Source of the DNA: Carcharhinus amblyrhynchos
Lineage: Eukaryota
Length of the DNA stretch: 64,000 bases
Direction of reading: 5' to 3'
Assembly: GCA_965287045.1 (NCBI GenBank)
Contig: OZ336877.1
Span: 59,706,001 to 59,770,000, forward strand
The first letter of the stretch is position 1; each line of letters begins with the position of its first letter. A program made the position numbers and the translations under genes. The notes under the pieces are model-generated. The model saw only the letters and a program-made list of their open reading frames with translations. It did not search any database and had not been told where the DNA came from. Positions 1 through 64,000 of this stretch are shown one piece after another.

Positions 1-415
1 GCAAGAATACCAAATGGAATCAGAACAATAATTTATCTTGCACGAGAAGAGTGTGCAGATTGGTTGGTAATTGGCTCTGATTGGTGGAGGTATTTGCAGA
101 CAGCAGCAGCATGTCCTCCAATTGCACTTTTTTTTCAATTAAACAAAAACTTGGGTGATAGCCTTTCTCTGGTTCATTCCCCATAGCAAAGCATTGACTC
201 ATCAGAGTTGATTCGCTGGATTGATTTTAACCAAAACCTTGTGCACTCTCCATGACAATGCCTCTAGCAATCAGAGCTTACATGCTAACTAATCAGCATT
301 CTCTCTTCATGCAGTGTACATTGTTGTTCCCTTTATAACTGATATTTTTGTGAATATGTTCTGATGAGTGCAAGACATAAAAACTTCATCAGCATGTCCC
401 TTTTTCAATTATATA
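1..415. mobile_element. Old, degenerate fold-back element, probably Penelope-like (PLE), with a hammerhead-core relic
   Basis: About 1-95 is an imperfect inverted copy of about 255-350 (e.g. GCTCTGATTGGTGGAGG vs CCTCTAGCAATCAGAGC). CTGATGA lies at 361-367, followed by a decayed GAAA-like segment. Truncated by the window start. Confidence 0.4.
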
Positions 416-602
416 AACTCTGAGTCTTCCAGGGGCAAAATGTTAGATCACTCAGTCTACCTGGGAGTCATTTGCATAGAAAATACAAGAGCCTGTGGAA
501 AGAAGAATATGACATCACTTTCTTGAAGGATTGGAATCCTCCTCAAACTGGACTTCTATTAAATATAGCTTCCCTATTGCTTCTTGTGATGGAGTAAAAT
601 CG

Positions 603-1371
603 GATCTCAAACAATGATGAAACAGAGTATAAGAAAGAGATAGAAAATCCAGTGAACTCATGTGGCAACAATAATCTCTCCCTCAATGTCAACAAAACGA
701 AGAAGATTGTCATCGACTTCAGGAAGCATAAAGGAGAACATGCCCCTGTCTACATCAATGGGGATGAAGTAGAAAGAATCAAGAGCTTCAAGTTTTTAGG
801 TGTCCAGATCATCAACAATCTGCCCTGGTCCCCTCCATGCTGCTGCTATAGTTAAGCCCACCAACGCCTCTACTTTCTCAGAAGCCTGAGGAAATTTGGC
901 ATGTCTGCTACGACTCTCACCAGCTCTTACAGGTACATCATAGAAAGCATTCCTTCTGGTTGTATCATAGCTTGGTATGGCTCCTGCTGTGCCCAAGACC
1001 GCAAGGAACTACAAAAGGTCGGAAGCCCAATCCATGACACAAACCGGCCTCCCATCCATTGACTCTGACTACACTTCCCGCTGCCTCGGCAAAGCAACCA
1101 GCATAATTAAGGACCCCACGCACCCACCTTCTTCCTTTGAGGAAAAGATACAAAAGTTTGAAGTCACGTACCAACTGACTCAAGAACAGCTTATTCCCTG
1201 CTGCTGTCATACTTTTGAACGGACTTACCTTGCATTGAGTTGCTCTTTCTCTACATCCTAGCTACATTCTGCACTCTCTCATTTCCTTCTCTATGAATGG
1301 TATGTTTTGTCTGTATAGTAATGCATGTGACAGTAATAAACCAAATCAAATCAAATCAAATCAAATCAAAT
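603..1371 (+). mobile_element. Rex1/Babar-type LINE, 5'-truncated and degraded 3' fragment
   Basis: RT C-terminal motifs NNLSLNVNKTKKIVIDFRK and FKFLGVQI, with frameshifts. The 3' end has AATAAA plus a (CAAAT)n tail at ~1342-1371. Confidence 0.88.
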
Positions 1372-2682
1372 CTTGTCAGATATCTTCTCAAACACTGTCT
1401 CATCCATCTTTCATCCACCCTGTGCTGGTCTCCTTCCATTATAATTGCACATCAGAGAATGTCCATTGGGAATCCCAAAGTTGGCACTCAGAACCTCATA
1501 TTGTGAGTGGGGGCAAATATTTCCTGGTGATTTCAGCACCTTCAGGCTTTTAGCAGCAAGTCCAGTTCAAATTAGTGGAAGGCAAAGCAAAATGATGTTT
1601 TAAAATCTCTTCAGTAACTTCAGAAATGTTGACAGTTTCTCCAGGCTTTTGAATCCAAAGTAAAATACTTCCAGCTATGCCAGCCAATGCTGGCAACAAG
1701 TATATCGCAATATCCAATGGGAGAGCAGGTCCTGGGATTTCAGAACTCCAGTGCTATTGTTGCTCATTTTAATATATTCTAATGATATCATCATAGCTTT
1801 GATGAGGATAGGCATGGAAGGTCTCAGAGCAGGTTGAGAACTATCACATAGCCATAACAGAATAGAAACAAATTCTGTTCAAGAATCCACCCACAAAATT
1901 CCTGTTTATTTCAGAAACCACCCAAAAACATAGAAAGCATCAGCACCATTTTTTTTCACACAGTGGTCTCCTGTTGCTTGTTAAATTGCTAAATTCAGGG
2001 ACTGCATCCGCAGGGTATACTGAAAACCTGTGCCTATGCAACTTCATATTGTTTGCAAAATGTATGGCATTGGTGACTTTTAAAGCACTTTATGACCTGT
2101 AAAGACCAAATGAAAATAAAATGGATTTTGGAATTGGGTAGAAATGCTCATTCAGAATTGAAGGAACCAGGTGAATCGCAAGATAAACCGCTAGTCATTG
2201 CCCTAACTGGTTGAAGTAACATTACTGATCTGAATGGAATATAATTATTCCATTAATACACATTAACACAAATTAATAAGAAGGGCGGACTGTAATTTAA
2301 TAGTGTTTTTGTCTGACACTTTAGATAGAGTACTATTCTAATCCTGACTGTAATTAAAGCATTTAACTTGAATCACAATTTACTTAGATTTGGATACATT
2401 TGGTTAACTTTGCTCTGTCACACTTAATCACATGCTATTACCCACAAACGTCATGATACCTCAGTAAACAATTCCTGTAGAAAATCATTCGAGAGAATTG
2501 GATAAAATAATGAGATAATATATCTGTTTTTTTAGAATGTTACTGCAACTGCTTATCAATCATAGCATCTTTCCTACTTAGAAAAGATAATCTGAGAATT
2601 TATGAGTAGAATATGCTAAAGGAACAAAGAAGAAAATGTCGGTGAGGCATTTTGTATGTATGTTGTTAACCCGTACCCTTTA

Positions 2683-3385
2683 TGAACATACAAACTCGGA
2701 GCTGGCCCTCAAACCTGCTTCACCACTCAATAAGAACATGGCTGATTTGCTGGAATTTCAAGTTCTACCGTAAGATCGTAAGACCTTAAGACATAGGAGC
2801 AGAATTAGGTCACTCGGCCCATCGAGTCTGCTCTACCATTCAATCATGACTGATACTTTTCTCATCCCCATTCTCCTGCCTTTTCCCCAGAATACCTGAT
2901 CCCCTAATTAATCAAGGACATATTTACCTCTGTCTTAAAGACACTTAATGACCTGGCCTCCACAGCCTTCTGTGGCAAAGAGGAAAAGAAGGATAAAAGA
3001 ATATATATTTTAGTCTACCCCCAATAACTTTGATTCCCCTGCCTAACAAGAAACTATCTACTTCTGTCTTGAAAAAATTCAGTCATCCAGCCTCCACTGC
3101 CTTCTGTTGCAGAGAATCCTAAAGTTTTACAACATCCTGAAAGACAGAAAATCCTCCTCATCTCTGTCCTCAAAGGGTAACCCCTAATTTTAAAACAGTG
3201 CCCCCTGGTTCTGGACTCACCCACAAGAGGAAGCATCCTTTCCATCTTTCCATGTCCACTTTGTCAAGACCATTCAGGATCTTACATACTTCAATCAAGT
3301 CATCCCTTACCCTTCTAAACAAGCCCACTCTGCATAACTTTTCCTCAAGAGACAACCTGTTCATTCCAGACATCAATCTATGCAA
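2683..3385 (-). mobile_element. CR1/HER1 LINE 3' fragments; a younger tail (~2771-2990) is nested in an older copy
   Basis: Minus ORFs give LEEKLCRVGLF/RVRDDLIEVCKILNGLDKVD and GESRTRGHCFKIRG, typical of the CR1 ORF2 C-terminus. Two 3'-UTR tails are present. Confidence 0.8.
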
Positions 3386-3714
3386 AGTGTGAGAAAAAAA
3401 AAGTTAGTGAAAAGATTTAGAGAATATGCTATGGATTTACAATCAGGAATTAAAAATTAGGAAGATTTTGACGTTCAAAAGAAAAGAATGCAGGGTTAAG
3501 AAAATTAGAATCATTAATCAATTTTATTTATGAATATTGAACATTACGCTGGATTTGGATGTATTTGTCTGTTACTTTGATAAACATACTGACTTTGAGG
3601 ATGACCATTTATCTAAATCTTAGGTTAATTTTCCTGTCAACATATATCTGCCATCTGTCGTGACAGCAAAAAGACAGACGTTTCCACACACATTTGTTTT
3701 CTGTGTAGAAATGA

Positions 3715-3875
3715 AGGAACTTCCTCCCGAACAGAACTGTGGATGTATTTATGCCACATGGACTGCAGCCGTTCAAGAAGGCAGCTCACCACCACCTTCT
3801 CAAGGGCAATTAGGGAAGGGTTTAAATTTTGCCCGAGTCAGTGAAGCCCACATCCCTTGAGTGAATAAAAAAAGA
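3715..3875 (+). mobile_element. 3' tail of a CR1-group (L2/Crack-like) LINE
   Basis: GCAGCTCACCACCACCTTCTCAAGGGCAATTAGGG...CCCACATCCC...GAATAAAAAAA. The same tail ends the LINE at 53340-55505. Confidence 0.7.
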
Positions 3876-4151
3876 CAGATTGTCAGTCAGCTTAGTCAGA
3901 GCAGCTGAGTTTAGGTGGTTTAATTGGAGGAAATGCGTCAGAGCCCTTATAATTCAGTTGAGAAGGTATGGGTCTTTATTAGTGGAGAATTGCACATCAG
4001 TGCAGAGTGAGAAGAGAATGACAGAACATTTACGAAGGAGGCAGCTACGTAAAAAACTGGGAAGTGCCTAAAAGTTGGAAATAAGTTAAGCAGAATAAAA
4101 GGAAAGTGAAAAAGTAAATCAATGATCACTGAGGAAAATCAGAAGAGATTC

Positions 4152-5659
4152 TGTGGCTATAGAAGAATTGGGTTGCAATAACTGGCAACAAGGGACTGGT
4201 GTTTATTAACAGAAACTGAGCTACTTACATGCTATGTGTCTGCCCGTGCTCTGGGAGAACTCCTACACTCCCTACATGTAATCCCTTTTGTACTTGCATC
4301 ATCCAAACATCTATGTGACCACCCAGTCTACATCTTCGCCGATTAAGCTAGTGCAACCAACAGTACTGAGATATAACAATGTAGAAGAACAGTCACAAAA
4401 TATGAACTATTTACAATATATAAAATTAAACAAGGCTAACAACACATAACCATTTACAATGTGCAAAATACTGATTGAGGTACTATAGCTGGCATGTTGC
4501 TCAATGTGGCTCTTTTACCACCACCCCCCCGCCCCACCTTTTAAAACAAAGTCCATTCATAGACTAGTTTGTCACATAGTTCTTGAACCTTGCATATGAA
4601 TGTGGGATTGTACCAGTTGGCTGTGCCTGAGATACCCTTGGATTGGTGTCTTTGGTATGAATGGCATCAGGTGTCCTTGTGGTGCACCCCAAGGCTGCAA
4701 GGTTTGCTGAATTGCTCTCTGAAGGGTCCTCCCATCTCCATTGGTGTGGGCTGCCTGGATTACAGGCTGGATACATGGGGTTTGGTGGTGGTTGAAGGTG
4801 CTGAAGTACTTCAGTAGGTGACACCAGTTTTGTATATACTGAGAACCGTCTAAGGTGCCCACATAGCTGTTTGGCTCCTTTGAGGACTTAATCTTCTGTT
4901 CTGTGATTGATGGCATCCCAGTTGGAACAGGGCATGCTCTGGACCACAGAAACCTATGTTTCCCACCTTAACTCTTTGCTGCTTCTTTGCTGATGGCAGA
5001 TTCCAAGGTGAAACCTTTTGTGAAGAAGCTGGTTGTGTGCAGCATCACTATGGTCCCACACACAACACAATCTCTCACCCACTTGTCTGTGAACGTGCCA
5101 AACTTACATTTCTCTGAGAGAACTTTTTAAAGTCACAGTGACTGAATAGGCTCATCAAACTTTTGGTTGGCTGCATTGAATGCGAGTCCATCCAGCATGA
5201 TTTTTTTTTCAGGCATGCATATGTGCTCAAATCTTTTCAGTAATATTTCAGAATCCTCCTTCTCTTCCTCTGCTTGTAAAACAAAGGACTCGAATTTTTC
5301 AACCAACTTAGGGCCAGCTGAATCTAAGAGATGAACATCTGTACCTTCTTTGATTTGTCTGATAGGCTGGAACTGCAGTGGATACACTACTCTTTTTCAA
5401 ATTTTGTCAGGTTGTCTGTGATGTTTTCATCAAACATAGGCAGATCAACATGGCACAGCGCCTGTACCACTCTGCAGATTCCTGAAGCAATATAGAAGTA
5501 TTAGGTCGCAGTAATTGGCAATAAGACATGTTTATTAACAGGATCTGAGTAGCTATTACATTCCATGTATCTGCCTGCACTTTGGGAGAACTCTTGCGCT
5601 CTCAACATGTGATTGCTTTTGTATATGCATCATTCCAATGTCCATGAGACTGGTCTACA
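4152..5659 (-). mobile_element. Internally deleted Ty3/Gypsy-type LTR retrotransposon
   Basis: Diverged direct repeats at ~4152-4332 and ~5483-5659 (TG..CA ends). Gag-like remnant at 5133-5387 (ILLKRFEHICMPEKKIMLDGLAFNAANQKFDEPIQSL). Integrase C-terminal-like remnant at ~4564-4900 (PNSYV...QYIQNWCHLLK; ARFKNYV). Confidence 0.72.
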
Positions 5660-7680
5660 ATGGTATCTTCACGAAGTGGAAATGGTTGAGAACTTCATAT
5701 TTTTAGGTGCCCAGATCACCAATAACCTGTCCTGGCACCCCCATGCTGACACTATTGTTAAGAAAGTGCACCAATGTCTCTACTTTTTCAGAAGACTAAG
5801 GAAATTTGATATGTCCGCTACAACTCTCACCAACCTTCACAGATGCACAATAGAAAGCATTCTTTCTGGTTGTGTCACAGCTTGGTATGCTTCCTGCTCT
5901 GTCCAAGACTGCAAGAAACTACAAAGGGTTGTGACTGAAGCCCAGTACATCTCTCAAACCAGCCTCCCATCCATTGATCCTATCTACACTTCCTGCTGCC
6001 TTGGAAAAGCAGCCAGGATAATTAAGGACCCCACACATCCCAGACATATTCTCTTCCACCTTCATCAATCTAGGAAAAAGATACAAAAGCCTGAAGACAT
6101 GTACCAACCGACTTAAGAACAGCTGCTTCCCTGCTGCCATCAAACTTTTGAATGGACCTATCTCACATTAAGTTGATCTTTCTCTACATCCTAGCTATGA
6201 CTGTGGCACTACATTCTGCAGTCTCTCCTTTCCTTCTCTATGAACTAGAGGGAGCGTTATGGAACTCAGGGAGAGACACTGTGAGGTTCCAGAGAAAATT
6301 ATTATGGAGAATGATAAGATGTTGGAAATATTGGAGAGCTTAAAAGCGGACAAATCTCCAGGTCTGGATGAATTGTGTCCCAGGCTGTTGTGGGAGGCAA
6401 GGGAAGAAATTGCAGGGGCTCTGACCCAAATTTTTAATTCCTCCCTGGCCACTGGGCAGGTGCCAGAGGCCTGGAGAACAGCTAATGTGGTCCCACTATT
6501 TTAGAAAGGTTGTAGAGACATACCAGGGAAATATAGACCAGTGAGTCTCACATTTGTGGTTGGGAAACTACTGGAGAAGCTTCTGAAAGAGAGATTCTCT
6601 TTCCATTTGGAGAGGCAAGGATTGAACAGGAATAGTCAGCATGATTTTGTCAGAGGGAGGTCATGCCTAACAAATTTGATTGAATTTTTTGGACATGTAA
6701 CCAAGTGTAGGGATGAGGGTACTGCATTTGGTATACTTTACATGGATTTCACCAAAGCCTTTGACAAGTCCCACATGGGAGACTTATTAAGAAGGCTAAT
6801 GCACATGGGATGACAAGGTGACTTAGCGGTAGAAGACAGAGGATGTTAACAGAGAGCTGCTTTAGTGACTGGAGGCCAATGACCAGTGGCATACTACAGG
6901 GATCTGTACAGGGCCCCCTGTTGTTCATCATTTATATAAATGACATAGATGACAATTGGCTTTATCAATCGGGGTATAGATTACAAAAGCAGAGAGGTCA
7001 TGATGGAGTTGTATAGAACGTTGATGAGAGCACAGCTGGAGTCCTGTGTGCAGTTCTGGTCACCACATTGTAGGAAGGGCGTGAATGCTCTGTAGGGTGG
7101 GTGCAGAGCTCATTTACCAGGATGCTGCCTGGGATGGAACATTTAAGTTATAAAGAGGTTGGATTGGCTTGGGTTGTTTTCGTTGGAGCAGAAAAGACTG
7201 AGGGGCAATCTGATTGAGGTGTTCAAGATTATGAAGGGCATGGACAGGGTGAATAGGGAGCAACTGTTCCCCTTAGTTGAATGGTCAGTTACGAGGGGAC
7301 ACAAGTTAAAAGTGAGGGGTGGGAGGGGATTTAAGGAAAAGTTTTTTATTCAGAGGGTGGTGACAATGAATGCACTGCCTGGGAAGGTGGTGACAGCAGG
7401 ATGTCTCACATCCTTTAAAAAGTACCTGCATGAGTACTTGGTCCACCATAACATTCAAGACTATGGCCAAATGCTAGCAAGTGGGATTAAGGGGCAGGTC
7501 AGGGCATTTCATGTGTCGGTGCCAACTTGATGGGCAAAAGGGCCTCTCCTGCATTGTAGAAATCTGTGATTTTGTGGTTCTGTGATTCTAAATGGTGCTT
7601 TGTCTGTATAGCACGCAAGAAACAGTGCTTTTCACTGTATACTAATACATGTGAAAATAATAAATTAAATCAAATCAAAC
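5660..7680 (+). mobile_element. Rex1/Babar-type LINE 3' fragment, split in its 3' UTR by a CR1
   Basis: ORF 5613-6116 gives FLGAQITNNLSW, KKVHQCLYFFRRLRKF and YTSCCLGKAARIIKDPTHP. The 3' UTR stops at ~6244 and resumes at ~7590, ending in (CAAAT)n. Confidence 0.87.
6245..7590 (+). mobile_element. CR1/HER1 LINE ORF2 fragment (RT), degraded with an internal deletion
   Basis: DKSPGLDELCPRLL, WRTANVVPLF, SQHDFVRGRSCLTNLIEFF, YMDFTKAFDK and GLFSLEQKRLRGNLIEVFKIMKG motifs, with a (TTCTGTGA)-like tail. Confidence 0.92.
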
Positions 7681-7749
7681 CTCTTGATAGCAAATACTAA
7701 AAAAGAATGTAACAATGACAGGCATCTCTCCAGTGTTCATTTTGGGTTT

Positions 7750-8035
7750 GCGTGCCTCATTGCTGCCAGGGACCCGGGTTTGAATCCTGGCTTGGGTCAC
7801 TGTCTGTGTCGAGTTTGCACGTTCTCCCTGCATCAGTGTCAGTTTCCTCTAGGTGCTCTGGTTCCCTCTCACTGTCCGAAAGATGTGCTGATTAGGTGCA
7901 TTGGCCATGCTAAATTGCCCCTCAGTGTTGGGGGACCAGCAGGGTAAATAGGGGGATAGGGCCATAGTGGGACTGTTGTCTGTGCAGGTTGGATGGGCTG
8001 AATGGCCTCCTTCAGCACTGTAGGGATTCTATGAT
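7750..8035 (+). mobile_element. HE1-like tRNA-derived SINE
   Basis: B-box-like GGGTTTGAATCC, V-domain-like GAGTTTGCACGTTCTCC and a CR1-derived tail ending CACTGTAGGGATTCTATGA. Confidence 0.85.
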
Positions 8036-8039
8036 TTTG

Positions 8040-8440
8040 GCTGCATGCTAAGCTTCAATCCACCCACACATCATTGATGTTCGTTATTGAAACCCTCTTC
8101 CATGAAGCAACCAGCTTCAGGTGTGAATGTTCCACCAGCCTCCTTGATAGTCCTTCAAGATACACTGCACAAATCCACCACAGCTCAGTCTTTGTATCCA
8201 ATATTGTATCAGTTTTTATCACCTCTGTTGCCACTTTTCAGAGACCATCCTCCCCACATTACTGCACAAATTTCAGAATTCTGGTAAGGGGTAATTTTAA
8301 TCAAAACAATCTGGTAGGAACTGACAATTACCCTTTAACCTTCATTTACATATATGCTTAGCTCCCAAATGCAACTTCTGATGAAGAGTCACCAACCTGA
8401 AATTTTATTTCTGCTTCTCTTGACAGAAGCTGCCTGACAT
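8040..8440 (+). mobile_element. Degraded PLE 3' remnant with a hammerhead-like core
   Basis: CTGATGAAGAGTCACCAACCTGAAA at ~8378-8402, then TCTCTTGACAGAAGCTGCCTGAC. Similar termini occur at 18230-18355, 20815-20950 and 30690-30770. Confidence 0.45.
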
Positions 8441-8444
8441 TCTT

Positions 8445-8835
8445 AATTTATGCATTCATGGGATGTGAGCGTCGCTGACTGGGCCAGAATGTCACTGACT
8501 GGGTCAGTATGTCACTAGTTGGGCCAGTATGTTACTGGTTGGGCCAATATGTCAGTGGTTGGGCTCATATGTTGCTGGCTAGGCCAGCATTTATTGTCCA
8601 TCTCTGAGAGCATTTAAGAGCTGAGCACATTGCTGTAGATCTGGAGCCATGTGTAGGCCAGACCAGGTAAAGACCTGGTAGGTTTTCTTCCCTAATAGAT
8701 ATTAGTGAATTAGATGGGTATTTACAACAATGGGTTCATGGTCATCATTAGGCTTTTCATGCCAGTTTTTTTTTACTGAATTCAAATTTCATCATCTACC
8801 ATGGTGAGATTTGAATGCAGGTCCACAGATTATTT
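8445..8835 (-). mobile_element. CR1-group LINE 3' tail containing an internal 20-bp tandem expansion
   Basis: Same sequence family as 11740-12085, 18355-18720 and 23905-24270 (GGCCAGCATTTATTG, TGTAGGCCAGACCAGGTAA, GAATTCAAATT). Confidence 0.75.
8471..8590. repeat. Six degenerate tandem copies of a 20-bp unit (~GTCACTGACTGGGCCAGTAT)
   Basis: 20-bp periodicity directly visible. Confidence 0.9.
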
Positions 8836-9349
8836 TCCATTTTTACTTAAGATTTACAGCACTTGCAACATTTTGCTTTAGTATCATTTAAATGAATGTG
8901 ACCATGGCAGATTTCTCTTTCTGGCCTTTCTGACCACTTCTGCAGTATTTCTTCACTTGGGATTGTCAAACAGTCAGAAAGCTGCCTGGGCCAAACTATT
9001 CCTGTACCTGTGGAGATCTTACAGGCTGCAGCCAGACCATTTGAGGTTCATGCTTGATGAAGTTACAGTAAACTAAGATGCATTTGGAGTGCATGTGCAT
9101 AAATGCCTGGAATTTGGTAAATAAGGCTGAAAGCACAATTATCCAAATAGGATTAAGATACTGGGATAACAGGAGATCTGAATCAAACAACTAGAGAAAC
9201 TGACATTTATTGTCAGAATCTTATCAGCCTTTTGGAGATGAGTTTGGAGATGGGAGGGCAGGGAATTTTTGAAGTGTGTGCATAGGGTCTTCTTCCCAAT
9301 GGGTTCCCTCCTCTGAGTCACCATTTGGGAGGTGGGTCAGACCATCTGT

Positions 9350-9640
9350 GAGGTCACTGTCTGTGTGGTGTTTGCACATCCTCCCCGTGTCTGTGTTGGT
9401 TTTCTTCAGGCGCTCCGCTTTCCTCCCACAGTCCAAAGATGTGCAGGTTAAGTGGATTGGCCATGGTAAATTGCCCCTTCGTGTTCCAATATGTGTAGGT
9501 AAGGGGGATAAGTGGGATAAATATGTGGGGTTACTGGACAGGGCAGGGGGATGGGCCTAGGTAAGATGCTCTGTTGGAGAGTTGGTGCAGACTCATTGGG
9601 CCGAATGACCTCCTTCTGCCTAGAAGGGATCCTATAATCT
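9350..9640 (+). mobile_element. HE1-like SINE (5'-truncated)
   Basis: GGTCACTGTCTGTGTGGTGTTTGCACATCCTCCCCGTGTCTG...TTCCTCCCACAGTCCAAAGATGTGCAGGTTA plus the CR1-derived tail. Confidence 0.82.
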
Positions 9641-10869
9641 CTGTGTCTGGCAACAGTGGATAGTCAATTAATGGCAATTAAGGGTATACCCAGGCAAAAA
9701 TTGGCAATGATGCCAAGATCTTACCAGCCTGTAGACACCTGAAGGTAGCCTCCTGGTGGCCTCCTTTAATTCCTGTACATCCCCAGAGCCTCAGATATCA
9801 GCCTCTGGTACAGCTGTGTAGGCCAACATTTCGAGACATTATCCCTCTATACAGATGGTGTGACAGCTGTAGTCACATGTATTTTTAACATTTTCAGAGC
9901 AGGACGCTGCTGGAGCAACATGGGTATTTGTTGTCTGAAGTTGCACAGGTGCCTGTCAGGTTGTGTGTAATATTGCCAATGCTAGGATGTGTCATTTGCT
10001 TTGACCATTGATATCACGAGAGCAGAATCCAAAGCAGTGGATCTGGAAAAATAAATGTTCAGTGGTACAGCATACATAGAATCATAGAATTCCTACAGTG
10101 CAGAAGGAGGCCATTCGGCCCCTCAAGTTTGCACCGAACATAATCCAACGGAGGCCCTATCTCCCCCTAACCCCATATATTTATCCTGCTATTCCCCCCA
10201 CTGTGTCAAAGCTTTTTCTCATATCCATCCAGTCAGTTCCATTCCCTGCCTCTGTGAGGTAAACAACTGCCTCCAAGTTTTGTTTCTTGTTTTGTTTTAT
10301 TTTCTTCCAAAATCAGATTGCTGGATTGTAAGACCATGTTCCACATTGTCAGAGTTAATACAATTATTTTTTAATCATTACTCTGGATTAAATGAGGAAG
10401 TCCCTTCTCTGTGAAAGAGATGCTGCTTGCAATCCTCTATTTCACATCAGGAGCATTTTTTAATGCTTTGCCTAAGTATCATGGCGCCTGTAGTCTCAGA
10501 CATAATTTAAAGAGGATTAAGGAAAATTCTAATAATAGGTCAGAGAAATCTATTGATGGTTCAAATTTAGTCTGGGAGGAACCACTTTATCCTTGAATAT
10601 GCACAGTTGATATTGAAATTTTCACCTTACAAGTGAAAACAAGGCAGAGTTACAAAATGAAACAGCATGGTAAAGTTTTGAACATTACTCCAATTGACAA
10701 AACACCGATTGGACATTGCACTCGTCAACAGTAAACAAAACAGTAACAATTCACTTAATTCAAATTGACTTATGAACGTCACTTTCAAGAGTGGAGCTAA
10801 ATGTAGCTATTAGAGAGGGTGCAAACTGACAGGCAAATGCAATGGACAGCCACACAAATCTACCAATTG

Positions 10870-11420
10870 TTGCAGAAAGAAGTTTTTCCTCATGTCGCCT
10901 CTGGTTCTTTTATTAATTGTCTCAAAGTTCTCAACATTCTGTTAATGGGAACAGTTTCTCCCAACACATCTAACAAATCTCTCAGCCTACTTTCCTCCGA
11001 AGGACTAAGAGTTCCAGCTTTGCCAATCCATCCACATAACTGTAGCCTGGCATTCCTGGAACCATTCTTATAATATTTTTCTGCAGCCTTCCTAAGCTTT
11101 CACACTCTTCCCACTGAGGCTGAACTGCTGTTTTATGAAGGTTCATAACTGATTTGTTTTTGTACTCTGTGCCTCTATGTATAAAACACAGTATAATTAT
11201 TCAGTGTAATTCAGTATAAGTATTATATTCAGTATAATTCCTGCTTTCTCAACCCTGCCCTGCCACCTTCAAAGATTTATGCGCATATGGTCATTCCATT
11301 ACTGCATTTCCTTTAGAATTGTACTCCTTACTTTCTACTACCTCTCCTTGTTCCTCTGACCAACATGTATAATTTCATCCTTCACGACATTAAGTTTCAT
11401 CTGCCACATGACACTACTGA
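10870..11420 (-). mobile_element. Old CR1 LINE fragment
   Basis: Degraded reverse-complement CR1 ORF2 3' sequence (TTTTGTACTCTGTGCCTCT, GCCACCTTCAAAGATTTATG, TTTCATCTGCCAC). Confidence 0.6.
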
Positions 11421-11739
11421 CACTAATACTTTTCACTTAAAAAGCAGAGTTTTCTTGATGTTTGGGGCTCAAATGATTAATACACAGAAAAACAACATAA
11501 TAATGCGTTTAGAAATTAAATAGCCTATACATTTCCTAGAACTCCTGATTTCAAAATGTGGCACTACACCACTGGGTGGATTGGAGTCAAAGGGCGCAAA
11601 GTTACCAGCCGTTCATGCCACGCTGCTGCTGCAGTGAAGTCAGAGAATTTGGCATCCAGCCAAATCTCCATTCGCTGTAGTGCGATGGGAAAATTCCACC
11701 GGCATGAATAGCCATAACATTCCAGCAAAACAGTAATTT

Positions 11740-12085
11740 TTAAAATTCGTTTGTAAGACATGGGTGTCACTGGCTGGCCAGCATTTATTGCCTATCCCTA
11801 GTTGTCAGAGGACAGTTGAGAGTCAACAACATTGCTAAGGATCTGGAGTCACATGTAGGCCAGATCGGGTAAGGATGGCAGATTTCCTTCCCTGAATAAC
11901 ATTAGTGATCCAGATGGGTTTTTCCGACAACTAACAGTGGTTTCATGGTCATCGGTAGATTTTAATTCCAGATATTTTTATTGAATTCAAATTCTACCAT
12001 CTGCCATAGTGGGATTTGAACCCGGGTCCCCAGAACATTTGCTGAGTTTCTGGATTAATAGTTGAGTGATAATACCACTGGGCCT
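11740..12085 (-). mobile_element. CR1-group LINE 3' tail
   Basis: Colinear with 18355-18720 and 23905-24270. Confidence 0.78.
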
Positions 12086-12419
12086 CCCCCTGAATAATGG
12101 GAAGTGTTCAAAAAGGAGATAGTTCAGGTAAAGACTAGTGTTAAGGGTACAAGAGGACTAATTTAAACAGAATTGATTTTCCTCTCACCACTTGTGCATA
12201 AACAGAGAGGTGCATTGATTTGTTTCCCTTTTTATAAGCCGTGGTATATTTCCCAGCCCCTCCGATTTGGTGTGATCCAATTTTCTATTAATAATTTTAC
12301 AGCAAACTGGAGATAGGATGAACTCAAAGAGTTGTTTTATTGCACACATTCAAACCATGAAAGGAGGGTCGCAACATCACACCCACACTCCAGACAATAA
12401 TAGATGTGTGAACAACATT

Positions 12420-13475
12420 GAAGTTCACAAGATTAAAGGGACAGTGACTGTGTGGATAACAATTTTGGTAGGGAGCAGAAAGCAGAGTGATGGTGAAAAG
12501 TTGTTTTTTCACACTGGAGGGAGGTATGCAGTATTAGGACCATGTTTTATATATAGCTGCCACGAACATGGATGTGCTCAAGACATAATTTCAAAGTCTG
12601 TTGATGACATGAAACTCAGAAATATCTCAAACAGTGAAGAGGCTAGTAACAGACTTCAAATAGACAGAGACAGTGGTAAAATGGGAAGATATAAAGCAGA
12701 TGACATTTAACACAGAGAAGTGTGAAGTGACTCATTGTGATAGGAAGAATGTGGAGAGGCATTATAAATTAAATGGTAATACTTTAAAGGGAACACAGAC
12801 TTGTGGATATACGTAGACAAATCTTCAAAGATGGCAGGACACTGAGAAACCTCTCAAAAGATCCTTGGTTTAGTAATAAAATATTAGAGTGCAAAAGCAA
12901 GAAGACTATGCTAAACATTTATAAAACACTAGTTCAGACCAACTGTGAGAAGTGAAGACACTTCTAGTCAGCATATTTAAAAGAGGATGCTCAGGCCTTA
13001 GGGAGAGTACAGAACAGACTTATTAGAATGGTAATAGGAATATAGGACTTCAGTTACAAAGACTAGAGGAATGAGGGTTGTTCCCTATAAAGCAGAGACA
13101 GTTAAGGGAAAATTTGATGGAGTAATTCAAAATTACTCAAGAATTCAAAACCATGAGGTTTTGATACAGTAAATAAGGCGGAACAGTTTCCTGTGAAAGA
13201 AAGATTGGTATCTAAAGAATAATGACTTGAGGTAATTGACAAAAAGAAAACAGACACAATAACAAGGTACTATTATCTGGAATGCATCACCTAAGAGGGG
13301 AATTGAAGCAGATTCAAAAACACTTTTCAGATAAGAATTATGCAATGATTTAAAGTGAAATAATTTTCAGAATAATGTGCAAAGGGTAGAGATATTGTCA
13401 AGTTTGACAAATCAAAGACACAAGAAAGGAGCAATGGACTGAATGACTCCCCTTCTGTACTATTCTTTGATTCTG
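12420..13475 (+). mobile_element. Old CR1 LINE ORF2 3' portion
   Basis: IISKSVDDMKL (decayed KFADDTKL) and FNTEKCEV motifs, with a CR1-type tail ending at ~13475. Confidence 0.7.
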
Positions 13476-13497
13476 AGGATGGAATTTTCCCAGGTAT

Positions 13498-14151
13498 ATC
13501 ATAGAAATCCTACAGTGCAGAAAGAGGCCATTCAGCCCATCGAGTCTGCACTTGTCTCTGCATTTTTCTGCATGTTTTATCAGGTGATTTCATTTGACTG
13601 CTCCTGAAGCAAGAATACTAATGTAAACATTGTGTCCTTAGATATTCCATAGAGTGCAATATTGAAACAAACAGTTCTGCTGAATATACTAGTGCTGCAT
13701 CTTCCACACCTGGAGTTTCAGTGCTTTGTGTGTGATGGGCAGGCTGGCATTGCAAAGAAACTTTCTGATTTTTGACCCTTTGAATTAAAATGGGTTTTAG
13801 GTCAGAGGATTGCTCAGAATGCTGCAACTTTTTACAATCACTGATGGATACTATCCTTCCTGCAGATCCCACAATCCCACCCTGGCCCTACTCCCATATC
13901 CCTATATATTTTACCCACTAATCCCTCTCAGCTACGCATCTCAGGACACTAAGGGGCAATTTTAGCACGGCCAATCAATCTGACCCACACATTTTTGGAC
14001 TGTGGGAGGAAACCGGAGCACCCGGAGGAAACCCACGCAAACAGGAGGAGAATGTGCAAACTCCACACAGATAGTGACCCAAGTCAGGATTCAAACCCAG
14101 GTCCCTGGAGCTGTGAAGCAGCAGTGCTAACCACTGTGCTACCGTACCACC
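13498..14151 (-). mobile_element. HE1-like SINE interrupted by a 316-bp insertion
   Basis: Tail at 13498-13551 (CTACAGTGCAGAAAGAGGCCATTCAGCCCATCGAGTCTGCAC). The body resumes at 13868 and ends with the tRNA head GCAGCAGTGCTAACCACTGTGC. Confidence 0.88.
13552..13867 (-). repeat. Inverted copy of 14657-14972
   Basis: Reverse complement aligns end to end with few substitutions. Both copies translate to nearly the same peptide (SAGRIVSISDCK...EYLRTQCLH). Confidence 0.95.
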
Positions 14152-14656
14152 AGCCAGGTCTGCGACATGAAGAAATTTAGAAAGGTTTCATCAGGTTACA
14201 ATTGCGTCTCTATGTGTTTTTTGGAGATGGACTTGCAGGTTTAATGGCAACATACTGGATAGTGGCAGGAAGCAAATTACAGGAGGTAATAACCCACTTA
14301 ATGGCAATTTTCCATGCTGCAAGAGAGTTTCCTGGTTTCATACAGGCCCACACTGTCAGGAGACTGACAATAGAATGAAGCTTCATGGTGGAAGTCAAAG
14401 CTGTGCGTCAACTGAGGGTTTAAATTCTTTTGCCAACAGCAATTCACAAAATGCATCAATTTCCAAGCAGCAGGCTTGCTCTTGCAGCCGCTCCATAGAG
14501 ACTCATGTCTCCTCTGCTGTTTGCCCTGTTTCAATCATAGCTGCCTCCATCTGACTGAAGGGCCTGCACTGCTGCTGATGGCCAGGCTTTGTCTGCACTG
14601 TGAGACTGGCTGGTGGCTATCGACCTTAATTCAAGAAGATTGGTCCTTTTTCAGCC

Positions 14657-14972
14657 ATCTGCAGGAAGGATAGTATCCATCAGTGATTGTAAAGAGTTGC
14701 AGAATTCTGAGCAATCTTCTGACCTGAAACCAATTTTAATTCAAAGGGTCAAAAATCAGAAAGTTTCTTTGCAATGCCAGCCTGCCCATCACACACAAAG
14801 CACTGAAACTCCAGGTGTGGAAGATGCAACATCAGAATATTCAGCAGAACTGTTTGTTTCAATATTGTACATTATGGAATATCTAAGGACACAATGTTTA
14901 CATTGGTATTCTTGCTTCAGGAATAGTTAAATGAAATCACCTGATAAAACATGCAGAAAAACACAGAGACAA
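14657..14972 (+). repeat. Source copy of the 316-bp inverted duplication
   Basis: See 13552-13867. This copy is embedded in continuous flanking sequence, probably an old DNA-transposon remnant at ~13477-15072. Confidence 0.9.
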
Positions 14973-15699
14973 TGTTGTTCAGATGGCCAATAGGGAAAAA
15001 TTCATTTTTGCTATGCAGGCTACCCCTTTTTCAAGCACCATTTAGGTACTAAATCCAGAAAAATTGTCCACCACTTGCCTCCACTTCACAGTGACAAAGC
15101 TTCAGCCACTTGACTTTCAAACTCCAGAATTTTTGCTATAAACCTTTCACATTTCTACATCTCTTCACAACACGTTTAAGGCTTATTCCTTTGACCAACC
15201 CTTTAGTTACAACCACATTGTTCTTCCCTCAATGCTCAAATTCCTCTTGTGAAATGCCTTGGGTTCTTTTAATTTGTGTTTTTGTGACATTCTGGCATAC
15301 TATCAGCCTAACTCTATTTTAAATTAAAAAGACTGCCAGCAATTTATACCATGGTCCTCTGGAAGGAAAAGGAACAGTTCACCCACATCCAGTATTCCCA
15401 AATAGGCAATTATACTAATGATACTTTTGAAATCAAGGTGAAGATAGTTATCAGCAGTGAACCAGTTATTAAGAAACTGGAGTCCATGATGTCCCAGCTG
15501 GAAATTGAATACATGAAAGAACACTGAAAGCAAAACCAATTGCGAATAAAAATGGAAAAAAAATGACAAAAGTGTGGAAATGCAAAGCAGGTTCTTCAAA
15601 TCTGCAAAAAGTTGATTTAACCAAACAGTGCTGTGCTGGGAAATGGGCACTAATCTTTCAGGGGAAATCCTTCACCAGAACTGAAAACAACACCAGCAC

Positions 15700-16250
15700 T
15701 GATGTACTGATGTAGAATCTTTAACGTTAATAAAACATCCCAAAATGCTTCAATGGAGCAATATGAAGCAAGAGTTGACTCTGAGGTCACATACAGAGAT
15801 ATGAGGATAGATGAACAGGAGCTTGATCAAAATGGTAGATTTTAAGAAGCATCTTGAAAAAGCGGAATGCATTAGAGGCAGAGATGTTAAGGGGAGGGAA
15901 ACCAGGTACAGTTTGACCAGAGCCAATGCAGGTCATTGAGCACAGAAAGACGATGATTGGGGCTTGATATGAGTTAAGATACAGATCATAATTTTATAGA
16001 GAATAGAATATCAGAGGCTGGCCAAGAATGTCATGGCATCATCATGTCTAGATGTAACAAATGAGGTCTTCAGAAGCAAATGAGCTGGGGCAGGGTCAGG
16101 GTCAGGCAATAATACAAAAGTGGTAATAGGTCATCTTAACAATTGTTGGAATTTTACCTCAGGATAAAACAGTCTTGTTCACCCTCAGAGAGTTTCCAGG
16201 GTAAAGAATAGAACTGATAACCAGGCAACAGAGTAGTCATGGGAACTGAA
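15700..16250 (-). mobile_element. Old L2-like LINE 3' fragment
   Basis: CTTTAACGTTAATAAAACATCCCAAAATGCTTCA resembles the reverse of an L2-type tail. The body is heavily decayed. Confidence 0.45.
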
Positions 16251-17924
16251 GACAGTGGGCTAAACTTTACATGGGACATTACATGGCCCTCTGCTGGGCC
16301 AAGAATGAGAGGCTGCCATGCTATAGCAAGCATTGGGGTTCTGGAGCAGCAACTGCCTGGTAGTGGCCAATTAAGAGGCTGCTGCCAAGGTCATTGTCCA
16401 ATTGAAGGTGGTGGCCATGAGATCATGGGGCTACAGGGGGTCTGAAGTTGGAACCTAAAATCAGCAGCATACAAGACAGTGCATGATGGACATGTACACT
16501 AATGACATCGGCTGGCCTACCAGACAGACTCCTTTCACTGTGATGGAAGATAGGTGAGATCAGCTCCAACTTGGCAGAGAAGATAGTACGGAGCTTGCTC
16601 TCTCTGCACCCTCAGCTTCATCTCCCTGTTGCACAGCCACTGCTGCCCCCTACTGTAGCAGCCTCCACATGGACATGCCACCTAAGCCTCTGCCACCCCA
16701 TTCTCCTCAAGAGTCAGCAACAGACTCAAGGCAATTCAGGAATTTACCAAGTCTCCATGGACAGTCCAAATCACTTTACAATAGGAAGTGTTTCAAAGAG
16801 TTACCTTACCTGCAAGTCTCTTTGAAATGCCAATACACACCTCATTTTGCAACTTTTCATGCTTGTTGTTTGCAGATTAAACAACAAAATGGCTGCCTGC
16901 ACATTTGTTGGCCAAATTTGGAACCCTGGCATTGCACCAGTTGGTTGGTCTGTGTAATACCAAGATGGCTTCCATCCAAGCTCTTTTGATACACTCAGAC
17001 GATGCCCCTGCAAGTGCCCTTCTCATTCAACACAGGCCATGCAGGAAACAGTCAGCAGTGAGGGTCAGGCAGATAGAGTGGTGCATGGTATATGATGCAC
17101 TGTTATAAACAGTGCTATTGCGAGGCAATTTCCTACTTGATATTTACTATTCATCTCTCCATCAGCTCATTCAAGAATATGTCCTTCGGAAAAAATAGCA
17201 TCAGTTTGTAGCCAAATTAATCAGCCGTGCTCTGCATAAAACATGCTAGACATAATTAAGGTATCTGTTCATTTAATATGTTATTTATAATAGTGTACAA
17301 TGTTTGCTTTGTGGAGTTAGAATATCGTGTTCTCAAATGACTTTCTCAGTGTCTATGTATATTAGTTAACAGCATTATAATTCCAGTTCTGCACTCAAAC
17401 ATTCAAAACTGTCCCCTGATAGTATTAATAAATCACTAATTTGTTAACAAGCTTTACTTTGCTTGGCAGTTTGTCCTTCAGGAGATAACTTTCCCTCTTT
17501 GATTATTGCTCTCTTAAATGCATGAACACAAAAGTATTACGTCACTGCATTTCCCAGACTTTAAGATTCAGCTCAAAGGGAGAAGTAGAATTTGCATAAT
17601 TGAAATAAGATCAAATTGAAATATTCTTAAAAAGACCCAAAGCAAAGAAAAGTGCAACTTATAAGATTTTACATTAAGTTTGTTCAGCAGATTGACAATA
17701 CCAATGATGTATTTTAAAATGAACAGATGGTGAACAGTCACTAAACAGCTCATGTGTCCCTCTGCACAATAAACAAAGGGAATATATTCTAAAGTCCCCA
17801 GTACTAAATGCTTAAACTATTTTTGATGTGAATTTCAATAAGGTGCATATTTTAACCTGTGCCACCAAGGTAAAGATATCAGAATTAAATTAATACATGA
17901 AAATGCAAATGAAACAGTGTAAAG

Positions 17925-18720
17925 AATCATCGAATCATAGAATCCCTACAGTGCAGGAGGTCATTTGGCCCTTTGAGTCTGCACTGACTCTCTGATGGAA
18001 CATCCTACTCAGACCCATCTTATCACCAAAACCCCAATCATTTACCCCTAATCTACATACCTTGGGACAGTAAGGGAGCAAATTTAGCATAACCAATCCA
18101 CCAACCCTGCACATTAATCTGAAAGAAACAGATAAACTTCTCTGTGATCCAAAATGGCAAAACGCATTATATTTCCAAAAATAAATATATTGTAGAAATG
18201 ATTCTCTGCTGACAAGAAAAACAAATACAAAATTCTGAAGCGGTGTTGTATCCAATTTGAAACATCTGTTTCTCTCTCCACAGTTGCTGCCAGACTTGCT
18301 CAGCCTTTTCTAACATTTTCTGTTTTTATTTCAAATTTTCAGCATCTTGCTTTTTTTCATTCATTCGTGGAACATTGATATCGCTGGCTGACCAGCATTT
18401 ATTACCCATCCCTAGTTGTCCTTGTTTAGAGGGCTGTTGTGACTCAGCCACATTGCTGTGGTTTTGGAGTCACATGTAGGCCAGGCCAGGTAAGGACAGC
18501 AGATTTCCTTCCATAAGTGACATCAGTGAACCAGATGAGGTTTTTCCAACAATCGACAGTGGTTTCATGATCATTAGTAGAGTCTTAATTTCAGATTTTC
18601 TTTTATTGAATTCAGATTCCACCATCTGCTGTGGCAGGATTTGAACCCAAATCCCCAGAATATTAGCTGAGTTTCTGGCCTAATAGTCTAGTGATAATGC
18701 TATTAAGCCATCGCCTTCTC
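17925..18720. mobile_element. Cluster: HE1-like SINE tail (-, ~17925-18115), PLE terminal fragment (+, ~18230-18355) and CR1-group LINE tail (-, ~18355-18720)
   Basis: Each part matches other copies in the window. Confidence 0.7.
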
Positions 18721-19318
18721 CGTATTATGTACTAAGTTTATTTTGCCACACCTCATTTACTTATGAATAAATATTAAGTTGTTGTATTTAACAGTGCAAA
18801 AAAACATTGAAAATATTGGAAGTCTGTAACAACAACTGAAAATACAGGTGATGCAGTATCTGCAGCGTACAAAGGTAGGGTAAATATTTTAGTGTACAGT
18901 TATTCATTCTTTCCAGATACCAAGCAATCAGCTATATATATCTTTCATCATTTTCTATCATATTTAATAACTAAAATTAAATGAAGTTACTAAAATTTCT
19001 TTAAAAAGTAATCCCATAAGAGGACTGACATCTATAATTCAACTATATTTTAACTTGCTGCCCAAACTAACTCTATCCCCAAAGAAAGGGCAGCTTTTAA
19101 ATATTGCAAGGTTCCAATAAATTGCACAAATTCTGAGACTCATTATAATTTAATTCTCGAACAGCTTCTTCGGTATAAGTCCCAATGTGTACAGTGAGTA
19201 TTCAAAAAGTTAATTACCCTTTCGATTGTATTTAGATCTAAATCATTTAAATTATATTATTAAAATGTATAAATATCAGGTAATCTTTGAACCTGCCAAA
19301 CAGAATTACCTTACTTAC

Positions 19319-19369
19319 CCCAGCATTGCAATCATAATAAGGAACCTTTAGGAACTCTGTCTTAACATT
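19319..19369 (-). CDS. Candidate 51-nt internal exon (NVKTEFLKVPYYDCNAG), unidentified gene
   Basis: Acceptor tttcacatag, donor GGG|gtaagt, open in phase 0, in non-repeat sequence. Confidence 0.35.
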
Positions 19370-20535
19370 CTATGTGAAACTCAGACAATGTTGTAACAAT
19401 AATAGTGACTGTATCTATTGCTGTTAAGCATCCATTATAAAGCATAAATTCTTATAATAATTTTTTCATTACTTTATTCATAATGCATTACAAACTATTT
19501 ATATAGCCCCTTTGCATTTGCTTTATTTGTTTGTTTTGCTTAGTACAATCTTGTGGCAGTCTGGAGGTAATCAAGGCGTCCAAACCTTTTGCCTTTATAA
19601 CCCTTTGAGAAACATTACAAGTATTTTGAAATGAGAGAAAAGCAATGGAATTGTTGTCCATAAAAAAGAAAACAAAAGTTAGGCAACACAGTACCAAAGA
19701 GTAAATCTGAAAATTTACTTTTAAAGTTATGTAAGGAAAAAAGGAGCCTCTACTAAAGTTTAAAATAAAATTGGACGTCCAATTTTCTGAGAAATTTTCA
19801 CTGTTTATTTCTGAGTTCCCCCTCAGATGTTTCCATCATTATGGTGGTGAACTTTGGGAAAAATAGCAGGAAATGGCAGACCAAGGGCAAAATTTAATGT
19901 CCCTCTGTCTCACATTTGGAGGGAGGGACGCATTTAATTGGGCATGGAGTGGTAACCCCATCATCTCCCTGCCTTCACACAACTATGTCTATGTGGAAAA
20001 CTTGTGAATGGCCTTCTGACCCAAATGCTAAATGAGACCCTTAAGTACATAGTTAAGGATTTCATCCCACCACTACTGGTGGTCAACCAGTGGTAGTAGT
20101 GGAGTTGCCACATAGAGCTAAAAAGCCTCTTGGTAGCAAACTCCTCTCTGCAATCCCAACCCGCTCTCACTCACTCGTGGCTCAGATGCTAGGCCTCTGG
20201 CGGGTGCATTACCAGAAGCGACTACCACTCCTGGTGGTGCTGGTGGGCAATAGAGACCTGTCAGCCTCTGATTGACAGGTAGCTCTGGTGTGTTAAATTC
20301 TGAAAGGGTCTGATGGTATGTCCCAATGGAGGTGATGTGCTTTCAGCTGGTTCTCCAGCTGGTGGACAGGATCCCTGTCATCAACAGTAAATTCTGCCTC
20401 AAGTGTGCACAGCTATTTATGAGAGCATGCCTGTGTGTCCGTGCATGGACATATGTGCATGTCCCAATATGTTCATGTGCACATTTGAGTGTGAGTTAAG
20501 GAGAAAAAGTGATGGAAAGAAAAATAGCCAAATAC

Positions 20536-20690
20536 CTTGTTGCACATGGCCTTTCTCTCACCATCTCCAATCTGCTCTCTCTCTATCTCTCTCTCTATCA
20601 ATGTTACTGATGACCATGTCACTTTATGGTCTTTGAGTTTGCAATGTTCCTTGAGCTGCTCATGTTCACTGCAGCTTTCCACTTCCTGTG
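20536..20690 (-). CDS. Candidate 155-nt internal exon (QEVESCSEHEQLKEH...GERKAMCNK), unidentified gene
   Basis: Branch-like cttaac plus a long pyrimidine tract tctcttcctctctttaccacag, donor AAG|gtattt, one frame open throughout. An alternative acceptor 5 nt downstream gives 150 nt. Confidence 0.42.
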
Positions 20691-20814
20691 CTGTGGTAAA
20701 GAGAGGAAGAGATTGTTAAGCAAAGGTATTACAGGCTCAAACTTAGGTGGCCATTCACATGCCAGCAATTGAGTGATCCAGGAAAATGATAAACCACCTT
20801 GAAATCTTATCCTG

Positions 20815-20950
20815 ATATAAAAACAAATTACTGCGGATGCTGGAAACTGAAACAAAAACAGAAAATGCTGGACAATCTCAGCAGGTCTGACATCATCTGT
20901 AGAGAGAGAATAGAGCCAACATTTCAAGTCAGGATGAACTTATCCTGCCA
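20815..20950 (-). mobile_element. PLE terminal (pseudo-LTR) fragment
   Basis: TGCGGATGCTGGAAACTGAAACAAAAACAGAAAATGCTGGACAATCTCAGCAGGTCTG, the reverse of the family at 18230-18355. Confidence 0.6.
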
Positions 20951-20969
20951 GTTTATCCAGCAAGAAAAG

Positions 20970-21180
20970 AAAGACTTAGATTTTTATGGTACTTTTCAAA
21001 TCATCTGACATCTCAAAGCATTTTATAGTTAATGAAGTTGTTTCAATATGTTAAAAATACTGTCTCAATACTGCACTAGAGGGTCAGCCTAGATTTTTGT
21101 GCTCAAGCCATGGAGTGGGATTTGAACCCGGAACCTTTAGAAGTGAGACTGTCACCAACTGAATCACAACTGACATGGTA
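20970..21180 (-). mobile_element. SacSINE1/DeuSINE-like relic, internally deleted
   Basis: ATACTGCACTAGAGGGTCAGCCTAGATTTTTGTGCTCAAG...GGGATTTGAACCC, related to 36355-36870. Confidence 0.55.
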
Positions 21181-21849
21181 AAGCAGTGTGGGCCTGGGCT
21201 TTATGTAACCTGTTGAAAACGTACATGTGAAGAAACAGCATGCATGACCAAGGGGAAAAGCAATGGCAGCAAAAGGGATGAACATAAGCAGAAGGACATG
21301 CGGTGTAGTAAATTCTGATTGGAGGATAGGCTTGGGAAGTGTAGAAGGAAAAAATTGCTGGTGTTTTGGCTAAAGTTTGGTGTTTGAGGGTTGTTTATGG
21401 AGTAACAGAGATTTGAAGATGATTGGCAGTCCAGGTGAGGTTGTTAAGTTACTTCCTGCATTTCAGCAAGATTTTTGGAAATGTGCTGCTATCGTTGACC
21501 TCCTCAGTCACCTTTCTCCAATCAAGCCGAATAATACAACAGAGATATCTGTCCCTCATCAGAGAGAAAGAGGCTGCCTTCACATTGTCTCTTTTTTCAC
21601 GAGAACATCCATGACTATATCAGAATTTCTGTTGTCCCCCACATGTTACCTGTTGTCCCAGTGGTGCACTTTCAATTGACCATCTTTGAAAAGGAGACCT
21701 CCTTATCCAGTGTTATAGGTTACCTTTAAATGATGGAGGAATCATTGAATTTGTAACCGCTGGATGTGACAACACCAAAGATCTATACAACTGCAGCAAA
21801 ACATCCCTACTTTTATATTTCATTTTTTCAACAAACAATAATATTTGTG

Positions 21850-23535
21850 CTTCAGTCACTGAAAGTAAGCGTGCAGGTACATCAGGCAGTAAAGAAGGCA
21901 AATGGTATGTTGGCCTTCGTAGCAAGAGGATTTGAGTATAGGGATAGGGATGTTTTGTTGCAATTGTATGGGGCACTGGTGAGGCCGCACCTGGAGTATA
22001 GTGTTCAGTTTTGATGTCCTTATCTGAGGAAGGATGTCCTTGCTATTGAGGGAGTACAGCAAAAGGCTGATTCCTGGGATAACATATCTGTCATATGAGG
22101 AAAGACTAAGGCGGTTAGGGTTATATTCACTGGAGTTTAGAAGAGGGGCTCTCATAGAAACTTACAAAATTCTAACAAGGTTAGAGAAGGCATATTCATA
22201 AAGTAAGTTCCTACTGGTGGGGGAGCCCATACCTAGGGGTCATAGTTTGAGGTCTAAGGAGGAAACCTTTTAGAACTGAGATGAGGAGAAATTTCTTCAC
22301 CCAGAGGGTGGTGAATGTACGGATTTCACTACCACAAAAAGTAGTTGAGGCCAAAACATTGTCTGATTTCAAGAAGAAATAAGATATAGCTCTTGGGGCT
22401 AAAGGAATCAAAGGAATCAAAGAAGTGGGGACCTGGATTTTGAATTCGATGACGAAAATGGCGGAGCCTGCTGAAAGGGCCAAATGGCCTACTCCTGCTT
22501 TTAGTTTCTATGGGGGTGATTCTCCCAAAAGTCTGAATTGGCGAGAAAACTGGTCGATCACAAATGTTTTTTCAGTGCAGCTTCAGACCTGAATCTCCCC
22601 ACTCTGTGCACTGCAGAGGTCCCAGTCATGAATTTCATTAAAAGCTTGGTGAGTGGGGCCTATTCACGCCAGAGTTTGACAGTTCTGGAACTCTGTGCAT
22701 GTGCAGTGGCCCCGATCTGTCAGTCTCCCTGTTTGCTGGCCAGTTCGATTGCAGGCCAGCCCAGGACCCCCACAGTGCTGCCCCTCCATCCACCCTACAG
22801 CCTGATCGCAGCCCTGGGCCAGCCCTGATCTCCTCCTCCATCCCAGAATGCACCAATGCCCAGCCCATCACTCCCAGCAGTGGTCTGTCCCCCGGGAACA
22901 GACCCTCCCAGGCAGACCACCCCCCTTCCCAGACCACCCCGATAGCTGGCCTCCCTCCAGCCCAGACCGATCCCCATACCAAGTGGTAGCGGGACCCTCC
23001 ACCCCCACCAGTGACCCCTGGGCCCCAGCCACAATAGGCCCCACCCTTTGACACTGCCTAATGCCCAGTGTCCCATGGGTATGGGCCCTTTGCCCCTTGG
23101 GTGCACAGGGTGCACAGGCTGTCACTGCCAGGGTGCCCATGCCCAGGAGGCACCATCCCTCCACCGTCCGACCCCCTAGGGGCCCTGATTGTTACCCCTT
23201 CACTTTGCTGGGGTCTCCCACTGGTTCCTTGAATGTGGGAAGCTGCTCTAAACTCCGCTGGAGTGAAGTACTCCTGATGGGATAGGAGATGCTATTGGGC
23301 CCAGCACATGTAAAATAGATTTAAAATACATTAAAAGAAGATTTAAGTCACTTACCTTTTTTTTTGCTGGTTTCCAGCACAGTCCTGACTGCACCTGTTC
23401 CTTGGTTCAGGGAGGTGTCAGGAATGCATGAGAGAATCCTGTAAAATGGTCGACACACGATTCTCCAAACCAGACCTGCCAGAAAATTTGCGGGTCGCAA
23501 TGTAGTGAGAGAGTCGATCCCTATGTTCCTATTTC
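21850..23535 (+). mobile_element. Younger CR1/HER1 3' fragment; its tail is split by a MITE
   Basis: QVHQAVKKANGMLAFVARGFEYRDRDVLLQLYGALVRPHLEYSVQF. The tail stops at 22511 and resumes at 23522. Confidence 0.88.
22512..23521. mobile_element. Non-autonomous PIF/Harbinger-like element (~1 kb)
   Basis: Imperfect TIRs GGGGGTGATTCTC / GAGAGTCGATCCC, 3-bp TSD TAT at 22509-22511 and 23522-23524, GC-rich non-coding interior. Confidence 0.72.
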
Positions 23536-23904
23536 ATTTGCCTTCCTGATCACTTGCTCTACCTGCATAGTAGCTTTCTGTGATTATATGTGCCAAGATA
23601 CCCAGATCCCTCCGTACCCCAGCTGTTTTTCTATTTTCAAAGAGAATAAGTTCACATTTTCCCACACTATACTCCATCTGGCAAATTTTTGCCCATTCAC
23701 TTAACCTATCTATATCCCTTTGCAGATTCCTTATGTCCTCTTCACAATTTACATTCCTACTTATTTTTATGTCTTCAACAAACTTGGCAAATATACATGT
23801 GGTCCCTTCATCCAAATCATTGATATAGATTGTAAATGCATGAGATCACATCACTGATTCCTGTGCCATTGCCCTCCACACATCTTGCCAATCTAAAAAT
23901 TAAT

Positions 23905-24562
23905 TTATTCTTTCTTGGGATGTGAGTGTCACTGACAAGGCCAGAATTTTTTGCCCATCTCTAATTGCCCTTGAACTGAATGATTTGCTCAGCCATTTGA
24001 GAGGATATTAAGAGTCTGGAGTCTCATGTAGGCCAGACCAGGTAAGGATGGTAGATTTCCTTCCCTAAGGGAACTTAGTAAGCCAAATGGGTCTTTATGA
24101 CAATTGATGATAGCCTTACAGTCACCATTACTGAGACTAGCTTTTTCAATACTCGAGATTTATTAATTGAATTTAAATTCCACCAGCAGCCATGGTGGGA
24201 TTTGAACATATGTCCCCACAGCATTAGCTTGGACCTCTGGATTACCAGTCTAATGACTCCACCATCTTTCCATATATAAAAGTTAAAGTTCATTTATTAG
24301 TCACAAATAAGGCTTACATCAACATTGCAATGAAGTTACTGTGAAATTCCCCGAGTTGCCACACTCTGGCGCCTGTTTGGATCAATGCACCTAACCAGCT
24401 CGTTTTTCAGACTGTGGGAGGAAACCAGAGCATCTGGAGGAAACCCACACAATCATGGGGAGAATATGCAAACTCCACACAGATAATGACCCAAACTGGG
24501 AATCAAACTCAGGTCCATGGCACTGTGAGGCAGCAGCGTTAACCACTGCCACCGTGCCACCC
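23905..24562 (-). mobile_element. CR1-group LINE tail (~23905-24270) followed by a tRNA-derived SINE (~24280-24562)
   Basis: The SINE has an HE1-like head and the alternative tail TTTATTAGTCACAA...CAATGAAGTTACTGTGAAA. Confidence 0.8.
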
Positions 24563-25530
24563 ATGTATGTGACCTATTTATGCCTATTCTCTGTTTGCTG
24601 TTAGCTAATCAGTCTGTATCAACATTAATATGTTACCGCTATACCATGCGTTCTTATTTTCTGTAGAAACTTTTGATGTGGCACCTTGCCAACTGCCTTC
24701 TGGAAAATAAGTGCACCACATCCAAAGGTTCCCTTTTATCCACATTGCTTGTTACTTTCTCAATGAACTCTAATAACTTTGTCCAACACAATTTCCATTG
24801 CACAAAACAATGTTGATTTGCTTGATAGCATTGAGATTTTCTTAAATGACCTCCTTAATAATAGATTCCAGCATTTCCCTATGAAAAATGCTAAGCCAAT
24901 TGGTCTGTAATTTCCTCAATTGTATCTCCCCACCCCCTTTCTTAAATAGAGGAGTTAATTTGCTATTTTCTGATCTGATGGGACCTTACTAGAATTTAAG
25001 GAATTTTGGAAAATTAAAACTGATGTATCTACTATCTCAGACTCTAGAATGAAGTCCATTAGGACCTGAGGACTTGTCAGCTTTTAGTTCTAATATTTTC
25101 ACACTACCTTTCTCTGGTGATTGTTTTAAGATTCCCCTCTTCCTTTCACCTCTTTTTACTTAAATCTTCACCTGTGGAGATAGGCAGAAAATATATGTTC
25201 AATTCACCCCCCGTTTCCTTATTTCCCATTGTTAACACCCCAGACTCACTCTCTAGAGGACCAACACTCATTTTACTCCTTCCCTTTTTAAATACCTGGA
25301 GTAACTATCTGTTAATATTTCGAATGATATTTCTCTCCTGCTTGAATTTTTCCCTCCTTATTATTCCTTTAGCCATTCTTTGCTGCTTCTTATATTCTGA
25401 TGTGGCGATGCCAGCGTTGGACAGGGGTAAACACAGTAAGGAATCTCACAACACCAGTTTAGAGTCCAACAGGTTTATTTGGTAGCAAAAGCCACAAGCT
25501 TTCGGAGCGCTGCCCTGTCTTACCTGATGA

Positions 25531-25897
25531 AGTATAAAGTCTGACAACACCAGGTTTTAGTCCAACCTATTTATTTGATAATATACTCACAAGCTTTTGA
25601 GGGGACTGCCTCTTCGTCAGGTGAATGGAGAGTTCTGGCCTTCCACTCACATTATCAGCCACTTCAGGTCTTGAACAGCAGGTTAGGTGTAAGGATTCGC
25701 GTTTTAATCAGTAATCTCTAAACTGTCTGTGCTTTATATGCTCTGTCTGAGGCCAGAACTCCCCATTCACCTGACGAAGAGGCAGTCCCCTCGAAAGCTT
25801 GTGAGTATATTATCAAATAAATAGGTTGGACTAAAACCTGGTGTTGTCAGACTTTATACTGTGTTTACGCCAGTCCAACGCTGGCATACCCACATCA
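25531..25897 (+). mobile_element. Inner fold-back PLE of a related subfamily, nested in the outer one
   Basis: Near-perfect inverted arms at 25531-25641 and 25750-25860, a 37-nt extension at 25861-25897, and TTACCTGATGA(AG) duplicated at 25520-25532 and 25898-25910. Confidence 0.87.
25765..25806 (+). ncRNA. Minimal type I hammerhead ribozyme motif (PLE-type)
   Basis: AUUCAC-CUGACGA-A-GAGG(CAGUCC)CCUC-GAAA-GCUU-GUGAGU. Helix I is AUUCAC/GUGAGU, helix II is GAGG/CCUC, the conserved core is intact, and a palindromic AAGCUU replaces helix III. AATAAA follows at 25816-25821. Confidence 0.72.
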
Positions 25898-26574
25898 TTA
25901 CCTGATGAAGGGCAGTGCTCCGAAAGCTTGTGGCTTTTGCTACCAAATAAACCTGTTGGACTCTAAACTGGTGTTGTGAGACTTCTTACTGTCTTATATT
26001 CTAACCAACCTTCAGAATGGCCACTAATCTTCACTTATAGTTACATCAAAATTTAGTTCTAATCAGACCAAAGGCTTCAAATCAATCATGTCAAAATGTG
26101 TAATTACTGCTTAAATTATTACTGTTATTTAGCCCAGAGACAAATATATCTCACTATTATTAGTATACCAATTGTGAAGTTATTGCTGGGAGGTATCTCT
26201 CCTGCACATTTAGATCACACCTAGTTTCAAACGGAATGGAAACATCATTGTTTCTTTCAGACAAACCTAAAGGTCAGCTGGCTTTCTGCTGACAGACTGC
26301 CAAGTGTAGGGACATGTCTTTAGATACATTAATAACAAACTTTGGCTAGTTCCTTCCTTAAATCAGTTTTAACACTTTGGTCTGTCACATTTAAATTTAG
26401 GAAAGATTTCACTAAATTAATCACGTTATGTTGAATACATGGAACTACATTGATTTTGTAGCCAACACTAAGGCAGTCATGAAACAGTGAAAGTCTAATC
26501 AGGCTATTTTATGATTCAGGATCTATTTTAATAATTTGAAGCTTTTTGATCAACAATACATGATGGATTATGCT

Positions 26575-26886
26575 TAATCATAGAATCCCAATGCAAAAGG
26601 AGGCCATTTGGCCCATCGAGTCCGCATTGACCACAGTCCCACGCAGGCCCTATTCTTGTAACCCCACATATTTTCCCTGCTAATTGCCCTGACACTAGAG
26701 TCAATTTAGCATGGTTAATCAACTCAACCCGCACATCTTTGGACTGAGGGAGGAAACCCATGCAGACACGGGGAGAATGTGCAGACTCCACACAGACAGT
26801 GACCTGAGGCCGGAATTGAACCCGAGTCCCTGGTGCTGTGAGGCAGCGGTGCTAACCACTGTGCCACAGTGCTGCCCCTGTGCCAC
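26575..26886 (-). mobile_element. HE1-like SINE, full length
   Basis: Tail, V-domain-like core (GGAGAATGTGCAGACTCCACACAGACAGTGACC) and tRNA head (GGAATTGAACCC...GCTAACCACTGTGCCAC). Confidence 0.88.
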
Positions 26887-26993
26887 TGTAAGGGATAGCA
26901 TCATTGTGTCACCCTGTGGGATAGCATCAATGAATGCTACCATTGTTTTGCAGAGAAAACGTAGCAAATTATACCTACCTGCTTTTGAGACAT

Positions 26994-29900
26994 GGGTCAC
27001 AATTTTCCCAAAAAATGGCAATGGCGAGAAGTCCGGAGCAATCTGTGCCGATCTGTCTGGCACTGTCTGGACTGCAATCATCCCATATGTAGTGCATTGA
27101 ATGAACCCCCACATGACACATGCCATTATAGAGTCCCCGGGGCTGTGACTCATCCAAACTGGCTCATAGCTGTGCACTGTTAACAAGGGGGACAGATCAA
27201 AGGCTTTTTAAACACCCAGTCACACCAGAAGGATGCCAGCACGGAGAGCAGTGTCATGCTTCATGGAGGTAGAACTCAGCAGGCTTTTGGACGCAGTGGA
27301 GGTGAGGGGGCCATCACATAGCCCCGGATGGGCTGACAACACAGGAGCAGGAAGTCAGTCGTGGCCTGGGATGCGGTGACTGTGACAGTCAGTGCCCACA
27401 GCATGAAACTGAAGACCGGTACCTAGTGCTGCAAGAAAATGAACAACCACATTTGAGCTGTAAGGGCAAGTGTCTGTCTGTCTAGGTCCAGGCATCAGTT
27501 CCCTCTCTCACACCTGGAATGTCCACAGCACCCATTTCCTGACCATCTGTGGCCTTCCAGCACCTGACTCCCCCAGCATGGTCCTCAAATCTCTCCGGCA
27601 CCTCCGGCCACACATCCGATGTGTCAAGGTACGGTGCTAACATATGCCATCTGTTCCCGCCCCCTCCCCATCTCCAACCCGCCAACCATCGATCATCCCC
27701 CTTTTCTCTCCGAAGGAGAAGTTGGCCCAAAACAGAAGAGAGTGGGAGAAGTCAGATAGGGGAGTTGTCTCTCCTAACCCTGTATGAGGCGCACATGATG
27801 GAGCTCTTGGGGGGCACCCGAGCTGGGAGTTACTGTGAGGCAGTGAAGTTCCCCAAAACCTCCATCCATAGGACTTTTCCCAAGTAAGTTCCAAGCTGCC
27901 CTGATACTTGTCCCTCTCTTTCACTGCACCACGTGTTTTGTCTTGTTGGAGTGACATCTGATGAGGCTGGGTCTTCAGGAGTCAGCGACCCTGGCCCCCG
28001 GCTGGCACCTCGGTGGAAGGCTCCATGGAGAGCTCCATCCAGGTGTCATCCGCATCACCCACCAGCGCAGAGACACGCACCTCGGTGGGTGACATTAGCA
28101 GGCAGGCCTCGGGGTCACTTTTTGATGAACACCACATAGCTGCTAATGCACATCAGGTGGAGACAGGAAGGTCCAAGGGATCGGACAGGCAGAGGTCTGG
28201 AAACAGCTGGCCCCCAGCCAGATGCAGAGCCACTAGAAAAAGTTCCCCCAGAACTGCTGGAGATGCAGAGGCAGAGCAGGGGATTGCAAGAGTTGATGTC
28301 AGCGACATTCTGGCAACTGCAAAGCTGCTTGGAGGAGTCCCACAGCCTTCAGGCACAGTAAATGGTGCCAGCATTGCTAGGCACCCAGGCCAACACCGCA
28401 AGAGTGGCGACTGCAATGGAAAGCCTGGGGTAGGACCTGGGTTCTGGGTCCCTGCCATTGGTAGCGACGGTGGCCCGGTCGCTGAGGACCATGTCTGATG
28501 GCCTTGGGAGCAGGCTCGAGACACAGCGGGCAATTGCAGAGGGGCTCCAGAGCTTGGTCCAGATTCAGAGAGTTATTGCTGAGGGCTCACATTGCTTGGT
28601 GCAGACAATGATGGACCTCCAGGACAGGCAAGGCCAGGTGATGCATAAGCTTCTGGAGCTCACTCCAGCTCCACCTCAGAGAGTGTCCCCTCACAGCCAC
28701 CGGGGTAGATATCCTCATCCCCCACAAAGTGCCAGGTCTGTGAGGATGTGGCTTAGATGCTGCACTGTCTTCCTGCTCATGCAGAATCTCTGCAAGCACA
28801 CAGTGTCCGGCAGCTCATTGTAGAATAGAAAAGCCTTGTACAGCCGTGATCTCCATTTCCACCACCTCGGGCTCCCTCCTTGAGGCGATGGATGGCCAGG
28901 TCCTGACCCCTGACTCCGGTCCCTGTTGTTCTGGTGCAGCCCAGACTGGGTTGGTCTTGCGGCGGATAGCAACTTCTGTCAGGTGCCACAGCAGTAATAA
29001 TGATTATTGCCTGCTCTGCTGGCTCAATACCAATATTCATGCTTCTGCTGTGGGTGACAGTCCTTAAGGTTATCCATTGCTGACCTCTAATCCCTCCTAA
29101 CATCTCGTGTCCCCATGAGTCTGGCTGTTGACAACCCGACATTATCCCTGGTGCCATGTGCTGCTGACCATTACCACATTATTGCCTCAGCAGCCATCGG
29201 TACTGCCCATGCCCCTGCAGTTACTAATGGTATCCCCCATGGCTGTACCTCCCTTCACATGATGCAGCATTATGTCTTCTGCACCCCTGAATGACATGTG
29301 ATGGGTGCCCATTGTAGGGAGCACTGTAGTGTTCATGCAGTATGCAGAGCTGTGTTAACACTTGCCAAGCTCCCCTGACTGGGGCGATAGCTGCCAGACC
29401 TGGTCCTTGTAACTGTTAGCTGAACCTGGGATAAACTGCAGAGCCTTTCCAGCAGATGTGGCAAGTGCGACATTAAAGGGATTTGAACATGACCCCATGT
29501 GGAAACACTCAGGCACAGAGAATGAGCGCCACAAAAGCGCCAGTGCAGAAGCGACCCCAAACCTGAGGACCCTTGTCTCAGCCTGAGCCTCCACAAGACC
29601 CTGCAACCTTGATGGCTCCTCCACACCACCCCACACCATAGCAGTGGCTGACCCACTTGCTTGCACCCTGGAGGTTGGTGCTAAGTGGTACTCACCTCCT
29701 TGCTCACCCTCACATATATTGCATCTGAAACACACTTCAAGGGACCAGTAATGATTCACAACCATCCTGCCAGAGTGGTGGGAGAATTCCAGGAGGGGGG
29801 ATGATTGTATGTTGAACTCACCATTGATATTGAGATCCAGTCGATCTCATGCTAATCAGGGTGCGACCCAGTTTGTGCCTTTTCAAGGGACCAGGACGAT

Positions 29901-30007
29901 TGAGAACCAGTTGGTACCCAGCACAAAACCCGTTTTTAAGCCAGCATGCAATTTTCCAGCATTAGTGCAATCTGTATCAGGTGAGGTGAGTCCAGAAAAT
30001 CACCTCC
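26994..30007. mobile_element. Degraded, internally deleted PIF/Harbinger transposon with convergent Myb/SANT and transposase remnants
   Basis: Plus strand from 27233: FMEVELSRLLDAVEVR...AWDAVTVTVSAHS..KTGT*CCKKMN (Myb/SANT-like). Minus ORF 28715-28972: YNELPDTVCLQRFCMSRKTVQHLSHIL (HARBI1-like N-terminus). TIR-like ends are weak. Confidence 0.75.
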
Positions 30008-30424
30008 AAGAAATTTTAAAGCCAGTTTTCAAGACAAGTGTCCATTGCTGCTCTCACAGCGAGTGCTGTAAAAGTTGAACCATTGTAGTTATTGCTGGGA
30101 TGTGCTCCGATGACTGTCTTTTACTAACATTGTACAAATTGTAATGATTAATGCTCCTCACATCTCAAACTTTTACATGCTATTCAGAATCACTCGCTTT
30201 GAGGGAGATAATGGCCATTCTTTCAAGGATATATTTTCAAAATGTAATTTCATGTTTAAAGACATAAAAATTCTTTCAATGTCCATTAAACAATTTAAAT
30301 TATATGGTTTAAGTGGCCGAGAAGTATTTATGATAAACTGGGTGTGACTCATCTAACTGACTCCCATTAGAAAGTCTTTTAAATTGCACATCTTTCACAT
30401 CACGACATCACCAACCCCACACAC

Positions 30425-30465
30425 CTTTCCATTTTCTCAAGTTCCACAGTGCTGTGGTTAGGGTT
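30425..30465 (-). CDS. Candidate 41-nt internal exon, unidentified gene
   Basis: Acceptor ttgttttctcag and donor AAG|gtgtgt. Reads TLTTALWNLRKWK in the phase that links 45233-45294 to 20536-20690. Confidence 0.28.
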
Positions 30466-30689
30466 CTGAGAAAACAATTTATGTTCTACCTGCAGTTACA
30501 CGATTAGATTGCTGCTTTTTTGTTATTGTAGACACTGTAATGCCCTTTATCAGCCCATTAAATTTGCAGTCATTCTCCAGAAACACTTCTCCTGATTTAT
30601 CTATTAAACATACACTTACCTGTATCACCGCTGTCACATTTGTTGTTCTCTTAAATCAGATTGTTCACCAATTTGTTTAACTGTTTTAA

Positions 30690-31530
30690 AAGCAGGAAAT
30701 GCTGGCAGCATCTGTGGAGAGAAACAGAAGTTACCTGTTGGATCAAAATGATCCTCTTACAGAACTGCAGGAAGGTAGAAATGTACAGAATTAAATAGTT
30801 GGAAAGTGGTGGGTCAGAATAGAAGACCAGCGATAGGTCGGGAAAAAGGAGATATTGACAAATTTGTCATGGGCATAAGACAAAGGGGAATGTTAATAGT
30901 TCCATGAAGGGATGAAGAGTGTTAATAGCGGTAAAAGGTGAGCAGCTGAATGTGTTGATGGGAGCAACTGAACAGCCAGGGACAGGTGGCCAAGTGGTGG
31001 CGTGGGTGGGTGGAGTTGTGTTGGGGTCGGCCAGGAAGCTGAGAAACAACCGACAACCATCTAGAGGGGAGAGGAGTTAAGATCATAGGGCGGCACAGTG
31101 GTTAGCTCTGCTGCCTCACACCGCCGGAGACCCGGGTTCAGTTCTGGCCTCGGGTCACTCTCTGTGTGGAGTTTGCACTTTCTCCCCATGTCTGTGTGGG
31201 TTTCCTTCGGGAACTCAGTTTCCTCTCACATTCCAAAGATGTGCAGTTTAGATTGATTAGCAATGCTAAATTGTCCCTTAATATTAGAGGGACTAGCTGG
31301 GGTAAATGTGTGGGGTTATGAGAATAAGGTTTAACTGGATTGTGGCCAGTACAGACTCGATAGACCGAAAGGCCTCCTTCTGTACTGTAGGGATTCTACG
31401 GAGGAAGGAGTTTACTGTCTAAAGTAGTTGAACTTGGTGTTGAGTTCAGAAGGCTGTTACCCGTCTAATGGGGAAATGAGGTGTTGTTCTTCCAGTTTGC
31501 ATAGGCTGCACTGGGCGATTGCAGCAGACC
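30690..31530 (-). mobile_element. PLE 3' end with GIY-YIG C-terminal remnant, split by a SINE
   Basis: Minus strand ~31430-31500 reads KLEEQHLISPLDG*QPSELNTKF, resembling the PLE C-terminal LEEQHLIFRLGTLQPxGLN motif. Terminal sequence at 30690-30770. Confidence 0.7.
31088..31400 (+). mobile_element. HE1-like SINE, full length
   Basis: GGGCGGCACAGTGGTTAGC head, GGGTTCAGTTCT B-box-like motif and tail ACTGTAGGGATTCTA. Confidence 0.88.
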
Positions 31531-31820
31531 ATAGAAGCCCTACAGTGCAGAAGGAGGCCATTTGGCTCATTCAGCCTGCACCAACTCTCCAAAAGAGCAT
31601 CTTACCCAGGCCTTCTCTCTGCCCTATCCCCGTAACCCCCACATTTACCATGGCTAATCCACCTAACCTGCACATCTTTGAACTGTGGGAGGAAACCGCA
31701 GCATCCGGAAGAAAACCATGCAGACATGGGGAGAACATACAAACTCCATCCAAGACAGTCACCCAAGTCTGGAATCAAACCCAGTCTCTGGTGCTGTGAG
31801 GTATCAGTGTTAATCACTAG
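31530..31820 (-). mobile_element. HE1-like SINE
   Basis: Reverse-oriented copy of the same family. Confidence 0.86.
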
Positions 31821-33650
31821 GAATTTGTGCCACCCAGACTAAGTGCGTAGAAGACTGTGTACCAAAGTAGTAAATTTATGTACTTCCCAATCTGAAACCA
31901 TGGATGAACAGGGACATCCACTGTTTAATGAAGTCCAGGCATTCAAGTTGAGCGGCCTTGACCTATACAAGAAATCCAGATATGATCTACAGAGAACCAT
32001 CAAAGATGCCAATAGACAATACTGGGCCAAGCTAGAGTCACAGGCTAGCCACATGGACATCTACTGATTATGGCAACATCAACACGACAAAACAGGCTAC
32101 AAAATGAAAATGAGTAGAAATGCTGGCAACAATGCATCCCTCCCCACTGAGCCAATGCAGTTGATGCTCATTTTGAGAAAGAGGTCAGTGAAAGGACGTC
32201 ATTCCCCCAGAAGCCTCAGATGAACCTGCATCTGGGGTCACCATCGCAGACATCAGATCAGTCTTCTTGAAAATTAACCCACAGAAAGAGACTGGCCCAG
32301 ATGGAGTACCCAGGTAAGTACTCAGATCCTGTGTGGACCAGCTGGTGGGAGTTTTCGCAGATATTTTTAACTTCTTCTTACACCGATCAGAGGTCCCTAC
32401 CTGCTTTAAGAAGATGACCGTCATCTTGCACCAAAAAAAAGCTAGGCAGTGTGCCTTAATGACTACCATTGGTGGCTCTGATATCCATCATTGTGAAGTG
32501 CTTCGAAAGGTTAGTCACAGCGCATATCAACTTCAATTTCCAGTTTGCCTGGATCCACTACAATGGGTCCACAACAGGTCCACAGCAAACACTATCTCCC
32601 TGGCCTTGCACTCAACCCTGGAACACCCGAATAACAAGAACACTTATGTCAGACTCCTATTTAACGGCTACAGCTCAGCCTTCAACACTATTTTTCCCAC
32701 AAAACTCATCTCCAAACTCCGTGGCCTGGGCCTTGACTCCTCCCTCTGCAATTGGATCCTACTGCTTCCTAACCCACAGATCACAATCAATAAGAATAGA
32801 TAACAACACTTCACGTTTATCTTCAATACTGGTGCCCCACAACGCTATGTCCTCAGACCCTTGCTATACTCCCTATACGCCTATGACTGTGTGGCTAATT
32901 ACTCCTCCAACTCCATTTTCAAATTTGCTGATGACATCACCTTAGTGGGTCTGATCTCAAACAATGATGAGATGGACTACAGGAAATAGATAAAGAATCT
33001 GGTGAGCTGATGTGATGACAATAATTTCTCCCTCAATGTCAGCAAAATGAAGGAAGTAGTCATCGACTTCAGGAAACATAGGGGAATTTGTGCCCCATCT
33101 ACATCAATGATGATGAATTGGAAATGGTTGAGACCTTCAAGTTTCTAGATATCCAGATCACCAACAACCTGTCCTGGTCCTTCCATATTGATGCTATAGT
33201 TAAGAAAGCCCACCATGCATGTCTACAATGACTCTCACCAATTTTTACAAATGCACCATAAAAAGCATCCTTTCGGGATGTATCACAGCTTTGCTCTGAC
33301 CAAGACCGCAAGAAACTACAAAAGGTTGTGAACATCGCTCAGTCCATCATGAAAACCAACCTCCCATCCATTGACTCTGCCTACACTTCCCACTACTTTT
33401 GGGAAAAGTTTGAAGTCACATACCAACCAACTCAAGAACAGCTTCTTCCATGCTGCCATCAGACTTTTGAATGGAACTACCTTAAATTAAGTTGGTCTTT
33501 CTTTACATCCTAACTATGACTGTAACACTACGTTCTGCACCCTCTCCTTTCCTTCTCTCTGAACAGTATGTTTTATCTGTATAAAGTGCAAGAAACAGTA
33601 TTTTTCACTGTATACTAATACATGTGACATTAATAAATCAAATCGAATCA
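31820..33650 (+). mobile_element. Rex1/Babar-type LINE RT pseudogene, longest copy in the window
   Basis: DQLVGVFADIFN, VPTCFK, IIVKCFERLV, YVRLLFNGYSSAFNTI and KFADD (at ~32921) motifs, multiple frameshifts, (CAAAT)-like tail. Confidence 0.92.
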
Positions 33651-35591
33651 AGGTTTGGGACAGGTGTGGACATGAGAACAAGGTTAACTGTTTTGATGGC
33701 TTTTTCATTTTTCTTCATCATTGATCTTTTGAATGATTAGTATTCTACATGACAATATTGATAATGATTGAAAATGACTGTTATTCACTATATTGACCTA
33801 AATGATTTAATTTCATGCCCTTCCTTTCGCATTCTGCACTGAATAAATTCTAAAACTCTTTCTTAATGCTGACATAAAATTTATCAATAATGATCCTCAC
33901 GATAGAACTTACAATTTATGTTGAGTAAGCACATGGCATCAGGCCTCCACATGAGGCAGAGTGGTCTTGCTAAGCAAAGTTGAACCTACTATTTTGGAAG
34001 CTCTTTATTAGTAATATAACTGAATAATTGAAAGAAATTTCCTTGTAGAATATTACTGAGCTTTATGAGTTTTATTTCGGTTGCTGATTGTTCCCCAAAG
34101 CAACTACTATACATGAGAGGCATTACCATGTTTCTCAAGAGGGAAAATAAGGTGTTTCCATGACAAAACTTAATTTCTTTTATGTACAGACTGCTATCCC
34201 AATTGATATCAGTATAATTTAAACAGAATATTTTATAATTAAGAAATAAATCAAGGTTTTTCTTTCTCTTTTGCACTGTAAATCAGTTTGTGTATTTGCT
34301 GAATTGCAGGGTAGAGAATGTTAAGAGTAATATCATATTATTAGGGTAAGAATTGGCAAATATCTTGAAGCTTTGATTTCAACTTTGTGCTCCTAAATAT
34401 CAAATAGTCACAAAGTCAAATGCAATCTCTACTTGAGGCTATTGCGGGACAACTCAACATTTATGACAGTATAATGTAAAGATGATAGAATATATTTCAC
34501 TATTGTGCATTTCTAAACTATGGGGGTAAACCTTTTTCATGATAATTTATCACTTATTAATATGAGAAATACACCTGGTAACACAACAGCATTCAAAATT
34601 ACTTTAAATATACACTAAAAATTAGCTTGAAAGGTGACAGAGGGGAGCCAGAGAAATACAATATTAGTCATCAGAGATATTCATAGATTATGCAGTGAAA
34701 TTGGAAGTGGGCAGGAATGGAGAATCTGGCAGGAGTCAAAAAGTTGGAAACCCCATTGGCATAAAAACACATTGAAATTCTCCCAATGGTGGATTGGTCT
34801 CCCCACTGGTAGGTATTTTGAACACCACTTGCATTAATTTGCATTTCATGAATGTCATTAGAATGGCTGTCCTCCGGCATCTCGTCAGGCCTTCCCATCT
34901 TGCATCACACCAGCAAGAAAACACATCAGTGTCAAGCCCGATTGCTAAAGAGAGGCGTGTACAAGATGTTGGCAGGAGACTTTGAGGTGAGTGCAACACT
35001 GCCATGAGCTGCACTGCTCCTCAGTGCCAGGGGCAGACTGGCTTCTGCCCTCCATCTCCATGTGGACCTTGTTTTCATGGACAACATTGTGCTGCTGGAC
35101 CCATGGACCCTCCTCTGCCACCAAGTTGTATCACTACTGACTGTGGGGATGGGGAGTATTGGGGCTCATTCCTCTGAAGCCACACACTAGTGTCTATCCC
35201 ACATTGTACTGTGGGACTCATGCAGCCACCGCAACAAGGTCTGAAGTTTGACTGTGGCAGAATTTGAGGTGAGTGGGGGTAGCGAGGTGGGGATGCTGAT
35301 CTGACAAAGACAATGAGGCAACAATGTGGAAGGAGAGCTGTGAAAGGAAGCGGGGAAGGGCAATAGCTTACAATCTCAGGCAGAAGGGCAAGGAGATAGG
35401 TGAAGAGGACGAACAATGGATGACAAAGGGAAGGCTGAGAGGAGGGAAGCTGGACACCAACAAGGCTGCATGAAAAGTTCACAAATGAGGGAGGTCAAAG
35501 AGATACCACATCATTTATTGGAACAGGATGGATGAAGATTCCAGATGGAATAGGTTGAGGTCCAAGGGGAGCATGGGCACCTTGTAAACAC

Positions 35592-35870
35592 TGGTAGCAC
35601 AGTGGTTAGCACTGCTGCCTCACAGCAGCAGGGACCAGGGTTTGACTCTTGGCTAGGGTCACTGTCTGTGTGGAGTCTGCACGTTCTACCCGTGTCTGCA
35701 TGGGTTTCCTCTGGCATTCTGGCTTCCTCCCACAGTCTGAAAGATGTGCTGGTTAGCTGCATTAGCCAAGATAAATTCTCCCACAGAGGGGGAGTGTGGC
35801 AAGGAGGGGATTTTCACAGTAACTTCATTGCAGTGTTAATGTAAGCCTACTTGTGACATGAATAAATAAA
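35592..35870 (+). mobile_element. tRNA-derived SINE with the alternative tail
   Basis: HE1-like head. Tail TTTTCACAGTAACTTCATTGCAGTGTTAATGTAAGCCTACTTGTGAC..AATAAA is shared with the copies at 24280, 37975 and 57915. Confidence 0.85.
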
Positions 35871-36354
35871 CATAAGCTTAAGTGATGGCTTTGGGGGGAG
35901 AGTACTTGAATAAAGGAAGACGCTTCATCTTGAGGCTTCAAGCCTTTTCCCTCTGGGTTACTGACATCCTGCACAGTCTTGTGTCGACGGAAAGAGTGAC
36001 CTGAGAGTGCTGCTCTGGTATTTAAACATGCTGCCAGCAATGTTGGTGAAACTAGAACTTGGAGCCATTAAGATAAAATAGTCACAAGTGAATCCAGAAT
36101 TTGGCAGAAACTTATTTACCTCCAGTGTGGTTAGAATGTGAAACTTATTATAACTAGGAGTAGTTGAGATGAACAGCACGGATACATTTAATGAGAAGTT
36201 AGATATGGACATGAGGAAGAAAGGCTTAGAGTATTTTGATGGAGTTAAGTGAAGAATAGTAGGACAGCACATGGACCGTAAACACTGTCAAGCCAACTGA
36301 CCTATTTCTGTGTTGAAGACACTTTGCAGCTTTTTAATTATGATCAGATCATAA

Positions 36355-36870
36355 GGAAAGACTTGCACTTTTCACAGCCACTGAATGTCTCAATGTGCTT
36401 TATAGTCAATTACGTACTTTTTAAAAAGTGTAATCACTGTTGTAATGTTGGAAACTTCACAGTCAAATTGAAGATAAAAAACACCTACTAACAGCAATGT
36501 GATATTGACCTGATAGTATTTTTTTTATGATGTTGATTGAGGGATAAATATTGGTTATGACACCAGAGATGACTCCTTTGCTCTTCTGCAGAATAACGCA
36601 TAGGATATTTTACATCTACCCAAGCAGGCAGACGGTGCTTTAATTTTAATATCTCGTCTGAAATACTGAACGTCTGACAGTGCAGCATTCCCTTGGTACC
36701 ACGTGGAGTGTCTGTAGATTCTTGTGTTCAAGTCACTGGGCAGAATTTTATGCAGGTGGGATTTTGCAGTCACACTAAAGATGATGGGGTTGTAAAATTC
36801 TGCCTTATGGATTGGGTATTGAATCTCTCTGAGGCCTGAGTGTTACTAACAGACCCACAGGTGACATTTA
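36355..36870 (-). mobile_element. SacSINE1/DeuSINE-like ancient SINE
   Basis: CAGCAATGTGATATTGACC..GATGTTGATTGAGGGATAAATATTGG..TCCTTTGCTCTTC..GACAGTGCAGCATTCC, a Deu-domain-like sequence recognised from memory. Confidence 0.65.
36738..36805. mobile_element. 68-bp MITE
   Basis: TIRs GGGCAGAATTTTA / TAAAATTCTGCCT (12/13). Interrupts the SINE. Confidence 0.7.
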
Positions 36871-37974
36871 AGGGACATTCTTAACACTGGAATTTACTAG
36901 TGATGTAGATTATGAACATAACTTACACTGAGGCCCACAGATATATTTGGAATGGGCTAGGGGAGACAATCATAATAGAAACAAGGTCAAGTCAATAGTT
37001 GTCTGCAATAGTTTGTGGAGCCAAGTGGAGAATTCCGGCTCTTCTCAATTCCACATGTAGCTGCTCTCCTATAAATTTAAAGTTCTGGGTTTTTATTTAA
37101 ACCTCCAGGGACTGGTGGTTAACACCTAGAAATATTGGTCAGAGTTTGTGCAGTGTAAGCTGTTACTCGGACTTGACCATTCTGCTCCAAGATGGTCTCA
37201 GGAATGTTACAATGAGAATTACGTTCATTCCAGACAGCTATCAAAGGATGCCAAAATATAAAGTTGCCAGCTAATTTAGCAGTGGTCAAAATGTCTATGC
37301 AGATTAGGTGCAAGCTTTGTCCTGTTAAATTGATTGTTGGTTATCATATTTTAGTTTATAAAATTGACGTGATGAAGTTAAATTTAGTCCTATGTCACTC
37401 TTTTTCAGAGAGGTGCAAGAAAATATTTTGTACAGGGCCATCACCCTCTAGGCCCATCTCAAATTAGCCACAGAAGCTCTAATCGTATTTGATTTCGACA
37501 GAGAGCAATTCGAGCATTCATGCTAAATATACTGCTGCTGCAGATGGAGTTCAAAAAGCCACAATACTCATTAAATTTATCCAGTGAGCAGCTGATCTAA
37601 ACCATAGAACCCACCAAGGTCATTGATCTGATCCACAGCTGCATTTGCTGATCTGAACTGAGGTGGAAGTTGGAATACTGAAATTGTTCTTAGTGTCTCC
37701 GCAGTGGGGATTATGAAAATTAGGCAGAGTTTCTACTCACTGCTACTGTCCAAAGGAGTGTGGATGTTAGATGAAGGCATTGTTAGGCTGGTCTGTGATG
37801 TCCCTGTACTGATTGTCAATAACCATTTGACATGAAACCACAGCTGGCACATTACTATTTGGATTTAGTATTGTGAAATGTGAAAGGGTTGATTAATAAT
37901 TAGTCTACCCCACTAAGGGGGCAAAATCCTGTGAAAAAGTAGGAGGAGAAAATAGTTAAGAAATAATAGTTTTC

Positions 37975-38280
37975 AAGTTTATTTATTAATGTCACAAGTA
38001 GGTTTACATTAACACTGCAATGAAGTTACTGTGAAAATCCCCTAGTTGCCACACTCTGGCGCCAGTTTAGGTACTCTGAGGGAGAATTTAGCATGGTCAA
38101 CACACCTAAGCAGCACATCTTTCGGACTGTGGCGGGAAATTGGAATACCCAAAGGAAACCCATGCAGAAATGGGGAAAACATGCAGACTCCAAAAAGACA
38201 ATGACCCAAGCCAGGAATTGAACCAGGGTCCCTAGTGCTGTGAGGCAGTAGTGTTAATTACTGTGCCATCATGCCACCCT
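37975..38280 (-). mobile_element. tRNA-derived SINE with the alternative tail
   Basis: Colinear with 24280-24562 and 57915-58202. Confidence 0.86.
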
Positions 38281-39149
38281 AATAACCAAAGATTGCATCT
38301 ATGTTAGTCTGTAAACTAGTGCAAATTGGTTCCAAACTAAAATAATGTTTTGAACCGGAAATAAAGTAGCATTAAGATAGCAGAAATGCAGAGTTGTTAA
38401 ATAAGGAGTATCATTGCACCAATGATTGGGGTAATACTGTATTCTCAATCATTTTTAAAAGCACATGATAAAGCAATATGAATGTTCCATTTCTTATGGA
38501 CGTTTAGATTATTGTCTTGTGCTTGCCGACATTACTTTCGTAAATAAATTTGGCCACATTTGACCAAAACAGGTTACTTTCCTTCTTTATACAATTAACA
38601 TCTTTGCTACAACTATAAACAAGATCTCCATTTTTATCAATTCAGTTAAAATGCCCACAATCACTGCTAAAAGAGCTGAAATGTACGTAAAACAATCTAT
38701 AGAAAGAAAGTCATGATGACAGTCTGAAATAGCCACTGGGCTGGATTTTTAGTAGCTGTCACTTTGATTCGCCAACCATTTCCTTAATCTGTGTAGAAAG
38801 TGGCTGTGAGGTCAGTGCCAAAATCAAACATTTTACAAAAATACATTTTTAAATGTTTTTTGCAGGAAACTCATGAAGTAAGTATTCAATGACTCGTAAT
38901 ACAATTGTAGGGGAAATGTTTTCAATGAAAAGCGTTTAACCCCATTCAGAGGTGTAAACAAATATCTATCTATATATACCAATCTTTCTATAATGCGTGT
39001 CCTGTGTGCATCTGTTCTGTATTTCTCAGCTATTACCTTACAGCATCTCCACTTGCAACACCCTTTTATAGATAAATGCTTGAACTCTACTTATACCTGA
39101 TTGAATTAAATAGTATATTCATACAACAGAAATGAACACAGAAAGGACC

Positions 39150-40400
39150 ATATATATTAGCAGGACTGAAACCACCAGAAGACAAGTTCATGGAATATGT
39201 ACAAGATAGTTTTCGAGACCAGGGTATGTCAAGGAACTAACTAGAGAACATGTGCTCTTTTGGATTTAGCATTGTGTAATGAGAAATGGTTAATTAAAAA
39301 CTTGTGTAAATGAGCGTCTGGGGAGGAGTGACTTTAATATGATGACATTTTATATTGTGTTTGCAAGTGATTTTGTGAAGCCTGAGACTTCTGCCTTAAA
39401 TCTAAATGAAGGAAATTACGTAGCTATGAGGGGTGAGTTGGCTAAAAGTAAATTAGGAAACTGCCTTAAAAAATATGACAGTAGACAAGCAATGGTTAGC
39501 ATTTAAAGATTTAATACATAATTCTCAACGATTAGACATTCCTTAAGGAATAAGACATCTACTGTAGCTAACAAGAAGAGCTAAAGATAAAATGAGATCA
39601 AAAGAAATGACTTATAATGTTATCAAAAAGTTGAATAAACTTGATGATTGGAGGGTTTTAGAATTCAGTATAAGAGGACAAAGAAATTGATGAGGAAAGA
39701 GAGTGAGAGGTATCTGGCAAAAGACATGAAAACAGACTGTAATGATTTCTACATTTAGTAGATAGGAAGAAATTACTGAAAATAAATGTGGGTCCATAAG
39801 AGGCAGAGATAAATGATGTTATAATGGAGCATGAGAAAATAGCAGAGCATTATTGTATCTATCTTCATGGTGAAAGATGTACAAACATTCTGGAACTTAA
39901 AGAAATCAATATAAATAAATATCTCAGGAAGTAATAGGACTAGGTGACAACAGAACCCCTCAATCTGATGGTCTAAATCCTATGATTTTAAAAGAGGTAA
40001 TAAAAAGAGAAAATGCTGGAAATGCCCAGCTGTTCTGGCAGCATCTATGGTGAAGGAATCAGAGTTAACAGAATCACACAGTTGTTACAGTGCTGAAAGA
40101 GGCCATTAGGCCCATTGTGTCTTATCTACTCTCCAAATGAACATTATGATTTAGAGCCATTCCCTGCTTCCTCACCACACCCTTGCACATTATTTCTGTT
40201 TAACAAATTATCTAATGCCCTCTTGAATGCCTCAACTGAATCTACCACCACCACACTTCTAGGCAGTGTATTCCAGACTTGAACCACTTGCTGCGTGAAA
40301 TTTTTTTCTTTCGCAATACATTTATTTTTTTTCACAAATTACTTTAAAGCTGTGCCCTGTCATTCTTCATCATTTTACGAGTGGGAAAAATTTCTCCTTA
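39150..40400. mobile_element. Old CR1 ORF2 fragment (+, ~39150-40000), a short PLE terminus and a CR1 3' end (-, ~40070-40400)
   Basis: Endonuclease-to-RT linker remnants, and FTQQVVQVWNTLPRSVVVVDSVEAFKRALD on the minus strand. Confidence 0.68.
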
Positions 40401-40825
40401 CCTATCCCCCCATCTGCCATGCCAAATTAATGCCCCATTGCCTCCGCCTGCTCCGGGTGGGAAACTGAATAAGATGGGTCTGGGAAATGGGAGACACCTT
40501 GAAGCCAGGTGAAAATCCTGTTTTGGCCCCAGTACCCTATTCAGTAGGCCATCAGGATTCCTGCTCGTGGCGAACTGGGCAGTGATTCCCCCCTCTCTGA
40601 TCAGCCCGTTTTATCAACAGTTCAGAAAGCAGCTCTTTGCATAATGAAGACTTGAGGAAATCAATAAAAATCCAATGTGACCTACTTGAACTTCTCTGGC
40701 ACATATAAAGAACGTCTGTAATTAATATTATGTGATTATTTATCATAAGGGATTCTGGAAAGTAGAGAAATTGTCAAGTTCAAGAGCATTTACAATTTGT
40801 TTTAAGGGCATTGCACAAACACATT

Positions 40826-40942
40826 GGGTAGAATTTTCTGCCAGTTGGATTTTCCTCTCCTGCTGAAGTCAATGGACTTTTCAATGGCTGGCTGCATTTT
40901 CCAGCCCCAACCTCTTTGTGACAGAGCCATAAAATTCAGCCC
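40826..40942. mobile_element. 117-bp Harbinger-like MITE
   Basis: TIRs GGGTAGAATTTT / AAAATTCAGCCC with 3-bp TSD ATT on both sides. Confidence 0.72.
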
Positions 40943-41547
40943 ATTAATACTCCCCACTGTTCTTCAGTGTTTGTGTTGCAGGACTGGAATATTCCAGGAG
41001 CACCAAGTGCTGCTTCTGTTTCTATCAGTGAATGAAAAGTGGTAGGATTCAGTTTCTTAGGCATTATTCCACATGACGCAGCTCCTTATCCCAGAAACTG
41101 GGGTGGGGAGGTAAACATTCTTACAGAAAGGGACAGCAAACTACAAGTGAGCCTATACAGACTGCTCTCATGCACCTCCCAGTGGCCACACTTGGGATTA
41201 ATAGATTTTGGCACCATACAGCGCAGTCCACTTCCTTCCTCAGATAAGGATTGGAGAACTGAGAGTGACAATAATTAGAAATTAAACCCGGTCTTATTTG
41301 TGTAATAGGTTTGTAGGTTTTATAAGTTCAAAAACTTTATATTATACATTTTTGGAACTCAAGATAAATTTATAATTTAAGTCATTACGAAACAAAGCAG
41401 CAAACTAGAAAGACAAGAAAAAACAGAAGAAAATTGTGTTTGTTCATTTCTATTGTTCGCTGCCATTCTGCCAATTTCAGCAGTTAGGAAACACTACTCA
41501 GGAGAGCTTACAACTGTTGAAAATTCATGGCCTAGACGTATTTCATC

Positions 41548-41745
41548 GAATCATAAAATCCCTACTCTGCAGAAGAGGCCATTTGGCCCATTGAGTCTGC
41601 ACCAACTCTCTGACAGAGCATTTTATCCAGACCCTCCTCCTCGTGCTACCCCTATAACCCCACACATTTACCATGGCTAATCCACCGAACCTAAACATCT
41701 TGGGACACTACAGGACAATTTTACATGGCCAATTCACCTCATATA
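41548..41745 (-). mobile_element. HE1-like SINE 3' half
   Basis: CCCTACTCTGCAGAAGAGGCCATTTGGCCCATTGAGTCTGCACC tail. Confidence 0.8.
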
Positions 41746-42084
41746 TTGGATTAGTTACTATTTTTGTCTTGTTAAAGTCATTGACCAGAATCCTCCAATC
41801 TTGCATGCGCTGTGACTGCTGCCAGTGAGAACGGAAAACTTGGCCCTTGACCAAACCTCCATTCACATCAGTGGGGACTGGATAATCCATAATTATCCAT
41901 GGGCGCAGTCAGAAAATTCTGAACATTATTTCTTTACTGACATATGGCAATTGTTATTTTTCCATACAGCGCGCATCTCCAAAATCGGGCGTGGGTTTAG
42001 GTGGAGTTTTGGGGGGGAGGTGGGCGCGTGTTGGTGGTTTATGATTACTAATTAGCAGCATGCAGCTATCTGCATCAATTCAGA

Positions 42085-43470
42085 TAACAGCATGGTACTT
42101 GTACATGACAGAGGCTTTAACTCCATCACTATCCCAGGATGTCACTGTGGGAGTCTCACAGGCAGTGACCATCTTCTGTGGCTTCATCTCTTTCCGTGCA
42201 TCATAATGTCAGAAATGGGGAAGTTGGTTGGTGACTGCATGTGTTCAGTTCCATTCACAATTCCTCAGATAATGAGGCAGTCCATGTCCACACACAGCAA
42301 GACCTGGACAACATCCAGGCTTGAAGTGTCCGGTAAAAGAGTCAGCTGAAAGCTATCTCCAACAAGAGATAATCTAAATATTCCCCCTTCACAACTAATG
42401 CCATTACCAAAGAACAAAGAACAACACAGCAGGGAAACAGGCCCTTCGGCCCAACGAGCCCATGCCACCATTTTAACATTATGAGTCCCCTCTCTACCCA
42501 TGGCCCTTGTCTATGCTTATAGCATTCCACATTGAGGGAAAACTAATTTAGGGACAATTTGATACACCAATCAGCCTAGGAGCACATCTTTGGGGCATCG
42601 GAGGAAACCGGTTGTACCATTATTGAATCCCCCATCATCAAAATTCTGGGGATGGTCATTAACTCACAGCCAAACCAGGCTGAGGGTAAGTGAGATTGAC
42701 TGTCCTTGACACCAAGGCAGTATTTGACCGAGTTTGGCATCCCTAACAAGAATGGGAATCAGGGAGAAATCTCTCCACTGGTTGGAGTCATACCTAGCAC
42801 AAAGGAAGATTGTTGTGATTGATCTTCTTAGTCCCTGGACATCACTGCAGAAGTTCCTTAGGTTGGTGATCCAAGCATCTTCAGCTGCTTTATCGATGAC
42901 ATTCTTTCCTTCATAAAGTCAGAAGAAGGGATGATTTCACAATGTTGAGTACCATTTGCAACTCCTCAGATACTGAAGCAGCCCATATCAATATTCAATA
43001 ATGTTCAGGCTTGGGTTGATAACAACAAGCAGCATTTGCGCCACACAAGTGCCAGGCAATGATCACCTGCAACAAGAGAGAATCGAAACATCCCCCCTTG
43101 ACATTCAACGGCATTACCATTGCTGAATCCTCCATTATCAACATCCTGGGGGTTAGCATTGGCCAGAAACTGAACTGGATGGGCCATATTAATACTATGG
43201 CTACAAGACTAGGTCAGAGGCTAGGAATCCTGTGACAGGAAACTCACCTCCTGACCAATTTTGTCCACTATCCACAAGGCACAAGTCAGGACTGTAACAG
43301 AATACTCCCCACTTGCCTGGATGAGTGTATTTCTAATAATACTCAAGAAACTTGACACCATCTAGGATAAAGCAGCCTACTTGATTAACACCTCATTTAT
43401 AACCTTCAACATTCACTCCCTCTATCACCAACACAGTGGCAGTGATGTGTACCACCTAGAAAATGGCCCT
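42085..43470 (+). mobile_element. Two overlapping-segment fragments of a CR1-group (L2/Crack-like) LINE; the first is split by a SINE at ~42410-42615
   Basis: MGIREKSLHWLESYLAQRK. The CCAACAAGAGA..CCCCTT..CA segment occurs at both ~42360 and ~43070. The SINE matches 60225-60560. Confidence 0.72.
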
Positions 43471-43764
43471 AATAACCCACGTAACCACATTTAGCGGTTT
43501 GTGTATCTTTGGGTCAGCTGATGGGGGGGAATTAAAAGAGTAAAACTCAAACTCTGACCCAAACTGCTCCAACCAAACCACTTCTAGCTTTAACCCAGGC
43601 AGCACACTGAGTGAGCAATCCATGTGCTCCAAGGAGATGGGTTGGTTCTAAAAATGTAATAATGAGGTTAAGAACTTCATTATTAATTCACTTTCCATGT
43701 TATCTTTAGGCAGCTAGGTTTCCTAATGTTTGGGAAACTTGACAGCTACATCCAGGCAACAACT

Positions 43765-43856
43765 TGACTGATCCAGTAACACCTATTCCTGAATATAGAC
43801 TGTCTGGCAGGGGAAACTTCCCCTCCAAGCACATACACTTTGCCCATGACCATGCA
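43765..43856 (+). repeat. ~92-bp direct repeat, copy 1 (copy 2 at 45441-45532)
   Basis: Shared identical 33-nt core TAGACTGTCTGGCAGGGGAAACTTCCCCTCCAA with similar flanks. Confidence 0.88.
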
Positions 43857-45232
43857 CCCTCTCCTCCTCCCCACCCTACCCCACTCTATGGCCTTCAGTA
43901 AGAGACCTCTAATCACACTCATTCCTCAAGATCTCTAATTTCAATGCAAGCTCCAACTTCCCCTCTTCCACTGAGACTTTGTCCAGTGCGCCCCCCACTC
44001 CTCACCAACACAACAATGGCCTCTGACTCCCCAGCTGAGACGTGGCTCGTTGTCGCTAGGCCTCTTATTCCTTGCCCCATGATCTCTAATCCTTTACCAT
44101 GACTCCAACATCCTTAGATCACCAGGCTTCATGCTCCCAGCACCCCACCCTCAAGGCAATCATTCCCCTTGTCTCAACCTCCAAAGCTACCAACCTCTCC
44201 ATTAGACCCTGGGGTCAGGAATGCACTGCCAGCCCCTCTCATTGACCCCTCCCAACATTTGTCTATACCATTGATTATCTTTGCCTCCTCCAACCAACTA
44301 CCACCCTGATCAAATGAATAACAGAGGTCCCAGCATTGATCACTGAAACACCCAGCCCTTAATTAAAATTAATAGCAGAAAAATCATATAGCTATTTATC
44401 AATGACTGGCTATGTATCTGCAGGAGGTGCTCCCTCTGAAAGGCTGGCCCTGCTGAAAGCAACAGATTGTGAAATCATCCCTTTAATTGCTGTGACATGA
44501 TCAATCTGTTTAACATTCCTTCACTATTCAGTTTTCATTTATGAAAAGCATTGATGGATTTGTAAAATATCCCATTAAATAATTTTGTGCATCATTTAAA
44601 TGTCACCAGAGATATGAATTAGTCTCTGTATGGGATTATTACTTCCACTTGGTGTGACTTTGTTAAACGTTTTATGCAGTTATGCGGCTTATTATTGTGA
44701 AGATGACGAAAGGGGTAAAAAATCTCATTGTACAGAATTATGTCAAATCTACAGCATAGAAAAGGCCATTTGGCCCTACCTCAACAATTCACACTGTAAA
44801 TGAGTCTTCGTCCAGCCCACTTCATCTAATCCTATTGGCAAGATGATTAACCTGGCTGAATAACTGAAGCTAGATCAGCTAACATTCTGTACAATTTTGT
44901 GTCATTGGTTATCCAACATAGAAAAGTGATCTAATTGTCCAGTCAGCAATAATGTTGGTAAGAGGTGTAGAATATGCAATTTATTGGTGCTTGTTTTGTG
45001 AATGGATCCTTCAAGGGGACATAGGAAAATGACAGACAGGAAAAGATCTATTGATCCATGTGGTCTTCTTCACAATTCACTTGACAGGAGTCCAATTATA
45101 TTGATTCAGAGAGTAACAGAGCAGGGTTTAGACAGAACATGACATGGGTTTTCAGCAAAAATATTTATCTATTTTGAAAATAATGTTATGTTAATGTCAA
45201 ATGTAGGCAGCAGAAAGGCAATAAAGACTTAC

Positions 45233-45294
45233 TTCTCCTCCTCCAATGGGGGCAACATCACTGTTAATACTTCAGGCGTGAGCCAAGACAGTGA
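45233..45294 (-). CDS. Candidate 62-nt internal exon (SLSWLTPEVLTVMLPPLEEE), unidentified gene
   Basis: Acceptor cttcttgtattttgctctgacag, donor GAA|gtaagt, only phase 0 is open. Confidence 0.38.
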
Positions 45295-47279
45295 CTGTCA
45301 GAGCAAAATACAAGAAGGAGTGGGGCAAGATACATAAACCACATTATATTTTGCTCCTGTGTTCCCTACATCCCTACAGAATACTGAAATGCAATCAGGA
45401 GGTGGAATTCTGATACTGGCCCTATTCCAGATAGTAGTACTGACTGGATCCAGCAATATCTATTCCTGGATTAGACTGTCTGGCAGGGGAAACTTCCCCT
45501 CCAAACACATACATCCTGTCCATGATCATGCAGGGTTGAAACCAACTATGGTGTCCTATTGCTATTCCTGTTACTATCACCTAACTCAGCACAGGCTGGG
45601 CTGGCCATTATGCCTGGGAGCAGCACAGGAATAGGCCTTTTATACGCCTGAATGGAGAGAAAATCTCGAAGTAAATGCATCTGCAATTTGCAGCCAGAAT
45701 GGGAGGTTGGTGAACTGAGGAAGTGCATCACTTTTGCTTCTCTTGCCAAGACTCTCCATGTCCCAGTCCAGAAAGGAGGAGGGGATGGCAGCCCAGTCTT
45801 ATTCATGCTCTGAATGATGTCTACATGGTGCGGACATTTCACACATTGGCCTGAGGGGTGGTGGGGAGCAGGGTGGGTATTGTCATTCATTCTCATGGGC
45901 TGCAGATAGCATATTCAGTCTGGGGAGGCAATTTCAGCTCATAAATGGGGAAAAGGGAATGTGGGGGCACTGGAAACACTCATGGCTGAAGTGGAGGGTG
46001 TGCAAGGTTTTCTAAGTCACACCGCGCCAGAGGCATCAGGATACAGGTGGGAAGGGTGCACAGGCAAGTCTGTGATTACAGTGGGGTTGAGGATTAGAAT
46101 GGAAAGATTGAACAGTCATGGAGTGAGGGAAACCTCAACATCCTGCTCCACCAGGCCAGTGGGAGGGAATTCCACACTTGCACAGGGAGGAGGGAGCAGG
46201 CAGGTCTCTCACTGAGGTCTCAGCATCATCATCCACATTATGAAGTGATTGATCAGCAATCAATGTGAATGAGGATGAAGGCCTCTTGAACCATTGATGC
46301 ATTGCACTGGAGGATGGAGTGAATGGTCAGCTAGCAGATGAGGAGAGATAAGACATAATGGACCATTGTGTTGGATGATCAGCCATGATCATAATGAATG
46401 GCGGAACAGGCTCAGAGGACCTAATGGCCTCCTCCTGCTCCTATCTTCTATGGACTATGTTTCTATGATGAAGACACCTGGCATGTATTTGTTGCATGTG
46501 AATGGAGCCATGGATGGGATGAGGACATGGGTTTGAGAGGATATAAGTCTGATGGAGATATGAAGGTGTGTGAGAATGAGTTGTGATGTCCCTTGAACTG
46601 GAAGCGTGTGAGATCAATGTGAATGTGTGATGGGCTTTAACTTTACCCGAGAACGTCTTATGCAGGACTTTATCAAATCCCTTCTGGAAGTTGATATTAA
46701 TAACATCAACAGGCATTCCCCTATCCACTACTTTAGTTGCTACTTAAAAAACTCAATTAGGTTTGTCAGGTATGACCAATCCTTCACAAAGCCATGCTGG
46801 TTCCCTCTGGCTCTCTCTGACAGTGAAAGTTTTTAGGTGTTCAGTCCTTAATCGTAGACTCCTGTTGATTCTCTTTGTGTGAATCAGTTCCATATTGATC
46901 AGTGCATTTACAAAAGGGGCAGCAAAAACATCTATCTGTTCATTTCCTTACATCACTTAAGAAGTCATATGAGTTTCCCAGGGGATTGATAGCTCACATA
47001 AATGCACAGTTAAATTCATGAATCACGTAGTAGCTCTTCATTGTGTATGATGCTCCTAAATGAATTTTAATGATGTGTTAAAATTCAAAGGGATCAGTCA
47101 CATACATTGGATTAAGAATGAATCCTATAAGCTTAATGCTGAAATAGCATGTCAACTGGAGGACGTGTTCCTCCAAATTTCCTGTTCAAAGTCATTAAGG
47201 GGAAGAGCTAGCCTGTAATTGATAAGTGACTAATTGATAAATAAGTAGAATTGTTTAGAGCCCAGGCAGCTGAAGGCCT

Positions 47280-50200
47280 GGGGCCCTAAGTGCTGATTCT
47301 AAGTGCCAGGCGGACTTGAAACTGGGAATGTTTCAGTTCCAACTTCTAGACCTGTTCTCAGGTGCCCCCATTTGCACTCTGCCTGAAAGGTAGCAATGAT
47401 TCTGAATGCACTGCACAAGTCCGTGGGAGTGGGTTAACGCAACTGAAATCCTGCAGCTCTGATCGCCACCTCCAACTGTGCATGTGCAGAAAAAATATGA
47501 TACAGTACCTGCCACATTGCTCCCAGGTCAGATAATGCCTCCCCCTGGCCCCCACAGACATTGCCCCATCCTCACAAAATTACTGACTGCCCTATCCCCA
47601 CCACCCAAACTGAGCATGGGCCCTCTTCCCTTCCCCTGCATCGATCTCAGGCAGAGAGATCCACTCTCCTCCCTCCAACCTACAGATATCAGACAGGGTG
47701 ATCCCCCTTACTCCCACCCCAGATCGTCCTGCACAAGGCTCCCATCTCCTCTGGACTCCAATGGCTGTGTGACACTTCCCTCTCTCTCTCTCCTCTGTCC
47801 CCAGACATTGAGTCACTGATCCACCACCTCCCCCTTCCCAACTCTGTCCCCCCACCTCCCCATCAACACACCTGCAAGTGTTCAATTGTCTTCCCCTCAA
47901 TGCTAACAAGCAAACTGCATGGAACTTGCTGGAATGCTCTGCTAATGAGAGGCAGTCCATTAAAAACTCAAGAATGGATAGGCAAGCAGGCATTCCTTCA
48001 CAAAATGTGCGCACAACCAGACCCCCGATTTCCTGAGGCGATCTGGGCAGGCTACTGGATGCAGCAGAGGCAAGGCAAGTCACCCTTTTCCCCCCAGGAG
48101 AATGCAGACCCAGGGGTCATAATGACAATGTGGCCTGAGAGGTAGTTATTCCTCCACTCACTTTGACACGTCATTGGGGGCACAAGTTTCAGGTGTGAGG
48201 GGCAAGGTTTAAAGGAGATGTTTGAGGCATGTTTATTTCTTAGCGACCATAACTGGGTGCCTGGAACTTACTTTGGGGGAAGACGTGGAGGCAGATACGA
48301 TAGTGACCTTTAAGGGCCACCTTTACAGCTACTTGAATGAGATGGGACTAGAGTCATATGGTTCCCAGAAGGGTAGGGGGTTACAAATCAGATGGCGACT
48401 ACAGGTTTGGAGGGCTGAAGGGCCTATTCCTGTGATGTAATTTTCTTTGTGCTTTATTCCACGTTCAATGGAGAAAAGTGAATCTATGTTTTGCATCCCG
48501 GATTCCTCTCCCTCCCTTGTACTTCACCTTGTGTCCTGTGCTGCAGGGACAGAACCAAATGCCCCAGGGCCTTCTGGACTCCAGGCCCTGCTGCAGCTCT
48601 CACCCATCCTGGTCCAGACAGCTCGGACGAGTCCTTGGAGGATATGGGTGAAGGGACCTCTGAGAGTGGCACCGTTTCGGTGTCAACTTCCACCTCATGA
48701 CTCACCATCCCAGACACTGACACATCGGTGGATCCAGTTAGTGGTGAGGCTTCTGCGTCACTCTCCAGTAAGCACGACACATTTGATAATATACATTGGA
48801 TGGAGGAGGGAATATCCAAGGCCTGTGGCACACAGGGGCCTGACGGAGGTGAAGACTCAGCTGCCCTCAGGCCACATGCTGGGCCTCTGAGATCACTTCA
48901 CCCTCAGATGTAGCAACAGAGCCAGGGAATGCAGGAGGGGCTGATGGCCACACTGGATCAACTGTGAAGCTGTTGGGAGGAGTCCCAAAGCTTTCAGGCA
49001 GACCAGACTGTCTTGCATGCTTCCCAAGCCAACACTGCAAGGTGGCATCTGCAGTGGAAAGCCTGGAGCAGGGGATCCTCACAGTGAGTGGCAGGCTCCA
49101 AGCGATGGCCGAATCACAATAGGCCATGGCCATAGGACTAAACAGGCTCCTCGAGATTCTGCGGCCCATGGCTGAAAGGCTTGAATGCTTGCAGGTGACC
49201 CAGTGCTGAGACACAGTAGGCTGTGGCAGCAGTCCCTGAGATAGTGGCCCAGTCACAGAGGCTTATGACTATGGGGCTGCAGAGCGTGGCCCAGTCTCAG
49301 GGCGCACTTGCTGCGGCCATTGACAGGTGGGCCCCCGACTCAGGTGGCCATTGCAGAGGGCTTGACCACCATGGGTAGTATGTAAGTGGTCCTCCGGGAC
49401 TGACAGTGCTTCTGGAGCTCACTGCAGAAGCACTGCCATCCCATGGAGTGACCCAGGGGCCCACAGGAACCCCAAGGAAGGGGGAAGGGCTCAAGCCCAT
49501 GCCAGGGCCTTCCAGCAAGGAAACTGTGGCTGTGGTTACACTCTCTGACTCCCCACCTTCCTGACACTGGGGCATTTCAGGGTTGGAGAGGGTGTCATGG
49601 AAACATTCCAGACAGCTGAAAGTAGGCTAGGACACTCAAGGTCCAGGGCCTCGAGAGGACACCTCCTCTTCAGTTCCAGCAGAACAGTTCCAAAAGAACA
49701 GCAAGATCGATTGGTTGCATCGCAAAAGCCATCTCTTCATTCTGAAGGGATTAGGGGGCAGGTTTGGAGATGGAGAGGAACTCGTGTAGAGGGTAAGGAA
49801 TGCTGCTTGACCCAGCCCATCAACAGTCACTGTCCATGCCCCCAATTCCCCCAGCCACATACTCCCCACAATCACAGCCCCCCAATTCCCCCAGCCACAT
49901 GCTCCCCACAATCACAGCCCCCCAATTCCCTCAGCCACACACTCCCCACAATCACAGCCCCCCCAATCCCCCCAGCCACATACTCCCCACAATCACAGCC
50001 CCCCCCCCAATTCCCTCAGCCACATGCTCCCCACAATCACAGGCCCCCCAATTCCCCCAGCCACATGCTCCCCACAATCACAGCCCCCCAATTCCCTCAG
50101 CCACACACTCCCCACAATCACAGCCCCCCCAATCCCCCCAGCCACATACTCCCCACAATCACAGCCCCCCCCCCAATTCCCTCAGCCACATGCTCCCCAC

Positions 50201-52077
50201 AATCACAGCCCCCCCATTCCCCCAGCCACATGCTCCCCACAATCACAGCCCCCCCCCCAATTCCCCCAGCCACATGCTCCCCACAATCACAGCCCCCCCC
50301 CAATTCCCCCAGCCACACTCTCCCCACAATCACAGCCCCCCAATTCCCCCAGCCACATGCTCCCCACAATCACAGCCCCCCCAATTCCCCAGCCACATGC
50401 TCCCCACAATCACAGTCCCCCCAATTCCCCCAGCCACATACTCCCCACAATCACAGCCCCCCCAATTCCCCCAGCCACATGCTCCCCACAATCACAGCCC
50501 CCCCAATCCCCCCAGCCACATGCTCCCCACAATCACAGCCCCCCCAATCCCCCCAGCCACACACTCCCCACAATCACAGCCCCCCCCCAATTCCCTCAGC
50601 CACATGCTCCCCACAATCACAGCCCCCCCCAATCCCCCCAGCCACATACTCCCCACAATCACAGCCCCCCAATTCCCCCAGCCACATGCTCCCCACAATC
50701 ACAGCCCCCCCAATTCCCCCAGCCACACACTCCCCACAATCACAGCCCCCCCCAATCCCCCCAGCCACATGCTCCCCACAATCACAGCCCCCCCAATTCC
50801 CTCAGCCACACACTCCCCACAATCACAGCCCCCCCAATTCCCCCAGCCACATGCTCCCCACAATCACAGCCCCCCCAATTCCCTCAGCCACACACTCCCC
50901 ACAATCACAGCCCCCCCAATTCCCCCAGCCACATGCTCCCCACAATCACAGCCCCCCCCAATTCCCCCAGCCACACACTCCCCACAATCACAGCCCCCCC
51001 CAGTCCCCCCAGCCACACACTCCCCACAATCACAGCCCCCCCAATCCCCCCAGCCACATGCTCCCCACAATCACAGCCCCCCAATTCCCCCAGCCACATG
51101 CTCCCCACAATCACAGCCCCCCCAATTCCCTCAGCCACATGCTCCCCACAATCACAGCCCCCCCCAATCCCCCCAGCCACATGCTCCCCACAATCACAGC
51201 CCCCCAATTCCCCCAGCCACATGCTCCCCACAATCACAGCCCCCCCAATTCCCCCAGCCACATGCTCCCCACAATCACAGCCCCCCAATTCCCCCAGCCA
51301 CATGCTCCCCACAATCACAGCCCCCCCAATTCCCCCAGCCACATGCTCCCCACAATCACAGCCCCCCAATTCCCCCAGCCACATGCTCCCCACAATCACA
51401 GCCCCCCCAATCCCCCCAGCCACATGCTCCCCACAATCACAGCCCCCCCCAATCCCCCCAGCCACATGCTCCCACAAGTACAGATCCTTGAAAAGTTGAG
51501 AGGCTGCAGCAGCGCAATTTGGAGGGATTTTTTGCATATCGTTCAGCTCGAAGAGAGCTGAGTGCACTCGGACCCAGCAGGATTACAAGACCTGAGGTCA
51601 GTGCTGAGACCCAGGTCCGTGCTGCAAATCAGACATCAGCGATTCTGCTGAACAATAGCCCCTCACCCCCTTCCCCCACCACACACACTCGCAGAAGCGC
51701 CACCAACACAAGAAAAGAAATGGCTGCAATAACAGGACACCCTTGAGCAACAGAGAGCCGTCGGACACTACACACTTACCTCCTCACTAACATTCACTGA
51801 CGGAACGCCTCAACTGGACTTTTATGGAGCATGCGTGTTTCGCACTGATTCTGGATTGGTGAATGCGGTGGTAAAAGGGGAAGTGCCGGTAAAGTTGAGT
51901 GCGCAGCTCATTATGTCAATTTAAATGCATTCAAATGGCCATCACTCCTATTTTCGGGCCTTGGTAAGGGACGAGCCAGTGCAGAGGTGGGTGAGGATTA
52001 CGCTACTCACCTCATATCCAACTTTATCAAGTTTTCGTGCCCAAAATTGGGTGCAACACGATGGTGAAATCAGGCTC
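47280..52077. mobile_element. Second degraded PIF/Harbinger-like element, containing a CR1 tail (~48145-48450) and the minisatellite
   Basis: ~48600-49500 resembles 27950-28700 (CACCATCCCAGACACTGACACATCGGTGG vs CACCAGCGCAGAGACACGCACCTCGGTGG; GTTGGGAGGAGTCCCA vs GCTTGGAGGAGTCCCA). TIR-like right end GTGAAATCAGGCTC. Confidence 0.55.
49838..51477. repeat. C-rich minisatellite, ~40 copies of a 39-44-bp unit (CCCCCAATTCCCCCAGCCACATGCTCCCCACAATCACAGC)
   Basis: Directly visible. Variation is limited mainly to C-run length and a few sites (ATGCT/ATACT/ACACT, CCCCC/CCCTC, AATT/AATC). Confidence 0.98.
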
Positions 52078-53026
52078 ATAGGGTCCAATCTTGAGGAATA
52101 AAAATCAAGGATGCTCAGAAGGTTAGAATTAGATGCGTCCATGGATCTCGCTGGCATTGTGGGTCTGGAGGAGGTTGCAGAAATGGGGGTGGGAGGGGAC
52201 ATGAGGCCACAATGGAATTTGTAAACAAGGATAATATCAACAGTGACAGCACACTTGTCATTATCTTTTGTAGTTACTCAGCCATTTGTGCCTTGCAAAA
52301 TTTGGGAATAAATGAAAATTAGTAGTGGGTGGTGAACATAAAAGGGCAGGAAATTTACTAAGTGATCTACCAAGCCTATCCCATCCCAATGTGCTGAAGC
52401 TTACAAATAGGGTTGATCCATCCAAGTAGCAACAACTTGCATTTGCAAAGCCACCTTTAACATAGTAAAATATTCTGTGCTGTCATAGACAACAATATGA
52501 GGCCAGATGGCCAAAGGTTTGGTCACAGATGGAAGTTTTAAGGAGTGTCTCTAACCATTCAACAGCCTGGAATTCTGGAATTACCAAGGCACAAAAGCAT
52601 TACACTTCACTTGTCAACATTGTAAGCCATGCCACTGATGGATTTATTCCCCAGTGCACCTAGATCCATTTGCAAATATGCTTTTCTGCCGCTTTACATT
52701 CAGAATTCTTTGCACAGTGATATATGAAGACATTCAAGGTTATTGCATACGTAAAATAATTTATAGTTGGGCAGCCAATCACCCAGGTAACTTTTACACA
52801 TCTCCTTGCAGCTTAATTTAGAGTGAATGTAAAATCCAGACTAAATCCACACTTGTTCTTGAGTAGAAATGGTGCTTTACAGAGCAAAATGCAGGGGCAA
52901 ATGTAAATTAAGTAATCATGTTTTAAGCCTGATAGTGCTTCTCACTAAAATGTCAACTGAGATGAAAAAGTAATATGCAATCTCCCTTTTGTGTCATAGA
53001 AGTTGGTCATTCATGATAGAGATAAA

Positions 53027-53153
53027 GGGTGGGATTTTACAGTTTTGCTTGTCCCAAAACCGCAAAATCCCACTTAAAGTTGATGGACATTTCCATTGTC
53101 TGGCCCTCGCCCGCTCCAAATCTTGTGGTGGACAGGATTGTAAAATTCCAGCC
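53027..53153. mobile_element. 127-bp Harbinger-like MITE
   Basis: TIRs GGGTGGGATTTTAC / GTAAAATTCCAGCC, flanked by AAA on both sides. Confidence 0.65.
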
Positions 53154-53755
53154 AAAGGGTGGTTTTTACTATTTTGTTGCAGGTATATTCTTTGGAGTGG
53201 TCAAAAAGCCCAGTTAAACATGATGTGCTTAACCTTTGAAATTAATTATTGCCTTGGCCACAAGGCAATAATTAATTTCACCACTTTCACCTCTCAGCAA
53301 TCTAATGGAAAGAAAATTGAATCCTATAGTAATATCTCCAGGCTGTCACAACATTCAGGCTTGGCTGTTAAGTGGCAAGTAACATTTGCACCACATAAAT
53401 GCCAGATAAGGATCATCTCCAACAAGAGAGAATCTAACCGTCTCCCCTTGACTTTCAAAGACATTAGCATCACTGAATCACCCACTATTAACATCGTGGG
53501 GGTTACAGTTAAACCGGAAACATAACTGGACCAGATACATAAAACCTGTGACAACAAGTTAGAGGCTGGGAACTCTGCAGCAAGTAACTCATTTCCTGAC
53601 TCCCCAGAGACTAAGGCAAAACTCAGGAGTCAATAATGTGATGGAACACTCTCCACTAGCCTGAGTGAGCAGAGCACCGAACACACGCAAGAAGCTCAAC
53701 ACCATCAAAGACAAAGCAGCCTACTTGATCAACACCCTATCCATCACTTTAAACA

Positions 53756-53790
53756 TTCTCGGCCTTTTGGCTAAGATCAAGTGTAGTATC
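53756..53790 (+). pseudogene. RNU2: U2 snRNA 5' fragment
   Basis: TTCTCGGCCTTTTGGCTAAGATCAAGTGTAGTATC, including stem-loop I and the branch-point-pairing GTAGTA. There is no Sm site and no 3' half. Confidence 0.92.
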
Positions 53791-54060
53791 AACATGCTGC
53801 ACTTGGTTGAAGTCATTAGGTGACATTTCAGCTTCATTTGAAGCAATCTTTTAAAGCTGCATCTTGGCCTTTTAGCTAAGATGCAAATAAAATCAAACCT
53901 TGGATGAAGAGCTATGCCTACTCCAATCAGCTTGGATCATGTAGATCAAGCCCAAGACAGGAGTTGAGAGCCCTGTCTTATCAGCTTGGATCGGGAATGT
54001 CCCAACTTGTTGAGAATCTGGATTGGACTTAATTTGACTGAGCTGGATTTAAAAAAAATT
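53756..54060 (+). mobile_element. U2-snRNA-headed short retroposon (candidate SINEU-like element)
   Basis: 53756-53790 matches U2 nt 6-40 exactly. A second U2-like 21-mer lies at 53862-53882, followed by several hairpins and an A8 end. The host LINE is continuous on both sides. Confidence 0.75.
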
Positions 54061-54399
54061 AATTCCCTCCACCACCAGTGCACAGTGGCTGCAATATGTA
54101 CCATTAACAAGAGACATTGCAGCAACTCACCAATGTTTCTTCAATAAAATGTTCCAAACTGCTGGCTTCTATCACCTAGGAGAACAAGAATAGCAGGCAG
54201 ATAGGAGCATGACCATATTCAAGTTCTCTTTCAAGTCACACCCTATCTTGATTTAGGACTACATCACTATTCCTTCTCTGGTGCAGGGTCAAGATGCTTG
54301 AGCTCCCTCCCTAATAGCATTGTGGGTGGACCTACATCACATGGGCTGCAATGGTTCAAGAAGACTAACCAACACCACCTCAAGGGCAATTTGGGATGA

Positions 54400-55452
54400 C
54401 AATCCCTAATCTCCAAACTCTGTGGCCTGGGCCTCAGCACCTCCCCCTGCGACTGGATCCTGAACTTCCTAACTCACAGACCATGATCAGTAAGGATAGG
54501 CAACAACACCTCCTCCACAATCATCCTCAACACTGGTGCCCCATAAGGCTGTATTCCTTATACACCTATGACTGTGTGGCCAAATTCCCCTCCAATTCGA
54601 TTTTCAAGTTTGCTGACGACACCACCGTAGTGAGTCAGATCTCAAACAATGAGGAGACAGAGTACAGGAATGAGATAGAGAATCTGGTGAACTGGTGCAG
54701 CAACAATAATCTCTCCCTCAATGTCAGCAAAATGAAGGAGATTATCATCGACTTTAGGAAGCTTAGAGGAGAACATGCCCCTGTCTACATCAACATGAAT
54801 GAAGTAGAAAGGTTCGAGAGCTTCAAGTTTTTAGGTATCCAGATCACCAACAACCTGTCCTGGTCCCCCCATGCCGACACGATAATTAAGACAGCCCACC
54901 AACGCCTCTACTTTCTCAGAAGATTAAGGAAATTTGGCATGTTAACTACAACTCTCACCAATTTTTACAGATGCGCCATGGAAAGCATTCTTTCTCGTTG
55001 TATCACAGCTTGATATGGCTCCTGCTCTGCCCAAGACTGCAAGGAACTATGAAAGTCATGAATGTAGCCCAATCCATCACGCAAACCAGCCTCCCATCCA
55101 TTGACTCTGTCTACACATCCCACTGCCTTGGCAAATCAGCCAACATAATGAAGGACCCTGGACATTCTCTCTTCCACCTTCTTCCTTTGAGAAAAAAATA
55201 CAGAAGTCTGAGGTCACATACCAACTGAGTCAAGGACAGTTTCTTTCCTGCTGCCGTCTGATTTTGAATGGACTTACCTTGCATTAATTTGATCTTTCCC
55301 TACACCCTAGCTATGACTGTAACACTACATTCTGCACGCTCTCATTTCCTTCTCTATGAACAGCATGCTTTGTCTATATAGTGCGCAAGAAACAATACTT
55401 TTCGCTGTATGTTAATACATGTGACAATAATAAATCAAATCAAATCAAATCA
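54400..55452 (+). mobile_element. Rex1/Babar-type LINE 3' fragment
   Basis: ORF 54396-55013 gives LYSLYTYDCVAK..IFKFADDTTVV..WCSNNNLSLNVSKMKEIIIDFRK, with a (CAAAT)4 tail. Confidence 0.92.
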
Positions 55453-55509
55453 AAATAAATGCTGGTCTCACTAGCATTGCCCACATCCTATGAATGAATA
55501 AAAAAAAAC

Positions 55510-55870
55510 TCTATAACTAACAAATTATTTTTAAAGTGTAGCCACTGTTGTTAATGCTGCTATCAAGTTTGGATAGTAAGGTCTCATAAATTGCAAATGA
55601 ATAAGTAACCAAGTTATCTACTTTTGATGTGAATGCATGAAGTAGGAATCTTGGTCAGGCCACTAAAGAATTTCCTGCTGTTTAAATGGTGGCATTGAAT
55701 GATTATATTCAATTGTGTAAGATAGTTAGACCTCAGTTTAACATCTCAGTAAGAAGCCAGCACTTTTAACAATGTAATATACCAGGGTCGGCCTTGTCTT
55801 GAGTGAAGCTTGAACCCACAGCCTTCTGATTTGGAGGTGAGCATGTTGCAACCTGAGACAGGCTGATATT
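55510..55870 (-). mobile_element. Very degraded SacSINE1/DeuSINE-like relic
   Basis: TTTTAAAGTGTAGCCACTGTTG..CCTCAGTTTAACATCTCA..GCTTGAACCCACAGCCTTCTGA, related to 36355-36870. Confidence 0.5.
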
Positions 55871-56003
55871 TTTGGTATTATTTTGGTTTCTTTAGAGAAT
55901 ACTATCTGAGTAAAACATTAGACCAAATCTTCTGAGGAGTGGTAGTCACTGTCAGATTGCTATGCCTCTCCTATTTACTTACCTTGTATCAGAGCTCAGT
56001 ATT

Positions 56004-56760
56004 AGAACATAAGAACATAAGAACATTAGAAATAGGAGCAGGAGTAGGCCATCTAGCCCTTCGAGCCTGCCCCACCATTCAATAAGATCATGGCTGATCT
56101 GTCGTGGCTCAGTTCCACATTCCCGCCCTCTCCCCATAACCCTTAATCCCCTCGCTTATCAAAAACCCATCAACCCGCGTCTTAAAAATATTTAGCGAGG
56201 CAGCCTCCACCACTTCAACGGGCAGAGAATTCCAGAGATTCACCACCCTTTGAGTGAACAAGTTCCTCCTCAACTCCGTTCTAAACCGCCCCCCCTTTAT
56301 CTTGAGGCTGTGCCCCCTAGTCCTACTGTCCTTTCTGAGCAGGAAGAGTCTCTCCACCTCTATCCTATCCATCCCATTCATCATCTTATACGTCTCAATG
56401 AGATCGCCCCTCATTCTTCTAAACTCTAACGAGTACAAGCCTAGTTTCTTCAGCCTCTCCTCATAGCTCAACCCCCTCAACTCCGGTATCAGCCTAGTAA
56501 ACCTCCTCTGCACTCCCTCCAAGGCCAAAATATCCTTGCGTAAGTGCGGCGACCAAAACTGCACACAGTACTCCAGCTGCGGCCTCACCAATGCCCTATA
56601 CAGCTGCAGCAAGACCTCCCTACTTTTATATTCAATCCCCCTCGCTATGAAGGACAGCATCCCATTAGCCTTCCTGACCACCTGCTGCACCTGCAGGCTG
56701 GGTTTTTGCGACTCATGCACAAGGACCCCAAGGTCCCTCTGCACCGTCACCTGCTGCAGT
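56004..56760 (-). mobile_element. Young 5'-truncated CR1 LINE with an uninterrupted ORF2 C-terminus (213 aa)
   Basis: ORF 56109-56750 (QRDLGVLVH, LYRALVRPQLEYCVQFWSP, LEFRRMRGDLIETYK, FTQRVVNLWNSLP) is open to its natural stop. (AGAACATA)n tail at 56004-56030. Confidence 0.95.
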
Positions 56761-57914
56761 TTACTTATCCAGACTTCTATACTGGGCCTTTTAGAAATGA
56801 AGAACTTACCTGTTCTGGGAGTCTTACCTTTGTCATGCAGGATGATGGTGGGAAGTCAAGACTCACCCTGTTTTTATGGCACTTGGTGCCATATTCTGGC
56901 ATGTTTAAATGTCCTAAAGGCACTTTGAGAAACTACAGAGAGAGGGTAAATGTGTAAGGTAAATGTGTAATGGGGTATGATGGCAGGTGGATGGATGAGA
57001 GGGTAGGATGGTAGGTGTGTGGCTGAGGGAGGAGGATGGCAGGTTGGTGGGTGATATGGTGGTATGAGTCAGGGGGTCAGTGGGACAGTCAGGAAGTATG
57101 GGAGGTAGTCAGTTTGGAGAGGAGTTGTTAGATGGTCAGTGCATACTCAGCAGGTTAGGTAGCAGTTGGATCACCGAGGCTAATCAGGGAATGTGGTGGT
57201 AGTGAGGTTGGGAAGGTTGTTTGGGGTCCAGAGGGGAGTTGGGGGTGGAAACTGATATAATCAGGAGTATAGTTATCAAGGAGTTAGAATTTGTTTTAAT
57301 CCTTTTAATTATTTTGGTAAGTGAGCCAGTGCCATCTGAAATCTCCAACTTTAACTCAGAGTTTCGGAGAGTTCCACGTGCAGGGGACTTGCTCATCAAC
57401 CGTTCTCGGGCAAGTCCCTCTTGGTCAGTGCAGGGTATCTCTAAGGGGTTTCCCACCATGTCTTGGGGGTTACCTCTGGGCTATGATGTCTTATCAAACA
57501 TCAAAAGTTCTGGGCATGTGCTATGTGTTTATAAGTCTGGCATCTAAAGAAATCGTAGGAGAAAATATAAAAGAAAACAACCATATGAACAAAGTGTTAC
57601 ATTTCAATGTTGTCCGCATTAGGAAAAGTAATGGCTCAGATTTTGCTGCTGAAAGCAATTGTTAGGCTAATAAGGCTTGTTGTTATTTGTGCACAACTAG
57701 CAGTGTACTTTCAGGTGAGGGTTGGAGACATGGTTAAATACCAATATCCAAAAGGTTGCTGTCCAAGTTGTATTGCGGCACTGTTGGCTCTGTGAAAATA
57801 GCATTTTGCAGTCTGCCTCACATTGAAACACATTGGCGAACATGATGTAGTTGAACAGTAGATAGGAACTAAACTTGCCTAGAAAGTTAGGTCTTGTTTA
57901 GTCCCACCTAAATA

Positions 57915-58202
57915 AATTTTATTTATTAGTCACAAGTAGGCTCGTGACTAATAAATGCTTAACAAAACAATGAAGTTACTGTGGAAAGCCCCTAGTTGCC
58001 ACAGTCCAGCACCTGTTTGGGTACACTGAAGGAGAATGTAGCTTGGCCAATGCACCTAACCAGCACGGTCTTTTGGACTGTGAGAGGAAGCCCATGCAGA
58101 CACAGGGAGAATGTGCAGACTCTGCACAGAAGTGACCAAGCCACAAATCGACCCTGGGTCTCTGCTGCTGTGAGGCATCAGTGCTAACCACCGTACCACC
58201 CG
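57915..58202 (-). mobile_element. tRNA-derived SINE with the alternative tail
   Basis: Colinear with 37975-38280 apart from a fold-back insertion in the tail. Confidence 0.85.
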
Positions 58203-60224
58203 AAATACTCTGGTAACTACATAATAGGTGCTAAGTATTGCGAATTAATCTTACTGGCACTAAAATATTTACAAGTGTGAAGTCTCATTCCTTCAAATTT
58301 TGGTCATTACTTTCAATTTGCATAATTTAAGATTTGCCTTTACTTTCTTTCCTGTCTCTTTTTCTCTCCCTCTTTGTACAATCTTTCTTTACTTTCTCTC
58401 AGTATTATCTTTTCCGTATGTACTTTGACATGAAATCCACCCATTTTAATTTATTTATTTCTCAGTCCCCACCACTACCATCAACCCCTTCCCCCCTAAC
58501 TGCCTCCCTCCAAAACTTTCTATTCCCTCCGGTATAATTGATGAATACCCTCCCCCCACCAACCACTTCCGAACTTTCTATTCCCCCGCGGTGTAATTGA
58601 TGAATATTTTACAAGAGGAATTACAGGCTGGATCAAATTTGGATAGATAAATTGTAGTAAAGTTGGATCTTGGCTGCAATAGTCAAAATGAGGAATTTAT
58701 AAAAACACGACACTTCAGTTTGTTTTGATACAATGTCATTTTGGAAAGAAACTGGTTTTGTGCTGGTTTTTTGATGAAATCGGAATGTAGAGTAATACTC
58801 ATAAAACTCCATATTATTGAACTTTTGTATAAAGTGCACTTTCCATCATAACAAATAGATGGAAACAATGGGCATGATTTTGCTGTTGGGATAATGAGGA
58901 GACTGATGGGGATTCTGTAATGTAACTATTAATGGTACAGGTAAGGAGCAGATAGCTTGTTCAATGCCATTTCCAAAAACTACTGCCTGAGTTGTGAAGC
59001 TCCCACCATTAACTTTGTACCTAACCTGCTGACACCACTGATGTTGAGAGGCCTCAAAACAGCAAGCTGCACAGGGATGTCCATTTGGTGCCTACCTTGT
59101 GGCTCCCTAACCAAATGACAAAGAGGCCAGAACCTGCTTTTCAAAGCAGGTGCAGTCCTATTCTATCAGTCAGTCACCAAAATGTCAAAATCAATCTGCA
59201 GTACTCTATTCAGGGGCACAGCTTTAAGCCTCTCTGTCATTTCTGCAGACATTGCCACAATTTCTATCTAATTCCAATTCACACACAATTCTAGCACATG
59301 CAACCTGTTGGGAGAGCTACCTGAGAATGACTGAGAAGACTGAGTCTCAGATGAGAGGCTGTGAAGAAACTGTCATTTGCTGAAGTGAGATCTGCCTGAA
59401 CTGATTATCGATATGACAGTGAATGGCAGTGAAAGTCACCATCTTCTCAGAATCATTTTGACAAGCGTATGTTTTCTATGAACAAATCTATTGTGAAGAA
59501 AACATATGCCTTCTTTTACTGAGATAAAAATTTTCATTTTGAATGGACTAATGCGATGAGCATAAAATGGAAAACTTTTCTATTGAAATAGAAGGAGGTT
59601 GGTAGCCGTCTGCTACTGGAGTAGTGACAAGATCAGCATGCAAAGTGGCTGCCTACTCCTAAATTAGATACATCCAGCACTCCTCCAGCATTATAGTGCC
59701 GTGTGCTTTCTGCTACATCTACAGTTATTTGTCCAAATGTATTCTAGAAACGAGAAATGTAGGGTTGAATTCTATCCTGAAGGTACAGGTCAGGGTGGTA
59801 GCACTGGAAATCAGTGCCATTCCCAATACACTGTTAGGCCGCCGGCTACACATATTCCCGTAGGAGCTATCCAGTTAATGAATGTAAGATGTGGAGGTCA
59901 TCAAATCTAGGGCCGGAGCTGGGAATAGAGGTCAGCATTAAATGCTGTCACAACATGTGCTGGTGTCATATTTCCAGGGCAGACAAACCTTCATTCATTG
60001 CTGGTGAAGCAAAGGACTCCTTCCTGTTCCTGCTGCCTTGCGTTGTGCTGCCCCTGATACTTTCAAGCACTCTGCTACTACTGCTTTCCACAATTGTGCT
60101 GCTGCTGGTGGTCTTCCACTCCCTGAGGACCAATAGTACTCAAGGAACTCAATAGAAGACAACACACATGCGATAGAGAGAAAAAAACCCTGGTGATCCC
60201 ACAGTTCAGCAATCACTGTCTGAA

Positions 60225-60560
60225 CAAAGAACAAAGAACAACACAGCACAGGAAACAGGCCCTTTGGCCCAACGAGCCCGTGCCGCCATTTCAACATTGT
60301 GAGTCCCCTCTTCCACCCATGACCCTTGTCTACGCTTATGGCACTCCACATTGTAAACCAGATTGAGGGGAGACTAACTTAGGAACAATTTGTTACACCA
60401 ATCAGCCTAAGAGCACATCTTTGGGGTGTGGGAGGAAACTGGAGCACCCGGAGAAAACCCATGCAAGCATGGGGAGAATGTGCAAACTCCCACAGACACT
60501 GGCCCAAATCCATGTATCCGCACAGCAAACAGTGATAGTCACTGAGCTGTTGTGTTGCCC
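60225..60560 (-). mobile_element. SINE subfamily with an (AAGAACA)n tail
   Basis: Highly similar to 42410-42615. Contains the V-domain-like GGGAGAATGTGCAAACTCC. Confidence 0.82.
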
Positions 60561-60644
60561 ATCAGCTGGTCCAGTCTGCTAGTTCTTCTTTAGGTGGTAA
60601 AGGCAAGTTGAGGAGTCCTCTTCCTCAGGGATGGGAGGAGATAC

Positions 60645-60895
60645 AGTAAGAAGTCTCACAACACCAGGTTAAAGTCCAACAGGTTTATCTGATAGTAAAC
60701 GCCACAAGCTTTCGGAACGCTGTTCCTTCGTCAGTGATTGGAAAGTTCTGAGCAGAACTTTCCACTCACCTGATTAAGGAACAGCGTTCCGAAAGCTAGT
60801 GGCTTTTGCTACCAAATAAACCTGTTGGACTTTAACCTGGTGTTGTAAGACTTCTTACTGTGTTTACCCCAGTCCAACACTGGCATCTCCACATC
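60645..60895 (+). mobile_element. Fold-back PLE (near-perfect hairpin plus ~35-nt tail) with hammerhead motifs on both strands
   Basis: Arms at ~60643-60750 and 60753-60861 with a 2-nt loop. TSD ATGGGAGGAGATAC at 60631-60644 and 60896-60909. Same family as 25399-25991. Confidence 0.9.
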
Positions 60896-62330
60896 ATGGG
60901 AGGAGATACCAGCTTACCTGACAAGCAAGCTTGGATGGAGATTGCAGAGCAAGTCAACTATTGTGGCTCACCCCCTGAACCTGGATCTGTGTCACAGGCA
61001 TGGCAATTCCCTTAGTCAGCCTGCCATTCCTCTTTACTCTTTGTAGTGTGTAAGAAGATTGGTTTAATGCTGAGGGAGTGACTATCCAGTCACAGGGAAT
61101 GGGATCATGCAGCAACATGTTTACTGAGAGGCATGGCTGCATCTTTAAGCTGCTATTCCCTCACAAAATTTAAACTGTGATTAAGCCCCATCAGAATTTC
61201 ACACAGCGAATGATGAAGTTAGTCTTTTTCTCATCTTGCAGTCTGGGTCTACTGATTATCATTTACTTTGCATATCTTCTTACAGCAAGCTGTGAAGTGC
61301 ACACACAATTGTTACAACTGGGTGAACTGGCTCCCCTTTATTCAGCCTTGGTTGGTCACAATAAAGATTTTGAAATCTATTTTTCCTATAGATGCCTTTT
61401 CCAATCCAAATGCAGCCAATCAAACCAGGTTTTCTTGATTTTGCACTTTTATTTAATAAGTTTATTAGTTTCTAAACCTGAGAAAAAAATAATATAAGAT
61501 GCAGCAATACACACACAGATCTTAGAAGTAAGAAAAGTTAGAGTTCAAATAAAAGTTAAAAGGATATATGATTAAATCCTTTGGTTGTTCTTGAGGCACA
61601 GATTGTTGAACGTTGTGGTCATTTGAAGTTAGCTGGTTTCCTTTAAAATCCTGGAGTTGAATTGAAGATCAGGTAACTGCACTTTGTTGGAGACAATCTT
61701 AGCTTCAGAGAAAGAGAGAGAGAGAGACTCCTTACTGCTCTTTCAGCAGTTTCTCCAGATGACATGGATAACTAATCTGTGTCCGGCTTGACCAGTTCTT
61801 AACTTCCTGTCTGTACATTCCACAAAAAGAATTAAATGGACATGTTGTAGAACAAGTAATCACATGTTTGATCTTTCATCTCAGAAACCTTTGGCACATT
61901 TCAAGGTAGAAGAAACCAACAGGAGGTGGAGTTATTTTATCCCCCACAGGGGTTTAGAATGTCTGTTGGATGTAACTGGCTGGTTAGCAGGTCCCATTGC
62001 CTTGACAGAAGTACAGTTAACTAAAATTCAACACTTTGCAATTTAATCCTTTCCTTTCAAGAGTTCCTTTTTGAAGTGGACCTTGATACCCACTCCCACC
62101 TCACCCCTTGAATGAAGTTTGATGCAACATGTCAGGGCAGTTCAGAATGTAATCCATATAGGAACTTTCCAGATAAGTGGCCAAGTTAAAGCATCATAAA
62201 TAGTGACTGATGGTAGCCATCTTTTGTCTGTTTCTTTTCTTGCTTTTTTAAAAACATGTCCTCTTTAAACAGGTCAATGTAGATAATGAGTTTTCACATC
62301 CAATCTTATGCACTTAGTCACTGAAAATAT

Positions 62331-63298
62331 GGGCTAGACCATTTCTAACTGCAGCAGGCAGTGGACTGAGCTTAATTCACTAGCCAGCCTGTAGACAGAG
62401 CTATTGTGCATGTGTAGACCACTGAAGCTGCAGGTGTGCAATTTCAGCAGCTGGGGTCTGACAGGCCAAAAGAGAACTGTTAGGCCCATGCTTCCGGAAC
62501 CAGGTTCTGGATCCAATCCCATTGCAGAGCGACGGCAGGCCCCCTCCCCATACCCGGTCTGAAACCATTGCAGAGTGGTAGAAGCCCCCTTCTTCCCTCT
62601 GATCTGATCCTATTGCAAAGTGGCAGCAGCCTTTCCTTCCACCTGTTCCAATAGCATTGCAGAGTGGCAGCAGGGTCCCTCTCACTCCATCAGGTTTCCC
62701 TTTCAGGCCCCACCCCTATAGGCCTGACCGCTTTGGGCCCCATCCCATTTATGTCCTTTTCCTTCAGGCCCCACCCTTCTTTCAGGCCCCATCACCATAG
62801 ACTCTGCTCCCTTCAGGCCCTGTCCCCATAGGCCCCACACAGTGGGCATTGACCAGGTGCCAGGCTGGCAATGCCAAGGTGCCAGGATGGCACTGCCAGG
62901 CTTGCACTGTCCAAGGGGCACCCCCCCCTTGCCCTTGGCCTCCCTAGGAGGCCTGAATGGCCTCTGGTTCACGGCAAGGCCAATACAACTTTTCCCCGTT
63001 CATGGGGAGCAGGTGTTTTCCCTCGCCGGAGAGAACCTCACCCGACAAGGCCACAAAGACAAGTGAGCTTGAATGATTGAGTGCCAGGCTCTCTAAACAC
63101 ATGTAAATGAACATTAGAATGAATTTACATAATTTATTCAGCCTCTCACCCATTTCCAGTGATGTCACCGGAAATCCAGCTCTTATAAAATTGCAAGAGA
63201 TGAGAAATTGGGCGTGATCCTGATCTCTTGGCTGTTGCACAATTTTACCAGCTCACTCTGCCCATCGACGGGCAGGGAGAACTGGAAAAATTCAGCTC
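62331..63298. mobile_element. Probable non-autonomous Harbinger-like element
   Basis: GC-rich interior resembling 22512-23521 (TGCCAGG/GGCAC motifs), internal CATTGCAGAGTGG repeats and a right end GAAAAATTCAGCTC. The left end is uncertain. Confidence 0.45.
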
Positions 63299-64000
63299 TA
63301 TGCTTCTGGTTAGCTAGTGAAGTGCTGGGAAGATCGCACTCAGACACAGTTGCTCGTCGTGATAAATCTGCATCTAACTCTCTTAACAAACAGCCAGATA
63401 AACTGAAGCCAGAGAAGCTCCACCCACCTCATCATGATTTAGCATGCTTTGTCCTCAAACAGACCTTTAGGTTATATTTTCCTTATTTAAAATTCTTGAT
63501 TTTATCTGATAAAAGAAATTGATCTTACAATCCTTCAGAGTCTATTGAATACTTTTAAACTAATTTAGTTCTAATTTCCAAAACACAAATATCTTTCTGG
63601 ATTTATTGAAAGGATTGCAGATATCATGTCTCCCCTAAAAGGCCCACAGGTAGCCCATGCACTGTTTAAGTTTCTTCATCTGTTATTTTATGATCTTACC
63701 TTTCTAGCTGTTAACCTCTTAAGTCAACAGAGCCCCAACCTTTTAAGTGTAGGCTGCTAGCTTGTTTCAATTGCATTTACCCCATTTTCTAAAGTTAAAG
63801 CATTAATTTCTGAAACTAGAAGTTAAATGCTAAAACAAATGAACCATGGACTAGATATTCACAGCAACACAAAACAACAAGTTGTGGCAAATGGTTGTTT
63901 TTGAGGTTGGAGCATGGTAGACATTTTTAAAAATATCCCAAACATTCATTCTCTCAATGCAATAACCATTCCTACCTTCCCTCCCATACAAGGTGTATTA

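Follow-up and report, generated by a model that had tools for sequence, protein, structure and literature searches.

Inside the stretch of shark DNA analysed here, one Penelope-like element (PLE) lies within another, and the question that the locus raises is what led the second insertion to that place. The sequence-only reading of this DNA had suggested that the endonuclease of the inserting element might prefer cruciforms or PLE sequence. To anticipate the answer, a younger PLE fold-back very probably inserted into an older one at a palindromic target that is characteristic of its family, the cut being likely the work of a dimeric GIY-YIG endonuclease.

A PLE fold-back nested in another

The nest lies in the window, the 64-kb stretch 59706001-59770000, of a 2.92-Gb assembly. 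By sequence comparison, the unit is a Neptune-type PLE fold-back nested in another; both copies are 5'-truncated, they lie in opposite orientation, and each carries a tail, an inverted arm and its own target site duplication (TSD). The features, in window coordinates, are as follows.

25383-25387, plus strand: left half-site (CTGCT) of the outer target, from empty-site scoring
25388-25398, plus strand: left copy of the outer TSD, 11 nt seen
25398-25516, minus strand: tailed arm of the outer element, the 3' end of the pLTR, truncated inside hammerhead stem II and lacking CUGAUGA
25515-25519, plus strand: left half-site (CTGTC) of the inner target, straddling the outer fold-back junction
25520-25532, plus strand: left copy of the inner TSD, with an orphan CUGAUGA at 25524-25530
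25531-25641, minus strand: inverted, tail-less arm of the inner element, hammerhead GAAA changed to AAAA
25639-25897, plus strand: tailed copy of the inner element, the last 259 nt of the young family
25765-25804, plus strand: complete minimal hammerhead motif of the inner copy, with a 6-bp stem I, a 4-bp stem II and a palindromic AGCU stem III
25861-25897, plus strand: inner 37-nt tail, whose end, in uncut pLTR-ORF junctions, coincides with the ORF start codon
25898-25910, plus strand: right copy of the inner TSD, giving the outer hammerhead its CUGAUGA (25902-25908)
25898-25991, plus strand: tail-less arm of the outer element, with a complete core and weak stems
25911-25915, plus strand: GGCAG, the right half-site of the inner target, contributed by stem II of the outer hammerhead
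25992-26003, plus strand: right copy of the outer TSD, including the twelfth letter
26004-26008, plus strand: right half-site (ACCAA) of the outer target

The outer TSD, TCTTATATTCT, is visible as an 11-nt direct repeat (25388-25398 and 25992-26002) and would fit a 12-nt stagger if one letter was lost at the tail junction. The inner TSD, TTACCTGATGAAG, is a 13-nt repeat (25520-25532 and 25898-25910), of which the first T and the last AG are equally assignable to the element. The inner arms (25531-25641 and 25750-25860) are identical at 109 of 111 positions and the outer arms (25434-25516 and 25909-25991) at 80 of 83, and folding the nested unit as DNA gave z = -27 relative to 20 shuffles. The two TSD pairs and two arm pairs bear out the nested double fold-back that the sequence-only reading had described, and the separate TSD of each copy confirms that there were two events. 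Each element has its 37-nt tail on one side only, the inner one on the plus strand (ending at 25897) and the outer one on the minus strand (ending at 25398), so the copies are in opposite orientation, as had been claimed. Since the tailed arms of the two elements share 92 of 118 aligned letters (78%), they represent two subfamilies, in agreement with the earlier view that these are related but distinct.

The evidence for the nest is the assembly together with the internal consistency of the structure. None of the listed Logan contigs (4 runs, 3 studies) spanned the inner junctions; contigs of 4 runs crossed the outer junctions, reaching only 26-29 letters into the element, which is below the 31-letter threshold. 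No RNA data set was present among the listed read-contig matches to the nest. Both nested copies are dead stumps, and the double hairpin arose as a by-product that serves no function. As an event the nest is ordinary and of a known kind, both its layout and PLE-in-PLE nesting having been published already.

Two related SINE-like repeats, 77% alike, lie at 24400-24560 and 26560-26870; we take them to resemble shark HE1 SINEs. Such repeats were frequent targets in our sample of the PLE family, often at the same spot (L024, L051). Elsewhere in the window are a 41-nt C-rich minisatellite of ~40 copies (49839-51477) and a 5' fragment of U2 snRNA (53751-53893), likely a truncated retrocopy, followed downstream by another, degenerate copy of its first 25 nt.

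The family to which the inner element belongs

The inner 259 nt recur at 96-99% identity in at least 38 other places, and the exact 20-nt inner tail was found in 372 genomic places. Taking all subfamilies together, the genome contains 36,519 tails, and arm motifs number 152,986 compared with 9,865 for the control. Long copies of the family, 95-99% identical to the inner 3' end, have single ORFs of up to 686 residues that encode RT and GIY-YIG. Pfam reported RVT_1 in all three ORFs examined and a GIY-YIG match in one of the three (E 3e-4) that, at 21.4 bits, falls below the Pfam cut-off of 22.6; the residues VVYLIRC..C..YIG are visible in this region of the ORF. A CX4CxxC linker, CHSNLCKTC, is located at residue 548 of P0001, DKG is present, and the CCHH histidines are found at NEH 613 and EHF 630. 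The best named homologues of the element protein are shark proteins (84-91%).

An ORF with RT and C-terminal GIY-YIG, a hammerhead motif in the pLTR and an inverted, 5'-truncated copy with a one-sided tail are the marks of an EN+ PLE, and all were found, with an inverted partner and TSD at 82 of 110 family sites. The identification as a PLE made from the sequence thus holds. In the portions of PMC8557442 and PMC3846280 that were available, the Neptune clade is described as having a C-terminal GIY-YIG, CCHH, a CX2-5CxxC linker, DKG, a pLTR hammerhead and inverted 5'-truncated copies, and the available part of PMC8557442 gives an inverted copy plus tail as the standard PLE layout. Our family has CCHH and a CX2-5CxxC linker between RT and EN, a linker that is common to Nematis; by the linker criterion of these two papers, as far as their available text goes, it would be classed as Neptune-type.

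Two other arrangements of the family were seen. L125:4065-8044 is a near-perfect 4-kb fold-back made of two 2-kb inverted element copies with open frames on both strands, and L157-L159 (G000:C7:109003051-109003289) form a head-to-tail 91-nt array of pLTR end plus tail, with at least 3 units.

Hammerhead motifs in the nest

The sequence-only reading had placed several complete or partial hammerhead motifs on both strands. Two complete cores do exist in the nest, both on the plus strand (25771 and 25902), but the motifs on the minus strand are defective: the inner arm reads AAAA for GAAA and the outer arm is without CUGAUGA. The same reading had placed the insertion in the hammerhead core of the outer element. 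The inner TSD indeed duplicates CUGAUGA, but the outer core was not split, given that the right TSD copy is still joined to stem II and GAAA while the left CUGAUGA is the orphan.

Stems I and II of the inner plus-strand motif fold, with z of -1.7. Folding of the outer motif does not give a hammerhead, and an Rfam search of the 64-kb window returned none. We regard the inner plus-strand motif as a candidate ribozyme on the strength of its sequence motif; the minimal hammerhead expected in a pLTR is present at the motif level only, with Rfam negative. Genome-wide, 70,411 hammerhead core motifs were counted, compared with 619 for the control.

Insertion sites share a palindromic target

As a sample of target sites, we used 110 unique tail junctions of the family other than the nest, drawn from one subfamily and the first contigs. 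A TSD of at least 9 nt was present at 82 of them, with 39 of 12 nt, 22 of 13 nt and 10 of 14 nt. Four of the 82, doubtful calls at least 11 nt from the tail (L036, L296, L309, L313), were removed before the matrix was made, leaving 78; the matrix itself was built from the 38 sites with an exact 12-nt TSD, in a register set without any motif.

Counting outward from the TSD edges, position 3 was C in 76 of 76 half-sites, position 4 was A in 73 and position 5 was G in 51. The motif amounts to ~10.5 bits, its left and right halves are alike, and there is little bias inside the TSD. The family target is therefore a palindrome, TG-NN, a TSD of 12 (or 13) nt, and NN-CA, with CTG..CAG as its best form; CTG and CAG were spaced by 16 nt in 32 sites and by 17 nt in 8. 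TG-N16/17-CA was found in 74 of the 78 sites, compared with 236 of 2,169 29-mers from the window, and in 13 of 13 further TSD-bearing sites, three of which have another tail type. A genome-wide test, which covers the tail-side half-site only and all subfamilies, found CAG 14 nt past the tail at 5,191 of 36,519 tails, versus 770 at the 30-nt control position.

The empty site of the inner element, CTGTC-13 nt-GGCAG, scored 13.7 bits, which is the top score along the 215-nt empty outer copy and lies within the top 8e-5 of window positions. This fit depends on the 13-nt class, to which 17 of the 78 sites belong; in the 12-nt registers the scores were -1.4 and -3.6 bits. The outer empty site, CTGCT-12 nt-ACCAA, scored 5.6 bits, in the top 0.4% of window positions. 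The window contains 1.6 sites per kb that reach at least 9 bits, and the plain inner copy contains none. The left half-site of the inner target is an accidental creation of the outer fold-back junction.

No palindromic PLE target was found in the literature searched, including passages of PMC12910113, PMC12602865 and bioRxiv 10.64898/2026.07.22.740005, a search that older PLE papers and Repbase reports lay outside, and the target rule, which we did not find described, appears to be new, as a variant of a known system.

A second fold-back of the outer type, at 60632-60910, has a maximal TSD of 14 nt (ATGGGAGGAGATAC); its right half-site fits (ACCAG after 12 nt) and its left half-site does not. 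At L191/L192 (G000:C5:14911820-14915946), a ~50-nt tandem repeat rich in CTGCAG has received many separate PLE insertions within 3 kb and is likely a motif-driven hotspot.

Tests for a preference for hammerheads, PLE sequence or cruciforms

In the same sites and in genome-wide counts, no enrichment for PLE, hammerhead or palindrome sequence was seen. When the inner copy was used as a BLAST query, PLE sequence lay within 40 nt of the tail junction at 0 of the 110 sites (95% upper bound 2.7%). Genome-wide, the core 9-mer within 20 nt past a tail gave 12 same-strand and 17 opposite-strand pattern hits, of which 5 and 3, respectively, were real PLE cores. With ~9.2 core-adjacent tails expected per orientation, or 4.6 if half of the hosts are older, hammerhead cores after tails are not in excess over chance. 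Similarly, the same-orientation arm motif CTGGTGTTGT was found within 90 nt past the tail 66 times versus 87 expected, indicating no preference for PLE bodies. At 77 empty sites, complementarity of the flanks at positions beyond the motif was 0.246, compared with 0.257 +/- 0.006 for re-paired flanks, and the best stems averaged 4.34 versus 4.30; the sites are not palindrome centres.

We did observe a second clean insertion with its TSD over a hammerhead core, in the other orientation, at L108 (G000:C6:4169095 region), and the nest locus is therefore not unique. An endonuclease that prefers cruciform apices or hammerhead/PLE DNA would explain this locus as well as the position of the inner TSD, which, in the empty outer hairpin, takes up 11 of the loop's 14 letters, and the D. 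virilis EN is cited, in the available part of PMC11167929, as requiring the tail for recognition. However, TG-N17-CA is matched at L108 too, where the host arm lies away from the apex; in the nest, the CTG and the CAG are not symmetric mates in the outer hairpin; and neither abutting PLEs, core-adjacent tails nor complementary flanks were raised in the counts above. We consider such a preference very improbable. The idea that the enzyme chooses its site was correct, but the choice is explained by the palindromic motif, a preference for cruciforms, hammerheads or PLE bodies being unsupported. A narrow form of the idea survives, in that PLE ends are re-targeted through their old TSD.

Old TSDs are used again

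The opposite-orientation arm motif was found past the tail at 145 loci versus 87 expected, with the excess at element ends. The sample used here consists of 92 rows from the first 100 listed of these 145 loci. Of the 92, 70 had a PLE partner: 15 at a gap of up to 7 nt, 23 at 8-14 nt and 32 at 15-76 nt. Among tail-to-next-end gaps of 8-76 nt, 23 of 55 fall at 8-14 nt, i.e., one TSD apart (P 1e-9), and in 9 of these 23 pairs the tail type and partner type are mixed. Three TSD copies surround two elements at L170, L177, L193 and L202, and with a mismatch at L185 and L224; we cite these clear cases alone, as a tolerant count of 10 of 27 includes at least one doubtful match (L213). The six shared-target loci each hold two independent PLE copies, some of different subfamilies.

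Since arm starts and tails partly rebuild the half-sites, the matrix predicts an excess at old TSDs. The mean predicted weight at old TSD copies was 46- and 13-fold over the window average; the medians are low, and 10% and 5% of the sites carry the mean weight. Inside PLE ends the predicted weight was 0.30, versus 1.9 outside. We conclude that the motif accounts for the repeated use of old TSDs.

At seven loci (L171, L178, L187, L199, L230, L236, L252) the tail runs directly into the end of another element, without a TSD in the middle, which suggests multi-template single events.

A single event of this sort, in which the template switched from one subfamily RNA to another, or else an assembly artefact, might be proposed for the nest itself. 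Multi-template events do occur, as gaps of up to 7 nt in 15 of the 70 tail/next-end pairs, many without an intervening TSD, attest, and the inner junctions are those that no listed contig spans. Against this, each copy in the nest has a separate TSD and a separate target that matches the motif, and the arms carry private substitutions that are not expected of a collapsed repeat, so that we hold this explanation to be about as improbable as a structural preference. Also very improbable is pure chance, in which random insertion among ~70,000 cores hits some of them: the core-adjacent tails agree with the expected numbers and the choice of host for the nest was partly chance, but family sites are far from random and the inner insertion took the top-ranked site of its host copy, so that the motif refutes chance as a complete explanation.

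A proposed mechanism of insertion

Insertion of the younger fold-back at the family palindrome leaves the question of how the site is cut and copied. Somewhat better than even, in our judgement, is a scheme in which a sequence-specific, dimeric nuclease recognizes a pair of CA(G) half-sites and both of the 12-nt 3' overhangs that it produces act as primers; the ends of the new copy rebuild half-sites, the scars are cut again, and elements stack between repeated TSDs. As the likely course of insertion, each protomer of a GIY-YIG dimer would nick one strand 5' of NN-CA(G), and the nicks would leave 12-nt 3' overhangs that both carry the TSD. Each overhang would anneal briefly to the RNA before priming, with synthesis from the bottom-strand end beginning at the tail start (close to the ORF ATG) and synthesis from the top-strand end ~38 nt upstream. 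The two truncated cDNAs would then join head to head, and repair would yield the order TSD, arm, tailed copy, TSD. At the nest, the right half-site came from stem II of the outer hammerhead, and the left was supplied, by chance, by the outer fold-back junction.

Two observations bear on the priming steps. Reverse transcription starts have modes at 0 (the tail end) and at -38, and both junctions show microhomology of 1-2 nt, with at least 1 nt at 50 of 63 tail junctions and 44 of 62 arm junctions, where 25% is expected. The dimer, the nick positions and the polarity of the overhangs are inferred, and a different part of the RNP could be what recognizes the motif. If the scheme is true, this palindrome would be the first to be defined as the target of a PLE, and the insertions would bear a direct footprint of obligate twin priming.

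Comparison with known systems

The GIY-YIG homing endonucleases I-TevI and I-BmoI are monomers that leave 2-nt overhangs and recognize long asymmetric sites with a short cleavage motif. The short cleavage motif is alike in the shark family, whereas its target differs in having two short symmetric half-sites 12 nt apart. In L1 twin priming, inversion arises by priming from both cut strands, as proposed here for the shark family.

For PLEs, AT-rich DNA, ATT and microsatellites have been reported as targets. A palindrome of 10 bits and a stagger fixed at 12 nt would place the nicks exactly and argue for a dimer that primes both strands; the motif also predicts hotspots and TSD re-use, and it supplies the right substrate for work in vitro. 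How PLEs cut and how they make inverted, tailed copies is called undefined in the available text of PMC8557442.

Minimal metazoan PLE hammerheads, as presented in the accessible part of PMC4209133, have an extra unpaired A before stem II, a short stem I and no real stem III; the nest shares these traits, including opposite-strand pairs 100-700 bp apart, with no notable difference from that description. For the Neptune clade, the linker has been proposed to mediate a microsatellite bias (PMC8557442 and PMC3846280, in the sections available). The shark family shares the linker and domain features that those sections describe, but its target is TG-N16-CA and not microsatellites, and no microsatellite insertion bias was seen among the 82 flanks of family sites.

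A close precedent for the nest is Pen2a_Av inside Pen3 of Adineta vaga, which the available part of PMC3846280 describes as being in opposite orientation, with an inverted pLTR, a 31-nt tail and an 8-10-nt TSD. It is likewise a secondary PLE-in-PLE insertion with a TSD; AT- or N-rich targets were invoked there, whereas the shark nest consists of ORF-less stumps and has a defined palindrome and 12-13-nt TSDs. According to the portion of PMC11167929 at hand, PAc, the Poseidon of Anolis, cuts and extends both strands in vitro, two RT start sites define its tail, and it is predicted to be a dimer. The both-strand extension, the two start sites and the predicted dimer agree with our proposal. By that same account, however, the Anolis element prefers ATT in AT-rich DNA and starts 111-118 nt into the ORF without homology, whereas the shark family uses a GC-containing palindrome and shows microhomology, its starts lying at the ATG and 38 nt upstream of it.
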